Below, one piece after another: positions 1 to 64,000 of a stretch of DNA of 64,000 bases. Below the pieces are notes generated by a model. The model made no database searches. It saw only the letters and a list, made by a program, of their open reading frames with translations, and had not been told where the DNA came from. Location: the NCBI GenBank assembly GCA_020348925.1, contig CP070758.1, forward strand, positions 4,711,775-4,775,774, read 5' to 3'. How positions within the stretch are numbered: the stretch's first letter is position 1; each line of letters begins with the position of its first letter. Position numbers and translations under genes: made by a program. The stretch comes from Gemmatimonadota bacterium. Lineage in GTDB: Bacteria > JBHIER01 > G020348925.

Positions 1-109
1 GTGCCACCGGGATCATGTGCCCCGGTGCACCCGGTCCACCATGAACGACGGCTACGGTAAAAGGTTTTTGTCCATATGTTCTCAAATTTTTCACAGGTGT
101 TTTCAGCAT
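1..109 (-). CDS. Alpha/beta hydrolase (proline iminopeptidase-like), 5' part only; runs off the window
   Basis: Manual translation MLKTPVKNLRTYGQKPFTVAVVHGGPGAPGHMIPVA contains the HGGPG oxyanion motif. Not in the ORF track. Confidence 0.7.
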   Translation of the reverse strand, partial: MLKTPVKNLRTYGQKPFTVAVVHGGPGAPGHMIPVA

Positions 110-204
110 AAAAACCGATTGAAGGATAGTTGTTCGTTATAGGCGATGTTCCTCTTTCTCAAAAAGTATACGACTGTCGGAGTTAGGATATCCTATAAAA
201 AGAA

Positions 205-1521
205 TTATCCCCGAACTGCCCAGCGAAAAATATTGGTCAGCTTCGGTGGTGTGCCCTGCATGAGAATGGCCACCCGGAAGATGCGTCCCCCCGCCCAGAC
301 AAAAAGAAAGGTAAAAAGCAAAACACCAACCAGACCGACATACGGCTGCCAGGCCGGTATCATTTCAGGCGTTCCCAGTCGGAGTACCATCAGCGTCGGT
401 GTGAAGAGCGGAATCAGCGACATCCATGTCGAAAAGCCGCTCACCGGTTCCAGCACGACGGGAAAGTAAATAAACATGGGAACGATGGCCGGTAGTATCG
501 ACGGAAAGGTCAGGGATTGAGCATCCTTCGCCTCACTGCACACCGATCCCAGAGCCGCGGCCATGGCACCGAACATGATGATGGCCATGAGCATATAGGC
601 GAAAAACCAGGGCAGGACATGAAAGGGAATATACTCCTCGAATCCCATCGAGCGCACAACAAAAATCCCACCGATAACATAAACGGCTGAACTCGTGAGG
701 GAAACACCGACGCCCCCGAGCAATTTCCCCATCATGAATTCGAAGGGCTTGATCGAGCCGAGCAGCACTTCCGCAATGCGCTGTGTCTTCTCCTCCATGA
801 CGGAATGGAGCATCCCCGGGACACTCATCATAATCATCAGAAAAAGAAGCATCATGAGGATGATGGGAATCAATATGGCTTCGAATTCACTGGCCCGCTT
901 GGCCTCCTGAATATCCCCCGTCGCTTCGTCCACGGTAACGAGACCCAAGCCATCCACATTCACCCAGTAAAACAGATCTTCGACTTCCGACTCATCAATA
1001 CCCGCATCCGCCAGTCTCAGCTTGCGCAGATGATTATTGATGGGCCAGGACATCCACTGGCGGACGTTGTCCATGGCCGCATTCTTCGCATAATACGAGA
1101 TGCGGGACGCTTCGCTCTTCTCGCCGGGATGAATCACGTCAGGGCCAATTTCGACAAAGGCGTGAAAATCAACGTTCCGTACCCGGTCCGAAAGCTCCAG
1201 TCGCTGGGCCCTCGGATCCTCATCATCAGGCTCCACCATTTCGAAATAATAAGCCGGCTTGATCTTCTTACCTGTTTCAGCCTGATAGATTTCTTCTTTG
1301 TTTCGATGCTCCGCCGCTTCGATCAGAGCTTCCGCTAAAACACCACTCCGATCGATAATGACGACCGTCTTGTCCTTCGTATCGACCCGGTCCTTCAGAA
1401 GGGCGAAGGCGATGAGACTGCCACCCATCACCAAAGGCGCCAGAACGAGGCCGATGATGAAGCCTTTGGTCCTCACCGCCGCTTTGTATTCCCGCGTCGC
1501 GAGTTTTAACGTTTTACGCAT
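205..1521 (-). CDS. ABC-2 type transporter permease (NatB/YhaP-like)
   Basis: N-terminal TM helix, large extracytoplasmic loop, EEKTQRIAEVLL motif, C-terminal TM bundle. Directly follows the ATPase gene; ATG at 1521 chosen. Confidence 0.9.
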   Translation of the reverse strand: MRKTLKLATREYKAAVRTKGFIIGLVLAPLVMGGSLIAFALLKDRVDTKDKTVVIIDRSGVLAEALIEAAEHRNKEEIYQAETGKKIKPAYYFEMVEPDDEDPRAQRLELSDRVRNVDFHAFVEIGPDVIHPGEKSEASRISYYAKNAAMDNVRQWMSWPINNHLRKLRLADAGIDESEVEDLFYWVNVDGLGLVTVDEATGDIQEAKRASEFEAILIPIILMMLLFLMIMMSVPGMLHSVMEEKTQRIAEVLLGSIKPFEFMMGKLLGGVGVSLTSSAVYVIGGIFVVRSMGFEEYIPFHVLPWFFAYMLMAIIMFGAMAAALGSVCSEAKDAQSLTFPSILPAIVPMFIYFPVVLEPVSGFSTWMSLIPLFTPTLMVLRLGTPEMIPAWQPYVGLVGVLLFTFLFVWAGGRIFRVAILMQGTPPKLTNIFRWAVRG

Positions 1522-1522
1522 T

Positions 1523-2425
1523 TCAAGTCCCACCTGCTTCCGGACCGGCTATCCGAACAAAGATATCGTGCAGCGAAGGTTTGACGATGTCGAAGCTGCT
1601 GACGCGGGTCCGGAGCATTATCTCAGAAAGAATTCGATGCGGATCACTCCCCGCTCTCATGCGCACCTCCTGCATCTGACCGAAGTCGTTCACTTTCTCG
1701 ACACCAGCAATATCCTGCAGGATACAAGCACCCTTTTCGGCCCGAACGCGGATGGTATCACTCCCATAGGTATCCTGGATTGAAGACAATGTCCCATCCA
1801 GAACCTTATTGCCCTTGAAGATCATGAAAATAAAGTCGCACATCTTTTCAGCCATGCTCATATCGTGCGTGCTGAATATCACCGTCGCACCTTGGGCCTG
1901 GAACTCCAGGATGGCGTCTTTGATGACGTCGGTATTCACCGGATCGAGGCCTGTAAAAGGCTCGTCCAGTAAAACCAGTTCCGGTTGGCCAACAACAGTA
2001 GCGATGAATTGGACTTTCTGGCTCATACCCTTACTGAGGGTCTCAATCTTTTTGTCGGCCCAATCATTCAGATCCAGTCTTTCCAGCCACTGATCGACTT
2101 GTGCACGAACATTCTTTCCGTTCTTGAGCTCACCGAAAAATTGTAAGAGATCGCGAACCTTCATCCGTTTGTACAATCCCCGCTCCTCCGGCATGTACCC
2201 TATACGGTCTATACCTGGCCGACTGATCGGCTCATCAAATATCCGGATTTCACCCGAGTCCGGATAGAGAATATTCATAATCATGCGGAGCGTCGTCGTC
2301 TTGCCTGAACCGTTGGGACCGATGAATCCATACACGCTGCCTTTCGGTACGGAGAGCGTTAAATTATTGACGGCGACGTGTCCGTTAAAACTCTTGATAA
2401 CATCTTTGAGCTCGATGGCTTTCAT
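1523..2425 (-). CDS. ABC transporter ATP-binding protein (NatA/YhaQ-like)
   Basis: Walker A GPNGSGKTT, signature LSKGM, Walker B LLDEP, H-loop STH. Confidence 0.95.
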   Translation of the reverse strand: MKAIELKDVIKSFNGHVAVNNLTLSVPKGSVYGFIGPNGSGKTTTLRMIMNILYPDSGEIRIFDEPISRPGIDRIGYMPEERGLYKRMKVRDLLQFFGELKNGKNVRAQVDQWLERLDLNDWADKKIETLSKGMSQKVQFIATVVGQPELVLLDEPFTGLDPVNTDVIKDAILEFQAQGATVIFSTHDMSMAEKMCDFIFMIFKGNKVLDGTLSSIQDTYGSDTIRVRAEKGACILQDIAGVEKVNDFGQMQEVRMRAGSDPHRILSEIMLRTRVSSFDIVKPSLHDIFVRIAGPEAGGT

Positions 2426-2627
2426 ACGGTCTTTCCGTTTCGTTTACGCGTTTTTCTCGGCTGAAATACCAGTAGAACATTTTTCATATCCCCTAATAGT
2501 AACAAATTCGACCGGTATTGTTTCAGGGAGTTTATATTTCAACTGGATTTTATGTATACACAGGAAACCCACAACCTGCAACCGTAGACATAGCAGCCGG
2601 ATACTTTGTTTACCGTGAGGAGGTGAG

Positions 2628-4519
2628 TCACCGAACGTCATTCTCCGTCGCCGGTCGAAAGCGGATCGCCTGCCCACCACCCGGTGCCAGGCGGAGGGTG
2701 AGCATGGTACCATTATCAACCAGCCTCTCTTCGATCTCAATATCGTAAGGATTGGTGATCCAATCGGCCAGAGCTCCGTCCCGGTATATCTCGGCCACGT
2801 ACTTCCTGGCAGGATCGAGAAATTGAAGCGGCGCTTCCAGCACACGGCCCTCCTCATCGGTGATGCTGCCCAGGTACCAGTCCTCACTGTTGCGGTCCTG
2901 CCTGACAACGGTCACGTAGTCACCGATCCGGCTGTGCAGCACCTTCGTGTTCTGCCAGTCCGTCGGTACGTCCACGATGAACTGGAAGGGCTCGAGGTTG
3001 GCCTCGTAGTTTTCGGGCAGGTCGGCGGCCATGTGGAGCGGGCTGTAGAGCACCACGTACAGGGCCAGTTGCTTAGCCAGGGTGGTATTGACCCGGTTGT
3101 CCGGCCGATTCGCCTCCTCAAAATGGAGGTCGAAAATGCCCGGTGTAAAGTCCATGGGGCCACCAAGGAACCGCGTAAAGGGCAGGATCGTCGTGTGCTC
3201 CGGGGGATTGCCGCCGTCCCCGCTCCAGGCGTTGAACTCCTGGCCGCGAGACCCCTCCCTCGTCATCATATTCGGATACGTGCGCCGGATGCCGGTGTCC
3301 TTGATCGGCTCGTGGACATTGAGCATGATGTGATGTTTCGCTGCTTCCTCGACCGCCTTGCGGTAGTACCTCACCATGAACTGTCCGTGGTGCCACTCCC
3401 CCTGTTCCTCACCCTTCTCATCGATGCGTTTGATCTCACGATCGTGGGCGACGTAGCCGCTCTTCACAATCCGCACTCCTAATCGCTCGTAATACGCATA
3501 GGCATCGGTCATCTGCCGATCGTAATTATTTATGCCCCCACCTGTTTCATGATGGCCGATCAATTCAACGTTTTTCTCGGAAGCGTATCGGACCACGTCG
3601 TTGATGTCAAAATCCTCATGCGGTTCGGTGAACCGGAACTTGTCACTGTTCTTGATCCAGTCGCCGTCCCAGCCCACGTTCCAGCCCTCGACCAATACGC
3701 CGTCGAAGCCATACTTGGCTGCAAAGTCGATATAGCGCTTGGCGTTTTCCGTGGTCGCCCCGTGTGTGGGGCCAGATCCCCAGGTCGATATGCCCAGATG
3801 CATCTCCCACCAGATACCGACGTACTTGCCCGGCTTGATCCAGGAAACATCGTCGAGTTTATTGGGTTCGTTCAGATTCAGGATGAGATACGAAGTGATG
3901 AGTCCGCCGGGTGTATCGGCGATCTGGATCGTCCGCCAGGGTGTTACCATCGGGGCAGACGTTTTGACCCTCACCCCGTCGGACCAGGGGACAAGGTCGG
4001 CTTTGAGCGTGCAGTCACCTCTGCGTTCCAGGGTCATACTGGCGAAATCGGTCAGGGCGGCTTCGTGAAAACTCAAGAACAACCCGTCCTCAGTCTCCAT
4101 GGTGACCGGCGTGTGTACCGTATCCATGGTGCTGACCGGCGATCGCCGGTAGAGGTACTCGTACCGGTTCCACCAGTAAGCCGGGATCCACCAGGCTTCG
4201 TGATCCCCGGTCAGGGCAAACTCCGTCAGCTCGTCCATGATCTCGAAATCCGTAAGCTGCGGCTGCTCGGGAATCTCGTAACGGAAACCGAGACCATCGT
4301 CGTAAACTCGAAAGACCACCGTCATCTTCCGGGACGGTTTGGATGGCTCCACGAGATTGAGCCGAAGCTCGTTGTAGTGATTGCGAATATCCTTCTTCTC
4401 CCCCCACGGTTGCGTCCACGTCTCATCGACAGAGTTTGTCTCCTTGGAGGCGACAACAAAATCATAAGCCAGAGGTGGCTCGTTTTTCAGGATGAAACCG
4501 AGCCTGGAAGTCTTGATTA
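2628..4519 (-). CDS. Glycoside hydrolase family 97 (SusB-like alpha-glucosidase), 5' end lost in gap
   Basis: GH97 motifs KPGKYVGIWWEMH, VLVEGWNVGW, GHHETGG, RTYPNMMTREGSRGQE, GPMDFTPG. Confidence 0.95.
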
Positions 4520-4619
4520 NNNNNNNNNNNNNNNNNNNNNNNNNNNNNNNNNNNNNNNNNNNNNNNNNNNNNNNNNNNNNNNNNNNNNNNNNNNNNNNNN
4601 NNNNNNNNNNNNNNNNNNN
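4520..4619. other. Assembly gap (100 N)
   Basis: Run of N. Confidence 1.
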
Positions 4620-4688
4620 CGTATGAGGTAGTCCCTCACGTACGGATCTGTGCGGGGGGTGCCGGGCAACCGGCATTCCTACCGCGAC
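4620..4688 (+). mobile_element. 3' end of a group II intron (domains V and VI)
   Basis: CGTATGAG-GTAGTCC-CTCA-CG-TACGG folds as domain V with a 2-nt bulge (AGC triad falls in the gap). GCGG-GGGGTGCCGG-GCAA-CCGGCATTCCT-A-CCGC-GAC folds as domain VI with bulged A at 4681 and a terminal AC. Confidence 0.85.
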
Positions 4689-5004
4689 TCAAATGCCATT
4701 TTCGCAAGAGCTATCCATTCGTCAGAATAGTATTTCATGAATGAATCAGTTTAGAAGATTAGGGATGAGAATGTGACTTATTACTTGGGTGTTACATAAC
4801 TTGCAACTCAGGATGTCATTCTGATTAGATTGACGATTCTGGTCTGAAAACGGTCGTTTTAAGGTGGAAAATAAAGCAGTTTTTTTGTCTTAATACCATC
4901 AGCTCTATATGCTTGATTTGGTCCGACCCTAGTGGGCTACTTTCAGTCAAAAATCTATTAGACACCATTTTTAGGACGGCACCGAATTTTTTTGTCTTTT
5001 CTCC

Positions 5005-7413
5005 CTATTCGTATCGTAAGTCATCGACAGGATTTGTGCGCGCAATTTTAAGCGATTGGTAACTTACTGTAATCCACGCAATGAATAAAGCAATAAGGCC
5101 AGATAAAACAAATATCCCCACATTAATATCAACATGATAAGCAAACAATTGCAACCATTTGTCCATAAAATAATAAGCAACCGGCCATGCAATGATGTTG
5201 GCGATCAGTACCCATCGTGTAAATTCTTTTGATAACGAGAATAGTATTCCTGATACAGAAGCACCCATTACCTTACGGATGCCGACTTCCTTCCTCCGTT
5301 TTTCCGTCATGTACGCAGCAAGTCCGAATAATCCAAGGCACGAAATAATGATGGCAATAAATGAGAATGAAGTAAAGATTGTATTCATCTGCTCTTCGGA
5401 TTTATAGAGATTGTCAAACGATTCATCCAAAAAGGCGTAATTATACGGTTGATCGGGAAACAGGCTTTCCCATTTTTCTCTCAATCTCGATACAGTTTCT
5501 GAGATCGCACTCCCCGAGAGCTTTACTGCTATGACACTGAATCCCGATTGATTATTGAAAATGACAAGGGGTGTAATTTTCTTGCGCAGTGACAATGAAT
5601 GAAAATCTTTGACAACACCGACAATTCTCTTCTGAAATTCAGTGGGTTGTCCATCGGATCCCCGGCCGCGTATGAAAATTGATTTTCCGATAGGATCATT
5701 CCAGCCCAACTGTTTCGCTGTCGTTTCGTTGATCAAAACGGCCTCGACATGATCAGTCGGTATTGTTGTAGAAAAATTTCTCCCCTTCATAATCTCAATG
5801 CCAAGTGTTGGCAACAAATTCGGCTCTATACTAAAATGTTGCATCAAAATGGATTCATCATCCGTCCGACCCTCAGGCCGGAAGTTTCTCATGTCGAATC
5901 CCGTCCCAGGCACGTTTGACGAAAATCCGACATTCATGACCCCTGGTATGGATGAAAGTTCATGCCGGAGAGAATGTACCGACCAATTTTGAGAATCATT
6001 TGGATACGGCAATGTCAAAACTTGATCCTTATTGAATCCGAGATGTTTATTTCTTACAAACTGGAGTTGGTCATAAATAATCAGCGTCCCGACAATCAAA
6101 GCGATCGAAATACTAAACTGACCGACAACAAGAATCCGCCTGAACACTGAACTTGCAGCTCCCATCTTCAGGTGACCCTTTAAAGTTTTCACAGGCTGGA
6201 ATGACGAAAGGAAAATGGCGGGATATGCTCCTGCAAACACACCGATTCCCAGAACAGAGAACATTAAAACAAAGAGGAACTGTGGCTGTAGGAACAACCA
6301 ATAACTTAATTCCTGTCCTGTCATCGATTTCAACGCTGGAAGCAACATCAAGACAAATAAATAGCCGAGTATGACTGCGAAGAAGGTGACAAGAATCGTC
6401 TCCCCCAGAAACTGCTGGACAAGAGAATTTCTTGAAGCACCGAGAGTTTTGCGCAGCCCGACTTCGAGGGCCCGACTGGAATAGCGAGCTGTCGAAAGAT
6501 TGACAAAATTAATGCACCCAATCAAGAGCATAAAGAGAGCAACTCCTGAAAAGATGTACACATACATTATATTTCCGATTTTTGCCGGGTCATCCTCAAA
6601 ATTCGAATAGAGGTGGATTTTCGAAAGGGGTTGTAATCCTATCCTGAATGTTGCTCCTACCTTTTCAATTCTGGAGCCCAGATTTTCATACACCACAGGT
6701 TCGAATTTCTTCTCCAACGTTTTGAAATCGACGCCAGGGGCAGTGAGTATGTACGTGGTTTGCTCCATCCATCCCCATGAACTTGCTTCCTGCTCATTCC
6801 AGATGATCCATGTTTCATAGGAGCAGAGGATGTCAAAAGTGAAATGGGAATTGGGGGGAATATCTTTCATGACGCCTGTCACCGTGTAGACGCGTCCGTC
6901 GCTGAACCTGAGCGATTTTCCCAGAGGATCTTCCTCGCCGAAATATTTATGTGCGATCTTTTCGGTCAATACGATCGAATATCTGGTTGTGAGGGCTGTA
7001 GCTGGATCTCCAATGATGAGCGGCAAGGTAAAAACTTCAAAAAAGGAATTATCAGCATAATAGATATTATTTTCCCTGAATTCTATATCTCCATATTTTG
7101 CAGTGATCGCATCAAAGGGCGACATTCTGACCGTATTCTCAATTTCGGGAAAAGCCTGTTGGAGCGCTGGTGCAACCGGAGCACCAACTATGGGTTGTGA
7201 TCGTAAATTTCCTCCCAGTGTCAGGTCGCCATACAAGCGATAGATTCGATCGGCTTTTTGGTGAAACCCGTCATAGCTTACCTCGTTGTGGACCCATACC
7301 ATGATGAGAATGCAACAGGCGATTCCTACGGCAAGTCCAAAAATATTGATGAATGAATACCCCTTTTGACGGACAATATTTCGAATAGCAACTTTCAAGT
7401 AATTTTGAAACAT
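5005..7413 (-). CDS. ABC transporter permease, duplicated MacB-periplasmic/FtsX domains
   Basis: MFQNYLKVAIRNI start, INFVNLSTAR, EVGLRKTLGA and EVGIRKVMGAS, terminal NPVDDLRYE. Confidence 0.92.
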   Translation of the reverse strand: MFQNYLKVAIRNIVRQKGYSFINIFGLAVGIACCILIMVWVHNEVSYDGFHQKADRIYRLYGDLTLGGNLRSQPIVGAPVAPALQQAFPEIENTVRMSPFDAITAKYGDIEFRENNIYYADNSFFEVFTLPLIIGDPATALTTRYSIVLTEKIAHKYFGEEDPLGKSLRFSDGRVYTVTGVMKDIPPNSHFTFDILCSYETWIIWNEQEASSWGWMEQTTYILTAPGVDFKTLEKKFEPVVYENLGSRIEKVGATFRIGLQPLSKIHLYSNFEDDPAKIGNIMYVYIFSGVALFMLLIGCINFVNLSTARYSSRALEVGLRKTLGASRNSLVQQFLGETILVTFFAVILGYLFVLMLLPALKSMTGQELSYWLFLQPQFLFVLMFSVLGIGVFAGAYPAIFLSSFQPVKTLKGHLKMGAASSVFRRILVVGQFSISIALIVGTLIIYDQLQFVRNKHLGFNKDQVLTLPYPNDSQNWSVHSLRHELSSIPGVMNVGFSSNVPGTGFDMRNFRPEGRTDDESILMQHFSIEPNLLPTLGIEIMKGRNFSTTIPTDHVEAVLINETTAKQLGWNDPIGKSIFIRGRGSDGQPTEFQKRIVGVVKDFHSLSLRKKITPLVIFNNQSGFSVIAVKLSGSAISETVSRLREKWESLFPDQPYNYAFLDESFDNLYKSEEQMNTIFTSFSFIAIIISCLGLFGLAAYMTEKRRKEVGIRKVMGASVSGILFSLSKEFTRWVLIANIIAWPVAYYFMDKWLQLFAYHVDINVGIFVLSGLIALFIAWITVSYQSLKIARTNPVDDLRYE

Positions 7414-7821
7414 GGTACTGGTTCCTTCCCTTCACTGTACTATTCATATTTCACGTCCAATTCTGCCGTCTGTCGGCTGAATGATTCTCATGCCAAAAGA
7501 CGTATTTTTTTCATAATTTGTTGCATGGATGATGGTCGTTCCTTCTCATGTGGTGTGATTCGAATTTCACATACACATTTGCCAATCGGTTGGGCGGATT
7601 AGAAACCGATATAAAAAATTTCTGGACCAGCCTTGAGATAATTGTAAATCGGGGACACTCCTTGTAATCATTTATAACATAATCACAAATACATTATTTC
7701 ATCAAACGATTACAGAGGTTTGAGAGAAACAAGAGATTTCCAGCCATGCAACAATCTGAAGAAAAAATTTTTGGGGTGGTCTGACCTCCATTTTGCTCCT
7801 TCGCCGTTCAATTGATATTCT

Positions 7822-8808
7822 TCAAAATTGTTTCATTACCGTAATCACTTCATCACGATGAGTGATATAGATTGAATGGCCGGCTCCATCAATTTCGATG
7901 ACCTGCCCGCGATTCATCTTGTCCCGGAATCCTTGACGGGACAATCTATCAATTCTCAAGGCGGCGCGATGGTACGCTTCCATCTGCTTTTGGATGGCAG
8001 AGTCCCGTGAAGCATAATCAAGAAACAATTCGGTTATTGGGTAGTTGATGCCATAAATCGCCAGAGCGGGGACATCGAGCCCGAGGTAGTCGGGATCGGT
8101 CAGGCTCTCACGAATTGCACTATATATCCACCCCGGAGTGATCCCGCCTTGGAACCGGCCGGTGGAATCCCATGAATTCAACGCCTCAATTTCCGAGAGC
8201 GGCATGACGACACCGTTGACCCGGGTATAATAATCACGAAATCTTTCCGCACTGCTGAAATCATCATCGGACGGCTCGGGACGTATCGATTCGGGCTGCG
8301 GATAGTTCTGGAGCGAATCCGCAGCCGATTTGCGGTTGTAAGCGGCCTCAATATAGATGAGTCCTGATAGTCTCTCAGAGTACTTTCGGGCGAACAGCGT
8401 CATTTCGTCGCCGCCCAAAGAATGGCCGGCGAGAACTGCCTTTTTGATATTCAGGCTATCCATGACGGCTTTGATATCGGCCACAAGCGTATTGATGTCG
8501 TACCCCAAATCGGGTTGTGATGAAGCCCCGAAACCGCGCCGGGTAATACCTATCACGTGACAATCGCCAGTTCATTCCGGAGCGAAATCGTCGAAAACAT
8601 GAGCAGTGTGCCCCAGTCCGGCAAGGAGTATGACCGGAAGGCCTCGACCACCCCAGTCCACGACTTCGAGACTTACACCATCATCGACCGAAACATGCTT
8701 TATGATAAAAGATGGCGACGAACCGCATCCTCCCAAGAATATTATTCCTGATAGAACGGACAAGAGAGCGACAACAGGAAAAACGTGAAGTAGGGTAGAT
8801 TTTGGCAT
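7822..8808 (-). pseudogene. Lipoprotein alpha/beta hydrolase interrupted by one in-frame TGA (8572-8574)
   Basis: The two track ORFs share a frame: ...DDFAPE*TGDCHVIGITRRGFG. Lipobox FLGGC, nucleophile GHSLG, His motif AGHSI. Confidence 0.8.
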
Positions 8809-10313
8809 CAGTTCGATTGTGATTATGTTAGGTGCTTTGCCCGCAGCGCCAGTTCATTCGGTACGGCGCATCTTCATAGACCTTTCCATCGGCCAGGAAC
8901 AAGTAGTCCCTCTGCTGGTTTAAAACGGCGTTAGATCTTCATCCCCGAAACTGGCAGATGAGAAACATTACCTGCAATTTGACTGTACGTTTGGTGCAGA
9001 GGTTTTGAAAATTCTGGAGAAACCGCGGAGGCTCCTTATATGCTGCTGTCATAGAGCGAATAACATATCATTTTTTTTATTCCTTTCTTTTTCAATATCC
9101 AGATATTTCTTCACCAAGGCTACACTGAGTTCCAAGGTCTGAGCTATCTCCTCCTGATTCATCTTCCGGCTGAGTTTTTACCACTGGTCGAGTCGGACCA
9201 AGCTACCACATTGATGTTCAAGAAATAAGGTTAGAAAAGTTGTTTCTTGGTGACTTAGCCGGCATTTTCGGGATTGAAACTGTAGAATTAGACAATGGCA
9301 GATTCCAGTTCTCTAGATAGTCAAGTGATTTCTGCTATATTTGGAGAAATCTAATAACACTGTTTAAAATCTGCCTCATATCCTATCTCTCTGTTTATTG
9401 TAATCTATTATAAAGCGCACCCAGGAGAAAAATGTCCGCCACTAACTCCTCATTATCCAGTCCCACCTTTTATACCCTTTTATAAGCCATACGTCATCCC
9501 CTGGAAAGCTCATTCTCATTTCCATCGATACGAAACCGCAGAGTTAATTTGTTAATCCGAGGGGCAGTCCATCAAGGGTTGCCCCTCTCTATTTCTATCC
9601 AGAGAGGAGGTGATTCTTGTGCATCTATGGCCAATTGATTCATCGCCGAGTGACAAACTTAACCCTGTCCGATGCAGTTGATATCAGGAAATGAAAAACG
9701 AAAGTCAAGCAAAATTTCAGACCTCTTTCAAGCGGTTATCAATCGTTTTATGAAAAAGAATAATTGAAATTAGATGAGTGAAAATCAGCTTCATTGAGTC
9801 GGTGTGTCTGAAATCCTCCCAATTTTAGAGCGTGAGGACGTCAATGAATTTTGTCAATTCCGTCGGAAACATACATTCGTATGTCGTGGAATGAAAATGT
9901 ATGGTCTTTATATTTTGCACTTTTAGGTTGAGTCTGTTGGAAGCGGGGAATTCATTTTTTCTCAAAGGAAATCAAGCAGTTCAAGTATCGATTACTGAAT
10001 CCCCTCATAATATTCCTGACATACGAAAACTCCATCGGAAATGAATTATGAGATCCTGAGGATTATCTTGGCAGAAGATTTTATTGAGTTCTGCTGAATC
10101 AACGGAGTCCTGATGTTTCCATTGGAACACTGTCCGGTTGTGCCAAATTTTGTTCGTCTGGGTTTTAAGAAGAGAGGACGAAAAGAGTGATGGCGCTGGT
10201 GGAATCATGAAAAAACTCTTGATTGGACGGAGGGAAAATCATTACTTTTGTATACAGATCGAAAAAGTTAACGAACGGCGGATCAGTAATAGGGGAAGGA
10301 GGTGAAGAATATC

Positions 10314-10400
10314 GTGGATTTTGGAAGCTTGTTTGATGTGGTGATGTTCTGGGTTACGGCATGGGCGTTATTCTTCTGGTGTTGCCGCAGGCCTACGTAA
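10314..10400 (+). CDS. Putative 28-aa single-pass membrane peptide
   Basis: SD AAGGAGGTGA (10296-10305) 8 nt before GTG; translation MDFGSLFDVVMFWVTAWALFFWCCRRPT; followed by a terminator hairpin. Confidence 0.5.
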   Translation: MDFGSLFDVVMFWVTAWALFFWCCRRPT

Positions 10401-10420
10401 AATTGAAAGATTGAAAGCAG

Positions 10421-10465
10421 AGGGGTTCAACGGGTTCTCTCAAAGGCCGGTTGAACCCCTTTTTC
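10421..10465 (+). terminator. Intrinsic terminator, possibly bidirectional
   Basis: Stem AGGGGTTCAAC / GTTGAACCCCT followed by TTTT, between the small ORF and the convergent dsrH-like gene. Confidence 0.7.
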
Positions 10466-10478
10466 ATAGTGGGATTTT

Positions 10479-10736
10479 TTACCAGACCACGACCGTATCA
10501 TGTTCAAAGAGAAGTTTTACCATTTCATCGTAGGCGATGGTACGCATGTCGGACTGGATACCCGCATTGTCTGGAGTATCTGTGAGAATGTATGCTTTGA
10601 CACCAGAAGGTGGTTTGGTGTGAATGCCCTCTTGCATGAGCAGAAGGGAGAGCGCTCCATCGTTCGCCTGGGCTTTGATGCATTCGAGAGCCTTCGCATC
10701 GTCCGGCCTTCGTATGATATGAAGCGTGCTTGGCAT
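10479..10736 (-). CDS. DsrH/TusB-like sulfur relay protein
   Basis: TLHII...LLLMQEGI...IAYDEMVKLLFEHDTVVVW pattern; last gene of the DsrE-family run. Confidence 0.75.
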   Translation of the reverse strand: MPSTLHIIRRPDDAKALECIKAQANDGALSLLLMQEGIHTKPPSGVKAYILTDTPDNAGIQSDMRTIAYDEMVKLLFEHDTVVVW

Positions 10737-10751
10737 GTCTCTCCCCAATAA

Positions 10752-11111
10752 TCAGAACACGAGAACCTTGCTCGATTGTGCGATCAATTTGGAGACATCT
10801 TCGACTGACACTATTTTCACTTCGAAATCCGTCTCTTCAGGACCACCCTCCTGTTGAACGTATGATTCCTCAACGTTGAAAATCATCCCATATTCCAGCA
10901 TGGCATCGAGATGCTGTTCAAAAGTTTCTCCATCTTCAAGGTCCCAGGGATCATGATACAGCAAAGCGGGGGCCGAATCTATCAAAATGATATTGATCTT
11001 CTCCGGCTCACCGCCGCTGAGGCCGATGGCAACCCGTAACGCTTCCGCCGGTCTGTGAGATTCGATGGGATTCGAGCGGATAACGATCGCGATGGGAAGG
11101 TCGTTTTCCAT
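10752..11111 (-). CDS. DsrF/TusC-like (DsrE family) protein
   Basis: IAIVIRSNP...AEALRVAIGL...KVLVF fold pattern; no Cys; lies between dsrE-like and dsrH-like genes. Confidence 0.7.
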   Translation of the reverse strand: MENDLPIAIVIRSNPIESHRPAEALRVAIGLSGGEPEKINIILIDSAPALLYHDPWDLEDGETFEQHLDAMLEYGMIFNVEESYVQQEGGPEETDFEVKIVSVEDVSKLIAQSSKVLVF

Positions 11112-11115
11112 TGTT

Positions 11116-11439
11116 TCAATTGAATGCGATAAATTGGTCGCAGGTATTCAAAAGGTTTAGGAGCACAAAGAGTCCACCGAAGACGGCCTTGTCGCTGCGG
11201 GGGATATTTCGCTTTTGGGCGGCGTAGGCGCAGCAGAAGAGTTTTACTCCCCCGGCCAGGAGCTCGTCAATCCCCGGATGATTCAAGTGAAGAATACCGT
11301 CATCGAGCAGATAGAGATAGACCTCGACACCCTGTGATACCGCTGCCTGTGAAAGTTTGACGACGGTCTGCAGATCAGGCCGTTCAGGCGATGTCGAAAG
11401 GAGTATTCCCAGTTTCTTCCCGGAGATTGGCTCAGCCAT
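11116..11439 (-). CDS. DsrE/TusD-like sulfurtransferase
   Basis: LGILLSTSP, YLYLLDDG, active-site region LFCCAYAAQKR. Start taken at MAEPISG. Confidence 0.8.
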   Translation of the reverse strand: MAEPISGKKLGILLSTSPERPDLQTVVKLSQAAVSQGVEVYLYLLDDGILHLNHPGIDELLAGGVKLFCCAYAAQKRNIPRSDKAVFGGLFVLLNLLNTCDQFIAFN

Positions 11440-11538
11440 ATCTTGTCGTCCCACATCACGTAAAAACATTGTAGTATAAGAGGTTATGCGGAACGCGCAT
11501 AATTATCCTTGAGAGAATGAGCACAATAGTCTCATATG

Positions 11539-12018
11539 TCAGATATAGAGATTCACCTCGGATTCTGAGGCGTACTCCAGAAAGGTGGAGGCACCGGCCA
11601 ATTGAATACCGTCGATGAGATCCTCTTTTTTCAGTCCCATAACTTCCATCGTCGTGGTGCAGGCAAAGAAAATGGCCCCACCCTCTTGGGCGATTTCGAT
11701 CAAGTCTCTGAGCGGCGGCAGCTTGGCCCGATCCATCCATTTTTTCATGATCCCTGTGGCCATGGCCGTCATACCCGGCAGGACTCCGATCATATTCGGC
11801 ACTGCGATCGGCATGGCGGGATTGGCCAGAGGTGGCACCTTTAAAGAATCCAACTTCTTTTTATTGAGAATATCAAGCCCGTAGAACGTGAAGAAGAGAC
11901 CGCACTCCCAGTCCATGGAGACGGCAGTCGAGGCCAGAATGAGGGGAGCATAGGCGTTATCCAGTGTACCCTTTGAAACAACCAGGGCCAACCGTTTGTT
12001 CTTCTGTTTCTCAGCCAT
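11539..12018 (-). CDS. DsrE2-like sulfur carrier (DsrE/DsrF/DrsH-like family)
   Basis: SKGTLDNAYAPLILASTA, FFTFYGL, FACTTTMEVMG motifs. Confidence 0.85.
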   Translation of the reverse strand: MAEKQKNKRLALVVSKGTLDNAYAPLILASTAVSMDWECGLFFTFYGLDILNKKKLDSLKVPPLANPAMPIAVPNMIGVLPGMTAMATGIMKKWMDRAKLPPLRDLIEIAQEGGAIFFACTTTMEVMGLKKEDLIDGIQLAGASTFLEYASESEVNLYI

Positions 12019-12021
12019 CTT

Positions 12022-12261
12022 TTATTCCCTTTTTCTCACCAGAAAGATATATGTCCCGTTGTCCTCTTGGGACAGAAGCAGTTCGTGGCCGGTTTGTTTG
12101 GACCAGGCCTCCATGTCGGGAATCGATCCCGGATCAGTGGCAATCATCTTCAAAACCTGACCCCCTGTCAATCTTTTCATCTCTTTGTTCGTTTTGACGA
12201 CCGGCATGGGGCAGAAGAGTCCTGTGCAGTCCAAGGTTCTATCGGGTTGAAGGTCTTCCAT
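12022..12261 (-). CDS. tusA: Sulfurtransferase TusA family protein
   Basis: LDCTGLFCPMP and ATDPGS motifs, 79 aa. Confidence 0.92.
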   Translation of the reverse strand: MEDLQPDRTLDCTGLFCPMPVVKTNKEMKRLTGGQVLKMIATDPGSIPDMEAWSKQTGHELLLSQEDNGTYIFLVRKRE

Positions 12262-12277
12262 CGTATCCTCTCTGTTC

Positions 12278-12964
12278 TCAAGAAAAGATTTTCATTATCT
12301 CTGCTGTATCGGTCAAGTCGGGGAAAAAGTGATCGGGTTTTTCGGCTAGCAGGTCCTCTTTCGTGTGAATGCCGGTGGCGACGACAATAGTCCTGGCCCC
12401 GTGTGGCTGTGCACATAGAATATCCAATGGTGTATCACCAATGACGTAGACGTCCTCAGGTTTGAGCTCGACCTCTCTCGTTTCCTCGCATCGCTTGACC
12501 GCAACAGGCACCAGATCCTCCCGTATTTCTGAGTCGTCGGCAAAAGCACCCAGTTCAAAGTAATGGTTGAGCTTGAAGAATCCTAACTTGATCTTGGCGC
12601 CTTGTTCCCAGTTACCGGTCAGAAGGCCGCGGACGAGATTCTCCCTATGAGATACTGCATCCAGCAGTTCAACAGTTCCGGGCATGATTCGTTTTTGGGG
12701 TAATGGTGCCTGAATTCCCGTGGTGAGATATGTGATGTAAAGTCTTTTAAAGCGTTCCTCATCCTGCTTTCGCCATTCCAAGCCATGATTGGCCAGGGCT
12801 TCCTTGAGAATGAGGGGATCCGTCATTCCATACATCGAGATGTCCTTGAAGCCGTCTTCAATCCCATAGATCTCCTCAAAAGCCCTATGCATGGCTCTCC
12901 GTCCCGCACCGCCAGAGTGTATGAGCGTTCCGTCGACATCAAAGAGAAGGAGTTTCGTACTCAT
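12278..12964 (-). CDS. HAD-superfamily hydrolase (phosphoglycolate phosphatase-like)
   Basis: FDVDGTL, LTGN, VIGDTPLD motifs. Confidence 0.9.
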   Translation of the reverse strand: MSTKLLLFDVDGTLIHSGGAGRRAMHRAFEEIYGIEDGFKDISMYGMTDPLILKEALANHGLEWRKQDEERFKRLYITYLTTGIQAPLPQKRIMPGTVELLDAVSHRENLVRGLLTGNWEQGAKIKLGFFKLNHYFELGAFADDSEIREDLVPVAVKRCEETREVELKPEDVYVIGDTPLDILCAQPHGARTIVVATGIHTKEDLLAEKPDHFFPDLTDTAEIMKIFS

Positions 12965-12990
12965 TCTATGTATAGTGTGTGAGAATAAAC

Positions 12991-13014
12991 TTATCCACAA
13001 TATATTGTGGATAA
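12991..13014. promoter_or_regulatory. Inverted pair of perfect DnaA boxes next to an AT-rich tract
   Basis: TTATCCACA (12991-12999), ATATAT, TGTGGATAA (13006-13014). Confidence 0.65.
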
Positions 13015-13205
13015 TATGTAATCGAAAAACTCAATACTGTTGCAACATATTTAAAATATTAAACTTAAATGGTAATTAGCCATTTCAACAATGTTGGGGA
13101 AAAAGTGTTGAATACCAGCCATTGAACGGATCAGTGGTCTTCCCATATCCTTCAAGTCTTTTTCAGCCTCAGCTGAGCGATTTTTGACATCGGTTCGCTT
13201 TATTT

Positions 13206-13291
13206 GTCATTCTGAACGGGCCCAAGCGTAGTGAAGAATCTCACTCGCATGTCAAGAGATGCACCGCCCGACAGAGCGGACTCAGAATGGC
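13206..13291. repeat. Degenerate GTCATTC-type palindromic repeat
   Basis: GTCATTCTGA...GAAGAATCTC...GAGAT...TCAGAATGGC; same architecture as the copies at 28842, 33545 and 36337. Confidence 0.6.
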
Positions 13292-13582
13292 GGTTGCGTC
13301 AAAATGTTTGCAAAGAATCGCTCTATGTAGGTTCAAATATACACAATATTGATCGATGGGTCAACCTTGAGCAGATTTTTTGGCTGAAAAACATTGTAAC
13401 ATCGGGAGGGTTATGTTCCAGGAATAATGACGAATTTCATCATTGGATTTGAATACGTAATTTTTTTAATTATATTAGTCGAAAACATGAGGGGTGTTCT
13501 CTGTCGGTTGTTCGATTTTAACTTTGAATGAGATTGTGAGGTTCGGTGTCCTTTTGGTATTTGTGACAAGGAGTAGTGAAAC

Positions 13583-13864
13583 ATGAATCTGAAACATGTT
13601 GCCGGGGAGAATAGAGGAGAGGTGGTTCTCTATGCATTGAGCACGTGCGGTTGGTGCAGAAAAACAAAGGACCTGCTCAATAGCCTTGGAGTGGAGTATT
13701 CTTATATCGATGTGGACAGCCTTGATTCTGAGGAGAAAGTGTCTGTGAAGGAAGAGATTCGTCGCTGGAATCCGGCCTGTTCTTTCCCGACGATTGTCGT
13801 GAACAATGAAACCTGTATTAAAGGCTATGCTGCGGAGCGGATCAAAGAGGTGCTGGGAGGATGA
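13583..13864 (+). CDS. Glutaredoxin/NrdH-like redoxin
   Basis: YALSTCGWC active site, SFPT cis-Pro motif; stop overlaps the next start (ATGA). Confidence 0.9.
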
Positions 13865-14364
13865 CGGAGATTCGGATTACCGATGAAGAGATCGATCAGC
13901 TTTACGAGAAATTGAACGAGGAGGCCGAAGCTTCGGGTTATCATCTCAATCCTGATGTGGAATTCACAAAGAATCTCCTGTATGGACTCTTGGTCAATGA
14001 GAAGAGATACGGCTATTGGGCCTGTCCCTGTCGGTTGGCGGCCGGAGTGAAGGAGAAAGACCTCGACATCATCTGCCCCTGCGATTACAGGGATCCTGAT
14101 GTGAACGAGTTCGGATCGTGCTACTGTGCACTGTATGTCTCGGAGGAAGTGGTGAAAGGCGAAAGGGGCGTCGGCTCGATCCCCGAGCGCCGGTTACCCG
14201 ATGATGAGCGACAGCAATCGAGATCGACGCCTCAAGGTGTCACCGAAATTTCACTGCCGGTCTGGAGGTGTCGCGTCTGCGGGTATTTGTGTGCCAGGGA
14301 TGAGCCGCCTGAAGTGTGTCCCATCTGTAAGGCGAAAAAAGAGAGATTCGAGAGATTTTTGTAG
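13861..14364 (+). CDS. Ferredoxin:thioredoxin reductase-like catalytic subunit with C-terminal rubredoxin domain (ferredoxin:disulfide reductase)
   Basis: CPC, CPC and CYC motifs plus WRCRVCGY...CPIC. Confidence 0.9.
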
Positions 14365-14470
14365 CGATATGACAGTAGAGAAGCATCGGTATCCGCGTGA
14401 CCGACATTGAGAGCACCCGACGCCTCCCTTTTCAAGGGGACGTATATGGGAAAAGGGAGAAAGTACGATA

Positions 14471-14710
14471 GTGAGTAATAACATTTCTTCAATCTTCATA
14501 ATTATCGCGCTTCTCTGTGGTTCATTTGTGCTTTTTATATTCATCTTTCGGAGGTTACGCAAGCGTGGCGGCAGTATGGCCACGATCGCCCTTGGTGCGA
14601 CATATGAGCTTCACGGAGAGGATAAAAAGAGGGCCATAGAAGCGATCGTCGAACGAAATGCCGGAGATAAATTGGAGGAACAGAGTTCGTCCGATCCGAA
14701 GGAAAAATGA
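14471..14710 (+). CDS. Small single-TM hypothetical protein
   Basis: Hydrophobic N-terminus followed by RRLRKR; lies in operon orientation. Confidence 0.6.
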   Translation: MSNNISSIFIIIALLCGSFVLFIFIFRRLRKRGGSMATIALGATYELHGEDKKRAIEAIVERNAGDKLEEQSSSDPKEK

Positions 14711-14743
14711 TATTTTCTGTTGCTATGAGTAATGGAGGTTCAC

Positions 14744-15196
14744 ATGCTGGAAAGAGGTGCCACGGCTCCGGATTTCACGTTGGTAGCCGATGACGGAAAA
14801 AAAATGAAGTTATCGAGTCTCCGGGGAAAGAAGGTCATCCTTTATTTTTATCCCAAAGCCGATACTCCCGGCTGCACGAGACAAGCGTGCGCTGTCCGGG
14901 ATGTGTACCCGAAGATTGAGAAGAAAGACGTCACCGTGATCGGTATCAGTCCGGACAAACCGGAGAAGCTCGTGAAGTTTCGCGAGAAGTACAATTTGCC
15001 CTTCATTCTTCTCTCGGATCCCGATCATAAGGTGGCTGAAGCCTATGGTGCATGGGGCGAGAAGAAGATGTACGGTAAAACGGTTGAGGGAATACTTCGC
15101 AGCCATTTTGCCATAGATGAAAAGGGGAAGATAGCGGAGCTCGAACGTAAGGTCAAGCCGGAGACGACCGCCGACGTGGCGCTTCGCTTGACGTAG
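14744..15196 (+). CDS. bcp: Peroxiredoxin BCP/PrxQ
   Basis: YFYPKADTPGCTRQAC motif; SD GGAGG before ATG 14744. Confidence 0.93.
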   Translation: MLERGATAPDFTLVADDGKKMKLSSLRGKKVILYFYPKADTPGCTRQACAVRDVYPKIEKKDVTVIGISPDKPEKLVKFREKYNLPFILLSDPDHKVAEAYGAWGEKKMYGKTVEGILRSHFAIDEKGKIAELERKVKPETTADVALRLT

Positions 15197-15318
15197 ATAT
15201 CCAGACATGTCCACATGTCTGGATCGATCTTTCGGTTCGTGGCATCGTGTTTTCCTGGAGGATATTCCTGCGGTTTTCCATTCGGCAGGGCTCTCGATCA
15301 CGGGAGTTAAAAATTCGA

Positions 15319-15490
15319 CCTTTCGGAAATTTTACAAATGTCCGAAAGGCAGGGATCGTTTGTAGGGGGCAAGCCCCCTACAAGGGTGACAGCGGAGCGA
15401 TCCGAGCTGGCGAAGGATCGCGAAGCGCCTAAGGGTCGGTGGAACCCTCTGGAGAAGTTAGCGACCAAAGGGAGCTAAGTTCCAAACAGG
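15319..15490. other. Multi-hairpin intergenic element (MITE/REP-like or ncRNA)
   Basis: Stems CCTTTCGGA/TCCGAAAGG, TTGTAGGGGG/CCCCCTACAA, GCGATCC/GGATCGC, a GCGAAGC mini-hairpin, TTAGC/GCTAA. Confidence 0.5.
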
Positions 15491-15514
15491 ACTTGCTCGG
15501 ATCTCTTTTTTAAT

Positions 15515-16795
15515 ATGAAAAAATCCATACTGTTGGCGATTATGTCGTTGTGTTTGGCGCTGCCATTCCTCATCTGGTTCAGAACGATATCCTGGGGTAT
15601 GCCATACGGGCTGTATCTCTATGATGCGGGGAGACTTTTAGGGCTCGTAGGGTTTATCCTCATCCTCTTCCAGTATGTGTTCAGCTCAAAGCTACGAATC
15701 ATTGAAAAAGGTATCGGTCTGGATGTCCTGTTTTCAATTCACCGAAAGTGCGGCGCTCTGGGTCTGACATTCGTATTCATTCACCCCGTCCTGCTCTTTT
15801 TGTCCGGCGTGGTTCTCGGGTACACGCCATTGTTTCCCCCACTCAAGGTTCTTGGTGCTATTACCCTGCTATTTCTCATTGTGGCCGCAGCCACAGCCAT
15901 GTTGCAAGGAATGCTGGGTCTGAAGTATGAAACCTGGATAGTTATCCACAGGGTGAGCTATATCGTGTTCGCTCTGGGATTCATCCACAGTATTTTTATG
16001 GGCAGTGATTTTTACAGCAGGCCATTGAGGATATTTTGGATATGTATGATGTGTGTCTACATTGCAGTTGTGGTGTATAAAGTCTGGCATCATTTTTACG
16101 TGAAGGGTCATCCGTTTCAAATAGCGAATGTATCACAGGAGACGCATAACACGTGGAATCTTTACTTCGAGGGGAAACATCTCGATTACGTGCCCGGCCA
16201 ATTCATGATCGTACAACTTGTAAGGAAGGGCAAGGTGTCTGGACCTCATCCCTTTACAATATCTTCAAGCCCTACCAGGGATCGCCTCTCCATATGTGTC
16301 AAATCGGTTGGTGATTTTACGTCAACAATCGGTGATACGAGAATATCCGATCGGGCATACATCGATGCGCCTTACGGCATGTTCAGTTTTCTCAATCACG
16401 ATGCTCCGCATCTCGTTTTTATCGCAGGCGGTATAGGGATTACGCCCTTTGTGAGTATGTTGCGATACATATATGATAGAAAATTGGAGAGGAACATTGT
16501 CCTTCTTTGGGGGAATAAAACTGAGAGTGACATCGCGTTTCGAGAGGAGTTGGACCACATGGAAAGAGAGATGTCGACCCTGAAGATCGTGCACGTTCTT
16601 TCCGAGCAGAATGATTGGCATGGTGAGAAAGGGTGGATAAGTGCCGAGAAACTGAAAAGGTACGTTGCAGATTTTGAAGGGAGTCAATTTTTTATATGCG
16701 GTCCTCCAGCTTTGATGACGTCAGTCGTACACATATTGAGAGAGCTGAAGGTCGAGAAGAGCAGAATACACTCTGAGCGCTTCGCTTTGCGGTAG
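15515..16795 (+). CDS. Ferric reductase-like transmembrane domain + FAD/NAD-binding (FNR) oxidoreductase
   Basis: His-bearing TM helices, HPFTISS, FIAGGIGITP, ICGPP, terminal ERFALR. Confidence 0.9.
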   Translation: MKKSILLAIMSLCLALPFLIWFRTISWGMPYGLYLYDAGRLLGLVGFILILFQYVFSSKLRIIEKGIGLDVLFSIHRKCGALGLTFVFIHPVLLFLSGVVLGYTPLFPPLKVLGAITLLFLIVAAATAMLQGMLGLKYETWIVIHRVSYIVFALGFIHSIFMGSDFYSRPLRIFWICMMCVYIAVVVYKVWHHFYVKGHPFQIANVSQETHNTWNLYFEGKHLDYVPGQFMIVQLVRKGKVSGPHPFTISSSPTRDRLSICVKSVGDFTSTIGDTRISDRAYIDAPYGMFSFLNHDAPHLVFIAGGIGITPFVSMLRYIYDRKLERNIVLLWGNKTESDIAFREELDHMEREMSTLKIVHVLSEQNDWHGEKGWISAEKLKRYVADFEGSQFFICGPPALMTSVVHILRELKVEKSRIHSERFALR

Positions 16796-16875
16796 GTTGA
16801 GGTGTGTTCAAGGGGCGGTGCGGGACAAGGAACCTGTCAGTGAAAGTAAACTTCTCCCGAGGGGTATAGATAACA

Positions 16876-17781
16876 ATGCAGCCGGAGTTTCCCACATTCA
16901 AACCTGTTGAGATTGATGACCGTGATTTCATCACCAGAATGCTGTGGGAATATCAGCCTGAGACCTCCGAATTGACCTTCACGAATCTTTATATATGGCG
17001 TTCGCATTACGGCATCGAATGGTCCATGTGTGAGGATTGGTTGCTCGTCCTGTTTACTCAAGGGACTCAGAGCATATATGCCCTGATGCCCGCTGGACCA
17101 CCGTCTCGGCTGGAAGTCTGCCGCCTGCTTCTTCAATGGCTTGAAAATGAGAGAGGTGTGGAAGATGCGCGCATTGAGAGAGCGGATCTGAGGCTCATTT
17201 CCGAGATCGAAAGTACATCGGAGTTTTTGATCGAGCCCATTCGGGATCATTTCGATTATGTGTATCGCAGTCAGGATCTCATACAACTATCAGGCAACAA
17301 GTATCATTCCAAGAGGAACCATATCAACAAATTCCGACAAGCACACATATTCGGTTTTGAGCGACTCGGCGTGGGACATCTTCAGGATTGCCTCGATATG
17401 GCCGAGACCTGGTGTCAACGGCGCCGCTGCGAGGAGGATATGAATCTCATGGGTGAGTGGGAAGCAGTTCGTGAGGCTTTGATCCATTATGCAGCTCTGA
17501 AGCTTCGGGGCGGAGTTATTCCTATCGAAGGAAGGGTGGGGGCTTTTGCCCTTGGTGAGTTGCTGAATGATCGCACTGCCGTGGTGCACATCGAGAAGGC
17601 CAACCCGGAGATTCGCGGCTTGTATGCCATGATCAATCAGAAGTTTTGTGAGGAAATCTGGGGGGACGTTCCGTACGTCAACCGGGAGCAGGATCTGGGA
17701 GAACCCGGGCTCCGGGCGGCCAAGCTCTCCTATCATCCCCATCACCTCGAGGAAAAATTTCGAGTCCGTCTCAGAAATTAA
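16876..17781 (+). CDS. DUF2156 / aminoacyl-phosphatidylglycerol transferase-like double-GNAT protein
   Basis: FTNLYIW, DYVY, KRNHIN, VHIEKA, VNREQDLGEPGLRAAKLSYHP motifs. Confidence 0.85.
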   Translation: MQPEFPTFKPVEIDDRDFITRMLWEYQPETSELTFTNLYIWRSHYGIEWSMCEDWLLVLFTQGTQSIYALMPAGPPSRLEVCRLLLQWLENERGVEDARIERADLRLISEIESTSEFLIEPIRDHFDYVYRSQDLIQLSGNKYHSKRNHINKFRQAHIFGFERLGVGHLQDCLDMAETWCQRRRCEEDMNLMGEWEAVREALIHYAALKLRGGVIPIEGRVGAFALGELLNDRTAVVHIEKANPEIRGLYAMINQKFCEEIWGDVPYVNREQDLGEPGLRAAKLSYHPHHLEEKFRVRLRN

Positions 17782-18161
17782 ACTGTCGAAAATTCCCCTT
17801 GAATCTACTATCGGAAAGGAACAACATTTACAAAAGAAAACACAGCCGCCAAGAAAAAGTATAGTTTTCAAATAGGACAAGCAGTTTCATACCATCACGC
17901 ATAGTCTTTGTTTCTGTCAAAAGTGATAGAATTTAACCACAAAAAATCATCCCTCAATGAAATTCAATATTATAGTATTATGGAAAAATGTCCCTGTATA
18001 GGCAGGATTATTTATAAATACCGATCCACTTCTCATTAGATAAACAGGTTCTCTTCTCCCATAATTCGCTTTTCCCTTTATTCTAAACAAGAAACTGAAT
18101 GGTATCCACAGAGATCCATCTATCGCTGGATTCCTAATTAAAGGAGGTTTATAGGCAAGTC

Positions 18162-18615
18162 ATGATCGGCGAAACCATATCCCGTTACCAAAATCCTCAG
18201 GGAAATGGGCGAGGGCGATGCGGGTGTGGTATCCAAAGCCGAGGATATAGGGGACAAACGTGCCTAAGCCTTCAAGTTTTTGCCCTCTGGACTCACCAGT
18301 GATACCGAAGCCAAAGAACGATTCATCCAGGAAGCCCGGGCAGCTGCAGCTCTCAAGCATTATTACATCTGCACCATCCATGAAATTGACGAGACGAAAC
18401 CCGCTTTCGAGGAATCGGAGAGTGGTCAGACATTTTTATCAATGGACTGTTATGAAAGCCAGACGTTGAAGGAAAAATCGAGAATGGACCGTTCAAAGTG
18501 AAGGAAGCTGTAGAAATCGCCATCCAGATTATTCAAAGTCTGGCAAAGGCACACGACCAAGAGATTGTCCGTCGGGATATTTAACCGGCCATAGAGTACG
18601 ATTGACGAAGATGGT
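18162..18615 (+). pseudogene. Decayed N-terminal fragment of a Ser/Thr protein kinase
   Basis: MIGETISRY / KILREMGEGDAGVVSKAED..KRA*AFKFLP..AKERFIQEARAAAAL..ICTIHEID / AVEIAIQI..KAHDQEIVRRDI* with frameshifts and stops; parallels the kinase starting at 42393. Confidence 0.85.
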
Positions 18616-18670
18616 GCATCTTTAATGATGCCTGCCCCCAAACACTAACTAAATTGCTAAGAAATTTATC

Positions 18671-19120
18671 TTAAAGAATTTGGAGAATGCGATTTATCGC
18701 ATTCAGAGTAGCTAATCCTACAGCTTTTTGTGTGTTGTCCTTAATAAAAGCACTTCCGATGAATTTCTGACTACCCCGTGGATGAATACGATCTACAAAG
18801 ACTGTGATGTAAGAAGTGTCCCCCGTCTGTGAAGGAATTACATCTTCCACGTACCACACCCCATGATCGGAAAAAAGCGTGGCCACAGCATTCAATGTGG
18901 CTGTGGCAATCAACCTTAGAAGATTCTTGTCGGCGCAGGAACCAGATGCCTCACCACTCGTCTCTATTTTCTGATAGGAGACATTGACTCTGACGACAAT
19001 GTTGTCTATACCTTCGTCTTTGTGGCCTAAAATATCATAGCCCATCCATTCGATCCGCGATTTTTCCATCTGAAAATCATCACCACCGCAGTGATTGGAA
19101 ATGTCTAACATGCCTCTCAT
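18671..19120 (-). CDS. Hypothetical protein with duplicated ATLNA helix motif
   Basis: IATATLNAV and VGLATLNAINR; starts 3 nt after the cyclase stop. Confidence 0.7.
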   Translation of the reverse strand: MRGMLDISNHCGGDDFQMEKSRIEWMGYDILGHKDEGIDNIVVRVNVSYQKIETSGEASGSCADKNLLRLIATATLNAVATLFSDHGVWYVEDVIPSQTGDTSYITVFVDRIHPRGSQKFIGSAFIKDNTQKAVGLATLNAINRILQIL

Positions 19121-19123
19121 TTT

Positions 19124-20227
19124 TTAGTTCGCTAAGGTTTCCATTCGCTTCTTGAGATCATAATAACTGCATATGTTTCCTTCATTGTCATATCCGCATA
19201 CCATATCTTTACCATACTCTTTGGCTCCATAAAGCAAAGCTTTGTCTGCAGCTTCATAGAGTTTTTCAAGTTTGGGATTCGGTGAGGGATATGTAGCCAC
19301 ACCTATTGAGACGGTTAGTGTTACTTCTTTTTTTTGTGTCTCAAGGTGTATCCTGTGACGTAACGTTTTGTCTCTCAACCGTTCACCAAGATCAAGAGCA
19401 TCTCGGTGGCTCGTTCCAGGTAAAACCACTCCATATTCATCTCCCCCAATTCTCCCTTTTATATCACTTGCACGAAACGAATCATTAATAATATCTGCCA
19501 TGGCTCTTAAGGCATTATCACCATCGAGATGGAGATAGTTTTCATTAAAAGCCTTGAAATCATCGATATCTATAAGTATTAATGATAATGGTTGTGTGGG
19601 ACTTCGTTTTTCTATGTTTTGTTCTATGTCTCCATAAGCAACCATTTGTTCTTCTAAGAGAAGATTGAAACACGTTTTATTATAGAGACCTGTCAGGCCG
19701 TCCAAATGAGATACGAATTCAGTTTCCTTCATTTCTATAATTCGACTGACTAAAGCCTTAACGAACATTCCCAAAACTTGTGGTTGGGGAATAAAGTAAA
19801 ATGCGCCATTTTGAATCGCTTCAATTGCCTCATCTTGAATCATTAGATCCGTGAAAGCAATAACTTTAGCTTCAGGATGGAGTTTATTTATTTGTTTTAG
19901 GAGATTCATGCCTGTTTCTTTTTTTGGTTTCGCATATTTGTCTTCTGGGATTTCAAGACCAAGCAAAACTGCATGCTGTCTATGGCGTTCCCACCAGAGA
20001 ATATATTCTAAGGCTGAACCTGCTGTTCGTATATGAAGTTTTCTGGCAACTCTTTTTCTGCCCCCATTTGTCTGAATTTCTATTGCCCCCAAATATTCCC
20101 TAAACCTTGCAATATCCTCAGTATTATCAAAGGGGTCTGAAGGTTTTCCATCAAATAAATCGACCAAGTGATCTCGCACACTCTCATCTTTGTGGATAAT
20201 GAGGAGGTTGTATTCGAATTCTGTCAT
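19124..20227 (-). CDS. Diguanylate cyclase with degenerate receiver domain
   Basis: DGLTGLYN, DIDDFKAFNE, I-site RASD, active site GGDEY, VSIGVA, ADKAL. Confidence 0.9.
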   Translation of the reverse strand: MTEFEYNLLIIHKDESVRDHLVDLFDGKPSDPFDNTEDIARFREYLGAIEIQTNGGRKRVARKLHIRTAGSALEYILWWERHRQHAVLLGLEIPEDKYAKPKKETGMNLLKQINKLHPEAKVIAFTDLMIQDEAIEAIQNGAFYFIPQPQVLGMFVKALVSRIIEMKETEFVSHLDGLTGLYNKTCFNLLLEEQMVAYGDIEQNIEKRSPTQPLSLILIDIDDFKAFNENYLHLDGDNALRAMADIINDSFRASDIKGRIGGDEYGVVLPGTSHRDALDLGERLRDKTLRHRIHLETQKKEVTLTVSIGVATYPSPNPKLEKLYEAADKALLYGAKEYGKDMVCGYDNEGNICSYYDLKKRMETLAN

Positions 20228-20488
20228 TTTCCCACCCTAAGAACAAAAACATGTGCTGACTCTTAATGTTCAATTTTGAACAAAAGAATGTCGGGCAAGG
20301 CATTTCTGCCCTTACTCCTGGGCTCGTATGTAATGGCACATAATTTCTGTCCCATTCCATACAAGAATAGGGATTCTTACATCTCCAATATTTTGTTTTA
20401 AAGAGTGAGTATATGACTTCAGAATTGACGTCATTCCTCACAGGCTTGTAGTGATCACATCAACCCATACTACCCACTACTCTCATTA

Positions 20489-20504
20489 TGCAAGAAATGT
20501 ACCA
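20489..20504 (-). promoter_or_regulatory. Sigma54 -24/-12 promoter
   Basis: TGGTAC-ATTTC-TTGCA on the minus strand (GG-N10-GC), oriented toward the cyclase gene. Confidence 0.6.
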
Positions 20505-20851
20505 GAGTCGTTTCGTTTGGTTTCCTTTTTCTTCGATATGCCATACTGCGGCTTTTATAAACTAAGTCATTAGAATACAAAGGACCAAAGATCTGAAGGA
20601 TATCACTATCTTTTGAGATTCTTGGAATGAATATCAGATTTCGAGTTCTTTTAAAGGAAAGTCACCGGAGGATGGGTATTTTGAGCAAATCTGGGGTTTT
20701 TCGCAAGAAATTGTAAAGAATTCAGTACTTGAATTTGATTTGGAAGATTTTCTCCGTCATCCGATTTGAAATACAGAGCGTAATGATTTTCAAAGAAAGC
20801 TTTTATGTGGATTTTAAACGACGCTATTAAATTTCCCCGAGAAAACAGTAA

Positions 20852-23587
20852 TCATTTCATCAGCAGCATTCGTTTCGTGGACGCATAGTCGTTCGCCTCC
20901 AGTCGATAGAAATAGACACCGCTGGCCATATTGCCACCGTCCCACTTGACAGCATGTTTACCCGCCGGGAGCTCTTCATCGATCAATACTTCCACGATTT
21001 GCCCAAGAATATTATACACTGCGAGTCTCGCATCCGCTTGTTCGGGGAGATCAAACGTGAGCTCTGTTAGGGGATTGAAGGGATTGGGATAATTCTGTTT
21101 GAGACTGTATTCCTCCTGGACCAACGAGGTGGCCTTGACCATTTCCATAAAACTGGTGAAATCCTCTGGTGAGAGATGACCTTCCAGCCTCCTGAGAAAT
21201 TCCATCGCCTCGTCATTTACAATTGGCTTGCCGGCCACTTGCGAACAGTCTCCGATTCCGAGAATCACATTGACCACACCCAAGACATCCAGAACGTTAA
21301 TACTGGCATCACTGTTGCAGTCCGCTCGCCACCATGCATCACCCTCAAGAGGTTGAATATCTAAAATATGGTTGACAATGGCTAGAACATCAAGAACATT
21401 GGTGCTGCCGTTACCGTCAACATCACCGCGTTCCAATTCGCAGGCATCACCCGTTCCATCTCCGTCACTGTCAATTTGATCAGGATTGTACACAGTAGGA
21501 CAGTTATCCTCTTCGCACGTGTCACCGTATCCTGGATCTCCATAGCCGTCGTTGTCGGTGTCCGTGCAGGTATCACAGGCATCGCCTGACCCGTCTCCGT
21601 CAGTGTCAGTCTGCTCGGGATTGTAAGTCTCAGGACAGCTGTCACACACATCGCCAGTCTCATCACCATCTGAATCTTCCTGCCCTGGATTTGAGTCGCT
21701 GACACAGTTGTCCTTGCAGTCGGTAACACCGTCCTCGTCCGAATCGGTCAATATCCAGCCCAGACTTACATCATCCCAGAATAGTGTTTGTGTGAGCGTT
21801 CCGTTCAAATTATTGGTTGTCTGGTCGAGGAGTGTTTCGCCCTCCCCTTCATTCATTTTCCAGTATCCAAGCAGTCCCGGTCCGGTTCCGTCAAGTTCCT
21901 CGTCCATGAAGTGGCATACTTCATCCTCGGTTCTGATTGTTTCCCATAATCGGAGTTCATCGATAAGGCCGTTGAAGGTGAAACTTCCACTGGCGTCATT
22001 TCCAATAATGATGTCGTTGTTGCTGTTATCGGCAATCAATCCGGAAGGAGCTGGAAAATAGGTAAGTGCCTGCTCTATCCCGTTGATGTATAGTTTCACC
22101 TCGCTGGATGATCCATCATATGTCGCAGCCACATGCTGCCATGTATTGAGTGTGATGGAATGATCCGGCGAGTATGAATAGGTTGGGATTCCGCTGGGGT
22201 GAGTAATCTGAAGTCCCAGGCTGTGATCGGTGTAAATAGGATGGTCGCCGATCAAAAAGAGGGAGAATTGTCCCTTGTCGATGATCCTGCCAAGCCCAAA
22301 ACCTCCCATCCGTCCCCAGCCGAAAGGATGGATCCATGCTTCAATCGACACTGTTTCTGAAAGATTATGGTCAGGTGTGGTCGGGCACGTGGCAATACTT
22401 TCTTCGTTTTTGAAAAAAAGAGAACTTTTGTCGCCGAACACCCGGATATGATCCGACCTGTAAGCTTTCTTTGAAGACAGACTGTTCGTCACTTCCAGGC
22501 TTACACTATAGATACCAGGCTCATCGAAGATCCAGGTCGGATGCTGATTGTAGGAATCTATAGTACCATCGAGATCGAAATCCCATGCCCACTCCGTTAT
22601 TGGATCAAGTGAACTTGATCGATCGGTAAACTGAACAGAGAGTGGTGCCTTTCCCGTCCTTGGTTCGGCCTGAAAATATGGAGAGGGACCATCAGAAGGT
22701 ATCGAATGGGACAGGAAGAAATCCCACATCACATCGGTGGCCGAAATCAATTCTCCCGGCCAGTCGTGACCTCCCGATGGCAGGGTATAAAGGACAATAT
22801 CAGCATTACTGGTCATAGCGGTCCACTTTCTGCCGATCACCCCGTTTTCGTTATAAATGGTATCAGGAAAAGGGTTGCAGCCGTTTATCCCGATCCAGAG
22901 GTTGAGTACTTCTTGAACAGGTCGGACAGGGCCGCAACCTGTCATTCCTCCATAGAAGGGAACGGACTGATCGTTCAGTGCATGAAAGTGAATTATTGGA
23001 ATGGGACGGATCGGATTGATGGTATCAAGGGTCATCTGGCCTGCAACAGGTCCCACGGCGGCGATCCGATCTGACAATTCAGCGGCTATATGATAGGTTG
23101 TCATGGAACCGATGGAATGGCCGGTCACGTAAATCCTTGTTGAATCGATGTTGAAGGTATTGAGAAGGGTGTCAATCAAAGATGAGATGAATCCGACATC
23201 GTCAATATTGTTTCGGGAGGCATAGCAATTATCCTGTCCGCTATTCCATGATCCGTTAATCCCTTCCGGATAGACAACGAAGAAATCTTCAGCGTTTCCT
23301 TTCAGCCCGAATCTGGAGTTATTCTCGATTGACATCGCTCCCCCTCCGAGTGCGTGCAATCCTATAACCAGAGGGTAAGGATACGATCCATCATAGGAGA
23401 ACGGAACATGGACATAGTAAATCCGTTCCAAGCCGTCATGTTGAAGGGTGTTATACTGGGCTTGCGCCACACTGAAATGAAGAGACATGAATAGAACAGC
23501 ACTTATGAGCCAGATCAATTTTCTGTTTCTGGTTCGGGGAAATAGATTTCGAAATACTTTTCTTTTCCTGTTCGATTTCTTGTTCAT
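20852..23587 (-). CDS. Secreted PHB-depolymerase/LpqC-type esterase + PKD + LamG + thrombospondin type-3 repeats + dockerin + CTD
   Basis: Signal peptide AQA, GHSIG / ND / GHDWPG triad, [24 protein letters not shown] repeats, [13 protein letters not shown] / [22 protein letters not shown]. Confidence 0.88.
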
Positions 23588-24164
23588 GTTTCGCTCCTTT
23601 CCGAAATATGCAGGGAAGCTCAATTTTATAAGAACCAAACGTTTCAAAAGGGATATTAAATTCTTATTTTTTGGACAAACTTACGTTCAGTATATATGCA
23701 TTAGATGCAAAAGAAAAATAATAGTTACAAAAATAGTACGTTTTTGTGATTGATCATTTATTTCCGAGTGACTTCCATATGTTCTATTCTTCTAATGGTT
23801 TGTGCCTTATAACCTTTCAGAATATATGCAATGGTTCCATGTCAAATAATTTCGACCGAAATCCGAATCCACTTCAATCGACCTGACTTTTCCCGGCGAT
23901 AGATTGCGGAATGAAAATTTTTTAGACGAAAAGGCTGAGCTAAGAAGCGGGGAAATATTAAAGAGGTTGACAAAAAATGTCATATTATGGATGTATGAAG
24001 AAAGACAATAAGAGTAAGGATTTTCTTTGAAAATTCTCTCGTTTAAACGCCTCCGTTCATACGTATTCCCTCAATATTGATTTTACACTTGTCATCAAGA
24101 ATGAACGCTTTGCCTGCGTTTTGATTCAGTCGTACTGCTTGAGGAGGAAAGTGTTCGCCTTGCT

Positions 24165-24707
24165 TCAGAAACCTGCGGCGGTCGATTTGGCGATATCAAA
24201 ATCGATAAAATCGCAATGGTTGATCAGGATTGCCTCCGGGGTCCGGCTGACCTTCTCTCCCTCCGCGGAGTGGGCGGCAATGATGTGAGCCACTTCCAGT
24301 GGGAGCCCGACCTCCATAGCCATAGCGTAACCTGAAACCGGGTGCCTGACCAGGGCGCCGAAGCGGCTTTTTATGATCTGTCCGCCCGTCTCTTCGTATT
24401 CCAAAAGTTTTCCCACGTCGTGGGTCAGACCACCGGCAACGACGATATCCATGTCGAGATCGTACCGTTCCCTGGCAACTGCCATGGCCATCCTCGTCAC
24501 CCGTCGAGTGTGCTCCACCAGAGTCGCTTCCGGCGGGACCAGCAGGGTGAACGGTATCGAATCGATCCTCTCCCACCCGCCGCGCTCCATGGCCACAAGC
24601 CATACTTTCGTCACAAGGTCCTTGAGGTTGGCATCCTGAATCTCTTCGACCTCTGGAAATAATTTCTTGATGTACTCGGTATCCGGCTTTCTCGCGTCCG
24701 TCATCAC
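24165..24707 (-). CDS. Stand-alone HD-domain phosphohydrolase
   Basis: EHT...HDVGK...RHP...AHS...HCD metal ligands. Confidence 0.85.
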   Translation of the reverse strand: MMTDARKPDTEYIKKLFPEVEEIQDANLKDLVTKVWLVAMERGGWERIDSIPFTLLVPPEATLVEHTRRVTRMAMAVARERYDLDMDIVVAGGLTHDVGKLLEYEETGGQIIKSRFGALVRHPVSGYAMAMEVGLPLEVAHIIAAHSAEGEKVSRTPEAILINHCDFIDFDIAKSTAAGF

Positions 24708-24755
24708 CTCAACTCCCTGATTAAAATTTAATTTGGCTTACAAACTCAGCCGCTT

Positions 24756-25874
24756 TCATCCCAGCTTCCGAGCCACCTCTTGACCGACCTCCAGCGTTGT
24801 CGATGTGCCGCCCATGTCGTACGTTTTCACCTTCCCCTCTTTGATGACCGCGGCAATGGCCGCTTCGAGATGCTGGGCTGCTTCGGTTTCCTCCAGATAT
24901 TCCAGCATGAGTTTCGTCGTGATGAACATCGCCATAGGATTGACCTTGTATTGCCCGGCATACTTTGGCGCCGACCCATGAGTGGGCTCGAAAAGGCCGT
25001 AGTCATCTCCGATGTTCGCCGAGGAGGCGAATCCCAATCCCCCGACCAGTTGGCCGCACAGGTCGGAGATGATGTCCCCGAACATATTTGATGTGACCAG
25101 GACGCCATAGTCGAGGGGATTCTTGATGAGCCACATGGCCATGGCGTCGATATTTGTCTCCCACAATTCAATATCCGGATATTCCTGAGCGATCTTGCGG
25201 GCCTCCCTGACCATGAGGCCACTTGTCTCACGGACAACGTTCGGTTTTTCCACGACAGTGACCGTCTTTCTGCCCGTTTTCTTCGCGTATTCGAAAGCGG
25301 AGCGAACGATCCGCTGACAGCCCTTTCTGGTGAAGATGCGGCAGGAGAGAGCGATGTCCTCCAGGGGCACGTCGGAGAACTTCTTCATTTTCGGATGGAT
25401 GCTCAAGGCTTCCATAATGCTTTTCGGCAGAGGATGGAACTCCACGCCGCTGTAAAGGCCTTCGGTGTTCTCCCGGAAGACAATGAGGTCGATGCCGTCC
25501 CGGTAATTTAAAGGATTTCCGGGATAGGCTTTGCAGGGTCTCATGTTCGTATACAGGTCAAACATCTGTCGAATCGCAACGATGGGACTGTAGTACGTCA
25601 AACTTTTATTCTGCAGCTCGGGAGCCAGCTCCCTCTGAGCTTCTTCCTTGGGCTTTGACGTGATCGCCCCGAAAAGGCAGCAGTCCGTATTTCTCAACAG
25701 CTCGATGGTTCGGTCGGGAAGGGGATTCCCCTCACTGCACCAGAATTCCCACCCGATATCCCCGTGAATGTATTCGGCATCAAGCCCGATCTTGTCGAGG
25801 ACGATTCGGGTCGCTTCCATGACATCATTGCCCACTCCGTCACCGGGCAGCCATGCAATCTTATGTTTCGCCAT
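24756..25874 (-). CDS. Isocitrate/isopropylmalate/homoisocitrate dehydrogenase family enzyme
   Basis: PGDGVG, RENTEGLY, NMFGDIISD, EPTHGSAP, TYDMGG motifs. Confidence 0.92.
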   Translation of the reverse strand: MAKHKIAWLPGDGVGNDVMEATRIVLDKIGLDAEYIHGDIGWEFWCSEGNPLPDRTIELLRNTDCCLFGAITSKPKEEAQRELAPELQNKSLTYYSPIVAIRQMFDLYTNMRPCKAYPGNPLNYRDGIDLIVFRENTEGLYSGVEFHPLPKSIMEALSIHPKMKKFSDVPLEDIALSCRIFTRKGCQRIVRSAFEYAKKTGRKTVTVVEKPNVVRETSGLMVREARKIAQEYPDIELWETNIDAMAMWLIKNPLDYGVLVTSNMFGDIISDLCGQLVGGLGFASSANIGDDYGLFEPTHGSAPKYAGQYKVNPMAMFITTKLMLEYLEETEAAQHLEAAIAAVIKEGKVKTYDMGGTSTTLEVGQEVARKLG

Positions 25875-26137
25875 ATCTTACCTCCGTTGCGATAAAAGGA
25901 AACAGTCTCAGCGCGAGTCAATCAGATAGAATGCACAAAGAACCAGTAAGAAGATTGACATAATACAATAATTGAAAGTTTCTCAAAAGTCAAGGTTTTT
26001 CAGTACTAAAAAAAGAGAGCGGAGGGGCAGCGGTGTCACAGGAGGTGAGTGTAGTCGAAAGAAAAATGGGAAACACGGATAAAACCTTACCACCTTTTAC
26101 CCCGAATACCCAAGAAAGGATATTGACAATTTTCTTC

Positions 26138-28804
26138 TCAAAGTGCTAAAATCAGGTTGACGATGGCAACGATGTCCAAAATGTCAATCACGCCGTCGTG
26201 ATTCATGTCGGCTGTCGAGAGTTCATACTCGCTCGCCGGATCACCAATTCCTAAAATGATACTGATGGTTCGCAAGATATCCAAAATATCCACAGCGCAA
26301 TCGTTGTTTACATCGCCGGCGTCTGCACACTCCTGGTATTTTGCTGTAAACAATCCTCTCCCGTGAGTGGCAGCTAAGACCGTACCATCGCCTTTCCGGA
26401 CTTTCAACATATCGACCCTGACATTGGCCAATCCTTGGACAGATGGTGTCCAGTACACATCATTTTCATCGAGATTGTCCGTTGTCCAGACGCCAATTTC
26501 CGTGGCCAGCATGGCTTGCTTTGAACTCCCCGGAAGATAGACGGCCCACCGAACCGGTATATCGGGGAGGTTCCCTTCTTTTTCACCCCATGTCGTACCA
26601 CCGTCGTACGTTTGCCAGACCGAGGAAACCCCGTAATTCGAGAACGTGACGAGAAGCGTATCCTCCGAACCTCCCACGGCAATACAGGAGATATTTCCGG
26701 ACGGGAAGCCGCCGCTTCCGATCTCCGTGGCATACGGGTTGGCATGGGCGTTGTCGACTTTGAACAGCCTGCCTGCCTGCGTTCCCAGGAAGAGTGTGGT
26801 TGTTCCCCACGGGGAATGGGGAGAGACTTTTACATGGGAAAAGGGAACGGATGTTCCGGTGGTCAACCACATGAACTCTCCCAAAGGTTTGAGCGGCAGT
26901 CCGCTGATTCTCAGAATCGTATTCAGGTTGTGGAGATCAAAGGAGGTGGCGTTGGCATACAACGTGTTCATGTAGGAGTCGTAATCTGCCGGATTGATGA
27001 AAATACCGCTGCTGTAATCACCCAAGCTCCGGACCAATCTGTCATTGACGAAAATGTAATATCTGTTGTAATAGACGGAGGTGATATAAACTTCGTATTC
27101 GTTTCTATCGAAGAAGCAATAGGCTCCATCACCCCCGCTGACCATGTCGTTGATATCCAGAGGGGCATCTCCGTAGAGCAGGGTTCCGTTATCCTGGAGT
27201 CCTCCCAAATAAGTGTTGGTATTCGATTCGGGATGTATGTCACACGTGTAAAATTGAAGCGTGTTGTATCCTCTGTTCTTCTCTACGAAGATCGGCTGGG
27301 GTGAGGTACCGCTGGCGGTGTAGAAAACACCACCGTCGTTGGCGAAAAGAATTTCATCGGACGAACCGGGCTTGAAGACAATGGCATGCTGATCGGCGTG
27401 GACGTATCGCGTGCCGCCTCCATAATACATTCCCGTCCAATCCGACACGCGCGTCCACGACTCTCCCGCATTGGTGCTCTTACAGAGATCCAAGCCGCCG
27501 ATAAAGACCGTGTTGGGATCATTCGGATCAACGCCGATAGTGAGCGCATGCCAAGCCAGGGTGGCCCAGTTTCCGTACTGGTTATCGGGCGGGATACTGG
27601 TCTCCGACCACGTAGTCCCTCCGTCAGTGGAACGGAGGATGTGGTTCCCGTACGAATAATTGAAGCCGAAGGTGTTTATGAAGCCTGAGCCGATGACGGC
27701 ATAGACGATGTTCTCATCGGATGGTGCGCTGGAGAGCATGACCCTGCCCGGGATCGTGTAGGTCGGGGCGGATTCAATGACGGTCACGTAGTCGTCGAAA
27801 ACGGTCCATGTGCCCGGTGTGCCGTCATCCGAATACAAAATTGTGGCGCCTCCCTCGCCGGCCAGATTTTTCAACGTTCCGACGTAGATGCGACCGTCGG
27901 GCCCGATTTCGATATCGGCGGGGGCGTAAGGATCTGAAAGGCCCGTGATATTGGGAAGCACCTGCTCCCAGTGCTCACCCCCATCCTCGGATCGGTAGAG
28001 GCCGTCGGAGGGGTAGCTTTCGTGAATACCGTGATACACTCCCGATACGACGCCTGCGTATATAACGCTGGTATTGTTTTCATCTCGGACTGCAATGTCG
28101 GTTACGTAGGCGAAGTTCTCGGTTGAGTATAACGCATGCCACGTATTTCCTCCGTCCGTTGATTTCCATATCCCCATACCCCGGCCGGAGGATTCCCTGT
28201 ATATTGTCACTGCTGTGAAGGCCTCTCCGGTGCCGACGTAGAATATTTCAGGATTGTTGGGATCGTAAGCAATGCAGCTGATGGCCAGATTGTCCCAGAA
28301 ATCGTCGACAGGAATCCATTCGGAATTGTCATCCGTAATGTCGTTGTTATACCATAAACCGCCTGTGACGCCTCCTGCCCAGGCTGTCTTGTATGACGGC
28401 TCGTTCGGGTCGATCATGAGAGCCCGGGTTCGACCACCCATATTGGCGGAAGTTCCTTCCCAGGTCAAGTCGAATGCGGTCGGTCTCTGACCGGCCTCTT
28501 TCCGTATGGCCTGAGTCTCTCTGAAAGCGTCCTTCAATCTTTCAGTGGGAACCCTCCCCAGATCAGGATCCAATGTCATGAAGTAATCCTGGAAAGCAGC
28601 CAGATCCGGGTGCTCGGGCTTCGGTATCTCTTTCAAATCCTCACTGGAGTAATTGGGCAGTTTCTGATACTGTTCCTTCAAAAATTCCTCGTACTTCCCT
28701 CTGTCAATCATTACCCTGTCAGGGGAGCGAAGTAGAATAATGGCAAAGACGGAGAGAGTCGCAATGATGAGTGGACTGATAATTCTGGGTGCAATTCTCC
28801 TCAT
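26138..28804 (-). CDS. Secreted BNR/Asp-box beta-propeller protein (sialidase/Vps10-like) with C-terminal dockerin
   Basis: GGRTRAL, repeated STDGGxTW, HADQH, GGLQDNGT, ATHGRGLF, GDVNNDCAVDILD / ADMNHDGVIDILD. Confidence 0.85.
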   Translation of the reverse strand: MRRIAPRIISPLIIATLSVFAIILLRSPDRVMIDRGKYEEFLKEQYQKLPNYSSEDLKEIPKPEHPDLAAFQDYFMTLDPDLGRVPTERLKDAFRETQAIRKEAGQRPTAFDLTWEGTSANMGGRTRALMIDPNEPSYKTAWAGGVTGGLWYNNDITDDNSEWIPVDDFWDNLAISCIAYDPNNPEIFYVGTGEAFTAVTIYRESSGRGMGIWKSTDGGNTWHALYSTENFAYVTDIAVRDENNTSVIYAGVVSGVYHGIHESYPSDGLYRSEDGGEHWEQVLPNITGLSDPYAPADIEIGPDGRIYVGTLKNLAGEGGATILYSDDGTPGTWTVFDDYVTVIESAPTYTIPGRVMLSSAPSDENIVYAVIGSGFINTFGFNYSYGNHILRSTDGGTTWSETSIPPDNQYGNWATLAWHALTIGVDPNDPNTVFIGGLDLCKSTNAGESWTRVSDWTGMYYGGGTRYVHADQHAIVFKPGSSDEILFANDGGVFYTASGTSPQPIFVEKNRGYNTLQFYTCDIHPESNTNTYLGGLQDNGTLLYGDAPLDINDMVSGGDGAYCFFDRNEYEVYITSVYYNRYYIFVNDRLVRSLGDYSSGIFINPADYDSYMNTLYANATSFDLHNLNTILRISGLPLKPLGEFMWLTTGTSVPFSHVKVSPHSPWGTTTLFLGTQAGRLFKVDNAHANPYATEIGSGGFPSGNISCIAVGGSEDTLLVTFSNYGVSSVWQTYDGGTTWGEKEGNLPDIPVRWAVYLPGSSKQAMLATEIGVWTTDNLDENDVYWTPSVQGLANVRVDMLKVRKGDGTVLAATHGRGLFTAKYQECADAGDVNNDCAVDILDILRTISIILGIGDPASEYELSTADMNHDGVIDILDIVAIVNLILAL

Positions 28805-28841
28805 TTTCAACCTCCTTTGCTAACCTGCTTTATTCACAAGC

Positions 28842-28952
28842 TGTCATTCCGGCCCCCGTAATAGAATACGGGGTAAACTCTGTGCCGGAATCTCCTCGAT
28901 TGGCTCAACCTCATATCTACTGAGCAGATTCCGGTATAAAACCGGAATGACA
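28842..28952. repeat. GTCATTCC palindromic repeat, copy A
   Basis: TGTCATTCCGG...GCCGGAATCTCCTCG...AGATTCCGGTATAAAACCGGAATGACA. Confidence 0.8.
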
Positions 28953-29275
28953 TGGTATCTTACAGTGGGAAGGATAAACGAACAGAGTTCAAAACTAATA
29001 ACTTTCATAAATCAAATAAAAGAAATATGTTAAATTATATTCTGACCGATTTTATGAATACTCCTGGCTAACAACGTTTTGACAGACACAGAAAAAGAAA
29101 GTTTCAAGAACAGTCAAAGGTAAAACGTGTTCCTCTTCATTACAACAGAAATCACCCCGCTTTTTTGGAAAAAATGTATCCGGGGAAAGAGAAGGCGCGA
29201 AACATTTCGGACTTTTTCCCTGTCCTAAACATGTACTTTTATCGCGTGACATATTCGAACCAAAGGGGGTTACCG

Positions 29276-29908
29276 ATGCTTACAAAAAGAACGTTCCTGG
29301 AGCTTGATCGCAGGCAGTTTCTTTCGAAGATCATGCCGGCATGTGCTCTGACATGCTTCGGACTGGGGAGTACCGTTGCGTTGGGACAGGATGCCGAGGA
29401 GTCCACTCCTCTTGAGGATGTGCACAAATTCGACGAGGAATTCGGAAGAAAATTGACGTACAGACAGTATTTTGTCGCACGATATGGAGAATTCATCCAA
29501 TTGGCCAAAGCTTTGGAGAAGGAACTCGGAGAAGAAAAGACGATACAATTTCTCAAGGAATACACAACAGAGAAAATGCTCCAATACGGCAAGAGCCACG
29601 CCAGTAAATCGCCTGATAATGGTTTTCACACGTATACGGACACCTTTCGAGACCCCGAGAGGTACAAGAACACCGCAACCATGGAGATTATTGAGGACAC
29701 GGAAAGGGCCTTCGAGCTGAAAGTGACCGAGTGTTTATGGGCGACCTCCTTTTTAGATGCCGATGCCGGGGAAATCGGTTATGCGTCCGTGTGCTACGGT
29801 GACTACGCCTGGGCCGAGGGCTTCAATCCTAAAATTGGCCTGATCCGTGACAAGACTTTGATGCAGGGGCATGGCTACTGCAATCATCGATACATTCTCA
29901 AGGTGTAA
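29276..29908 (+). CDS. L-2-aminothiazoline-4-carboxylate hydrolase-like family protein with Tat signal
   Basis: DRRQFL twin-arginine leader; VTECLWA, VCYGD, RDKTLMQGHGYCNHRY. Confidence 0.8.
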   Translation: MLTKRTFLELDRRQFLSKIMPACALTCFGLGSTVALGQDAEESTPLEDVHKFDEEFGRKLTYRQYFVARYGEFIQLAKALEKELGEEKTIQFLKEYTTEKMLQYGKSHASKSPDNGFHTYTDTFRDPERYKNTATMEIIEDTERAFELKVTECLWATSFLDADAGEIGYASVCYGDYAWAEGFNPKIGLIRDKTLMQGHGYCNHRYILKV

Positions 29909-30041
29909 CCACAATCTCCAATCCGTGATGTGATATCGGTTCATTTCTTTCGTTCATATGTCATCTCCGGTCAGGGTGACAGCATTCCTATTCTAACATC
30001 CTTTATAGATTTCAGAATACTCTGAGATCTTGAAATTAATC

Positions 30042-30069
30042 TTGACTTTGGTCACAGTCTGGGTATAAT
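30042..30069 (+). promoter_or_regulatory. Sigma70 promoter upstream of the GRE operon
   Basis: TTGACT-N16-TATAAT. Confidence 0.55.
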
Positions 30070-30214
30070 TATTGGTATATTTTTGGAGTCTGAAAATTCG
30101 GAATCGGAAAGATTATGAGCTAAATTCTTTCAAATATTATTGAGATATGGAGTATACTAAACTCAACAATCTCTGTGTCTCTGAGCCTCTGTGGCGAAAT
30201 ATCCAGGTTAGAAT

Positions 30215-31117
30215 ATGGGCATGATTTTTGACATAAAAAGATATGCCATCCACGACGGGCCGGGCATTCGGACCACGGTCTTTCTGAAGGGATGCCCGTT
30301 GAACTGCCGGTGGTGTCATAATCCGGAGGGCAAGGCGCAAAAGCAGGAATTTATGTGGTGGGAGGGGAGATGTATCGGATGTCAGAGCTGTCAGAGCGTC
30401 TGTGCTCAGGGAGCCATCTCCTTTTCGGATGATTCCCTCATTTTGGATCAGGACAAGTGTGATGCGTGTAAAGTGTGTGTCGATGCCTGCAACCCGCGTG
30501 CTTTGGAGCTGATCGGGGAAGAGATGACAGTGGCCCAAGTCATGAAGGAGATAGAGAGAGACGAAGTCTTTTACGACGAGTCCGGTGGTGGGGTAACCCT
30601 CTCGGGGGGTGAGCCGCTGATGCAGCCGGATTTCTCGCAGGATATTTTGAAATCTTGCAAGGAGCTCATGATCCATACGACCCTCGATACGTGTGGATAT
30701 GTCCAATCGGATCTGTTTTCAAGAATCTGTGAGCACGTGGATTTGGTTTTGTACGACCTCAAGGTTGTCGATGATAAGAAGCACATGGCGTTGACAGGCG
30801 TATCAAATGAAATTATTGTAGCGAACTTGAAAGAGCTGTCAAGGAGTGGCAGGAATTATATTGTGCGTTTTCCCGTAGTCCCCGGTGCGAATGATGATGA
30901 AAAAGATATTCTCGAATTTGGGGAATTGGTATCTTCACTCAGTAATGTTAATAGCGTGAGTATCCTTCCGTATCATAACGCAGGAGATGAAAAGAGCAGG
31001 AGACTCGTCAACTCGAGAACCTCATCATTCTTCGGCCATCCCAGCACTTCTGAGCAAATGGTTGAAATTGAAGAAAAGCTCAAAGCGTTGGGGTTGAAAG
31101 TCCAAACAGGAGCATAA
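30215..31117 (+). CDS. Glycyl-radical enzyme activating protein (radical SAM with ferredoxin insert)
   Basis: HDGPGIRTTVFLKGCPLNCRWCHNPE, two CxxCxxCxxxC, SGGEP, LPYH. Confidence 0.95.
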   Translation: MGMIFDIKRYAIHDGPGIRTTVFLKGCPLNCRWCHNPEGKAQKQEFMWWEGRCIGCQSCQSVCAQGAISFSDDSLILDQDKCDACKVCVDACNPRALELIGEEMTVAQVMKEIERDEVFYDESGGGVTLSGGEPLMQPDFSQDILKSCKELMIHTTLDTCGYVQSDLFSRICEHVDLVLYDLKVVDDKKHMALTGVSNEIIVANLKELSRSGRNYIVRFPVVPGANDDEKDILEFGELVSSLSNVNSVSILPYHNAGDEKSRRLVNSRTSSFFGHPSTSEQMVEIEEKLKALGLKVQTGA

Positions 31118-31122
31118 CAAGA

Positions 31123-33486
31123 ATGACAGAGAGAGTGAGCTTTTTGAGAGAGCAGAGTGTGCATACCCGTCCGTATATTTGCACTGAACGGGCGGAGCTG
31201 CTGACAGATTTTTATCAAAGCGCCTTAACCAATACGGTCTCCACCCCTGTGGCACGGGCCTTGGCCTTCAAAAATATCATGGAGAATAAGACCGTCTATA
31301 TCGGTGAGAGAGAACTGATCGTGGGAGAGAGGGGATCGGCACCAAAAGCTACGCCCACGTACCCTGAGTTGTGTTGTCACACATTGGAGGATCTGGAGAT
31401 ATTGAATGCCAGAGAGCGGGCGCCCTTCCTGGTGAGTGAGGAGGCGAAGAACGTTTACAGTGAAAAGGTCATCCCCTTCTGGATGGGCAGGACCATGCGC
31501 GATCGGATCTTCGCCGCCATGTCCGAGGAATGGATGAACGCGTTCCAGGCAGGAGTGTTTACGGAATTCATGGAGCAGAGGGCGCCCGGGCACGCCATTT
31601 TGGACGACAAGATCTATCATAGGGGATTGCTCGATTTCAAGCGAGACATCAAACGAGGGCTGGATAGTCTTGATTATTTCAACGATCCTGACGCCTACAC
31701 GAAGGGAGAGGAACTGAAGGCGATAGAGATCGGTGCGGACGCAATCATTCTCTTTGCGGGGCGCCATGCCGAGAAAGCGAGAGCACTGGCGGAGGCGGAA
31801 ACGGATCCGCACAGGAAAGAGGAGCTGGGTAGAATCGCAGAGGTGTGCTCCCATGTCCCGGCCCGTGCTCCGAGAAATTTCTGGGAGGCCTTGCAGGCGT
31901 ACTGGTTCGTCCATCTGGGCGTCATCACCGAATTGAATGTCTGGGATTCCTTCAACCCGGGACGTCTCGATCAGCATTTGTATCCCTTCTATGTGAAGGA
32001 TTTGGAAGAAGGACATCTTACCGAGGAGGCCGCAAAGGAGTTGTTGGAATGTTTCTGGATCAAGTTTAACAATCAGCCGGCCCCTCCGAAGGTGGACATC
32101 ACCGATGAGCAGAGCGGTACCTATCAGGATTTCGCCTTGATCAATGTCGGCGGCCTATCAGAAGACGGATCAGACGCCGTCAACGATCTCTCCTACCTCA
32201 TACTGGATGTCGTTGAGGAGATGCGGCTCATCCAGCCCAGCGCCTGCATTCAACTCAGCAGCAAAAATCTCGATCGTTTCTTAACAAAGGCCGTCGAGGT
32301 CGTCAGGGCCGGGTTCGGACAACCCTCGATGTTCAATACCGATGTGATTCTGCAGGAGTTTCTCCACGCCGGCAAGTCCATGGAGGATGCGAGGGCTGGG
32401 GGGCCGAGCGGCTGTGTGACCATCAGTGCCTTCGGCAAGGAGAGCTGCACGTTGACCGGATACTGCAACTGGCCCAAAATCTTTGAGCTGACCCTGAACA
32501 ACGGAACCGATCCGCAGAATGGAGTGCCCGTCGGACTGAAGACGGGCAACCCTGCGGATTTCTCGACCTTTGACCATTTGTTATCAGCGTATAGAGAACA
32601 ACTGAAATACTTTTTGGACATCAAGATCAAAGGTAATAATATCATTGAGAGAATCTACGCGGAGTATATGCCTGCGCCTTTCATGTCGCTCCTTGTTGAT
32701 GACTGTATTGCCAAGGCGAAGGATTATCACAACGGCGGGCCGCGGTATAATTCCACGTATATCCAGGGTGTCGGTATTGGGACGCTGACGGATTCGCTGT
32801 CAGCGGTGAAATATCATGTCTTTGACAATAGGCATATGACGATGGCCGAGCTGCTTGAGCTGCTTCGGGATGACTTTACCGGGTCCGAGAAAACAAGAAA
32901 GATGTTGTTAAACGAAACTCCGAAGTACGGCAATGATGAGGACTACTCGGACGGCATCGCGCGGTCCGTCTTTAACATATACTTTGATCTTTTGGACGGG
33001 CGGCCCAACACGAAGGGCGGAAAGTATCGGGTCAATCTGCTGCCGACCACGGTCCACATCTACTTCGGGCGGGTTACCGGTGCGACGCCGGACGGGCGGA
33101 AAGCAGGAGAACCGCTCTCCGACGGTATTTCACCGGCACAGGGAGCGGACAGGAAAGGTCCCACCGCTGTCATCAAATCGGCCTCCAGGATCGATCATGC
33201 CAGGACCGGCGGGACGCTGCTCAATCAGAAATTCATGCCGCAGTTGCTGGCGGATGAGGCCGGCAGAGAAAAACTGAGGCATCTGATCCGAACATACTTC
33301 AAGCTGGGCGGGCATCACATGCAGTTCAATGTCGTCGACGCGGAGACGTTGCGGGAAGCCCAGAGGGAGCCGGAAAAATACAAAGACCTCATCGTCCGTG
33401 TGGCAGGATACAGCGACCATTTTGTCGATATCGGGAGAGAGTTGCAGGATGAGATTATAAGCAGGACGGAGCATAAAGAATTTTAG
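31123..33486 (+). CDS. Glycyl radical enzyme, HypD (trans-4-hydroxy-L-proline dehydratase)-like, with variant active site
   Basis: PTYPELCCH, EFMEQRAPGH, WDSFNPGRLDQH, FNNQPAPPKV, LTGY, LPTT, RVAGYSD (Gly762). Cys loop reads GCVT (Cys431, Thr433), not GCVE. Confidence 0.9.
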   Translation: MTERVSFLREQSVHTRPYICTERAELLTDFYQSALTNTVSTPVARALAFKNIMENKTVYIGERELIVGERGSAPKATPTYPELCCHTLEDLEILNARERAPFLVSEEAKNVYSEKVIPFWMGRTMRDRIFAAMSEEWMNAFQAGVFTEFMEQRAPGHAILDDKIYHRGLLDFKRDIKRGLDSLDYFNDPDAYTKGEELKAIEIGADAIILFAGRHAEKARALAEAETDPHRKEELGRIAEVCSHVPARAPRNFWEALQAYWFVHLGVITELNVWDSFNPGRLDQHLYPFYVKDLEEGHLTEEAAKELLECFWIKFNNQPAPPKVDITDEQSGTYQDFALINVGGLSEDGSDAVNDLSYLILDVVEEMRLIQPSACIQLSSKNLDRFLTKAVEVVRAGFGQPSMFNTDVILQEFLHAGKSMEDARAGGPSGCVTISAFGKESCTLTGYCNWPKIFELTLNNGTDPQNGVPVGLKTGNPADFSTFDHLLSAYREQLKYFLDIKIKGNNIIERIYAEYMPAPFMSLLVDDCIAKAKDYHNGGPRYNSTYIQGVGIGTLTDSLSAVKYHVFDNRHMTMAELLELLRDDFTGSEKTRKMLLNETPKYGNDEDYSDGIARSVFNIYFDLLDGRPNTKGGKYRVNLLPTTVHIYFGRVTGATPDGRKAGEPLSDGISPAQGADRKGPTAVIKSASRIDHARTGGTLLNQKFMPQLLADEAGREKLRHLIRTYFKLGGHHMQFNVVDAETLREAQREPEKYKDLIVRVAGYSDHFVDIGRELQDEIISRTEHKEF

Positions 33487-33544
33487 TATTGCACTTCCTT
33501 GGAGAAAGTATGAGTTCCGGGTAATGCGTAAATGAAAAAATGCT

Positions 33545-33627
33545 GTCATTCCTGCGTATGCAGGAATCTCCTCGCATTGCGCAACAGGCTCTCAAGTAAG
33601 GAGATTCCGGGATAAACCCGGAATGAC
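33545..33627. repeat. GTCATTCC palindromic repeat, copy B
   Basis: GTCATTCCTGCGTATGCAGGAATCTCCTCG...GGAGATTCCGGGATAAACCCGGAATGAC. Confidence 0.8.
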
Positions 33628-33795
33628 GCAGCATAGAATCGTGGCAAGTGCCGCGGAACTATGTTCAAAACCAATGTTTGAGGTCGCACAGGATATGTAT
33701 CCAGTGCGGAGGATGGAGAGGGATATACATCCCCAAAAAGGTTTTCGACCGGCATATATATACCGGGCGATCAAGAATATATTCAATCCACCATG

Positions 33796-33860
33796 TCCCT
33801 CCTTTTAAAAAGGAGGGAATTCGTAAATCCCCCTTTTGTAAAGGGGGATATAGGGGGATT
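33796..33860. repeat. CCCCCTTT/AAAGGGGG short palindromic repeats
   Basis: TCCCTCCTTTTAAAAAGGAGGGA and ATCCCCCTTTTGTAAAGGGGGATATAGGGGGATT. Confidence 0.7.
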
Positions 33861-33898
33861 AAATAATTTAAGGATTGTATACTCAAAAGAGGAATGTA

Positions 33899-36259
33899 AT
33901 GTCTGAGATAGACTCAACACGCCCCAATTTCTCCGATAAAGAGATACGGAAATTTGCCAAGGACTTGTATGGCCTCGACGCCTCTGTTCGACCGTTGGAC
34001 AGCTACAGTGACCAGAACTTTCACCTCACAAGTGAGATTGGTGAGGAATTTGTCTTCAAGGCGGCTCATGCCGCAGAGCAAAGGGAGGTCCTTGATGCTC
34101 AAAACCAGGCCATGAAATACCTGGAAACAGAGTGCACATCATTCGAGTTTCCTCGCGTTTGCAGGACAGTATCGGGCGAAGAGATTGTTTCCGTGAAGAC
34201 TGGCAAAGGTGGATCCTGCTCTGTACGGATGCTGACTTTTCTGAAAGGCACTTTCCTCGCCGATCTTGAATCGCAAACAGAAGATATATTATACAGTTTC
34301 GGGCGATTTTTGGGCCGTATGGACAAAGCGCTCACCGGATTTTATCACCCCGCCGTCCACAGGAATTTGCCGTGGGATTTGAAGAACACCCTTCATGCCA
34401 GCCGAAACGTCCTCCATGTTCGAAATCCGCGTCAAAGAAGTCTGGTCGAGCATTTTCTGCTCCAATTTGAAACGTTTGTCACTCCTGTTTTGCCACACCT
34501 TCGCACCAGTGTTGTTCATAGCGATGCCAATGACCACAACGTGCTTGTGGATGATTCTGATTCGGGCGACGCAAAGATTGTCGGAATAATCGACTTCGGC
34601 GATATGGTTCATACCGCTACTGTGTGCGAGCTTGCCATCGCTGTTGCCTATGCGATGTTCGGAAAAAAGGATCCTATGGAGGCGGCCAAACAGATCGTGC
34701 GCGGTTATCACGAGGTCTATCCACTGAGGGAGTCGGAGCTGGGTATACTTTTTCACTTGATATGCGGACGGCTGTGTATCAGTGTGACCATGTCGGCCCA
34801 TCAACACGAGCTCGAACCGGAGAACGAGTATATTATGGTATCCGAGAGACCGGCATGGGCATTACTTGAGAGATTGTTGGAGGTGAATCCCGAGCGAGCG
34901 GGCAACGAGTTCTTGCAGGTGTGTGAGATACCCCTCTCCCAGAAGTGGCACGGTCTGAATCACAGGGAGATCATCGATTTGAGACAACGGCTCATCGGAA
35001 AATCCCTGAGCATCTCGTATAAAAAGCCGTTAAAAATAATCCGCGGGGCGTTGCAGTATTTATATGATGATACCGGCCAGACCTATCTGGATGCTGTGAA
35101 CAATGTATCGCACGTGGGACATTGCCACCCCAAAGTTGTCAGGGCAGCGAAAGATCAGATGGCGGTCCTCAACACGAATACGCGATATCTTCACGATAAC
35201 CTCGTGACGTATGCCCAGCGCCTCACCTCGAAGATGCCTGAGCCGTTGCGTGTCTGTTTCTTCGTCTGCTCCGGAAGTGAGGCCAACGACCTGGCGCTTC
35301 GTCTGGCGAGGACGCATACGAAAGGGAGAGATGTTCTTGTCGTTGACGGTGCCTATCATGGCACGACCACGTCTGACATCGAAATAAGCCCGTACAAATT
35401 CGACGGCCCCGGCGGAGCAGGCGCCGAACCTTTTATTCACAAGGTCCCCATCCCTGATCTCTATCGGGGAGCCTATGAGGCTACCGATCCGGAGGCCGGT
35501 AAAAAGTATGCGGAATACGTTCGGACGACGATTGAGCGGATGCAGAAGGATCGAAAACAGGTGGCGGCATTCATTTGTGAGCCTCTCATGGGATGTGCGG
35601 GCCAGATTGTTTTTCCCGAAAATTATCTTCAGGAATCCTTTCGCCATGTCAGGAACGCAGGCGGCGTCTGTATCGCCGACGAAGTTCAGGTGGGGTTTGG
35701 CCGGGTGGGATCGCATTTCTGGGGTTTTGAGACGCAGGGTGTGATTCCGGATGTCGTGACTCTTGGGAAGCCCATGGGCAATGGGCATCCCCTGGCCGCG
35801 GTCCTCACGACCCCGGAAATTGCGGAGTCTTTCAACACCGGCATGGAGTATTTTAACACCTTTGGCGGCAATCCTGTCTCCTGTGCGGTGGGCCTGGCTG
35901 TTCTCGACGTGATCGAAGAAGAAAAGTTGCAGGAGAATGCGCTGAGGGTCGGTGCCCGGATGAAAAAAGGACTTGAACATCTGAAAGCGAAACATCCTCT
36001 CATTGGCGATGTGCGAGGCCTGGGTCTTTTTTTGGGCATCGAGCTCGTATTGGACCGCGAGACACTGGTCCCAGCGACCGAGCAGGCGTCGTATGTCATC
36101 GAGAGAATGAAGGAAGAGGGGGTTCTGATCAGTACGGACGGCCCTTTTCATAACGTTCTGAAGATAAAACCCCCGATGGTTTTCACCGAAGCGAACGCAG
36201 ATCTTTTGGTCAGCACCCTTGACAGAATTTTGGGGGAAGATGCCCTTCAGGACCTTTGA
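33899..36259 (+). CDS. Fusion of APH/hydroxylysine-kinase-like phosphotransferase and class-III PLP enzyme (ETNPPL/PHYKPL-type phospho-lyase-like)
   Basis: Kinase part [24 protein letters not shown] part [45 protein letters not shown]. Confidence 0.88.
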
Positions 36260-36336
36260 GCACAAAATGATGATCATTGATGTAAACGGTATAGCATCTA
36301 TCGACCGGATAGAAATTAGCCTGGTTTATTCATGAA

Positions 36337-36425
36337 CTGTCATTCCGGCTGGAATGCCGGAATCTCCTCGATTGATGCAACGGATTCTCTATTCAGGAGA
36401 TTCCGGGATAAACCCGGAATGACAG
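36337..36425. repeat. GTCATTCC palindromic repeat, copy C
   Basis: CTGTCATTCCGGCTGGAATGCCGGAATCTCCTCG...GGAGATTCCGGGATAAACCCGGAATGACAG. Confidence 0.8.
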
Positions 36426-36566
36426 AGTATACAATTGTGGGAGATACTATGGAACAAAGTACAAAACCAGTATTCATTATAATTCCATAAATATATTCTT
36501 GTTATGTTGCGTTTGTAGTGGTTTTATGAATTGTCCAAGTTAGTATCTTCCCGGAAGCTTTTCCTC

Positions 36567-36602
36567 TTGACATGTATGCATGATAGATGCATATTTATGC
36601 AT
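36567..36602 (+). promoter_or_regulatory. vapB promoter with overlapping ATGCAT palindromes (candidate operator)
   Basis: TTGACA-N17-CATATT; ATGCAT at 36576, 36587 and 36597. Confidence 0.55.
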
Positions 36603-36797
36603 ATGAGAACGACACTGAACATCGACGATGAAATCCTGAACAAAGCCTCAGAGTTGACGGGTATTAGGGAAAAAACTTCTCTGGTGCGGCTCGGCTTGGA
36701 GGCGCTCATTGCCCGTGAAAGTAGTAAGCGACTCGCAAGCTTGGGAGGGACTGAAAAAGATCTTCGTCCAATTCCGAGAAGAAGATCGACAAAGTCA
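36603..36797 (+). CDS. vapB: Type II toxin-antitoxin VapB family antitoxin (stop and likely vapC lost in gap)
   Basis: MRTTLNIDDEILNKASELTGIREKTSLVRLGLEALIARESSKRLASLGGTE...PRRR. Confidence 0.88.
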
Positions 36798-36897
36798 NNN
36801 NNNNNNNNNNNNNNNNNNNNNNNNNNNNNNNNNNNNNNNNNNNNNNNNNNNNNNNNNNNNNNNNNNNNNNNNNNNNNNNNNNNNNNNNNNNNNNNNN
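36798..36897. other. Assembly gap (100 N)
   Basis: Run of N. Confidence 1.
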
Positions 36898-36912
36898 AAA
36901 AAGGAGGGAGCC

Positions 36913-39138
36913 GTGTTGAAAAAGATATCTTTCGTGATGGGATGCCTGCTCATCTCATTGGCAGGCCAGGCCATGGGGAGTTGGGAATGGCAGAATTTAG
37001 GGAATGATCTGAGCAGCGTTTTCTTTGTCGATGACAATTCGGGCTGGACTGTGGGGGAATTGGGCATCGTTCTTCATACACATGACGGTGGGAAAAGCTG
37101 GGTGGCACAGAGCTGCGAAACGAAGAAGTGCCTTTCGGATGTACATTTTGTTGATGATAAAACAGGCTGGGCAGTGGGAGGAGGCGGTACAATCATGCAC
37201 ACGAAAGATGGTGGGGATAGCTGGACATCTCAATATTTCGGGATTTTCAATCGGTTCTCGGATGTGCATTTTGTCGATGACAGGAACGGTTGGGTCGTGG
37301 GCAAGACGGTGTTGGGTGATAGAGGTGTGGTCGTCCATACAACCGACGGTGGGAATACGTGGGTAAAGCAGCGTGTCAGCACTGACCACTACCTCACAGG
37401 CGTCTTTTTTGTAAGCGAGAAGGTCGGCTGGATGGTCGGCAGGACCCGATTGAGTGATCAGGGAGTCCTTTTTACTACAGAGGATGGTGGGGATACCTGG
37501 CTCGCATTGCACCTTAAGGATTCCATCGGATTTGAAAACGTCTATTTTGTCGATGCAAATTGTGGCTGGATTGTGGGTGGAAATCATGAAAACGGTACGA
37601 GTATTATCGAGTATACCAATAACGGAGGTCGGACCTGGACTGTTCAGAACTCAGTTGTCGATGAATGCCTCGTGGATGTCCATTTTATTAATGCCAACAC
37701 CGGTTGGGTCGCTGGCCACGAAGGCGCCCTGTTAAACACCACCGACGGTGGGAGCAATTGGATCGCAAAAAATCCGGCGGGCGACTGCTACCTGGCCGGG
37801 GTCCATTTTATCGATGCTGGCACAGGCTGGATCGTCGGTGGACGCAAAGAATGGTCAGGGGGTATCATTATGCAGACATCTGATGGCGGGGGCAATTGGA
37901 ATATCAACATCTCTCCGGTGACCACAGTCGATCTGCTCAATGGGTGCTTTGCTGACGTGACTACCGGGTGGCTGGTGGGATCGGGCGGTACCATCCTTCA
38001 CACCATTGATAGTGGAAATGAGTGGAACCCTCAAAACTCCGGGACTGACGAATCCCTTTCAGATGTTTCTTTTGTCGACGACCAGACGGGTTGGGTGGTG
38101 GGATTCTACGGTACCGTTCGTCACACAACAGATGGCGGGATTAACTGGGTCACTCAAAACGCGGGAACAGAGAATCATCTCACGGGTCTTTTCTTTTTCG
38201 ACGCCAGTACCGGCTGGATTGTGGGAAAGCCTGCGTGGAAGGGACCGGGCGTCCTACTGCGTACGACCGATGGTGGGAGTACCTGGGTCGCTCAGGACAT
38301 AGGAGAGTATGAGTTTTCATATGGACTCGAAAGTGTCTGTTTCGTTGATGAAAACACTGGCTGGATCGTTGGGGGGTCTTGCTGGGGGGATTCAACCATT
38401 ATTCTCCACACGGCCGATGCTGGGAATACCTGGACCGCTCAAGTTTGTGAAACCCACCACTACCTCACAAGTGTCTCCTTTGTCGATGCCAGCACCGGCT
38501 GGGCAGTTGGTGAAAAAGGAACCATCCTTCATACGGATGATGGTGGGGTCAACTGGAGGATTCAAGACTCCGGAATTGATAACAATTTCACGGAGGTCCA
38601 TTTTGTCGATGCCAATATGGGCTGGATAGTCGGTAAAGGAGGCATCGTCCTCCAGACATACGATGGTGGGGTCACCTGGAGGGTTCAGAGATCCGGGATC
38701 AATAATGATCTGAATGGAATCAGTTTCACTGATGACGGCACCGGCTGGATAGTGGGAAATAAGGGAATCATTTTACGTTCGGAGAGTGAGGGTATTGTAA
38801 TGACTGAGATTTCAATTGAGGAAGATTACAACCAGGCTGAAGAATCGCCGACCAGTTTCTGTTTGGCTCAAAACTATCCCAATCCCTTCAATTGTGAAAC
38901 AGATATCAGATATCAGATACCGGAGGGTGGATCACCTGAACGGACGACACTGAAAATCTACAATATCCTGGGGCAGGAAATAAGAACGCTGGTTGATGGG
39001 GTTAAAGAATCCGGATATCACAGGGTAAAATGGGATGGCCGGGATCGGTATGGTAGGGAGGTCGCCAGCGGAACATATTTCTACCGCCTCACGATTGGAT
39101 CCTTCACCGTTGCCCGAAGCATGACGGTGATGAAATAA
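36913..39138 (+). CDS. Secreted YCF48-like double beta-propeller protein with CTD
   Basis: SD GGAGG + GTG, signal peptide, many FVDxxxGWxVG..G.ILHTxDGGxxW repeats, QNYPNPFN. Confidence 0.88.
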   Translation: MLKKISFVMGCLLISLAGQAMGSWEWQNLGNDLSSVFFVDDNSGWTVGELGIVLHTHDGGKSWVAQSCETKKCLSDVHFVDDKTGWAVGGGGTIMHTKDGGDSWTSQYFGIFNRFSDVHFVDDRNGWVVGKTVLGDRGVVVHTTDGGNTWVKQRVSTDHYLTGVFFVSEKVGWMVGRTRLSDQGVLFTTEDGGDTWLALHLKDSIGFENVYFVDANCGWIVGGNHENGTSIIEYTNNGGRTWTVQNSVVDECLVDVHFINANTGWVAGHEGALLNTTDGGSNWIAKNPAGDCYLAGVHFIDAGTGWIVGGRKEWSGGIIMQTSDGGGNWNINISPVTTVDLLNGCFADVTTGWLVGSGGTILHTIDSGNEWNPQNSGTDESLSDVSFVDDQTGWVVGFYGTVRHTTDGGINWVTQNAGTENHLTGLFFFDASTGWIVGKPAWKGPGVLLRTTDGGSTWVAQDIGEYEFSYGLESVCFVDENTGWIVGGSCWGDSTIILHTADAGNTWTAQVCETHHYLTSVSFVDASTGWAVGEKGTILHTDDGGVNWRIQDSGIDNNFTEVHFVDANMGWIVGKGGIVLQTYDGGVTWRVQRSGINNDLNGISFTDDGTGWIVGNKGIILRSESEGIVMTEISIEEDYNQAEESPTSFCLAQNYPNPFNCETDIRYQIPEGGSPERTTLKIYNILGQEIRTLVDGVKESGYHRVKWDGRDRYGREVASGTYFYRLTIGSFTVARSMTVMK

Positions 39139-39184
39139 GATTGTGGGGTAGGTTTTCAAAGCTACCCTTTTGTTCATAAAATGA

Positions 39185-39268
39185 GTAGGGGCGAACCAGC
39201 GTGTTCGCCCTTTTTTGTATGCGATATGAATAGTTCTCCGGTAGGTCTACACATTGGTCTGCCCCATA
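39185..39268. repeat. GTAG-type REP plus degenerate inverted partner; first unit also fits a terminator
   Basis: GTAGGGGCGAACCAGCGTGTTCGCCC-TTTTTT, then ...ACACATTGGTCTGCCCCATA. Confidence 0.7.
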
Positions 39269-39408
39269 AAAGATGTTCTATCTGTTTTTGAGGTATATAT
39301 TTCACGGAAAATTCTTAATACGGTCAGTCTACTGACTAATTTTTTATAAATTCGGTCAATTTGTAACACATTTTTTCTCTCTATCAGCTCTATGGGCGAA
39401 GTTTCAAG

Positions 39409-42393
39409 TTATTCTATCAATCCCGCCAACCTCGCCTTCGCGTCAATAAATTCCGGCAAATCCTCATCCGCATCCTTCCAAATGTCGAGGAATTTCTCGT
39501 ATTCGCTGATTGCTTTCAAATTTTGATCTGTCTCTTCGTACAATTTGGCAAGGCGATAGTGGTAAATTGGATGAATGAGGCGACAGTCTTTCCTGTCTGG
39601 ATTAAAATTGATCAACCTCACATATTCATCAATAGACTTGTTCTATTCACCCTTTTCAAAATAAGCGCGAGCTAAAATATCAACACAGAAAGGAATATTT
39701 TGGTAAATCAAGTATTTACTTAAAATGGCAGTAGGGGGAACTAAGGGGGATGCTTCTTCGAGTACAGCAATCGACTCATCGACTAAGTTTTGTGCAAGCA
39801 ATAGTTCACTCTTGAAAATGTTATGTTGATATATTGCCCTGTCTTTAGCTTGTGGAGTAACTTCAGACATATATAATTCCAACTTAGACAATTTTGTCAT
39901 CGCAGAATCAACCTGTCCCTGTTTGACATATATTTGCCCAAGAGACAAACACTTAGCAACCTCACGGTTTACAGACTCTGGATATTCTAAACGATGTTCT
40001 TCAAATGCGTTATTAAAATAACTGTATGCAAGGTCAGTCTGATCTCGGTCGAAATACATCCATCCTGTCAGTAACCCAATCTGGTAAATCAAGATCGTAT
40101 TTTCTTCTTTTTTTGCAAGCTTCATTGCCGTTTCAAGACTTTGGAGCGATGACGAGAAACGACCATATAAATATTCATAAACACCTTTCCATGCATACCC
40201 ATCATCTTTAAGTACAGGTTGCTGCACAATATCTATGTAATCGCCAATCCAATTCGTCGCCTCCTGATAATTTTCCTTTAAGGCATAGATGTATCCAATA
40301 CTACGATACGGTGGATAGAAATCAGACTTGATTTCAATTGCTTCCTTATATTTCTCTATCGCTTCATCAAACCTGCCCATTTTCCAATACATCTCACCTA
40401 TGCAATCATAAGGATTTGCGTCCCCAGGCGATATAGATGCATACCTTTCGAAATACTTGATAGCTTCTTCAAAATATTCCATACCCGCATATGCATAAGC
40501 AACGAAGCAAATGGCAATTCCATAGTCGGGATCAAGTTCTAAGGCCTTATTTCCCTCTTCTATTGCTTTATTTAATGGACCATTGTTCAAATACACATTA
40601 CTCAAATAATAATAAACCCTTTTTTCTTTTGGATATTTCTTCTCTATTTGTCTGAGAATGCGAATCTGCTTTTCAGTGTCTCCCTCTATGTAACCAGAAT
40701 ACAATGCTTCTATAAATAGTTTCTCTTTGTCGGTTGTTCTTTCAGAAAGAGCATTCGCTTTCTCATAAGCCTCAACACTTGCTTTAGTATTGCCCTGCAA
40801 ACTATGTGTCCATGCAAGATAAAGATATGCCATTGCAAAAGTTGAATCGATCTCTACTGCTTTTTCAAGAAAGTGTCTGGCATCATTATAATAGGTCATT
40901 TCAACGTTGTCTCTTCCTCTTAAGAAATTGTAATACGCTTCCAATGAGTTGGTCGTGAGATCGACAATTGGTCTTTGAATCTCTCCTGTCTTACTGTCAG
41001 ACAAACCCATTCCTCGGGAGATTTCCAAGCCCAATTCATCAATATGCTCCCCTAAGATACTTTCCTCTCCTCTACCTTTCAAGCTGGCGCTTTTCAAGAG
41101 TTTCTTCGAATTTACATCCAACACCTTCACGTCGGTGATGAACATTTCCCCGGCTTTGGCAAAACTTCCCAGAACAATGGTATTCACATCATCCATTCGG
41201 CACAGCTCAAAGCCGAGTTCGCTGTCTATGACTTCAACATCACCCTTATTCAATTGTTTTGCGAGATCACGCATCCGTTCCCATGTGTTGACCATGAACT
41301 GTGGAGATTGCTCCAGCTTGGTGATGAGGAGGTTAGGGATGACCTTCTGCAGGTAATCGTATGTAGGGTCTCCGGTTTGGTTTTCGAAGCTGATTACGGC
41401 GATGGGTATCCGTTCAGCTTCTTGAGATTGATCGAAAAGAAGAGGGCGAAATATGAAAAATGCCATTGCTATCAGAACAATAAGGCCGGTGGGAACCATA
41501 GTCTTCATCAATCTCTGTTTCTTCCGTTTTCTTTGAAGTGACTCTGGTGGTTGAATTGCACCAGTTGTTATGGACGCTTGCTTTACTTTTTTCAGATCAT
41601 CCAATAATTCACTCACATTCTGATACCGATCCTCTTTCTCCTTCTCCATTGCCCTGAGAATGATCCATTCAAGTTCCTGAGGAACACCTGTATTGAGGTC
41701 AGTGATGGTTTCAGGCGTTTCATTGATGATCGAATATATCACGGCCTGATCACTGTCGGCTTTGAAGGGTACTTTTCCGGTTAAAAGCTCATACAGGACC
41801 ACACCCAGAGACCAGATGTCGGACTGCTGGTCGACTTCCTTCCCGCGGGCCTGTTCAGGGGACATATAGGTCACAGTGCCCATGACGGTGCCCTCGGTGG
41901 TCAGTTTTGTTCGTCCTGTCAACCTGGCCAGCCCAAAATCGGTGATCTTGACCTGTCCCTTTTCCGTGACCATAATGTTGGCCGGTTTGATATCCCGGTG
42001 GATGATGCCTTTCTCGTGGGCGGCTTGCAACCCCTGGGCGATCTGGGTGGTATAGTCGATAGCCTCGTCTACAGATAGAGGCATGGCGCGCCGTGCCCCT
42101 ACAATATCATGTAATGATTGGCCCTCGATATACTCCATGACAATGAAAGTTTGACCGTCGGTCTCTTCTATCTCATGAATGGTGCAAATATTGGGATGGT
42201 TGAGAGCCGCAGCAGCCCGGGCTTCGTTGAGGAAACGTTCCTTGGCTGCGGAATCTTTGTTCAACTCGGGTGGAAGGAATTTGAGAGCGACGGTGCGTTT
42301 GAGTTTCGTATCCTCGGCCTTGTACACTACCCCCATACCACCCTCGCCAATTTTTTCGAGGATTTTATAATGTGAAATGGTTTTACCGATCAT
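39409..42393 (-). CDS. Membrane Ser/Thr protein kinase with TolB_N-like and TPR domains; in-frame TAG at 39643-39645 cuts off the last 78 codons
   Basis: GEGGMGVVY, VALKFL, HRDIKPAN, DFG, YMSPEQ, TM helix, TPRs. Reading continues in frame: AYFEKGE*NKSIDEYVRLINF...WKDAD...AKARLAGLIE. Confidence 0.9.
42076..42102 (-). repeat. GTAG-type REP palindrome inside the kinase coding sequence
   Basis: GTAGGGGCACGGCGCGCCATGCCTCTA, translated as VGARRAMPL. Confidence 0.7.
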
Positions 42394-42397
42394 ACCG

Positions 42398-44133
42398 TCA
42401 CTTCACTTCCGGATCGAAATTCTCTATAAGCCAGACATCAGATTGGGTTTCAATAACGGAACAGACCATTTTCTTCTTCCCCGGGTGCATGCTGATATAA
42501 GTAATATTTTTAAAAGGAAGAGTCATAAACGTCTTCACTTCACCTCCGCTTGAAGATATCATCAATATATCAGAGGAACAATCGGGCCAATTGAAGCTTT
42601 TGCAGAAGTAAATCCATTTTCCGTCCGTTGACCAGGCCAAAGGAACAGAAGGAGCTTCTGAGTGCAATAAATTTTGGGAAGTATCTTCCAGTGAAATAAT
42701 CCATAGACCCCGTCGTGACGTCTTCATTTCCCACCTGTTCCAATAGACAACTGCCTTTTTCGTGTCTGGAGAGAACTTTGGAAAGAACATCCAGCCGACA
42801 GAGTCATTTGGAACCAGGGGGCTTTCTTCCTCGGTATCCGGATCGAGGAAATGGAAATTGCGATTTCCAGGTCTCTGATAGAGAATTTTTTCGCAAGGTG
42901 ACCAATCAAAATAAAAATCCACAAAACTCAACTCACTTTTTAAAAAAGGACGAGGCGTTCCTCCCTCCAAAGAAATCCTCCACACCCTCGAAGTACCACC
43001 CTGATTTGAGCCAAAGGCGATCTCCCCCCCATCCGGAGACCAAACCGGTCCATTGCAATATGAATCGAAAAAAGTGAGCTGCTGAGTCTGACTCCCTTCA
43101 ATGGACATAATAGATATATTTGATTGAGAATAGTCTCCCTTACTGAACGCAACTTTTTCTCCGTCAGGGGAAATACTACTATTGAGGGCTAAGGAGGTAC
43201 CCGTGGTAAGTTGCTTGGTTTCTATCATCTCATTTTCATAGCTTACCAGCCAGAGATTGGAATACCTTTGCCTTCTCGTATATACCAGGTGTTTATTATC
43301 TCTGGAGATGGAAAAGCTCCTACCCGCCTGTAATCCTGTTTGAACGGTTTTTGGTAATCCTTTCGGTTTCCCTGAAGCTGGATCAACATCGATTTTCATC
43401 AAGTCTCTTGTCTGATCTTGTGAGTGGAAGTAATAAATAGCATCACCTCCATAAGACCAGCGGGGGGAGCTAATGGAAGTGCTGTCTTCAATAACCTTCT
43501 TTTGGTTATTCCCGTCAGTTCCTATGGTCCAAAGTGTATATACAGATCCTTCAGTGACAAATAAAAGGAGATGTCCTTTTGGAGACCAGTCAATATCCCG
43601 AAGCCAGGTAAAAGAGCCACTCAGAGGGATCGAGTTTGTATCACCTGTGGATGTATGTACGAACAAGATCCGTTTCCAAGGCAAATCGCTACAGGCAAAC
43701 CGAGAAGCATCATGAGACCAACTCAAAATACGAAAAAAACGTGACGGAGGAAAATGTTGAGGTGTTCCCCCAAGGCGAGGAAACATTAAACAACTGAGAG
43801 AAGTATCATTATTAGCTGATATGAGTAAGTCTGAACCATCAGGAGACCATTTTACATTATTGATTACCAAATCCTTATGAATTTCAATGGGCCGACCACC
43901 TGTAAGATCCTGGACAAAAACTTTTTCTTCTCCAGGATTCTCTGCTGAGATATATGCAATAAATTTTCCATCCGGAGAAATAGAGGGATGACGAATCTTG
44001 CCGCTAAAAGTGATCTGCTTATGTCTGGTTAATATTTGTTCTTTTGGTTGCTTTTTTATTATGAAATAAGTAAGGATAATAAGACTTAGTGTCAGAATCG
44101 CTGCGGCTCCGAATATAAGACTTCTACTCGCTG
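42398..44133 (-). CDS. TM helix + TolB/PD40 beta-propeller protein (probably the C-terminal part of another kinase); 5' end lost in gap
   Basis: ISPDGKFIAY, WSPDG repeats, terminal SDVWLIENFDP; ends 4 nt before the kinase start. Confidence 0.85.
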
Positions 44134-44233
44134 NNNNNNNNNNNNNNNNNNNNNNNNNNNNNNNNNNNNNNNNNNNNNNNNNNNNNNNNNNNNNNNNNNN
44201 NNNNNNNNNNNNNNNNNNNNNNNNNNNNNNNNN
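44134..44233. other. Assembly gap (100 N)
   Basis: Run of N. Confidence 1.
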
Positions 44234-44899
44234 CCCGGCCAATATCTTATCGATGACTTCACCCACCAGGATCCGTGGCGCATCTTCCGCATCATGGCCG
44301 AGTTCGTCGAGGGTTTTGAGGATCTGGCCTATCTGCCACCGGCCGTGTCCATATTCGGCTCTGCCCGGTCGAAAGAGGGTGACGATGACTACCGGAAAGC
44401 GGAGGAAATTGCCCGATTGCTCGTGAAAGAAGGATACTGCCTCATCACCGGTGGAGGTCCGGGCATCATGGAGGCTGCGAACAAGGGCGCATACGAAGCC
44501 GGGGGCGAGTCGGTCGGCATCAATATCGAGCTGCCCCTGGAACAGAAACCGAATAAATACCTGACGAAACTGATCAATTGCCGCTATTTCTTCGTGCGCA
44601 AAGTCATGTTCGTCAAATATGCCCAGGCTTTCATCATCATGCCCGGTGGCTTCGGCACCCTTGATGAGTTTTTCGAGTCGATCACCCTCATCCAGACCTT
44701 GAAAATCCTGCCCTTTCCGGTCATCCTCTTCGACAGCCAATTCTGGGCAGGTCTCATCGACTGGATAAAAGAAAAACTTCTTGCAGAGGATAAAATCTCC
44801 CAATCCGACAACGAGCTGTTTCATATTGTCGACGACGTTGAAAAAGTTGTCGAGATTATTACCTCCTTCAAACCACAGGAATTAACGAAAACCGTATGA
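44234..44899 (+). CDS. LOG family nucleotide phosphoribohydrolase, 5' truncated
   Basis: WRIFRIMAEFVEGF, FGSAR, TGGGPGIMEAAN, PGGFGTLDE; frame open back to the gap. Confidence 0.92.
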   Translation, partial: PGQYLIDDFTHQDPWRIFRIMAEFVEGFEDLAYLPPAVSIFGSARSKEGDDDYRKAEEIARLLVKEGYCLITGGGPGIMEAANKGAYEAGGESVGINIELPLEQKPNKYLTKLINCRYFFVRKVMFVKYAQAFIIMPGGFGTLDEFFESITLIQTLKILPFPVILFDSQFWAGLIDWIKEKLLAEDKISQSDNELFHIVDDVEKVVEIITSFKPQELTKTV

Positions 44900-44917
44900 A
44901 AAGAATCCGCCTCCGAT

Positions 44918-45865
44918 ATGACGAGCTCTTCAATTATTGACGTTTCAGGCATAAAGATCGGTCACGCCACACATGAGAGAGCCCTGACCGGCTGCACTGT
45001 CGTACTCTGTGAGGATGGAGCCGTGGCCGGTGTCGATGTGCGAGGTTCCGCCCCAGGCACACGGGAGACCGACTGTCTGCATCCCATCCACCATGTTCAA
45101 AAAGTTCATGCCGTCCTATTGACCGGAGGAAGCGCTTTCGGGTTGGCCGCTGCGGATGGTGTCATGCGTTTTCTGGAGGAGAGAAATATCGGTCTCAAAA
45201 TTCGGTCCGTGTGTGTGCCTATTGTTCCCACCGCCGTCATCTTCGATCTCTTCGTCGGTGACGGCACCGTGCGACCGGACAAGGAGATGGGCTACCAAGC
45301 CTGTCTGGTAGCGACCGATAAGGAGGTGGTGGTAGGAAATGTTGGGGCGGGAACCGGCGCAACCGTTGGAAAGATTAAGGGTTACGAGTACGCCATGAAG
45401 GGAGGAGTCGGTACAGCAAGTGAGACGTTAGATAATGGAATCATCATAGGTGTCATCACTGTGGTCAACCCCCTGGGAGACGTGATCGATCCCACGACAG
45501 GCGAGATCATCGCCGGTGCGAGAGATCGTGAGACAGGGAGATTTCTCGACACTGTAAAAGTGATGACGAAACAATACGATGAAACCATCCTGGCCGCCGC
45601 GAACACCACCTTGAGCGTCGTAGCGACCAACGCGGCCTTATCGAAGGTCCAGGCCACCAAAGTGGCCCAGATGGCCCAAAACGGTCTGGCCCGAACCATC
45701 AGACCCTGTCATACTATGGTCGATGGGGATACGATTTTTGCCCTGTCGCTCGGAGATAAAAAGGCGGATACCTCAGTCATTGGCACTGTAGCTGCCGAGG
45801 TTGTTGCCAAGTCAGTTCTCCAAGCCGTAAGAGAAGCCAACAAAGACGGTCAATTCTACTCGTAA
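44918..45865 (+). CDS. P1/S58 (DmpA/ThnT-like) self-processing peptidase
   Basis: GSAPGTRET, GGSAFGL, GNVGAGTGA, NTT cleavage motif, DGD. Confidence 0.9.
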   Translation: MTSSSIIDVSGIKIGHATHERALTGCTVVLCEDGAVAGVDVRGSAPGTRETDCLHPIHHVQKVHAVLLTGGSAFGLAAADGVMRFLEERNIGLKIRSVCVPIVPTAVIFDLFVGDGTVRPDKEMGYQACLVATDKEVVVGNVGAGTGATVGKIKGYEYAMKGGVGTASETLDNGIIIGVITVVNPLGDVIDPTTGEIIAGARDRETGRFLDTVKVMTKQYDETILAAANTTLSVVATNAALSKVQATKVAQMAQNGLARTIRPCHTMVDGDTIFALSLGDKKADTSVIGTVAAEVVAKSVLQAVREANKDGQFYS

Positions 45866-45887
45866 ACTTCCTTCAGAACAATTGAGG

Positions 45888-46844
45888 ATGAGATCCTTTA
45901 TTTTCGCTCTCGTTTTGCTGAGTACAGGATTGTTCATTTTCGGTTGTCAAGAAAAAATTGAAATTGTACAGCCTTCTACGGGAGGTTACCGTTGTGTGGG
46001 TCAATGGGGTGGATACGGATCAGGTCTGGGTTCCTTTAAAACACCAAAATCGGTCGCAGTCGGATCCGAAAATAACATTTTTGTAGTGGATGAGGGGAAT
46101 AATCGTATTCAAAAATTCTCAAGGGATGGTGAGTTTTTAATGTGCTGGGGAGAACGTGGGGGGGAAGTGGGTCAATTTTTACGTCCGGTGTCTGTTGCCG
46201 CGGACAGGAACGGCTTCGTCTATGTGGCTGATTCGGACCATCACAGTATAAAAAAATTTCAGGATGACGGAACCTTTACGACACAGTGGGGAGAGCAGGG
46301 CCAGGGGGAGGGTCAATTTTGCTACCCCAGAGGAATCACCCTTTTTGGAGACGGAACGGTATATGTCGCGGACAGGAGAAACCACCGGGTTCAAAAGTTC
46401 GATTCCGAGGGCCGTTTTCTAAAAAAATGGGGATCGGAAGGGAGAGGCGACGGACAGTTTAACGAGCCGGTGGATATAGCCACCGATGATACCGGGTACG
46501 TGTATGTCTTGGATTCGAACAACAGTCGCATCCAGAAGTTCGATGCCCAGGGAAATTTTCTAGGAAAATGGGGTGGTTATGGCTCGGGCTCTGTCACATT
46601 TCCGTGGGCTCTGGGATTGGCCTGCGATGATGAGGATTTTCTGTACCTGGCCGATACGAACAATCACCGGATTCAAAAATTCGACACTTCTGGAAATCCC
46701 ATCGCGTGGTGGGGGGGTCGTGGAACGGATGAGGGCTGGTTCTATTTTCCAAACGATGTAGCCGTTGATGCTCAAGGCTTCGTCTACGTTGCCGATACGG
46801 AGAATCACCGAATTCAGAAATTTGAACCCATCGAGCGGTTCTGA
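45888..46844 (+). CDS. NHL-repeat six-bladed beta-propeller lipoprotein
   Basis: Lipobox IFGC; six YVADxxNHRIQKF-type repeats. Confidence 0.9.
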   Translation: MRSFIFALVLLSTGLFIFGCQEKIEIVQPSTGGYRCVGQWGGYGSGLGSFKTPKSVAVGSENNIFVVDEGNNRIQKFSRDGEFLMCWGERGGEVGQFLRPVSVAADRNGFVYVADSDHHSIKKFQDDGTFTTQWGEQGQGEGQFCYPRGITLFGDGTVYVADRRNHRVQKFDSEGRFLKKWGSEGRGDGQFNEPVDIATDDTGYVYVLDSNNSRIQKFDAQGNFLGKWGGYGSGSVTFPWALGLACDDEDFLYLADTNNHRIQKFDTSGNPIAWWGGRGTDEGWFYFPNDVAVDAQGFVYVADTENHRIQKFEPIERF

Positions 46845-46869
46845 GAAAAAGAATACTCTCTCAGCAGGT

Positions 46870-47502
46870 TTAATTTGCACTCATGGCGTAAGCACTGGAA
46901 GACCAAGCCGGAATATCAGTCGAGGCGGAGAACTCCCCATCCTGTTCCAGAATCTCTTTCAATTTCTCCTTGGCGCGAAAAAGGTGGGTTTTCACCGTCC
47001 CTAATGGCAAATCCAGAGTATTGGCGATTTCATCGTAAGCCAGGCCATGCATGTGTCTGAGGTTTACGACCTCGCTGTACTGGGGAGGCAAAGTTGAGAC
47101 CATGCTGCGAATTCGCTCCCGGAACCGCTTCCATTCGAAATTTGCCTCCGGCGTGTTGTCGGAGTCGGCCAAATAGGCGGGAGAGAACCTCTGCTCCTCG
47201 TCGTTCGCCTCGATGGATACCGTCTCCGGATTGACCTTTCTGAGTCGGTTGAGACAGACGTTGGATACAATGCGATACAGCCATGTCGTGAATTTCGACT
47301 CTCCCCGAAATCGAGGGAGAGCCTGATAAACGCGTAAAAAGACATCCTGGGCTATATCCTCTGCTTCCTCCTCATCTCCGACTATCCGGTAGGCGCAGCC
47401 CAGGACCATCCTCTTGTGACGGTCGACTAATATGGAGAAGGCTTCGTGATCATTTTTGCGACAACGGGCGACCAGCTCGGTATCGGTCAGATCGGAAATC
47501 AT
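46870..47502 (-). CDS. ECF sigma-70 factor (RpoE/SigW-like)
   Basis: AEDIAQDVF, FTTWLYRI, YDEIANTLDLPLGTVKTHLFRA. Confidence 0.93.
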   Translation of the reverse strand: MISDLTDTELVARCRKNDHEAFSILVDRHKRMVLGCAYRIVGDEEEAEDIAQDVFLRVYQALPRFRGESKFTTWLYRIVSNVCLNRLRKVNPETVSIEANDEEQRFSPAYLADSDNTPEANFEWKRFRERIRSMVSTLPPQYSEVVNLRHMHGLAYDEIANTLDLPLGTVKTHLFRAKEKLKEILEQDGEFSASTDIPAWSSSAYAMSAN

Positions 47503-47595
47503 AACTCACCTCCATCTGAAAAACTGTTATGTCGATTCTCGCTCATCACGATTACAAAAATGACCACAGGAATTCGTTCTTCAAACCGTTTTTCA

Positions 47596-47645
47596 ACGAG
47601 TGGTTCGATCTCTCGATGAACGGTCGAACGGTGGGAGTGAATGGT
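47596..47645 (-). promoter_or_regulatory. LytTR-type direct-repeat binding sites upstream of the ECF sigma gene
   Basis: ACCATTCAC-N12-ACCGTTCAT-N11-ACCACTCGT on the minus strand. Confidence 0.65.
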
Positions 47646-47693
47646 GGCAATTGTCAAGGGGGGAATGGAGCAGAAAGTTCTCAGGAACTGCTA

Positions 47694-48443
47694 TTACCAG
47701 GGGAAAATCTCTTTGAGGCTCTTAACCCTCCTTCTGCTCAGAGTCAGCTCTGTTTTCTCCCTGTCCTTCATGACAACCTTGTATTGTCCTGCAAACCAGG
47801 GGACGATCTCCACGACATGATTGAGATTAATGATGGAAGATCGATGGATTCGGAAGAAAATTTGAGGATCGAGTTTCTCTTCCAGTTCCGCCAGGGTATC
47901 ATTGATGAGATACCGGTTCTCTTTCGTGTAGACAAAATTGAGGGTTTCTTCAGCGCCGATCCAGACAACATCTTTGATATCTAAAAAAATGATTCTCTTC
48001 CCTTTGCGCACAGGAATCCGAGTCAAGTATTTTTTCTCTTCCTCAACGAGCTTGAGAAGGTCCTCAATCTTCGACTCGAAATCACTCTTCAGATATCCCT
48101 TGGCCCGCTCCAGGGAGTCCTTCAATCTTTGCTTGCTGAAGGGTTTCAACAGGTAATCTATAGAGTTCACTTCAAAGGCTTGAATGGCATACTGATCGTA
48201 TGCGGTGGCAAAAATGACAAGGGGTGGTTCCGAAAGAGCTTTGATCACCTCAAATCCATCCATCTCAGGCATCTGAATATCCAAAATAACGAGATCCGGT
48301 TTTTTTTCGTTAATCTCTCGGACAGCATCGGTGCCGTTGTCTGCCTCACCAATAATCTCTATGTCAGGATTGTCCTTGAGATATTGTTTCACTTTCAGAC
48401 GAGCAGGCGCCTCGTCGTCAACGATGATGGTTCTCATGCTCAT
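47694..48443 (-). CDS. LytTR family response regulator
   Basis: VDDE, LDIQMP, ATAYD, YLLKP, FFRIHRS motifs. Confidence 0.95.
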   Translation of the reverse strand: MSMRTIIVDDEAPARLKVKQYLKDNPDIEIIGEADNGTDAVREINEKKPDLVILDIQMPEMDGFEVIKALSEPPLVIFATAYDQYAIQAFEVNSIDYLLKPFSKQRLKDSLERAKGYLKSDFESKIEDLLKLVEEEKKYLTRIPVRKGKRIIFLDIKDVVWIGAEETLNFVYTKENRYLINDTLAELEEKLDPQIFFRIHRSSIINLNHVVEIVPWFAGQYKVVMKDREKTELTLSRRRVKSLKEIFPW

Positions 48444-49530
48444 TCTTCGCCTCCAATCGGTTTCTCGGTATAGTGAGAATAAATGTCGTCCCCTGGCCCT
48501 CGGTACTTTCGATAGCCACACCGCTGCTCTCTTTGTAAAGATTGAGTAATCGTTCGTTCACATTCTTCAGACCTCGCCCCGACCGCAAGACCACATCCAA
48601 CTTCTCCTTCGGTATTCCTGTTCCATCATCGGAGATCTTTATGTGACAATATTCGTCTTCGCATGTCGTCGCAATGGTTATGGTACCGCCTGTTTTACGA
48701 TGACCGATACCATGCCTCAAGGCATTTTCTACGATGGGTTGGAGCAGTAATGTCGGTACCCTCACCCTCTGACTCTCAGGATCGATGCTCCTTTCTACCT
48801 GCAATCGGTCCCCGAAGCGTGCCCTCTCAATTCTCAGATAGACATCTAAAAATTGAAGTTCCTCTCGAAGCGGGACGAACTCCCTCTCCGCCGTTTCCAA
48901 CGTGTATCTGAAGAGGTCGGCCAGATCGTGAACGGTCTCCTCGGCCTTCTCCTGATCGATGGGAATAAGGGCAGCGATCGTATTCAAGGTGTTGAAGAAA
49001 AAGTGAGGATTGATTTGGGCTTTGAGCGCTTTCAGCTCGGAGAGTGCGGTCAATTCCCGCAATTTCTCCTCGATATCGCGACGCATTTCAAGCTCCATAT
49101 AACTCCCTTCCAGCTCTCTCCGCATTCGCTCATAGGAATAGATGATGGAGCCGACAATGAGGGCCATGAGCCCATCGATGGCAATGATGAAGAATGTAAA
49201 ATCGCTCTGAAACAGCACGAACCACGGATTGGCTAAGAATACCACCACTGTTCCAAGAACACCCCCCGCGATGAGGGTTAAGGCTCTGAGCACAATGCCG
49301 AGGACACCAGGGAGGGAACGATAGAGAGGAAGAATATACATGGCCGACAGTCCGCTCGTAAAACCGACCGCGTTGCCGAAGAGGACACTGACGAAGATAA
49401 TCTGACCGATGACTCTCCCCGTCAGATAGAGGCTGATGATAAGGCCCAGGGCACCACCGATGGTGGTATTGGCAACACACCACAGAATGATTTTTCTTAC
49501 TGTCAACCCTTTTCTGCGTTTCGAAGCCAT
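48418..49530 (-). CDS. LytS/YehU-type sensor histidine kinase
   Basis: Four TM helices, LKAQINPHFFFNTLN, LQPIVENA, DDGTG, GLKNV. Confidence 0.93.
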   Translation of the reverse strand: MASKRRKGLTVRKIILWCVANTTIGGALGLIISLYLTGRVIGQIIFVSVLFGNAVGFTSGLSAMYILPLYRSLPGVLGIVLRALTLIAGGVLGTVVVFLANPWFVLFQSDFTFFIIAIDGLMALIVGSIIYSYERMRRELEGSYMELEMRRDIEEKLRELTALSELKALKAQINPHFFFNTLNTIAALIPIDQEKAEETVHDLADLFRYTLETAEREFVPLREELQFLDVYLRIERARFGDRLQVERSIDPESQRVRVPTLLLQPIVENALRHGIGHRKTGGTITIATTCEDEYCHIKISDDGTGIPKEKLDVVLRSGRGLKNVNERLLNLYKESSGVAIESTEGQGTTFILTIPRNRLEAKNEHENHHR

Positions 49531-49664
49531 AATGGTTAAAATTAAAACTCAAAATGCGAAAAAGTCAAATACTTTTCGTCTGAAGCGAGCGTGTCTCCCA
49601 ATAATAGGATCACAATGGATCTTTTAAAAAAGACTGTCATGCATTGTCGACCACAAGATTTCAG

Positions 49665-49693
49665 TTGACATGTCATTCAGAAAGAAATATTAT
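49665..49693 (+). promoter_or_regulatory. Sigma70 promoter for the S8 peptidase
   Basis: TTGACA-N17-TATTAT. Confidence 0.55.
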
Positions 49694-49785
49694 TATTATC
49701 CGAAAAGACCGATTGCCACAAATGTGTGTTTCTGGATGATTCTGAAATCATGGAAGAATTCCATAGGTTGCGTAAAGGAGATACG

Positions 49786-51465
49786 ATGTTAAAGGTTCTA
49801 ACATATATGTTATTTTTGTGTATCCTTGTTTCCGGACAAATTAATGACAAACAGGTGGTCGCTTCAGAACTTTCTTACGAACCTGTGTTGGCAAAATTTC
49901 TCACGAAAGAAAAAAGCGCTCCCGTGATCCACCCCATTGTCTGGGAAAGAGCTGCTTCAACGCCTTCGACTCCTGACGTTGTCGTGTGGATCTTCTTTAC
50001 TGACAAAGGAATTTCTTCAAAAGAAGAGTATCGGACTGCACGCCACGAAACAGAGAGACAACTGTCTGAACGCACGGTGCGAAGAAGAGAGAAGGTCAGC
50101 AGTAAAATTGATTTTACTGATCTGCCGGTTAAGAGGGAATATATCGAAGCAGTCTTAAACCTCGGGGCAAAGCACCGAACTACGACGAAATGGTTCAACG
50201 GCATGAGCGCTGAGGTGCCGTTGGGGAGGCTGGAGGAAATTGCAAACCTGCCCTTTGTCCGGGAGATCCGGCTGGTCAACGGATCGAAGAGGGAACCGAT
50301 CCAGGTGAAAAGAGACGTGGAAAAACCTCCGGTGCCGCACCAACAGTACCAGTTGGACTACGGTCCTTCCCTCGGTCAGCTTGAACAGATCAATGTGCCC
50401 GCTGTCCACGAATTGGGGTACAGCGGCGATGGGGTCATTCTCTGTATATTGGATACAGGATTTAATCTTAACCACGAGTCTCTCCAGCACGTGAATCTTA
50501 TTGCCGAATATGATTTCATAAATAAGGACGGGACGACGGCCAATGAGCCCGGCGATCCTCGTACTCAAGAGGACCACGGAACATCCGTTCTCTCCACAGT
50601 GGGCGGAGCCAGTTCCGGTAACCTCTATGGACCGGCCTACGGTGCAAGTTACATCTTGGCTAAAACCGAAGACATCTCCTCGGAAACCACGGTGGAGGAG
50701 GATTACTGGGTAGCCGCCCTCGAATGGGCCGATGGGTTGGGCGCTGATATAGCCTCAAGCTCTCTCATATATATCAACTGGTACACCTATGAGGACATGG
50801 ACGGCAACACGGCCGTCATCACCAAAGCCGCCGATATGGCTGCGGCCAAAGGCATCCTCGTGTGCAACGCCGCGGGCAACGAGCGGGATGATGAGTGGTT
50901 CTACATCGGAGCCCCGGCCGATGCCGATTCCATCCTCGCCTGTGGGGCAGTGACTGAAAATGGCCAAATCGCCTTCTTCAGCTCGTCCGGCCCCTCTTCG
51001 GACGGGCGAACAAAACCGGAAGTCGCAGCCCGGGGCGACCGCACCTATGTCGCGGATCCGTCCAATCCTGCTCACTATTATAATGCATTAGGCACTTCCT
51101 ATGCCACGCCCTTGATCGCAGGCGCAGCCGCCCTCGTCCTGGAAGCTCACCCGGACTGGACACCCTTACAGGTCAGAGAGGCCCTCATGATGACGGCCAG
51201 CCAGGCGCACAATCCGAACAACCTTTACGGTTGGGGCATTATCGATGCCCTGGCCGCCATGAATTACGGATCGACGGAATCGAAAGGCGATATTAACGGA
51301 GACGGCATTTTCAATATTACTGACATCAAGATGGCGGTCGATTTCATTCTCAATTTTCGCATACCATTTCACGATCAAGGCTGGGCGGCCGACTGCAATG
51401 ATGACGGTGAAATCGATGTCATTGATATAATCTGTATTGTACGGCTATCTCTCGATGACGGTTAA
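49786..51465 (+). CDS. Secreted S8 subtilisin-like peptidase with C-terminal dockerin
   Basis: Triad LDTG / HGT / GTSYATP, oxyanion AAGN; GDINGDGIFNITD / ADCNDDGEIDVID; SD AAGGAG. Confidence 0.92.
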   Translation: MLKVLTYMLFLCILVSGQINDKQVVASELSYEPVLAKFLTKEKSAPVIHPIVWERAASTPSTPDVVVWIFFTDKGISSKEEYRTARHETERQLSERTVRRREKVSSKIDFTDLPVKREYIEAVLNLGAKHRTTTKWFNGMSAEVPLGRLEEIANLPFVREIRLVNGSKREPIQVKRDVEKPPVPHQQYQLDYGPSLGQLEQINVPAVHELGYSGDGVILCILDTGFNLNHESLQHVNLIAEYDFINKDGTTANEPGDPRTQEDHGTSVLSTVGGASSGNLYGPAYGASYILAKTEDISSETTVEEDYWVAALEWADGLGADIASSSLIYINWYTYEDMDGNTAVITKAADMAAAKGILVCNAAGNERDDEWFYIGAPADADSILACGAVTENGQIAFFSSSGPSSDGRTKPEVAARGDRTYVADPSNPAHYYNALGTSYATPLIAGAAALVLEAHPDWTPLQVREALMMTASQAHNPNNLYGWGIIDALAAMNYGSTESKGDINGDGIFNITDIKMAVDFILNFRIPFHDQGWAADCNDDGEIDVIDIICIVRLSLDDG

Positions 51466-51524
51466 AAGCTGTCTCTTTGAAATTGAAACAAAGGGAAGAA
51501 CCAATAATATGCACAAGGAGGAGA

Positions 51525-54077
51525 TCAAGGTGAGCCGAAGCGGAATTTGACGCCCAGGGTTACCCGTCGTCCCACGTCCCAGGCGCTGGGATCACCCAGC
51601 TCACCACCCGCTTCTCCATCTGCAGCCACCCACAGCAAATTCTTTCGGTCGAAGAGATTCCGCACATCCACATACCCCATAAACGCAAGACTTCTCCCGA
51701 TCCGAAAATCCTTCGTGAACTTGATGTCGAGATAGGTGACGCTCTCCATACGTTCGTTGTTCGGTTTAAAGAGCACTTCCTCTTCATCAGGTCTCTGTAA
51801 CAGCCCATCCTCGGACGGATACTTGGTATAAGGCCGTGGGCTATGCCACCGCCAGACCACGTTCGCCCCCCACTGCTGTGGGACACCGATAAATAAATCC
51901 AAAACAACGGTGTGACGCTGATCCCAGCTCAAGTAGTACATTTCGTTGGGGATTTCGAAGCCCCACATGAAGTAGTTGAGTCCCTGTTCCGCATTGGCGC
52001 TGAATCCCTTGGCCGTCATATACGTGTAGCTCAGCTTGCCCGAGGTCAAATGGCTGTATTTTTTATCAAGAATGAGCTCCCACCCCTTCGATTCGGCATA
52101 GGGCAGATTCACGTACTGCACGAAACCGTCCTCTTCCGCTTTGCTGTCAGGATTTAGAAAAGTCTTCGTATCGATCAGGTTTGACGTCTCTTTTTGAAAG
52201 TAGGTGATCGATCCTAGAAGATCTTGTCTCAATTCGTGTTTGTAGCTGAACTCGTACGCCTTTGTCCGCTCGGGCTTCAAATCCGGATCGCCGAACAGGA
52301 GACGGGCACCTTTCTTCAGGTCAAAGTCCAGCCCGGTGTACAAGTAATCGAAGAGCGGAATCTGGAAAAAATAACCGAAGTTGAAGAAGAAGAATCCTTT
52401 TTCGATCACCGGAAAAGAGAAGCCGATCCTGGGGCTGATCTGGCTTTTCCGACCGGCAGGCACCCAGGCTTTCACCGACTGCCCATGCTCGTATTCCGTC
52501 TCAGTTGTCGGGACCCACTCCACAAGCGGTCGCTTGGCCCGGGGATCGAGAAGATCGTAGCGGAGACCGATGTTGGCCGCAAACCACTCGTTATCCATCT
52601 TATCCTGGACGTAGAGTGCCAATTGCCAGGGACGGTATTTGTAATAGCTGCTGAACTCCAATGGAATCGGATCATCGTTTTCGTCAAACAGGGTCCGCCC
52701 CCAGAAGGTCCTCTTGTGCTCAATTTTAAGCAGGTCCTTCTCCAGATCGAAGTACTGAAACTCGGCCCCGCACTTGAGCAGGTGGATGTCGCCGATCTGG
52801 CGGGATATGTCGCCCTTGAGGATGGAGATGTTCTCCTTCGCATCCTGCCACCACAGCCTCTCCCCCTGGATCACAAAATAGTTGAAGGGTCGTTCGTACT
52901 CCCACGCCTGATTAAGGTCGAGATCCTCCTTGTCGCCTTCGCCCAGTTTATCGTGAATGGTATAGTGACTCAGACTGAGCTTGTAGAATGTCTTGGGGGA
53001 TAGGGTGTGGGTCAGTGTGGCACTCAACCGATATGACCACTTCTGCCGCGGCGGCAGCCCTTCGAGATTCCTGTACCAGCGGAATTCATATTCCCGCCAG
53101 TCCCAGTACGAATAGAGGATCTGAGTGGTTAACCGCAGGTTCGGGCTCAAAGTGACATTGACCTTTCCGATGCTGTTGTAATTCTTTTCGATGGGCGAAC
53201 CGAAAACCGGCGTCATATGTTGATGCCACCGCGTATCCGAAAGACGCACATTACTCGACAAAAAGTACGTCACGGTCCCTCGCCGAAGAGGTCCGCTGGC
53301 CAACACTTCCACTTCAGTCGTATGGTTCGACTCTTGTATACCAACCCGGTCATCGGAACCTTCAACCCGAATTTTATGATCATCGCCGCCGCTTTTCGTC
53401 ACAATGTTGACAATCCCGGACATGGCATTGCCGTACTCGGCGTTGAATCCTCCCGTCTGCACCGTCATTTCAACGATGGACGCATTGGGCAGATCGCTCC
53501 CCTGACCACCGGCGATGGCCTCCTGAATGGGCAGGTCGTCCACCAGATAGAGCACCTCGGTCTCCCGTCCGCCCCGAATATGACCGTCGGCCGTTGCGCC
53601 CGGCTGGAGCATCACCACATCTTTGAAGGAATCGATGGGCATCTCCTCAATCTTGTCCCCGGTGATGGAGTGGGTGCTGGACGTGATGTCCTGCTGGATC
53701 AGGGGACGCTCCGCTCTCACCACCACTTCTCGCCCAAGTTCCAGGACCGACGCTTCGAGCTGAATGTCCAGGTTCGTCCGCAAATCCATGATGATGGCCA
53801 CGTTCTCCACGATGTATGGCGTAAATCCGAGAAGCGAAGCCTTGATACGATAGACACCGGCGGGTATATTATGAATAATGAACTTTCCCTCTTTGCCCGT
53901 CGCCGCCCCGAAATGGGTTCCCAAGATGAGAATATTCACACCGGGAAGCGGCTCTTTCGACTCCTTATCCACAACGGTTCCCACCAACGTCCCCACCGTA
54001 CCAGCGTAAATATTATGGTTGAGGACTATGATCAAAAGGGCCAGCAAAATGTATGACGCGATAGTTTTATCTCTCAT
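51525..54077 (-). CDS. TonB-dependent receptor with N-terminal carboxypeptidase-regulatory-like domain
   Basis: EPLPGVNI, HIRGGR, GGFNAEYGNAMSGIVN, SPRIG, LKPERT, YLSWDQRH. Confidence 0.92.
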   Translation of the reverse strand: MRDKTIASYILLALLIIVLNHNIYAGTVGTLVGTVVDKESKEPLPGVNILILGTHFGAATGKEGKFIIHNIPAGVYRIKASLLGFTPYIVENVAIIMDLRTNLDIQLEASVLELGREVVVRAERPLIQQDITSSTHSITGDKIEEMPIDSFKDVVMLQPGATADGHIRGGRETEVLYLVDDLPIQEAIAGGQGSDLPNASIVEMTVQTGGFNAEYGNAMSGIVNIVTKSGGDDHKIRVEGSDDRVGIQESNHTTEVEVLASGPLRRGTVTYFLSSNVRLSDTRWHQHMTPVFGSPIEKNYNSIGKVNVTLSPNLRLTTQILYSYWDWREYEFRWYRNLEGLPPRQKWSYRLSATLTHTLSPKTFYKLSLSHYTIHDKLGEGDKEDLDLNQAWEYERPFNYFVIQGERLWWQDAKENISILKGDISRQIGDIHLLKCGAEFQYFDLEKDLLKIEHKRTFWGRTLFDENDDPIPLEFSSYYKYRPWQLALYVQDKMDNEWFAANIGLRYDLLDPRAKRPLVEWVPTTETEYEHGQSVKAWVPAGRKSQISPRIGFSFPVIEKGFFFFNFGYFFQIPLFDYLYTGLDFDLKKGARLLFGDPDLKPERTKAYEFSYKHELRQDLLGSITYFQKETSNLIDTKTFLNPDSKAEEDGFVQYVNLPYAESKGWELILDKKYSHLTSGKLSYTYMTAKGFSANAEQGLNYFMWGFEIPNEMYYLSWDQRHTVVLDLFIGVPQQWGANVVWRWHSPRPYTKYPSEDGLLQRPDEEEVLFKPNNERMESVTYLDIKFTKDFRIGRSLAFMGYVDVRNLFDRKNLLWVAADGEAGGELGDPSAWDVGRRVTLGVKFRFGSP

Positions 54078-54829
54078 GGTCCCTCAATAACGTACCCTTC
54101 CTTGCATTTCGGAGTGACCGGTGTCCAACCCAATGGGGAAAGATACTCTATATAAAATTCAATCTCCTCGCTTTGCCAAGAGTCTCCCACAAACTCCCGG
54201 AACAGTTGAATTGTCGCCTGTGCCCCAATCTCTATCGGAGCGTGAAAGACAACGACAGAATCGGCAGTAAAAGAAGAGAGGGTGTCACAGTGGCGGTAGT
54301 ATGTATCGTGATTTTTATCGTACTCAATGCGTTCGACAACGGAATAGTCTTCGTAGGTAACTTTTGAAGGAAAGCTGTCCCCGTAATCGTCCGTATGGTC
54401 CCAGATAAACCGGTCCCCGGAAAAGACAGTATATGTTTCGCCGGGCTGAATGATGAGGATCTCATCGGAGAGGGTATCAAGAACCGTCAACGTGCGGACT
54501 TTCGTGGTATCGTTTTTATCCCAGATTCTGATCTGGGCATCAATGTATTTCGTACCCACAACAGGTTCATCGAAGACATTTTCCACCCGGACGCGAAAAT
54601 AGACGAGCCAGGCGGTTAAAATATTAAACTCACGCCAGGTCATACCATCCGGGACTTCGTATTCATTGCGATAATTGTTCTCCTGCGCGTACCTTTCGAA
54701 ATCCGTCGTGAGCAGGACCGTCAACACCTCCTCAAGCTCCGTTCCTGGACCTTCCGGCAATTTTTCACTGCACCCACAAAAAGGGCACACACTCAAAAAC
54801 AACACCACCCATAGGTATCTCAGGCTCAT
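54074..54829 (-). CDS. Hypothetical lipoprotein
   Basis: Lipobox-like FCGC; stop overlaps the TonB receptor start. Confidence 0.75.
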   Translation of the reverse strand: MSLRYLWVVLFLSVCPFCGCSEKLPEGPGTELEEVLTVLLTTDFERYAQENNYRNEYEVPDGMTWREFNILTAWLVYFRVRVENVFDEPVVGTKYIDAQIRIWDKNDTTKVRTLTVLDTLSDEILIIQPGETYTVFSGDRFIWDHTDDYGDSFPSKVTYEDYSVVERIEYDKNHDTYYRHCDTLSSFTADSVVVFHAPIEIGAQATIQLFREFVGDSWQSEEIEFYIEYLSPLGWTPVTPKCKEGYVIEGP

Positions 54830-55166
54830 TCCTGCTGTTCACCCTCGTAAAGACATTCTTTGAAATGGCCGTTTTCGAAAAATCGGCTCGAACAACATTT
54901 GAAAACTGAATTGTCTCTTGTTTGCTCTCTTCAACCACAATACCGTTGTCTTAAAGTTACACAATCTCCAATTCTCGGTCAAGCATCAATATTATTTTTC
55001 ACGTCTCTAAAAGAAAGACTGTGGCCCCCTCATAGAGTTCCTCTCTGCGGTGTTCCCGGCAAAAAAATTCTGGAACTTCTTTTCGAACGAGAGGGCTTCG
55101 TGATGCAGCATAAGAATCGATATTCTGTTGTCACACCTTTCTTCTGATCCGCAAGAAAGCACACAT

Positions 55167-58100
55167 CTATTTCAGGAGGATCATCTTTCTCGTCCGATGA
55201 AAGTCAGCCCGACTCTGTCGGGACGTTCCGCCCACCATCAGTTGATAGAAATAGATTCCTGTTGGCACTTCGTTTCCTCGCCCATCTTTACCATCCCAGG
55301 TCACAGTGTAATACCCAGCTTCCTGAACCTCATCCACCAACGTTCGCACCTCCTGTCCGAGAATGTTATAGATCTTGAGAGAAACAAGAGGCAAGAGGTT
55401 AGAGGTAAGAGAGGATTGCTGTCCATTGTCTTGCGTTGTGTATCCTGTTTCTTGCTTCTGGATTCTTGCCTCTGGTATCTGGTATCGGATGGTGGTGGTT
55501 GGGTTGAAGGGATTGGGGTAGTTCTGACTCAGGTCATATTCGGTCGGGACACCGGCCGGTTCATCTCTCTCAATTCCCGTCTCACCCACCGTCAAAAGAA
55601 CCGGTATGACCACAGGACCCCTTTGAGGCTGGTTATTCTCAACAAGGAGGTTTACGCTGTACTCTCCCGGTAGGAGCTCCGCAGCCTTAAAACTCAGAGT
55701 TATCTCGCCGGTGTGCCCGGATTGAACGGTTCCGAACATCGGTTCCATCTCTAACCACCCGCTGCGATAGGTAGAATATGGAATATAAAATCCTCCATCA
55801 GGAGCCACGTCCTCCGTCACATACATACCCATATCCATTTCTTCGATATTAAGAATCTGAAAAACTGTGTTTATCCTCCGAGGATTTCCAATATTGGAAA
55901 GGCGAATGCCGACCTCCAGGGAATCTGCATGAACCGGTAACTTTTCATGGGAGAGGGAGGATTCGAAATTGAATCCCTCTATTCTCGGGTCCCAGCGAAC
56001 AAGGTAGGAGTTTGCCCCAGTGATGATGACATATTCGGCTCCGACATCCCATGATTCTGAACCCGTTTGCCTATTATTGTCCGCGTCTATCCAGATTAAT
56101 AGCTCAAAATTGTTACGGGGATCCGACCAGGATTCATGGGTTGTAACCTTGAAGAATATATTTCGATCGTCATTCTGGGCGTAGAGTTTATGCAAATCGT
56201 ACGTGTTCTCCGGTTCATCTCCATCAATAAATATGAGGTGCCAACCCTCAGGATCAGGAGCAAAAGCTGACTCAGACCTCACCACATCCTGAGGTGGCCT
56301 GGGGAGTGAATCCAAGATTATATCATCGACGTGAAAATTGTTTGCCATAGAAATGAAATGTGGTTCCGAGATCACCGGCATCAAAAAGGACGTCCCCATT
56401 TCCACAAGACCATAATGAAGTTGGCCAGTGTAGGTGTTGCGGATCTCCAGGGTGCTCTCCCTTGTCTCTCCCGGATCGAGTCGGACGACAAAGGAATCTG
56501 GATCACACTCGATGCGCGGTGATGCCAAGGGAAAAAACATCCCACTCGTATCAGGGGGACATGAGATCTCCTCCCAGTCCGAAGGGAGAAAACCAGCCGC
56601 TTCAGCACGAAGCAGATACCTGCCGTTTACGAGAGCGAACACGAAATCGCCGGTGTCATCAGCCGGAGTAAGACCCTCATCGTCGTATTCATGTGTGACC
56701 TCATCAAGGGGCCCCAACCAACGAAGGGTCGCTCCGGGAATTCCCAGCCCGGTGCCTACGTCAGTAATACGACCCGCAAGGGTACTGGTCAGATACACGG
56801 TAACGCTGAAGCTTTCATGCCACACGTTCCCCGGATCATCCGTCAACTCCAACTGAAAAGTCACCTTGTGTTCCTGGGGAGTTTCCGGCGAAATGTCCAA
56901 GACAAATGCATCCAAGGATTCTTCGGTAGAATCCGGATCGATGTCACCAAAGTGGGCTGTAGAATTCGTGATGATCACGAACTCGTCCTCCGTAGCGAGA
57001 GTTCCCATGATACTTTCTCCGGACAAGAGCCCGGCGTTCGTAAGCGATACCATAAGCTCCACCTTTTCACCGGGATTTGGGAAACCGTCACCGTCACCAC
57101 TGCTCGCTCCCCGGTCGTCATCGTCAATGCGGCACTCCGCGAAGCACATCTTCGCTCTCACATCGATGGGACGCTCCCGGAACCAGCTGAACACGGCCTC
57201 AAGGACCCGGTACCTCTCTTCGAAGGATTCTATGCATTCGATCCCAAAGGAGAAATAGGCTGCCTTGTAAACCTCCGTTTCAACTGCTATGGCTCCACAA
57301 CCACTGGAGAGAATTCGACCAGGACCCTCATCCGTGGTCCGATCGTACTCAAAGATTCCAAAGGCCGGTGGAACCGGATCGATTTCACCCGGCCAACCCT
57401 GAACAGATCCTTCTGTGGCCAAACTGATGGACATCCCCTCAGTGATGGGATTCCCCTCAATGCCCAGGAGATGATGGAGCTGGGTCATGAAATTGACATA
57501 TCTTGCCCGGAGATACTGAGTGTAGAATTCCGTATTGCCGATGTAGACACCGAGCATGCTTCCCGTGAGAACAAGGTGCCCTCCGCTATCCAAAAATTGG
57601 GCCAGCGATTCCTGATCCTGCTCAGTCAATGTGCTGGTCGCCTCGGAGCCGGTAAACCATATCACGTCCTCGAATACCAAGAGGGTCTCGAGAGGAACTG
57701 CACCTTCATGAACAACGGACCACAGGCAATAGGGCATTCCCATCTCAGTGAGAACTTCGGTATACCGTTCTGAATTCCCCACCACTCCATCATCGGCCAC
57801 CACCAGAATTTTGTCATGATTCATGAGGACGCTGAAAGAAACATCCGCCCGACAGAACCCGCCGCCCTCGGTGAGGTGCAGTTGAAAGGGGATAACGTGA
57901 TTCGCTGCACTCCCCTTTATGTAAAAGAAGAAAGGGGAGTCCCGGTTGTTACCCAGAGAGTCCACGGGAATATCGGTGAAGACGGCAGCCTCGTCGAGCA
58001 GAACAACGTCGGCAGAGGTACTGGTTAATGTTGCCGCGACATCAGTGGCTGCTCGGAGACCGTGATTTCCCAGATTGAGCGTGAGATAACACGTTTCTCC

Positions 58101-58550
58101 CCGCTCGGGAATGGTGTTGGTATTTCCTATCACATCATCAATTGTAAAAGAGGAGAAGACAAACTCCGGTTGGGCCACGGTGAGGCTGACGGATTCGTCC
58201 CACACATTTCCTTTAATATCCCGCAGCCGAAAGGAGAAAAAGATCGAGTGGCGATTGCGAGTATCTTGCGATACTTCGACGGTAAAAGCTCTTTCTCCCG
58301 AACACGCTGTACCCGGAGCCACATTCCCAAAACCCACCTCTCCATTCAAAACAGTCGCACAGGGATCTGTCGTAGTGAGGACAGCCGACAGACCAGGTGC
58401 CATGGCATCGCCGTAATTGTGGACATCGATCGTGAGTTCAATCGTCTCCCCCGGATCGACAAAACCGTTGCCATTCCCCAAGCTCATTCCCAGGCTGTCG
58501 TCGTCGACAACATAGCCGACAAAATCAAAAAGTGGGTGAGGATTCGAGTA
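55167..58550 (-). CDS. Large secreted multidomain protein (repeated DD..GNGNG..DPGE Ig-like modules) with CTD; 5' end lost in gap
   Basis: Frame open to the gap (YSNPHPLFDFVGYVVDDDSLGMSLGNGNG); three related modules; QNYPNPFNP...RKMILLK. Confidence 0.85.
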   Translation of the reverse strand, partial: YSNPHPLFDFVGYVVDDDSLGMSLGNGNGFVDPGETIELTIDVHNYGDAMAPGLSAVLTTTDPCATVLNGEVGFGNVAPGTACSGERAFTVEVSQDTRNRHSIFFSFRLRDIKGNVWDESVSLTVAQPEFVFSSFTIDDVIGNTNTIPERGETCYLTLNLGNHGLRAATDVAATLTSTSADVVLLDEAAVFTDIPVDSLGNNRDSPFFFYIKGSAANHVIPFQLHLTEGGGFCRADVSFSVLMNHDKILVVADDGVVGNSERYTEVLTEMGMPYCLWSVVHEGAVPLETLLVFEDVIWFTGSEATSTLTEQDQESLAQFLDSGGHLVLTGSMLGVYIGNTEFYTQYLRARYVNFMTQLHHLLGIEGNPITEGMSISLATEGSVQGWPGEIDPVPPAFGIFEYDRTTDEGPGRILSSGCGAIAVETEVYKAAYFSFGIECIESFEERYRVLEAVFSWFRERPIDVRAKMCFAECRIDDDDRGASSGDGDGFPNPGEKVELMVSLTNAGLLSGESIMGTLATEDEFVIITNSTAHFGDIDPDSTEESLDAFVLDISPETPQEHKVTFQLELTDDPGNVWHESFSVTVYLTSTLAGRITDVGTGLGIPGATLRWLGPLDEVTHEYDDEGLTPADDTGDFVFALVNGRYLLRAEAAGFLPSDWEEISCPPDTSGMFFPLASPRIECDPDSFVVRLDPGETRESTLEIRNTYTGQLHYGLVEMGTSFLMPVISEPHFISMANNFHVDDIILDSLPRPPQDVVRSESAFAPDPEGWHLIFIDGDEPENTYDLHKLYAQNDDRNIFFKVTTHESWSDPRNNFELLIWIDADNNRQTGSESWDVGAEYVIITGANSYLVRWDPRIEGFNFESSLSHEKLPVHADSLEVGIRLSNIGNPRRINTVFQILNIEEMDMGMYVTEDVAPDGGFYIPYSTYRSGWLEMEPMFGTVQSGHTGEITLSFKAAELLPGEYSVNLLVENNQPQRGPVVIPVLLTVGETGIERDEPAGVPTEYDLSQNYPNPFNPTTTIRYQIPEARIQKQETGYTTQDNGQQSSLTSNLLPLVSLKIYNILGQEVRTLVDEVQEAGYYTVTWDGKDGRGNEVPTGIYFYQLMVGGTSRQSRADFHRTRKMILLK
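55381..55487 (-). repeat. Degenerate heptamer tandem repeat with terminal inverted repeats inside the CTD coding sequence
   Basis: CAGATAC CAGAGGC AAGAATC CAGAAGC AAGAAAC AGGATAC...CTCTTAC CTCTAAC CTCTTGC CTCTTGT; inverted repeat AGAGGCAAGA (55387-55396) / TCTTGCCTCT (55464-55473). Confidence 0.7.
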
Positions 58551-58650
58551 NNNNNNNNNNNNNNNNNNNNNNNNNNNNNNNNNNNNNNNNNNNNNNNNNN
58601 NNNNNNNNNNNNNNNNNNNNNNNNNNNNNNNNNNNNNNNNNNNNNNNNNN
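58551..58650. other. Assembly gap (100 N)
   Basis: Run of N. Confidence 1.
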
Positions 58651-58836
58651 AGGTGTTGGCTGTCCCACGGAATTCAGTCCTTTGTATGTTCGGGAACTTA
58701 CCTGCACTCCCCCGGCGCCGATGACACTGCTTGCAATACGGTAACTTGGAGCTGGTTGTGCATGGATGGTATTCAGAAAAACACCGATAATAAAACAGCA
58801 TCCAAGCAAGCGAAATAAGTTTTTTATCACGTACAT
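58651..58836 (-). CDS. N-terminus of a secreted protein, truncated by gap
   Basis: SD GAGGAGG, signal peptide ...IHAQ, SSVIGAGG...SVGQP. Confidence 0.7.
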
Positions 58837-58991
58837 CACCTCCTCAGCGATGTATCAAGTATGTTATCAATACGCGCTGTGTTAATCTTTCACAGTTTTC
58901 TCCTCACTTCTCAGTTCTTGTCTCCTGTACAGCCTCTCCCGAGTATCATCAAGAGATCGAGGTTGTTGATCTTTTATATTTTCTGCCTCAT

Positions 58992-59762
58992 TTATTTCAT
59001 CAGCACCATTCGCCTTGTCGACGCGTAATTGCCGGTTTCGAGACGGTAGAAATAGACCCCACTTACCACTTCCCGCCCCGATCGATCCCGTCCATTCCAT
59101 GTTACAGTGTAGTAACCAGGAGCCAGAACCGAATTCACCAGGACCGCTACTTCCTGCCCCAAGACATTGTATATCGCCAGCTTGGTCTGAAGTGGAGATC
59201 CACTATTAGCTATCTGGTATCGAATATCTGTGTTGGGATTGAACGGATTTGGAAAATTCTGGGCCAAGTCGTGAGAGGACGGGATCAAACGAGTACCTGA
59301 ATTATATCCATTATCTATCGAGGTAGTCCCGATACGGACGCCCTCAATCGTTCCCGTCGTAACACAAGCAGGGATGAATTCACAGCCCACTCCACCACTT
59401 ACTGTATACTCTGAAGTAAACTGGAACGTATACTCATTTCCTGTAATACTCCCGGAACCTGTCATGTGATACGTGTAGACGCACACCTCAATATCCTGTG
59501 TATACGTACAATCGAGATTCCACTGATTTCCCTCACTCTCTACATGGCATTGCTGATACTCGCTTGGAAGTTCAAAAGTCGTATCTTCCTCTGTATACGT
59601 TACTGTATCCGTCAAATCCTGTGTTATAACCGGCATACCGGGACACTCTGTCTCGTAATGCATGGTCAACGCCCAAGTCCCCTCAAGGGTCTGAGCTATT
59701 GCGTATTGAGCCATTGTCACCACGGAAAATAACGCGATCACAACAGGTATTAATTTCTTCAT
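58992..59762 (-). CDS. Secreted beta-rich hypothetical protein with CTD
   Basis: Signal peptide, six Cys in the N-domain, QNFPNPFNP...RRMVLMK. Confidence 0.85.
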   Translation of the reverse strand: MKKLIPVVIALFSVVTMAQYAIAQTLEGTWALTMHYETECPGMPVITQDLTDTVTYTEEDTTFELPSEYQQCHVESEGNQWNLDCTYTQDIEVCVYTYHMTGSGSITGNEYTFQFTSEYTVSGGVGCEFIPACVTTGTIEGVRIGTTSIDNGYNSGTRLIPSSHDLAQNFPNPFNPNTDIRYQIANSGSPLQTKLAIYNVLGQEVAVLVNSVLAPGYYTVTWNGRDRSGREVVSGVYFYRLETGNYASTRRMVLMK

Positions 59763-59824
59763 TTTTGTTTCTCCTTTTCAAAAATAGTATGAATGTGATT
59801 TTCAATCCGGCCCTGAGAGGCATA

Positions 59825-59861
59825 AACAAACCGGAATTCTGTGAGAGACTTCCGGCTTTTT
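59825..59861 (-). terminator. Intrinsic terminator-like hairpin
   Basis: Minus strand GCCGGAAGTCT-CTCAC-AGAATTCCGGT-TTGTTT, downstream of the 101-aa gene. Confidence 0.5.
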
Positions 59862-59911
59862 GTCCATCTCTCCAAGTAAAAATTCACGCCGCATTCGCTT
59901 GGTTCGCGGCT

Positions 59912-60217
59912 CTATGACCACTTTTTGCCAAGTGTATCAAGCCCGGCTCTCTCTAAATCCTCCGGAGTCATAGCAACACGGAATTCTACGTCTGCGTTGA
60001 AATGAAGGAACCACGGTTCTGCAAAAGAGGGAACCCTGGATGGATCGTCGACATTGACAACCATCATCGCTCCACGGTGTCCTTCAAATTCTGTGAAGTA
60101 AACCGCTTCCGGTTTCGTTTCGCCCAGAATACGTTTCATTTTTTCTCCCACGGTACCGTCCTCGACGGCAGTGTTGAACTTGTCGTGGGGAATTTTAATG
60201 CGCAACAGCATTCGCAT
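59912..60217 (-). CDS. Conserved small ferredoxin-fold hypothetical protein (GYD/DUF3303-like)
   Basis: KPEAVYFTE..GHRG, AEPWFLHFNADVEF..AMTPEDL; SD AGGAGG. Confidence 0.8.
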   Translation of the reverse strand: MRMLLRIKIPHDKFNTAVEDGTVGEKMKRILGETKPEAVYFTEFEGHRGAMMVVNVDDPSRVPSFAEPWFLHFNADVEFRVAMTPEDLERAGLDTLGKKWS

Positions 60218-60329
60218 TTTTTACCTCCTGTTTTAAAGTTGTCGAACCCGTCTGTCTGCCCAAAACATGTGTTGCATGAACATTTCCTGCTCTTTCTTGA
60301 ATAGTCTCGATTCGGTTGAACGATTGTCG

Positions 60330-60725
60330 TTACTTTTTGTCTCCATGCATTCGACGTACGTGCTCACATGCCCTGTCGATCTCGCTCTTAAATTCATCAT
60401 AGTTCAGTTGAAGACCATTGACGTACGTGCTCCAGCCGGCACTCGATTTGGCGTAGTGCACGGCATCTTCAATTTCAGCCTCGGTTGCCCCGTTCAGTTT
60501 TGCCAATTCCGTATGGAAATACGCACAATAACGGCACTTGGTGACAGCGGAGATAGCAACCCCGATGAGTTCTCGATATTTGTTAGGGATCGGACCCTCT
60601 TCGAGCTGAACACGTTTAAAAAGCTGCCACTCCAATTCCAACGAAGAATCTGGAACGGCTTTGAACATGGTCGGAACGAGTCCGAACATCTGTTCGATCT
60701 CTGCATAGATTTCTTTGCGAGTCAT
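60330..60725 (-). CDS. Carboxymuconolactone decarboxylase/AhpD family protein
   Basis: FGLVP, KYRELIGVAIS, CRYC..FH, GATEAEI. Confidence 0.9.
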   Translation of the reverse strand: MTRKEIYAEIEQMFGLVPTMFKAVPDSSLELEWQLFKRVQLEEGPIPNKYRELIGVAISAVTKCRYCAYFHTELAKLNGATEAEIEDAVHYAKSSAGWSTYVNGLQLNYDEFKSEIDRACEHVRRMHGDKK

Positions 60726-60990
60726 AGGGCATTCCTCCTGTATACTCAACAGATTTGAAATATTATTACGGGTTCAGAACCCTGCAATACTATATATATA
60801 CATCACGCTGCAATTGTCAAGACGCCCTGGATATTCAAAGTTACTTTTCTCACCTCCTTTAGATTCTGAATGAAGATTGCAGCTTGATGCATGTGCCACC
60901 TTGATATATTTTTTATCCTCTGCATACATCTTCACACCCCAAATTTTTCATCACCATAGATCAAGTAATACTTTCCATCGTCTTTCTCCC

Positions 60991-63687
60991 TCATTTCATC
61001 AGCACCATCCGTTTCGTCGCGGTATACTCCCCCGAAACCAGTCGGTAGAAATAGACACCGCTGGAGACTTCCAACCCTGCCTCATCTCTCCCATCCCACG
61101 ACACGGAATAGTAACCAGGTTCCTGTATCTCATTGACCAGCGTCCGCACCTCCTGCCCGAGAAGATTAAAAATTTTCAAGGTGATATGAAGTGAAGATCT
61201 CCTGTCTGCAATCTGATATCTGATATCTGTTGTTGGATTGAAGGGATTGGGATAGTTCTGGGCAAGATGGAATATTTCCGGGATACCGATTTCCGCTTTC
61301 ACTAACACCATGAATTTGTCGAAATCTTCATCGTTCAGATAGTGACGTAAAGATTCCAGAACATCCATGAGCTGAGGTGTCATGATCGGTCTTGCCGAGG
61401 AAGGTGCACATTCCCCGGTTCCCAGAATGACGTTGACAATACCCAGAGCATCCAGGACATCGACCATTCCATCGCTATTGCAGTCGGCCCTGTCGAGAGC
61501 ATCTCCAGACAGTGGAGCTATGTCCAGTATGTGATTCACGATGGTAACGATGTCAAGAACATTGATGTTTCCGTCGCCTGTCGGATCTCCCTTCAGGCCC
61601 GCCGGTTTACACTTTCCCAGGCTATCGGCAGCCCATATACTCGAGATCTCTGAGGGAGTAAGGGCGCAGGAGAACAACTCCAGTTCATCGATGGCAATCT
61701 CACATCGCCCGCCAGGCACACGGATCTCGCCGATCCACATCGAAACAGTATTTGATGAAGGACCTGCCAAGGCCGTGAAGGTACCTGCTGTTGAACCGTT
61801 GATGTAGAAGGTCCCCACCCCCGTTCCCACATTTACCGTAACGGCTATATGATACCAAGGTCCTGTATTGAGAGAGGGGTTGGCTGTCGCCGCCAGAGTG
61901 CCAGTGCTTGTGAAGGTCGATGCATCGACTTGCAGCTTGAGAACGGCGTTGCCTGCTACCGGCTGATCAAGGTAGAATGAATAGCCGGTATTTGAGGATG
62001 TGTCCAACTTATCCACGATGGGTGACAGTCGTCCCGGCCCGCAACCGACGGCTCTGATCCAGCCATCAATAGAAAAACTGCCTCCTCCGAAGTTAAGATC
62101 GCTCTGGGAGGGAACGTCCACGTAGTGCGGAGTATAGAAATAGAGAGCCCGGTTACCGACTATCCCGGGGACCGGAACAGGTCCATTTGGCATACCTATA
62201 GGCCCGGGTACAGGTGTTCCAACGTTGTTCATACTGGATGAGGGAGGAGGCGCTATGTCGTTGACCGCTATTGCACCCGTTGTCTCATCCAGGGGATACC
62301 AGGCGACCATGCACTTCGGCGGTGTGACACACGTATCGGGCACTTCCCTGATGCAGATGCGGTCCACATAGGCATACGTAGTGGAATCCCCGTGATTGAA
62401 CGCCGATTGATTCTCCGGACTGATCGTGACGATGGAATAACTTGAAGGAGCAGTCCACGCAGGGAGTGTGAACGTCACCCACTGATTGGGAGTGGTGATG
62501 AATGGTGTGATACCCATCGTCACCCCATTGGGATCAGTAGGAGAGGTTAGCAGTACATTTCCCGCTCGGACACGGAATCTTGGCTGATAAGGTCTATTCG
62601 GCTCCTGAGCCCATTGCACACACAACGATATTTGGTACGCGCTGCCCTGGGTGAGTGTAACGCCCGTTTGGTGGAGTCCTTCGCCAACAACCAGATTTCC
62701 CCACATGGCGACGTAGAAGTTATCCCCGCAGCCGCCATGTGAAGTGGCGACATCGGGTGAACCGTAAGCGGGATTCCATGAGCTCGCCTGTCCTGTTGAA
62801 GTCATTGGTCCAACAACTGATCCCTGTTCAAAGCTCCAGTTTTGTAAAATGTTGTTTGGGCATTCCGGTTCGGGTGGACAGTCAGTTCCAAAGGCATCGT
62901 TGATGCAGAGAATAGAATCGTTCAGACTAAGAAAGTATATTGTATAGTTCTGTGGAGATGCTCCCCCCGTATTGACTGTAAAAGTCCCAATCGGTACATT
63001 GGTGGCTGCGGCACCTGTAGCAATCGGATTCCCACCACTCTCTGCCCAGGTCACAGAAGAGGGTATCTGTGAGCTTATGATAAACGGACTACTGCTCGTT
63101 GCCGAAAGAATGGTCACCGGGTTTTGAGGTATGAGCTGGATTTTGTAAATGAGAGAAGGATTATTATTGTACTGGAGAGTGATCCCTTGCGTGCAAGGGA
63201 GATGGCCTAGGAGACTGTCGAAAACGTTCACCGAATCACAGGAAAATTGCGGCGGTGTGCAGGCGTCGTCCTGGTTGTCATTGTTGTTATCACCAAGACA
63301 AGTTGTGCCCGCCCCGAGAGGCGTACCGGTGGCATGAAAAATGCAGCACGACGGGTCCAAGTCCTGACAGGAGCCGCCGCGGAAACAGCAGGCCTCGGGT
63401 GGGACACATTGCGATCCGGGGCCCATGGGCGACCCTCCGGCACTCACACAGTTCTGTGGGTTAAGCATCTCGCACGTGTCGCCCAAACAGCACGCCTCGA
63501 GTGCAAGATCGCTCCCGACTAAATCTATTGATGAAGTAACATCGCTGTTCTGGGCAATAACGTTTTGCATTAGGCAACAGAGAAGCAGCAACATCCAGAA
63601 CATGAGTCCGTAGTGACAAAGTCTCTTGCAGCTATGCCGACTTCGTACCGAACTTGCCCGGTCGCAAAAATCGTGTTTCATAGACAT
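60991..63687 (-). CDS. Large secreted protein: Cys-rich repeats, CBM-like and LamG domains, dockerin, CTD
   Basis: Signal peptide, EACC repeats, NWSFE, AWYPLDE...IDELELF, GDPTGDGNINVLD / [30 protein letters not shown] before ATG 63687. Confidence 0.85.
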   Translation of the reverse strand: MSMKHDFCDRASSVRSRHSCKRLCHYGLMFWMLLLLCCLMQNVIAQNSDVTSSIDLVGSDLALEACCLGDTCEMLNPQNCVSAGGSPMGPGSQCVPPEACCFRGGSCQDLDPSCCIFHATGTPLGAGTTCLGDNNNDNQDDACTPPQFSCDSVNVFDSLLGHLPCTQGITLQYNNNPSLIYKIQLIPQNPVTILSATSSSPFIISSQIPSSVTWAESGGNPIATGAAATNVPIGTFTVNTGGASPQNYTIYFLSLNDSILCINDAFGTDCPPEPECPNNILQNWSFEQGSVVGPMTSTGQASSWNPAYGSPDVATSHGGCGDNFYVAMWGNLVVGEGLHQTGVTLTQGSAYQISLCVQWAQEPNRPYQPRFRVRAGNVLLTSPTDPNGVTMGITPFITTPNQWVTFTLPAWTAPSSYSIVTISPENQSAFNHGDSTTYAYVDRICIREVPDTCVTPPKCMVAWYPLDETTGAIAVNDIAPPPSSSMNNVGTPVPGPIGMPNGPVPVPGIVGNRALYFYTPHYVDVPSQSDLNFGGGSFSIDGWIRAVGCGPGRLSPIVDKLDTSSNTGYSFYLDQPVAGNAVLKLQVDASTFTSTGTLAATANPSLNTGPWYHIAVTVNVGTGVGTFYINGSTAGTFTALAGPSSNTVSMWIGEIRVPGGRCEIAIDELELFSCALTPSEISSIWAADSLGKCKPAGLKGDPTGDGNINVLDIVTIVNHILDIAPLSGDALDRADCNSDGMVDVLDALGIVNVILGTGECAPSSARPIMTPQLMDVLESLRHYLNDEDFDKFMVLVKAEIGIPEIFHLAQNYPNPFNPTTDIRYQIADRRSSLHITLKIFNLLGQEVRTLVNEIQEPGYYSVSWDGRDEAGLEVSSGVYFYRLVSGEYTATKRMVLMK

Positions 63688-64000
63688 ACTCTCTCCTTTT
63701 TGTCCAAACAGCAATGAAAGCCAAATCGTTAGCATACGATGATGTTGTTCTTTTTTATAGTTCTCAAGATAAATACGGCTATCCTGGTTATTTCTCAACA
63801 TTCTCCACGGTCTCCTTTGCTCTTTGAAGAATAAGGTTTTATCCTAATATCCGGTGCTGATCAACCACCAAGATAATGAATAGCTTCGTGCTCACGTTCG
63901 GATCGGCATCCCAACCAATGGATCAAAACTCTTCTTCTCTCATAAACACATGTCTTCTCCTAAATCCCACACAACACGCTTCAGGATTTGTAAAGACGGC

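Follow-up and report, generated by a model that had tools for sequence, protein, structure and literature searches.

[quoted passage not shown] Can a HypD-family GRE dispense with it, and if so, does the enzyme still dehydrate trans-4-hydroxy-L-proline? The question is raised by a gene in a 64,000-nucleotide stretch of a Gemmatimonadota genome (contig CP070758.1; the whole stretch is referred to here as the window), which encodes a HypD-family GRE with threonine in place of this glutamate. We refer to such genes as T-type and to their Glu-bearing relatives as E-type. An earlier note on the window had proposed a HypD paralogue that retains imino-acid recognition and acts on another substrate or by another mechanism.

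In Clostridioides difficile (Cd) HypD, according to the available text of PMC7077986, Glu436 is proposed to position the departing 4-OH as a hydrogen bond acceptor and not to be a base for the ketyl radical, the proposed acid/base being Asp278; the earlier note, which had made Glu436 the base for the substrate hydroxyl, is at odds with this proposal. The same text reports no detectable activity for the E436Q variant (Table 2), and finds the Asp, Ser and Phe that are specific to HypD to be unconserved among the other GRE eliminases it compares. The accessible part of a 2026 review (PMC13450708) has CXE kept by all six characterised C-O eliminases, and describes no archaeal PFL-like GRE as characterised yet. 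Our search of the open full-text literature, with subscription-only papers outside its scope, found neither a HypD with Thr for Glu nor a characterised archaeal or planctomycete HypD.

The gene pair is intact and the Thr codon is genuine

The GRE gene is preceded by an activase gene and a promoter-like site:

30042..30069, + strand: promoter-like site TTGACT-16-TATAAT (11/12 match; a consensus match only)
30215..31117, + strand: GRE-activating radical-SAM enzyme, 300 aa (TIGR02494, 346.6 bits, cut-off 174)
31123..33486, + strand: HypD-family GRE, T-type (GCVT Cys loop), 787 aa (NF043068, 1257.2 bits; PDB 6vxc, 1029 bits)

Translation of the GRE reading frame gave no internal stop, and the protein matched the Pfam domains PFL-like (PF02901, 756.8 bits) and Gly_radical (PF01228, 127.8 bits). 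All of the superfamily features were present, i.e. the PFL-like barrel, the C-terminal Gly radical domain, RVxG[YF], the Cys-loop Cys and a cognate activase, and the score against NF043068, the NCBIfam HypD equivalog, exceeds the cut-off of 1100. The activase frame is likewise intact, contains CX3CX2C (residues 27-34) and a pair of CX2CX2C motifs of the ferredoxin type, and ends 5 nt before the GRE begins; against the HypD-activase equivalog NF043069 it scored 371.1 bits, under the cut-off of 425. Translation and motifs therefore bear out the earlier description of an intact 787-aa GRE with Cys431 and Gly762 that follows an intact activase gene at a distance of 5 nt. Of 88 non-duplicate loci analysed, 73 have an activase clustered with the GRE and directly upstream of it. 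The promoter-like site lies in the 306-nt gap preceding the activase and suggests that the two genes may form their own transcription unit; 11 such sites were found in the region, where shuffles gave an expectation of 6.4.

The ATC-hydrolase-like gene (29165-29908) and the kinase-aminotransferase gene (an APH-aminotransferase fusion, 33875-36259) near the pair are not conserved partners of the GRE. The former gave no tblastn matches at E <= 1e-5 in 80 GTDB loci and none at E <= 1e-15 over at least half of the query in 80 metagenome loci; the latter gave weak flank matches (26-30% identity) in two GTDB loci, L074 and L078, and none in the 80 metagenome loci.

The Cys loop GGPSGCVTIS contains Cys431 (TGT, 32413-32415), Val432 (GTG, 32416-32418) and Thr433 (ACC, 32419-32421). 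ACC has no base in common with GAA or GAG at any of the three positions, so the claim that no single-base error accounts for the Thr holds at the level of the codons. In addition, a 151-nt contig from the sediment metagenome of a different study (run X4, depth 2) is identical to the window over 32394-32544, which argues against an assembly error at ACC, and GCVT is present in 116 of the 120 closest protein clusters listed. We therefore give no credence to a sequencing or assembly artefact at this codon.

The active site is conserved around a remodelled Cys loop

The codons that bear on the active site, placed by alignment to C. difficile HypD unless stated otherwise, are:

31591..31593, + strand: His157, retained (Cd H160, which partners Glu436 in HypD according to the available text of PMC7077986)
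31945..31947, + strand: Asp275, retained (Cd D278, proposed acid/base of HypD in the same text)
32125..32127, + strand: Gln335 (Cd T338, beside D339/F340)
32413..32427, + strand: Cys-loop codons C431-V432-T433-I434-S435 (TGT GTG ACC ATC AGT)
33406..33408, + strand: Gly762, glycyl radical site in RVAGY (from the sequence)

Cys431 aligns with Cd Cys434, while Thr433 stands in place of the CXE Glu (Cd E436) and Ser435 in place of the canonical Gly (Cd G438), so that the window GRE reads C431-V432-T433 where the GRE 1,2-eliminases have CXE. The residue-by-residue alignment to PDB 6vxc confirmed the E436 to T change, together with every other difference listed in the earlier note, i.e. TYTDFAN/TYQDFAL, QPSSN/QPSAC, EAYVLTGY/ESCTLTGY and KVGITLKES/KVDITDEQS. 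Eleven Cd residues (F152, H160, W277, D278, S334, D339, F340, C434, Y450, T645 and G765) are invariant in 154/154 T-type sequences, and every one of them is present in the window protein.

The derived subfamily to which the window GRE belongs has a clade signature that includes G438S, T161A, E333Q and Y445C (Cd numbering). Five of the 13 signature substitutions lie no more than two residues from active-site residues tested by mutagenesis, where by our own arithmetic about 0.8 would be expected, so the surroundings of the pocket have been remodelled. At Cd site 338, Gln is found in 136/154 T-type sequences and Thr in 26/27 canonical ones. We considered Gln335 as an obligatory compensator for the missing Glu and rejected it, as 18/154 T-type sequences have Thr or Val there.

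T-type GREs form a large conserved clade

The earlier note had left it to be seen whether the CVT sequences form a conserved clade or are a singleton under relaxed selection. They are a large conserved group of sediment archaea and bacteria: GCVT was found in 179 of the 239 HypD-family sequences assembled, from a family of roughly 8000 or more proteins, and among the matches listed the window GRE is 71-82% identical to 119 protein clusters from archaea and bacteria. The hosts include Bathyarchaeota, Asgard archaea, Planctomycetota and Aminicenantes, and most of the archaeal sequences recovered here are members of the T-type clade. All four Thr codons are used at the site.

A search at 50% clustering, at which the HypD family shrinks to a handful of representatives, served to choose outgroups (P0127, P0129, P0130, P0132, P0134 and P0135) and one canonical representative (P0122). 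The derived clade, which includes Glu-retaining members, has an SH-like support of 0.999. Its 199 sequences have T (179) or E (20) at the Cd 436 site and no other residue; a two-nucleotide path between Thr and Glu would need Ala or Lys as an intermediate, and neither occurs. The sequences indicate that Thr at the CXE site is selected and not an error, and that the clade is under purifying selection.

Thr and Glu have been interchanged repeatedly

We used parsimony, together with SH-like and SH-aLRT supports, to count the changes between the two residues. The minimum was eight T/E changes on the 239 sequences with the trait columns masked, and again eight on an IQ-TREE tree of 50 rows, with at least six forced by well-supported branches. 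Thr and Glu have therefore been interchanged at least six times within the derived clade, each time by two or more nucleotide changes. Reversal to Glu occurred in five or more lineages without any other consistent change, which is hard to square with a pocket rebuilt for another substrate. Across eight E/T sister pairs, no site was found to switch together with Thr/Glu beyond positions that are generally variable. Position 248 shows a possible His/Tyr pattern in three E/T pairs, which are not independent of one another.

The switch also occurs within a common gene neighbourhood. The E-type loci L033 and L003 and the T-type loci L014 and L155, all from related Planctomycetota, have TRAP transporter genes (DctP/Q/M) in common beside the GRE (47-74% identity), and the E/T pair L003-L155 has a full-length UxaC in common as well (66%).

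T-type genes replace canonical HypD

The genome of the window has a single HypD-family gene, and five of five T-type genomes have one each. A sample of 401 Planctomycetota genomes yielded matches over the cut-off in 14, comprising 3 of the T form, 4 of the E form with Ser438 and 7 of the canonical form, and no genome had two. In the phylum to which one Bathyarchaeota genome belongs, 15 of 401 genomes gave a match (14 exceeded the cut-off); 3 were T and 12 canonical, and here too no genome had two. The T-type gene is thus the sole HypD-family gene in 12/12 T-type genomes examined, and no genome examined carried both forms. T-type genes therefore replace canonical HypD instead of accompanying it. 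The earlier proposal of a HypD paralogue consequently holds for the retained recognition residues and the missing CXE Glu, and fails for the status as a paralogue.

Neighbouring genes point to proline and hydroxyproline metabolism

P5C (Delta1-pyrroline-5-carboxylate) reductase is the pathway partner of HypD and is adjacent to it in many Clostridia. We compared the neighbours of the GRE in non-duplicate GTDB loci, 41 T-type and 35 canonical; the Pfam scan of neighbours covered a first batch of 115 proteins, the other 83 being mostly single-occurrence neighbours of T loci. T-type genes have proline and hydroxyproline genes as neighbours, i.e. those for P5C reductase, Xaa-Pro peptidases, 3-hydroxyproline dehydratases and Pyr2C reductase. 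In three distinct T loci (L008=L127, L125 and L126) a P5C reductase gene (TIGR00112, 269.9 bits against a cut-off of 196.75) lies divergently upstream of activase-GRE, with aldehyde:ferredoxin oxidoreductase directly downstream in two of the three, and this points to P5C as the product. An M24 Xaa-Pro peptidase was found in 11/41 T loci compared to 2/35 canonical loci, and the T loci also have an SSF symporter (7/41) or an M3-like peptidase (6/41).

Loci L012, L016 and L020 have the order GntR, activase, GRE(T), Pro-racemase-family protein, OCD-family protein and EamA, with the M24 Xaa-Pro peptidase directly after the GRE in L012 and L016. A DRSPTGTG motif is present in the racemase-family protein, which among the NCBIfam models matches trans-3-Hyp dehydratase best, and the OCD-family protein resembles Pyr2C reductase. 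AcnX cis-3-Hyp-dehydratase-like genes adjoin T genes in six further loci (L040, L044, L173, L182, L186 and L190). In L124 and L144, the closest metagenome relatives of the window gene, a DAO-family oxidoreductase and an SO_alpha_A3/BFD protein are encoded downstream.

In the window's own genome (5.04 Mb, 96.3% complete) we found neither a P5CR_dimer match nor, with two ProC proteins as tblastn queries, any hit, so the absence of a nearby P5C reductase gene, already noticed earlier, extends to the whole genome. ProC is absent from three of the six T-type genomes checked, this one included. As P5C reductase adjoins the GRE in only 1/35 canonical loci, its absence nearby is not discriminating. 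OCD, proline-racemase-family, AcnX and AMP_N-type M24 peptidase genes were also not found in the window's genome, leaving a thin local pathway context. The genome does encode a P5C dehydrogenase (TIGR01236, 719 bits, cut-off 613.6).

A probable hydroxyproline dehydratase without the CXE glutamate

Taking these results together, the window GRE is probably still a trans-4-hydroxy-L-proline dehydratase, in which the hydrogen-bonding role of Glu would be taken by Thr433 within a Cys loop remodelled by G438S. The identity of substrate and product and the parts played by Thr433, Ser435 and Gln335 are inferred. The GRE would be functional, with the radical-SAM enzyme from the gene 5 nt upstream as its activase, and would convert trans-4-hydroxy-L-proline to P5C by the steps of HypD in order: Asp275 would deprotonate the ring nitrogen, the Cys431 thiyl radical would abstract the H at C5, the 4-OH would depart with acid help from Asp275, and the H would be handed back to C4. 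The side chains of Thr433, Ser435 and perhaps Gln335, with His157, would hold the hydroxyl, their proximity being judged from sequence position. In evolutionary terms, the Cys loop and second shell would have been remodelled first (G438S, T161A, E333Q and Y445C), and Glu would then have given way to Thr433, usually along with T338Q. Because the CXE Glu in HypD does no more than accept a hydrogen bond from the departing hydroxyl, HypD is the eliminase in which its loss should be most tolerable. With no P5C reductase encoded in the window's genome, P5C would pass to glutamate through the P5C dehydrogenase, and the pathway (Hyp -> P5C -> Glu) would be catabolic.

The inactivity of E436Q, the conservation of CXE in six eliminases, the remodelled surroundings of the pocket, the thin pathway context in the window's genome and the activase score (371 against 425) all speak against this reading. 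A pair of discrete states, each selected and repeatedly exchanged without the Ala or Lys intermediates, would fit two distinct functions as well. It is possible, though unlikely, that the T-type enzymes keep recognition of the proline core and act on a different proline derivative, such as another hydroxyproline isomer or one whose 4-substituent would be repelled by a carboxylate, in which case the Thr/Glu site would be a specificity switch flipped on each change of substrate. The available account of the inactive C. difficile variant (PMC7077986) would fit this, as would a site that is strictly two-state with at least six switches of at least two nucleotide changes each, the loss of two carboxylates near the pocket (E436T and E333Q) with signature changes clustered at the active site, the greater frequency of peptidase, 3-Hyp-dehydratase and OCD neighbours at T-type than at canonical loci, and the lack of ProC in half of the T-type genomes checked. 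However, the carboxylate-, amine- and ring-binding residues and the proposed acid/base are all invariant, the two forms were never found in one genome, P5C reductase adjoins the GRE in three distinct T loci, and the 3-hydroxyproline isomers are already served by dedicated dehydratases encoded alongside. E and T sisters moreover occupy the same transporter locus, and single-site reversal to Glu was viable in five or more lineages. We regard as doubtful the fuller claim that T-type enzymes are the first natural GRE 1,2-eliminases without the CXE Glu and represent a new GRE activity now annotated as HypD, with a two-state switch (at least six flips) between trans-4-hydroxy-L-proline (Glu) and a different proline-derived substrate (Thr) in sediment Bathyarchaeia, Asgard archaea, Planctomycetota and others.

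A dead or non-eliminase homologue, activated for radical storage or regulation or simply decaying, would explain why a residue reported as essential in the available text of PMC7077986 is missing and why the window's genome has few pathway partners. This is very improbable given the intact frame, Gly loop, Cys loop and activase, the 71-82% identity to those 119 clusters across archaea and bacteria among the matches listed, the invariant active-site residues, the use of all four Thr codons and the conserved operon contexts. The earlier suggestion of another substrate thus fares poorly, given the proline and hydroxyproline neighbours, the TRAP locus common to T and E forms, and at least six swaps with no consistent partner change; that of another mechanism holds insofar as the hydrogen bond partner of the hydroxyl must differ, new chemistry being possible but the less likely reading.

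Against the status of the glutamate as a hallmark stands a large natural clade with Thr at the site where E436Q kills C. difficile HypD. If the T-type enzymes dehydrate hydroxyproline, HypD chemistry can do without the Glu given a suitable background (G438S and related changes), which sharpens the mechanism and makes the natural E/T sister pairs, such as P0098 (Glu) and P0116 (Thr), P0057 and P0074, or L013 and L028, test material. If they turn out not to, the HypD equivalog model is passed by thousands of environmental genes whose annotation is wrong, and there is a new GRE activity to be discovered. The results also suggest that sediment archaea and Planctomycetota commonly break down (hydroxy)proline anaerobically.

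Comparison with known systems

C. difficile HypD (PDB 6VXC/6VXE; NF043068) aligns with the window GRE over its full length (1029 bits), and the two have in common the Gly loop, the catalytic Cys, nine further residues (F152, H160, W277, D278, S334, D339, F340, Y450 and T645) and a dedicated activase directly upstream. The window GRE differs in having E436 to Thr, G438 to Ser, T338 to Gln, T161A, E333Q, Y445C and Y144F, in having no proC adjacent or in its genome, and in an activase under the HypD-activase equivalog cut-off. The Glu-retaining derived HypDs (GGPSGCVE[VIT]S; Planctomycetota and sporadic members) are in the same clade, with the same G438S, T161A, E333Q and Y445C and, in related organisms, the same TRAP transporter neighbourhood, but have Glu at CXE (20/199 derived-clade sequences).

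[quoted passage not shown] The trans-4-hydroxy-D-proline C-N lyase HplG (PDB 7VUA; 395 bits) and the B12-independent glycerol dehydratase (PDB 1R8W; 573 bits) resemble the window GRE in their PFL-like fold, Cys and Gly loops and radical mechanism, whereas both keep CXE, with the Glu acting on the substrate hydroxyl, in the account given by the accessible text of that review (PMC13450708).

An intact glycyl radical enzyme with threonine at the CXE position

The gene pair lies among the following features.

26138-28810, minus strand: protein with a C-terminal dockerin, 890 aa
29165-29908, plus strand: ATC-hydrolase-like protein, 247 aa; C-terminal PF14196 ATC_hydrolase, 79.8 bits; no NCBIfam match
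30042-30069: promoter-like site, 5' of the activase gene
30215-31117, plus strand: activase ORF with a CX3CX2C radical-SAM motif and two ferredoxin-type motifs
31123-33486, plus strand: HypD-family glycyl radical enzyme (GRE), 787 aa, translated without interruption
32413-32421, plus strand: TGT GTG ACC, read from the window, in the Cys loop GGPSGCVTIS
33875-36259, plus strand: fusion of an APH-type kinase and a class-III aminotransferase, 794 aa; NF004799 (PRK06148), 1048 bits, just below the 1128 cut-off
36709-39138, plus strand: BNR/Ycf48-like repeat protein with a T9SS sorting tail, 809 aa
39643-42393, minus strand: Ser/Thr kinase with TPR repeats, 916 aa

The large genes in the first and last two lines border the GRE locus. 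Five nucleotides separate the end of the activase gene from the start of the GRE gene. The earlier note had described a GCVT Cys loop in an intact GRE, and this is confirmed by the uninterrupted ORF, by the codons, by a residue check that placed Cys431, Thr433 and Gly762 (within RVAGY) where the note had them, and by a 151-nt sediment-metagenome contig from a separate study, which matches the Thr codon region identically. The protein contains PFL-like (756.8 bits) and Gly_radical (127.8 bits) Pfam domains and scores 1257.2 bits against the NCBIfam HypD equivalog NF043068; since the cut-off is 1100, the NCBI pipeline would name it trans-4-hydroxy-L-proline dehydratase. Its top solved structure is Clostridioides difficile HypD (6vxc, 1029 bits), in which sgcvetgcfgkeayvltgy aligns with sgcvtisafgkesctltgy of the window GRE, and the note's other HypD motif comparisons agree with this alignment. 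All of the HypD features that we looked for were present except the CXE glutamate and, in its own genome, a Delta1-pyrroline-5-carboxylate (P5C) reductase partner.

Distribution and phylogeny of the Thr form

We scored 8000 candidates, and among the best 120 protein clusters (all E <= 1e-100; 71-100% identity to the window GRE) SGCVT was found in 116 and SGCVE in 4, so that the Thr form (T-type) is no singleton; source names included Bathyarchaeota, Thorarchaeota, Heimdallarchaeota and Theionarchaea. The best 80 of 288 related stretches from species-representative genomes fell into three Cys-loop forms: GGPSGCVT[IV]S in Bathyarchaeia, Heimdallarchaeota, Ignavibacteria, Aminicenantes, Acidobacteria, Gemmatimonadota, WOR-3, Anaerolineales and many Planctomycetota; GGPSGCVE[VIT]S (Glu with Ser438, C. 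difficile numbering; derived-E) in Planctomycetota; and the canonical GG[TSA]SGCVE[TV]G in Clostridia, Atribacterota, Chloroflexota and others. The best 80 of 439 metagenome relatives comprised 55 T-type, 13 derived-E and 12 canonical loci. In 41 non-duplicate T-type loci the Thr codon was ACA in 12, ACC in 17, ACG in 10 and ACT in 2, i.e. the maintained feature is the amino acid and not the codon.

In a FastTree phylogeny of 202 sequences, rooted with GREs at 39-43% identity, canonical forms were basal and the Ser438 forms made up one derived clade (support 0.999). Across the larger set of 239 sequences, the CXE position in the derived clade was Thr in 179, Glu in 20 and nothing else; it was Glu in all 33 canonical sequences. 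Parsimony gave 7 changes at this position, 8 in a 239-sequence tree with the trait columns masked, and 8 in a quick IQ-TREE analysis (LG+G4) of 50 chosen rows, where at least 6 were forced by well-supported branches alone and none of 500 label shuffles gave so low a count. The pattern is a single replacement of Glu by Thr at the root of the Ser438 clade, followed by several reversions to Glu (loci L165, and L013 and L151; a Planctomycetota group; proteins P0098, P0058, and P0057 and P0060), with Thr-bearing L037 and L159 nested within the Planctomycetota reversion group. No switch is possible with fewer than two nucleotide substitutions, and no column co-switched consistently with Thr/Glu in 8 sister pairs.

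Replacement of the canonical form

The window's genome (one contig, 5,038,017 bp, 96.3% complete) contains three PFL-like genes, of which the window GRE alone is HypD-like; the remaining two reach NF043068 scores of 409 and 141 bits. These two genes lie at G000:C1:3858868-3863460 (L083) and G000:C1:1342837-1347864 (L082); one encodes 1227 aa with a long N-terminal extension and a PFL-like part from about residue 460, the other an 875-aa GRE with no NCBIfam equivalog match (best TIGR01774, 490.7 bits, below cut-off). Exactly one HypD-family gene was present in each of five genomes with T-type loci. Even sampling of 401 Planctomycetota genomes yielded 14 matches above cut-off (3 T-type, 4 Glu with Ser438, 7 canonical), a fifteenth genome, whose gene is divided across two contig ends, being outside this tally; 401 genomes from the phylum of the Bathyarchaeota genome gave 15 matches (14 over cut-off; 3 T-type, 12 canonical). 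No genome in either sample had two HypD-family copies. In the genomes sampled, the T-type gene is therefore not the HypD paralogue that had been proposed: the canonical form has been replaced, not accompanied.

Gene contexts

The activase gene was directly upstream in 36 of the 41 non-duplicate GTDB T-type loci. An M24 Xaa-Pro peptidase was present in 11 of these, as against 2 of 35 canonical loci, and was directly downstream of the GRE in L012, L016 and L019; other neighbours were an SSF symporter (7/41), an M3-like oligopeptidase (6/41), a GntR-FCD regulator (5/41), an ornithine-cyclodeaminase family (OCD)/mu-crystallin protein (4/41), a proline-racemase-family protein (3/41) and AcnX (2/41). 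The Aminicenantes loci L012 and L016 share the order GntR, activase, GRE(T), Xaa-Pro peptidase, racemase-family protein, OCD; an EamA transporter follows in L012, and the contig edge falls inside the OCD gene in L016. Gemmatimonadota locus L020 has this order minus the peptidase, but its racemase-family and OCD genes (L020:10416-12010) are represented only by short ORFs, 252 and 150 aa long, that may hold frameshifts or assembly errors. The racemase-family proteins carry MCGH and DRSPTGTG, and a Cys/Thr pair marks dehydratases in this family; they scored best as trans-3-hydroxy-L-proline dehydratase (401-412 bits, below the cut-off of 540; proline racemase 385). The AcnX neighbours gave 430 bits for cis-3-hydroxy-L-proline dehydratase, below its cut-off of 700.

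A divergent P5C reductase gene (TIGR00112, 269.9 bits, passing the cut-off of 196.75) is upstream of activase-GRE(T) in L008 (same contig as L127), L125 and L126, and aldehyde:ferredoxin oxidoreductase is directly downstream in L008/L127 and L125. The closest relatives of the window GRE among the best 80 of 439 metagenome relatives (L124 and L144, 79-80% identity) are followed by a DAO-family oxidoreductase and by SO_alpha_A3/BFD and Fer4 proteins, a set that may resemble archaeal proline dehydrogenase complexes. TRAP DctP/Q/M genes (47-74% identity) adjoin the GRE in both E-type (L033, L003) and T-type (L014, L155) loci of related Planctomycetota, the L003-L155 pair additionally sharing a full-length glucuronate isomerase (66%), and hence both forms occupy the same locus. 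A 2,4-diaminopentanoate dehydrogenase-like gene (L002:10485-11495; NF040740, 329 bits, cut-off 400) lies 121 nt downstream of the T-type GRE in a Heimdallarchaeota locus, and was noted also for L137 and for canonical L078; these neighbours hint at a connection with the fermentation of ornithine or aminopentanoate.

The earlier note reported no P5C reductase gene nearby, and we found none anywhere in the window's genome (96.3% complete, single contig), so that this genome apparently lacks the final step by which proline is normally made. Neither OCD nor a proline-racemase-family gene was found in this genome, nor, by tblastn, AcnX or an AMP_N-type M24 peptidase. A P5C dehydrogenase gene is present (C1:1028528-1029898; TIGR01236, 719 bits, above cut-off), with an AFOR-like match starting about 0.8 kb downstream at 1030685. 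The ATC-hydrolase-like ORF and the APH-aminotransferase fusion were rejected as GRE partners, as each was beside a HypD-family gene in 0 of 160 loci (the best 80 of 288 from species genomes and the best 80 of 439 from metagenomes). The fusion presumably resembles hydroxylysine kinase and phospholyase pairs, which would add a further route for an amino acid that comes from collagen.

The nearest relatives of the window GRE fall among sequences with archaeal or Ignavibacteria source names or record titles, and the two-gene cassette was therefore likely acquired horizontally. The 199,900-species set holds only two species genomes of the window's phylum, the second without the gene, i.e. this is a very sparsely sampled lineage; the window stretch is also present in sediment metagenomes.

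Active site and probable function

We aligned 154 T-type sequences with 27 canonical and 15 derived-E ones. F152, H160, W277, D278, S334, D339, F340, C434, Y450, T645 and G765 (C. difficile numbering) were invariant in all 154 T-type sequences. Thirteen positions distinguished the T-type from the canonical majority, most of them common to derived-E (Y144F, T161A, E333Q, G438S, Y445C, L453W, V456I, M616A); added to this background were E436T and, in 136 of 154, T338Q. Five of the 13 (161, 333, 338, 436, 438) are no more than two residues away from a position tested by mutagenesis, where our own arithmetic would expect about 0.8. The subfamily has thus had its Cys loop and second shell remodelled, the glutamate being the sole altered first-shell substrate contact.

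In the available text of PMC7077986, HypD Glu436 hydrogen-bonds the leaving 4-OH of hydroxyproline and lies 2.5 Å from His160, Asp278 is proposed to act on the amine as base and on the hydroxyl as acid when it leaves, and activity was undetectable in E436Q, H160Q, D278N, D339N, S334A and F340A variants.

Taken together, the findings favour a HypD that is isofunctional or nearly so, and we lean towards the window GRE running the same reaction as HypD, because the substrate-binding and acid-base residues are invariant, the single-copy T-type has replaced the canonical form, the gene contexts are those of proline and hydroxyproline (P5C reductase included), neighbouring non-radical dehydratases already serve the 3-hydroxyproline isomers, E and T sisters share loci, and one-residue reversals are viable. 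Chemically, HypD needs the glutamate least of the eliminases: its elimination is driven by the ring nitrogen and not by a ketyl, and Asp278 provides the proton. G438S, together with T161A and E333Q, would have re-wired the hydrogen-bond network so that Thr433 could hold the hydroxyl.

The earlier note had instead proposed retained imino-acid recognition with another substrate or mechanism. The recognition residues are indeed invariant; that the Thr and Glu forms favour different substrates, or that the chemistry has changed, we consider possible but rather doubtful. The dead E436Q variant, the strictly two-state CXE site, the repeated switching via paths requiring two mutations and the clustering of signature changes around the pocket count against the same-reaction reading and would fit such a divergence, whereas the invariant binding and acid-base residues, the E/T sisters in shared loci and the viable one-residue reversals argue against it. 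The variant is real, conserved and natural in a known enzyme family, and a dead enzyme seems very improbable.

Comparison with characterised GREs

Full-text literature searches found no description of a Thr-for-Glu HypD, and the variant is apparently undescribed so far. [quoted passage not shown] Judged from sequence, the protein should be called HypD-like (CXT type) and not a demonstrated HypD. CXE is kept in isomerases and in all six characterised C-O eliminases according to the same portion of that review, and the authors of PMC7077986 emphasise, in the text available, that the role of HypD Glu436 is unlike the ketyl-forming base role in other eliminases; the window's gene pair and natural E/T sisters would bear on a mechanistic question and be informative either way.
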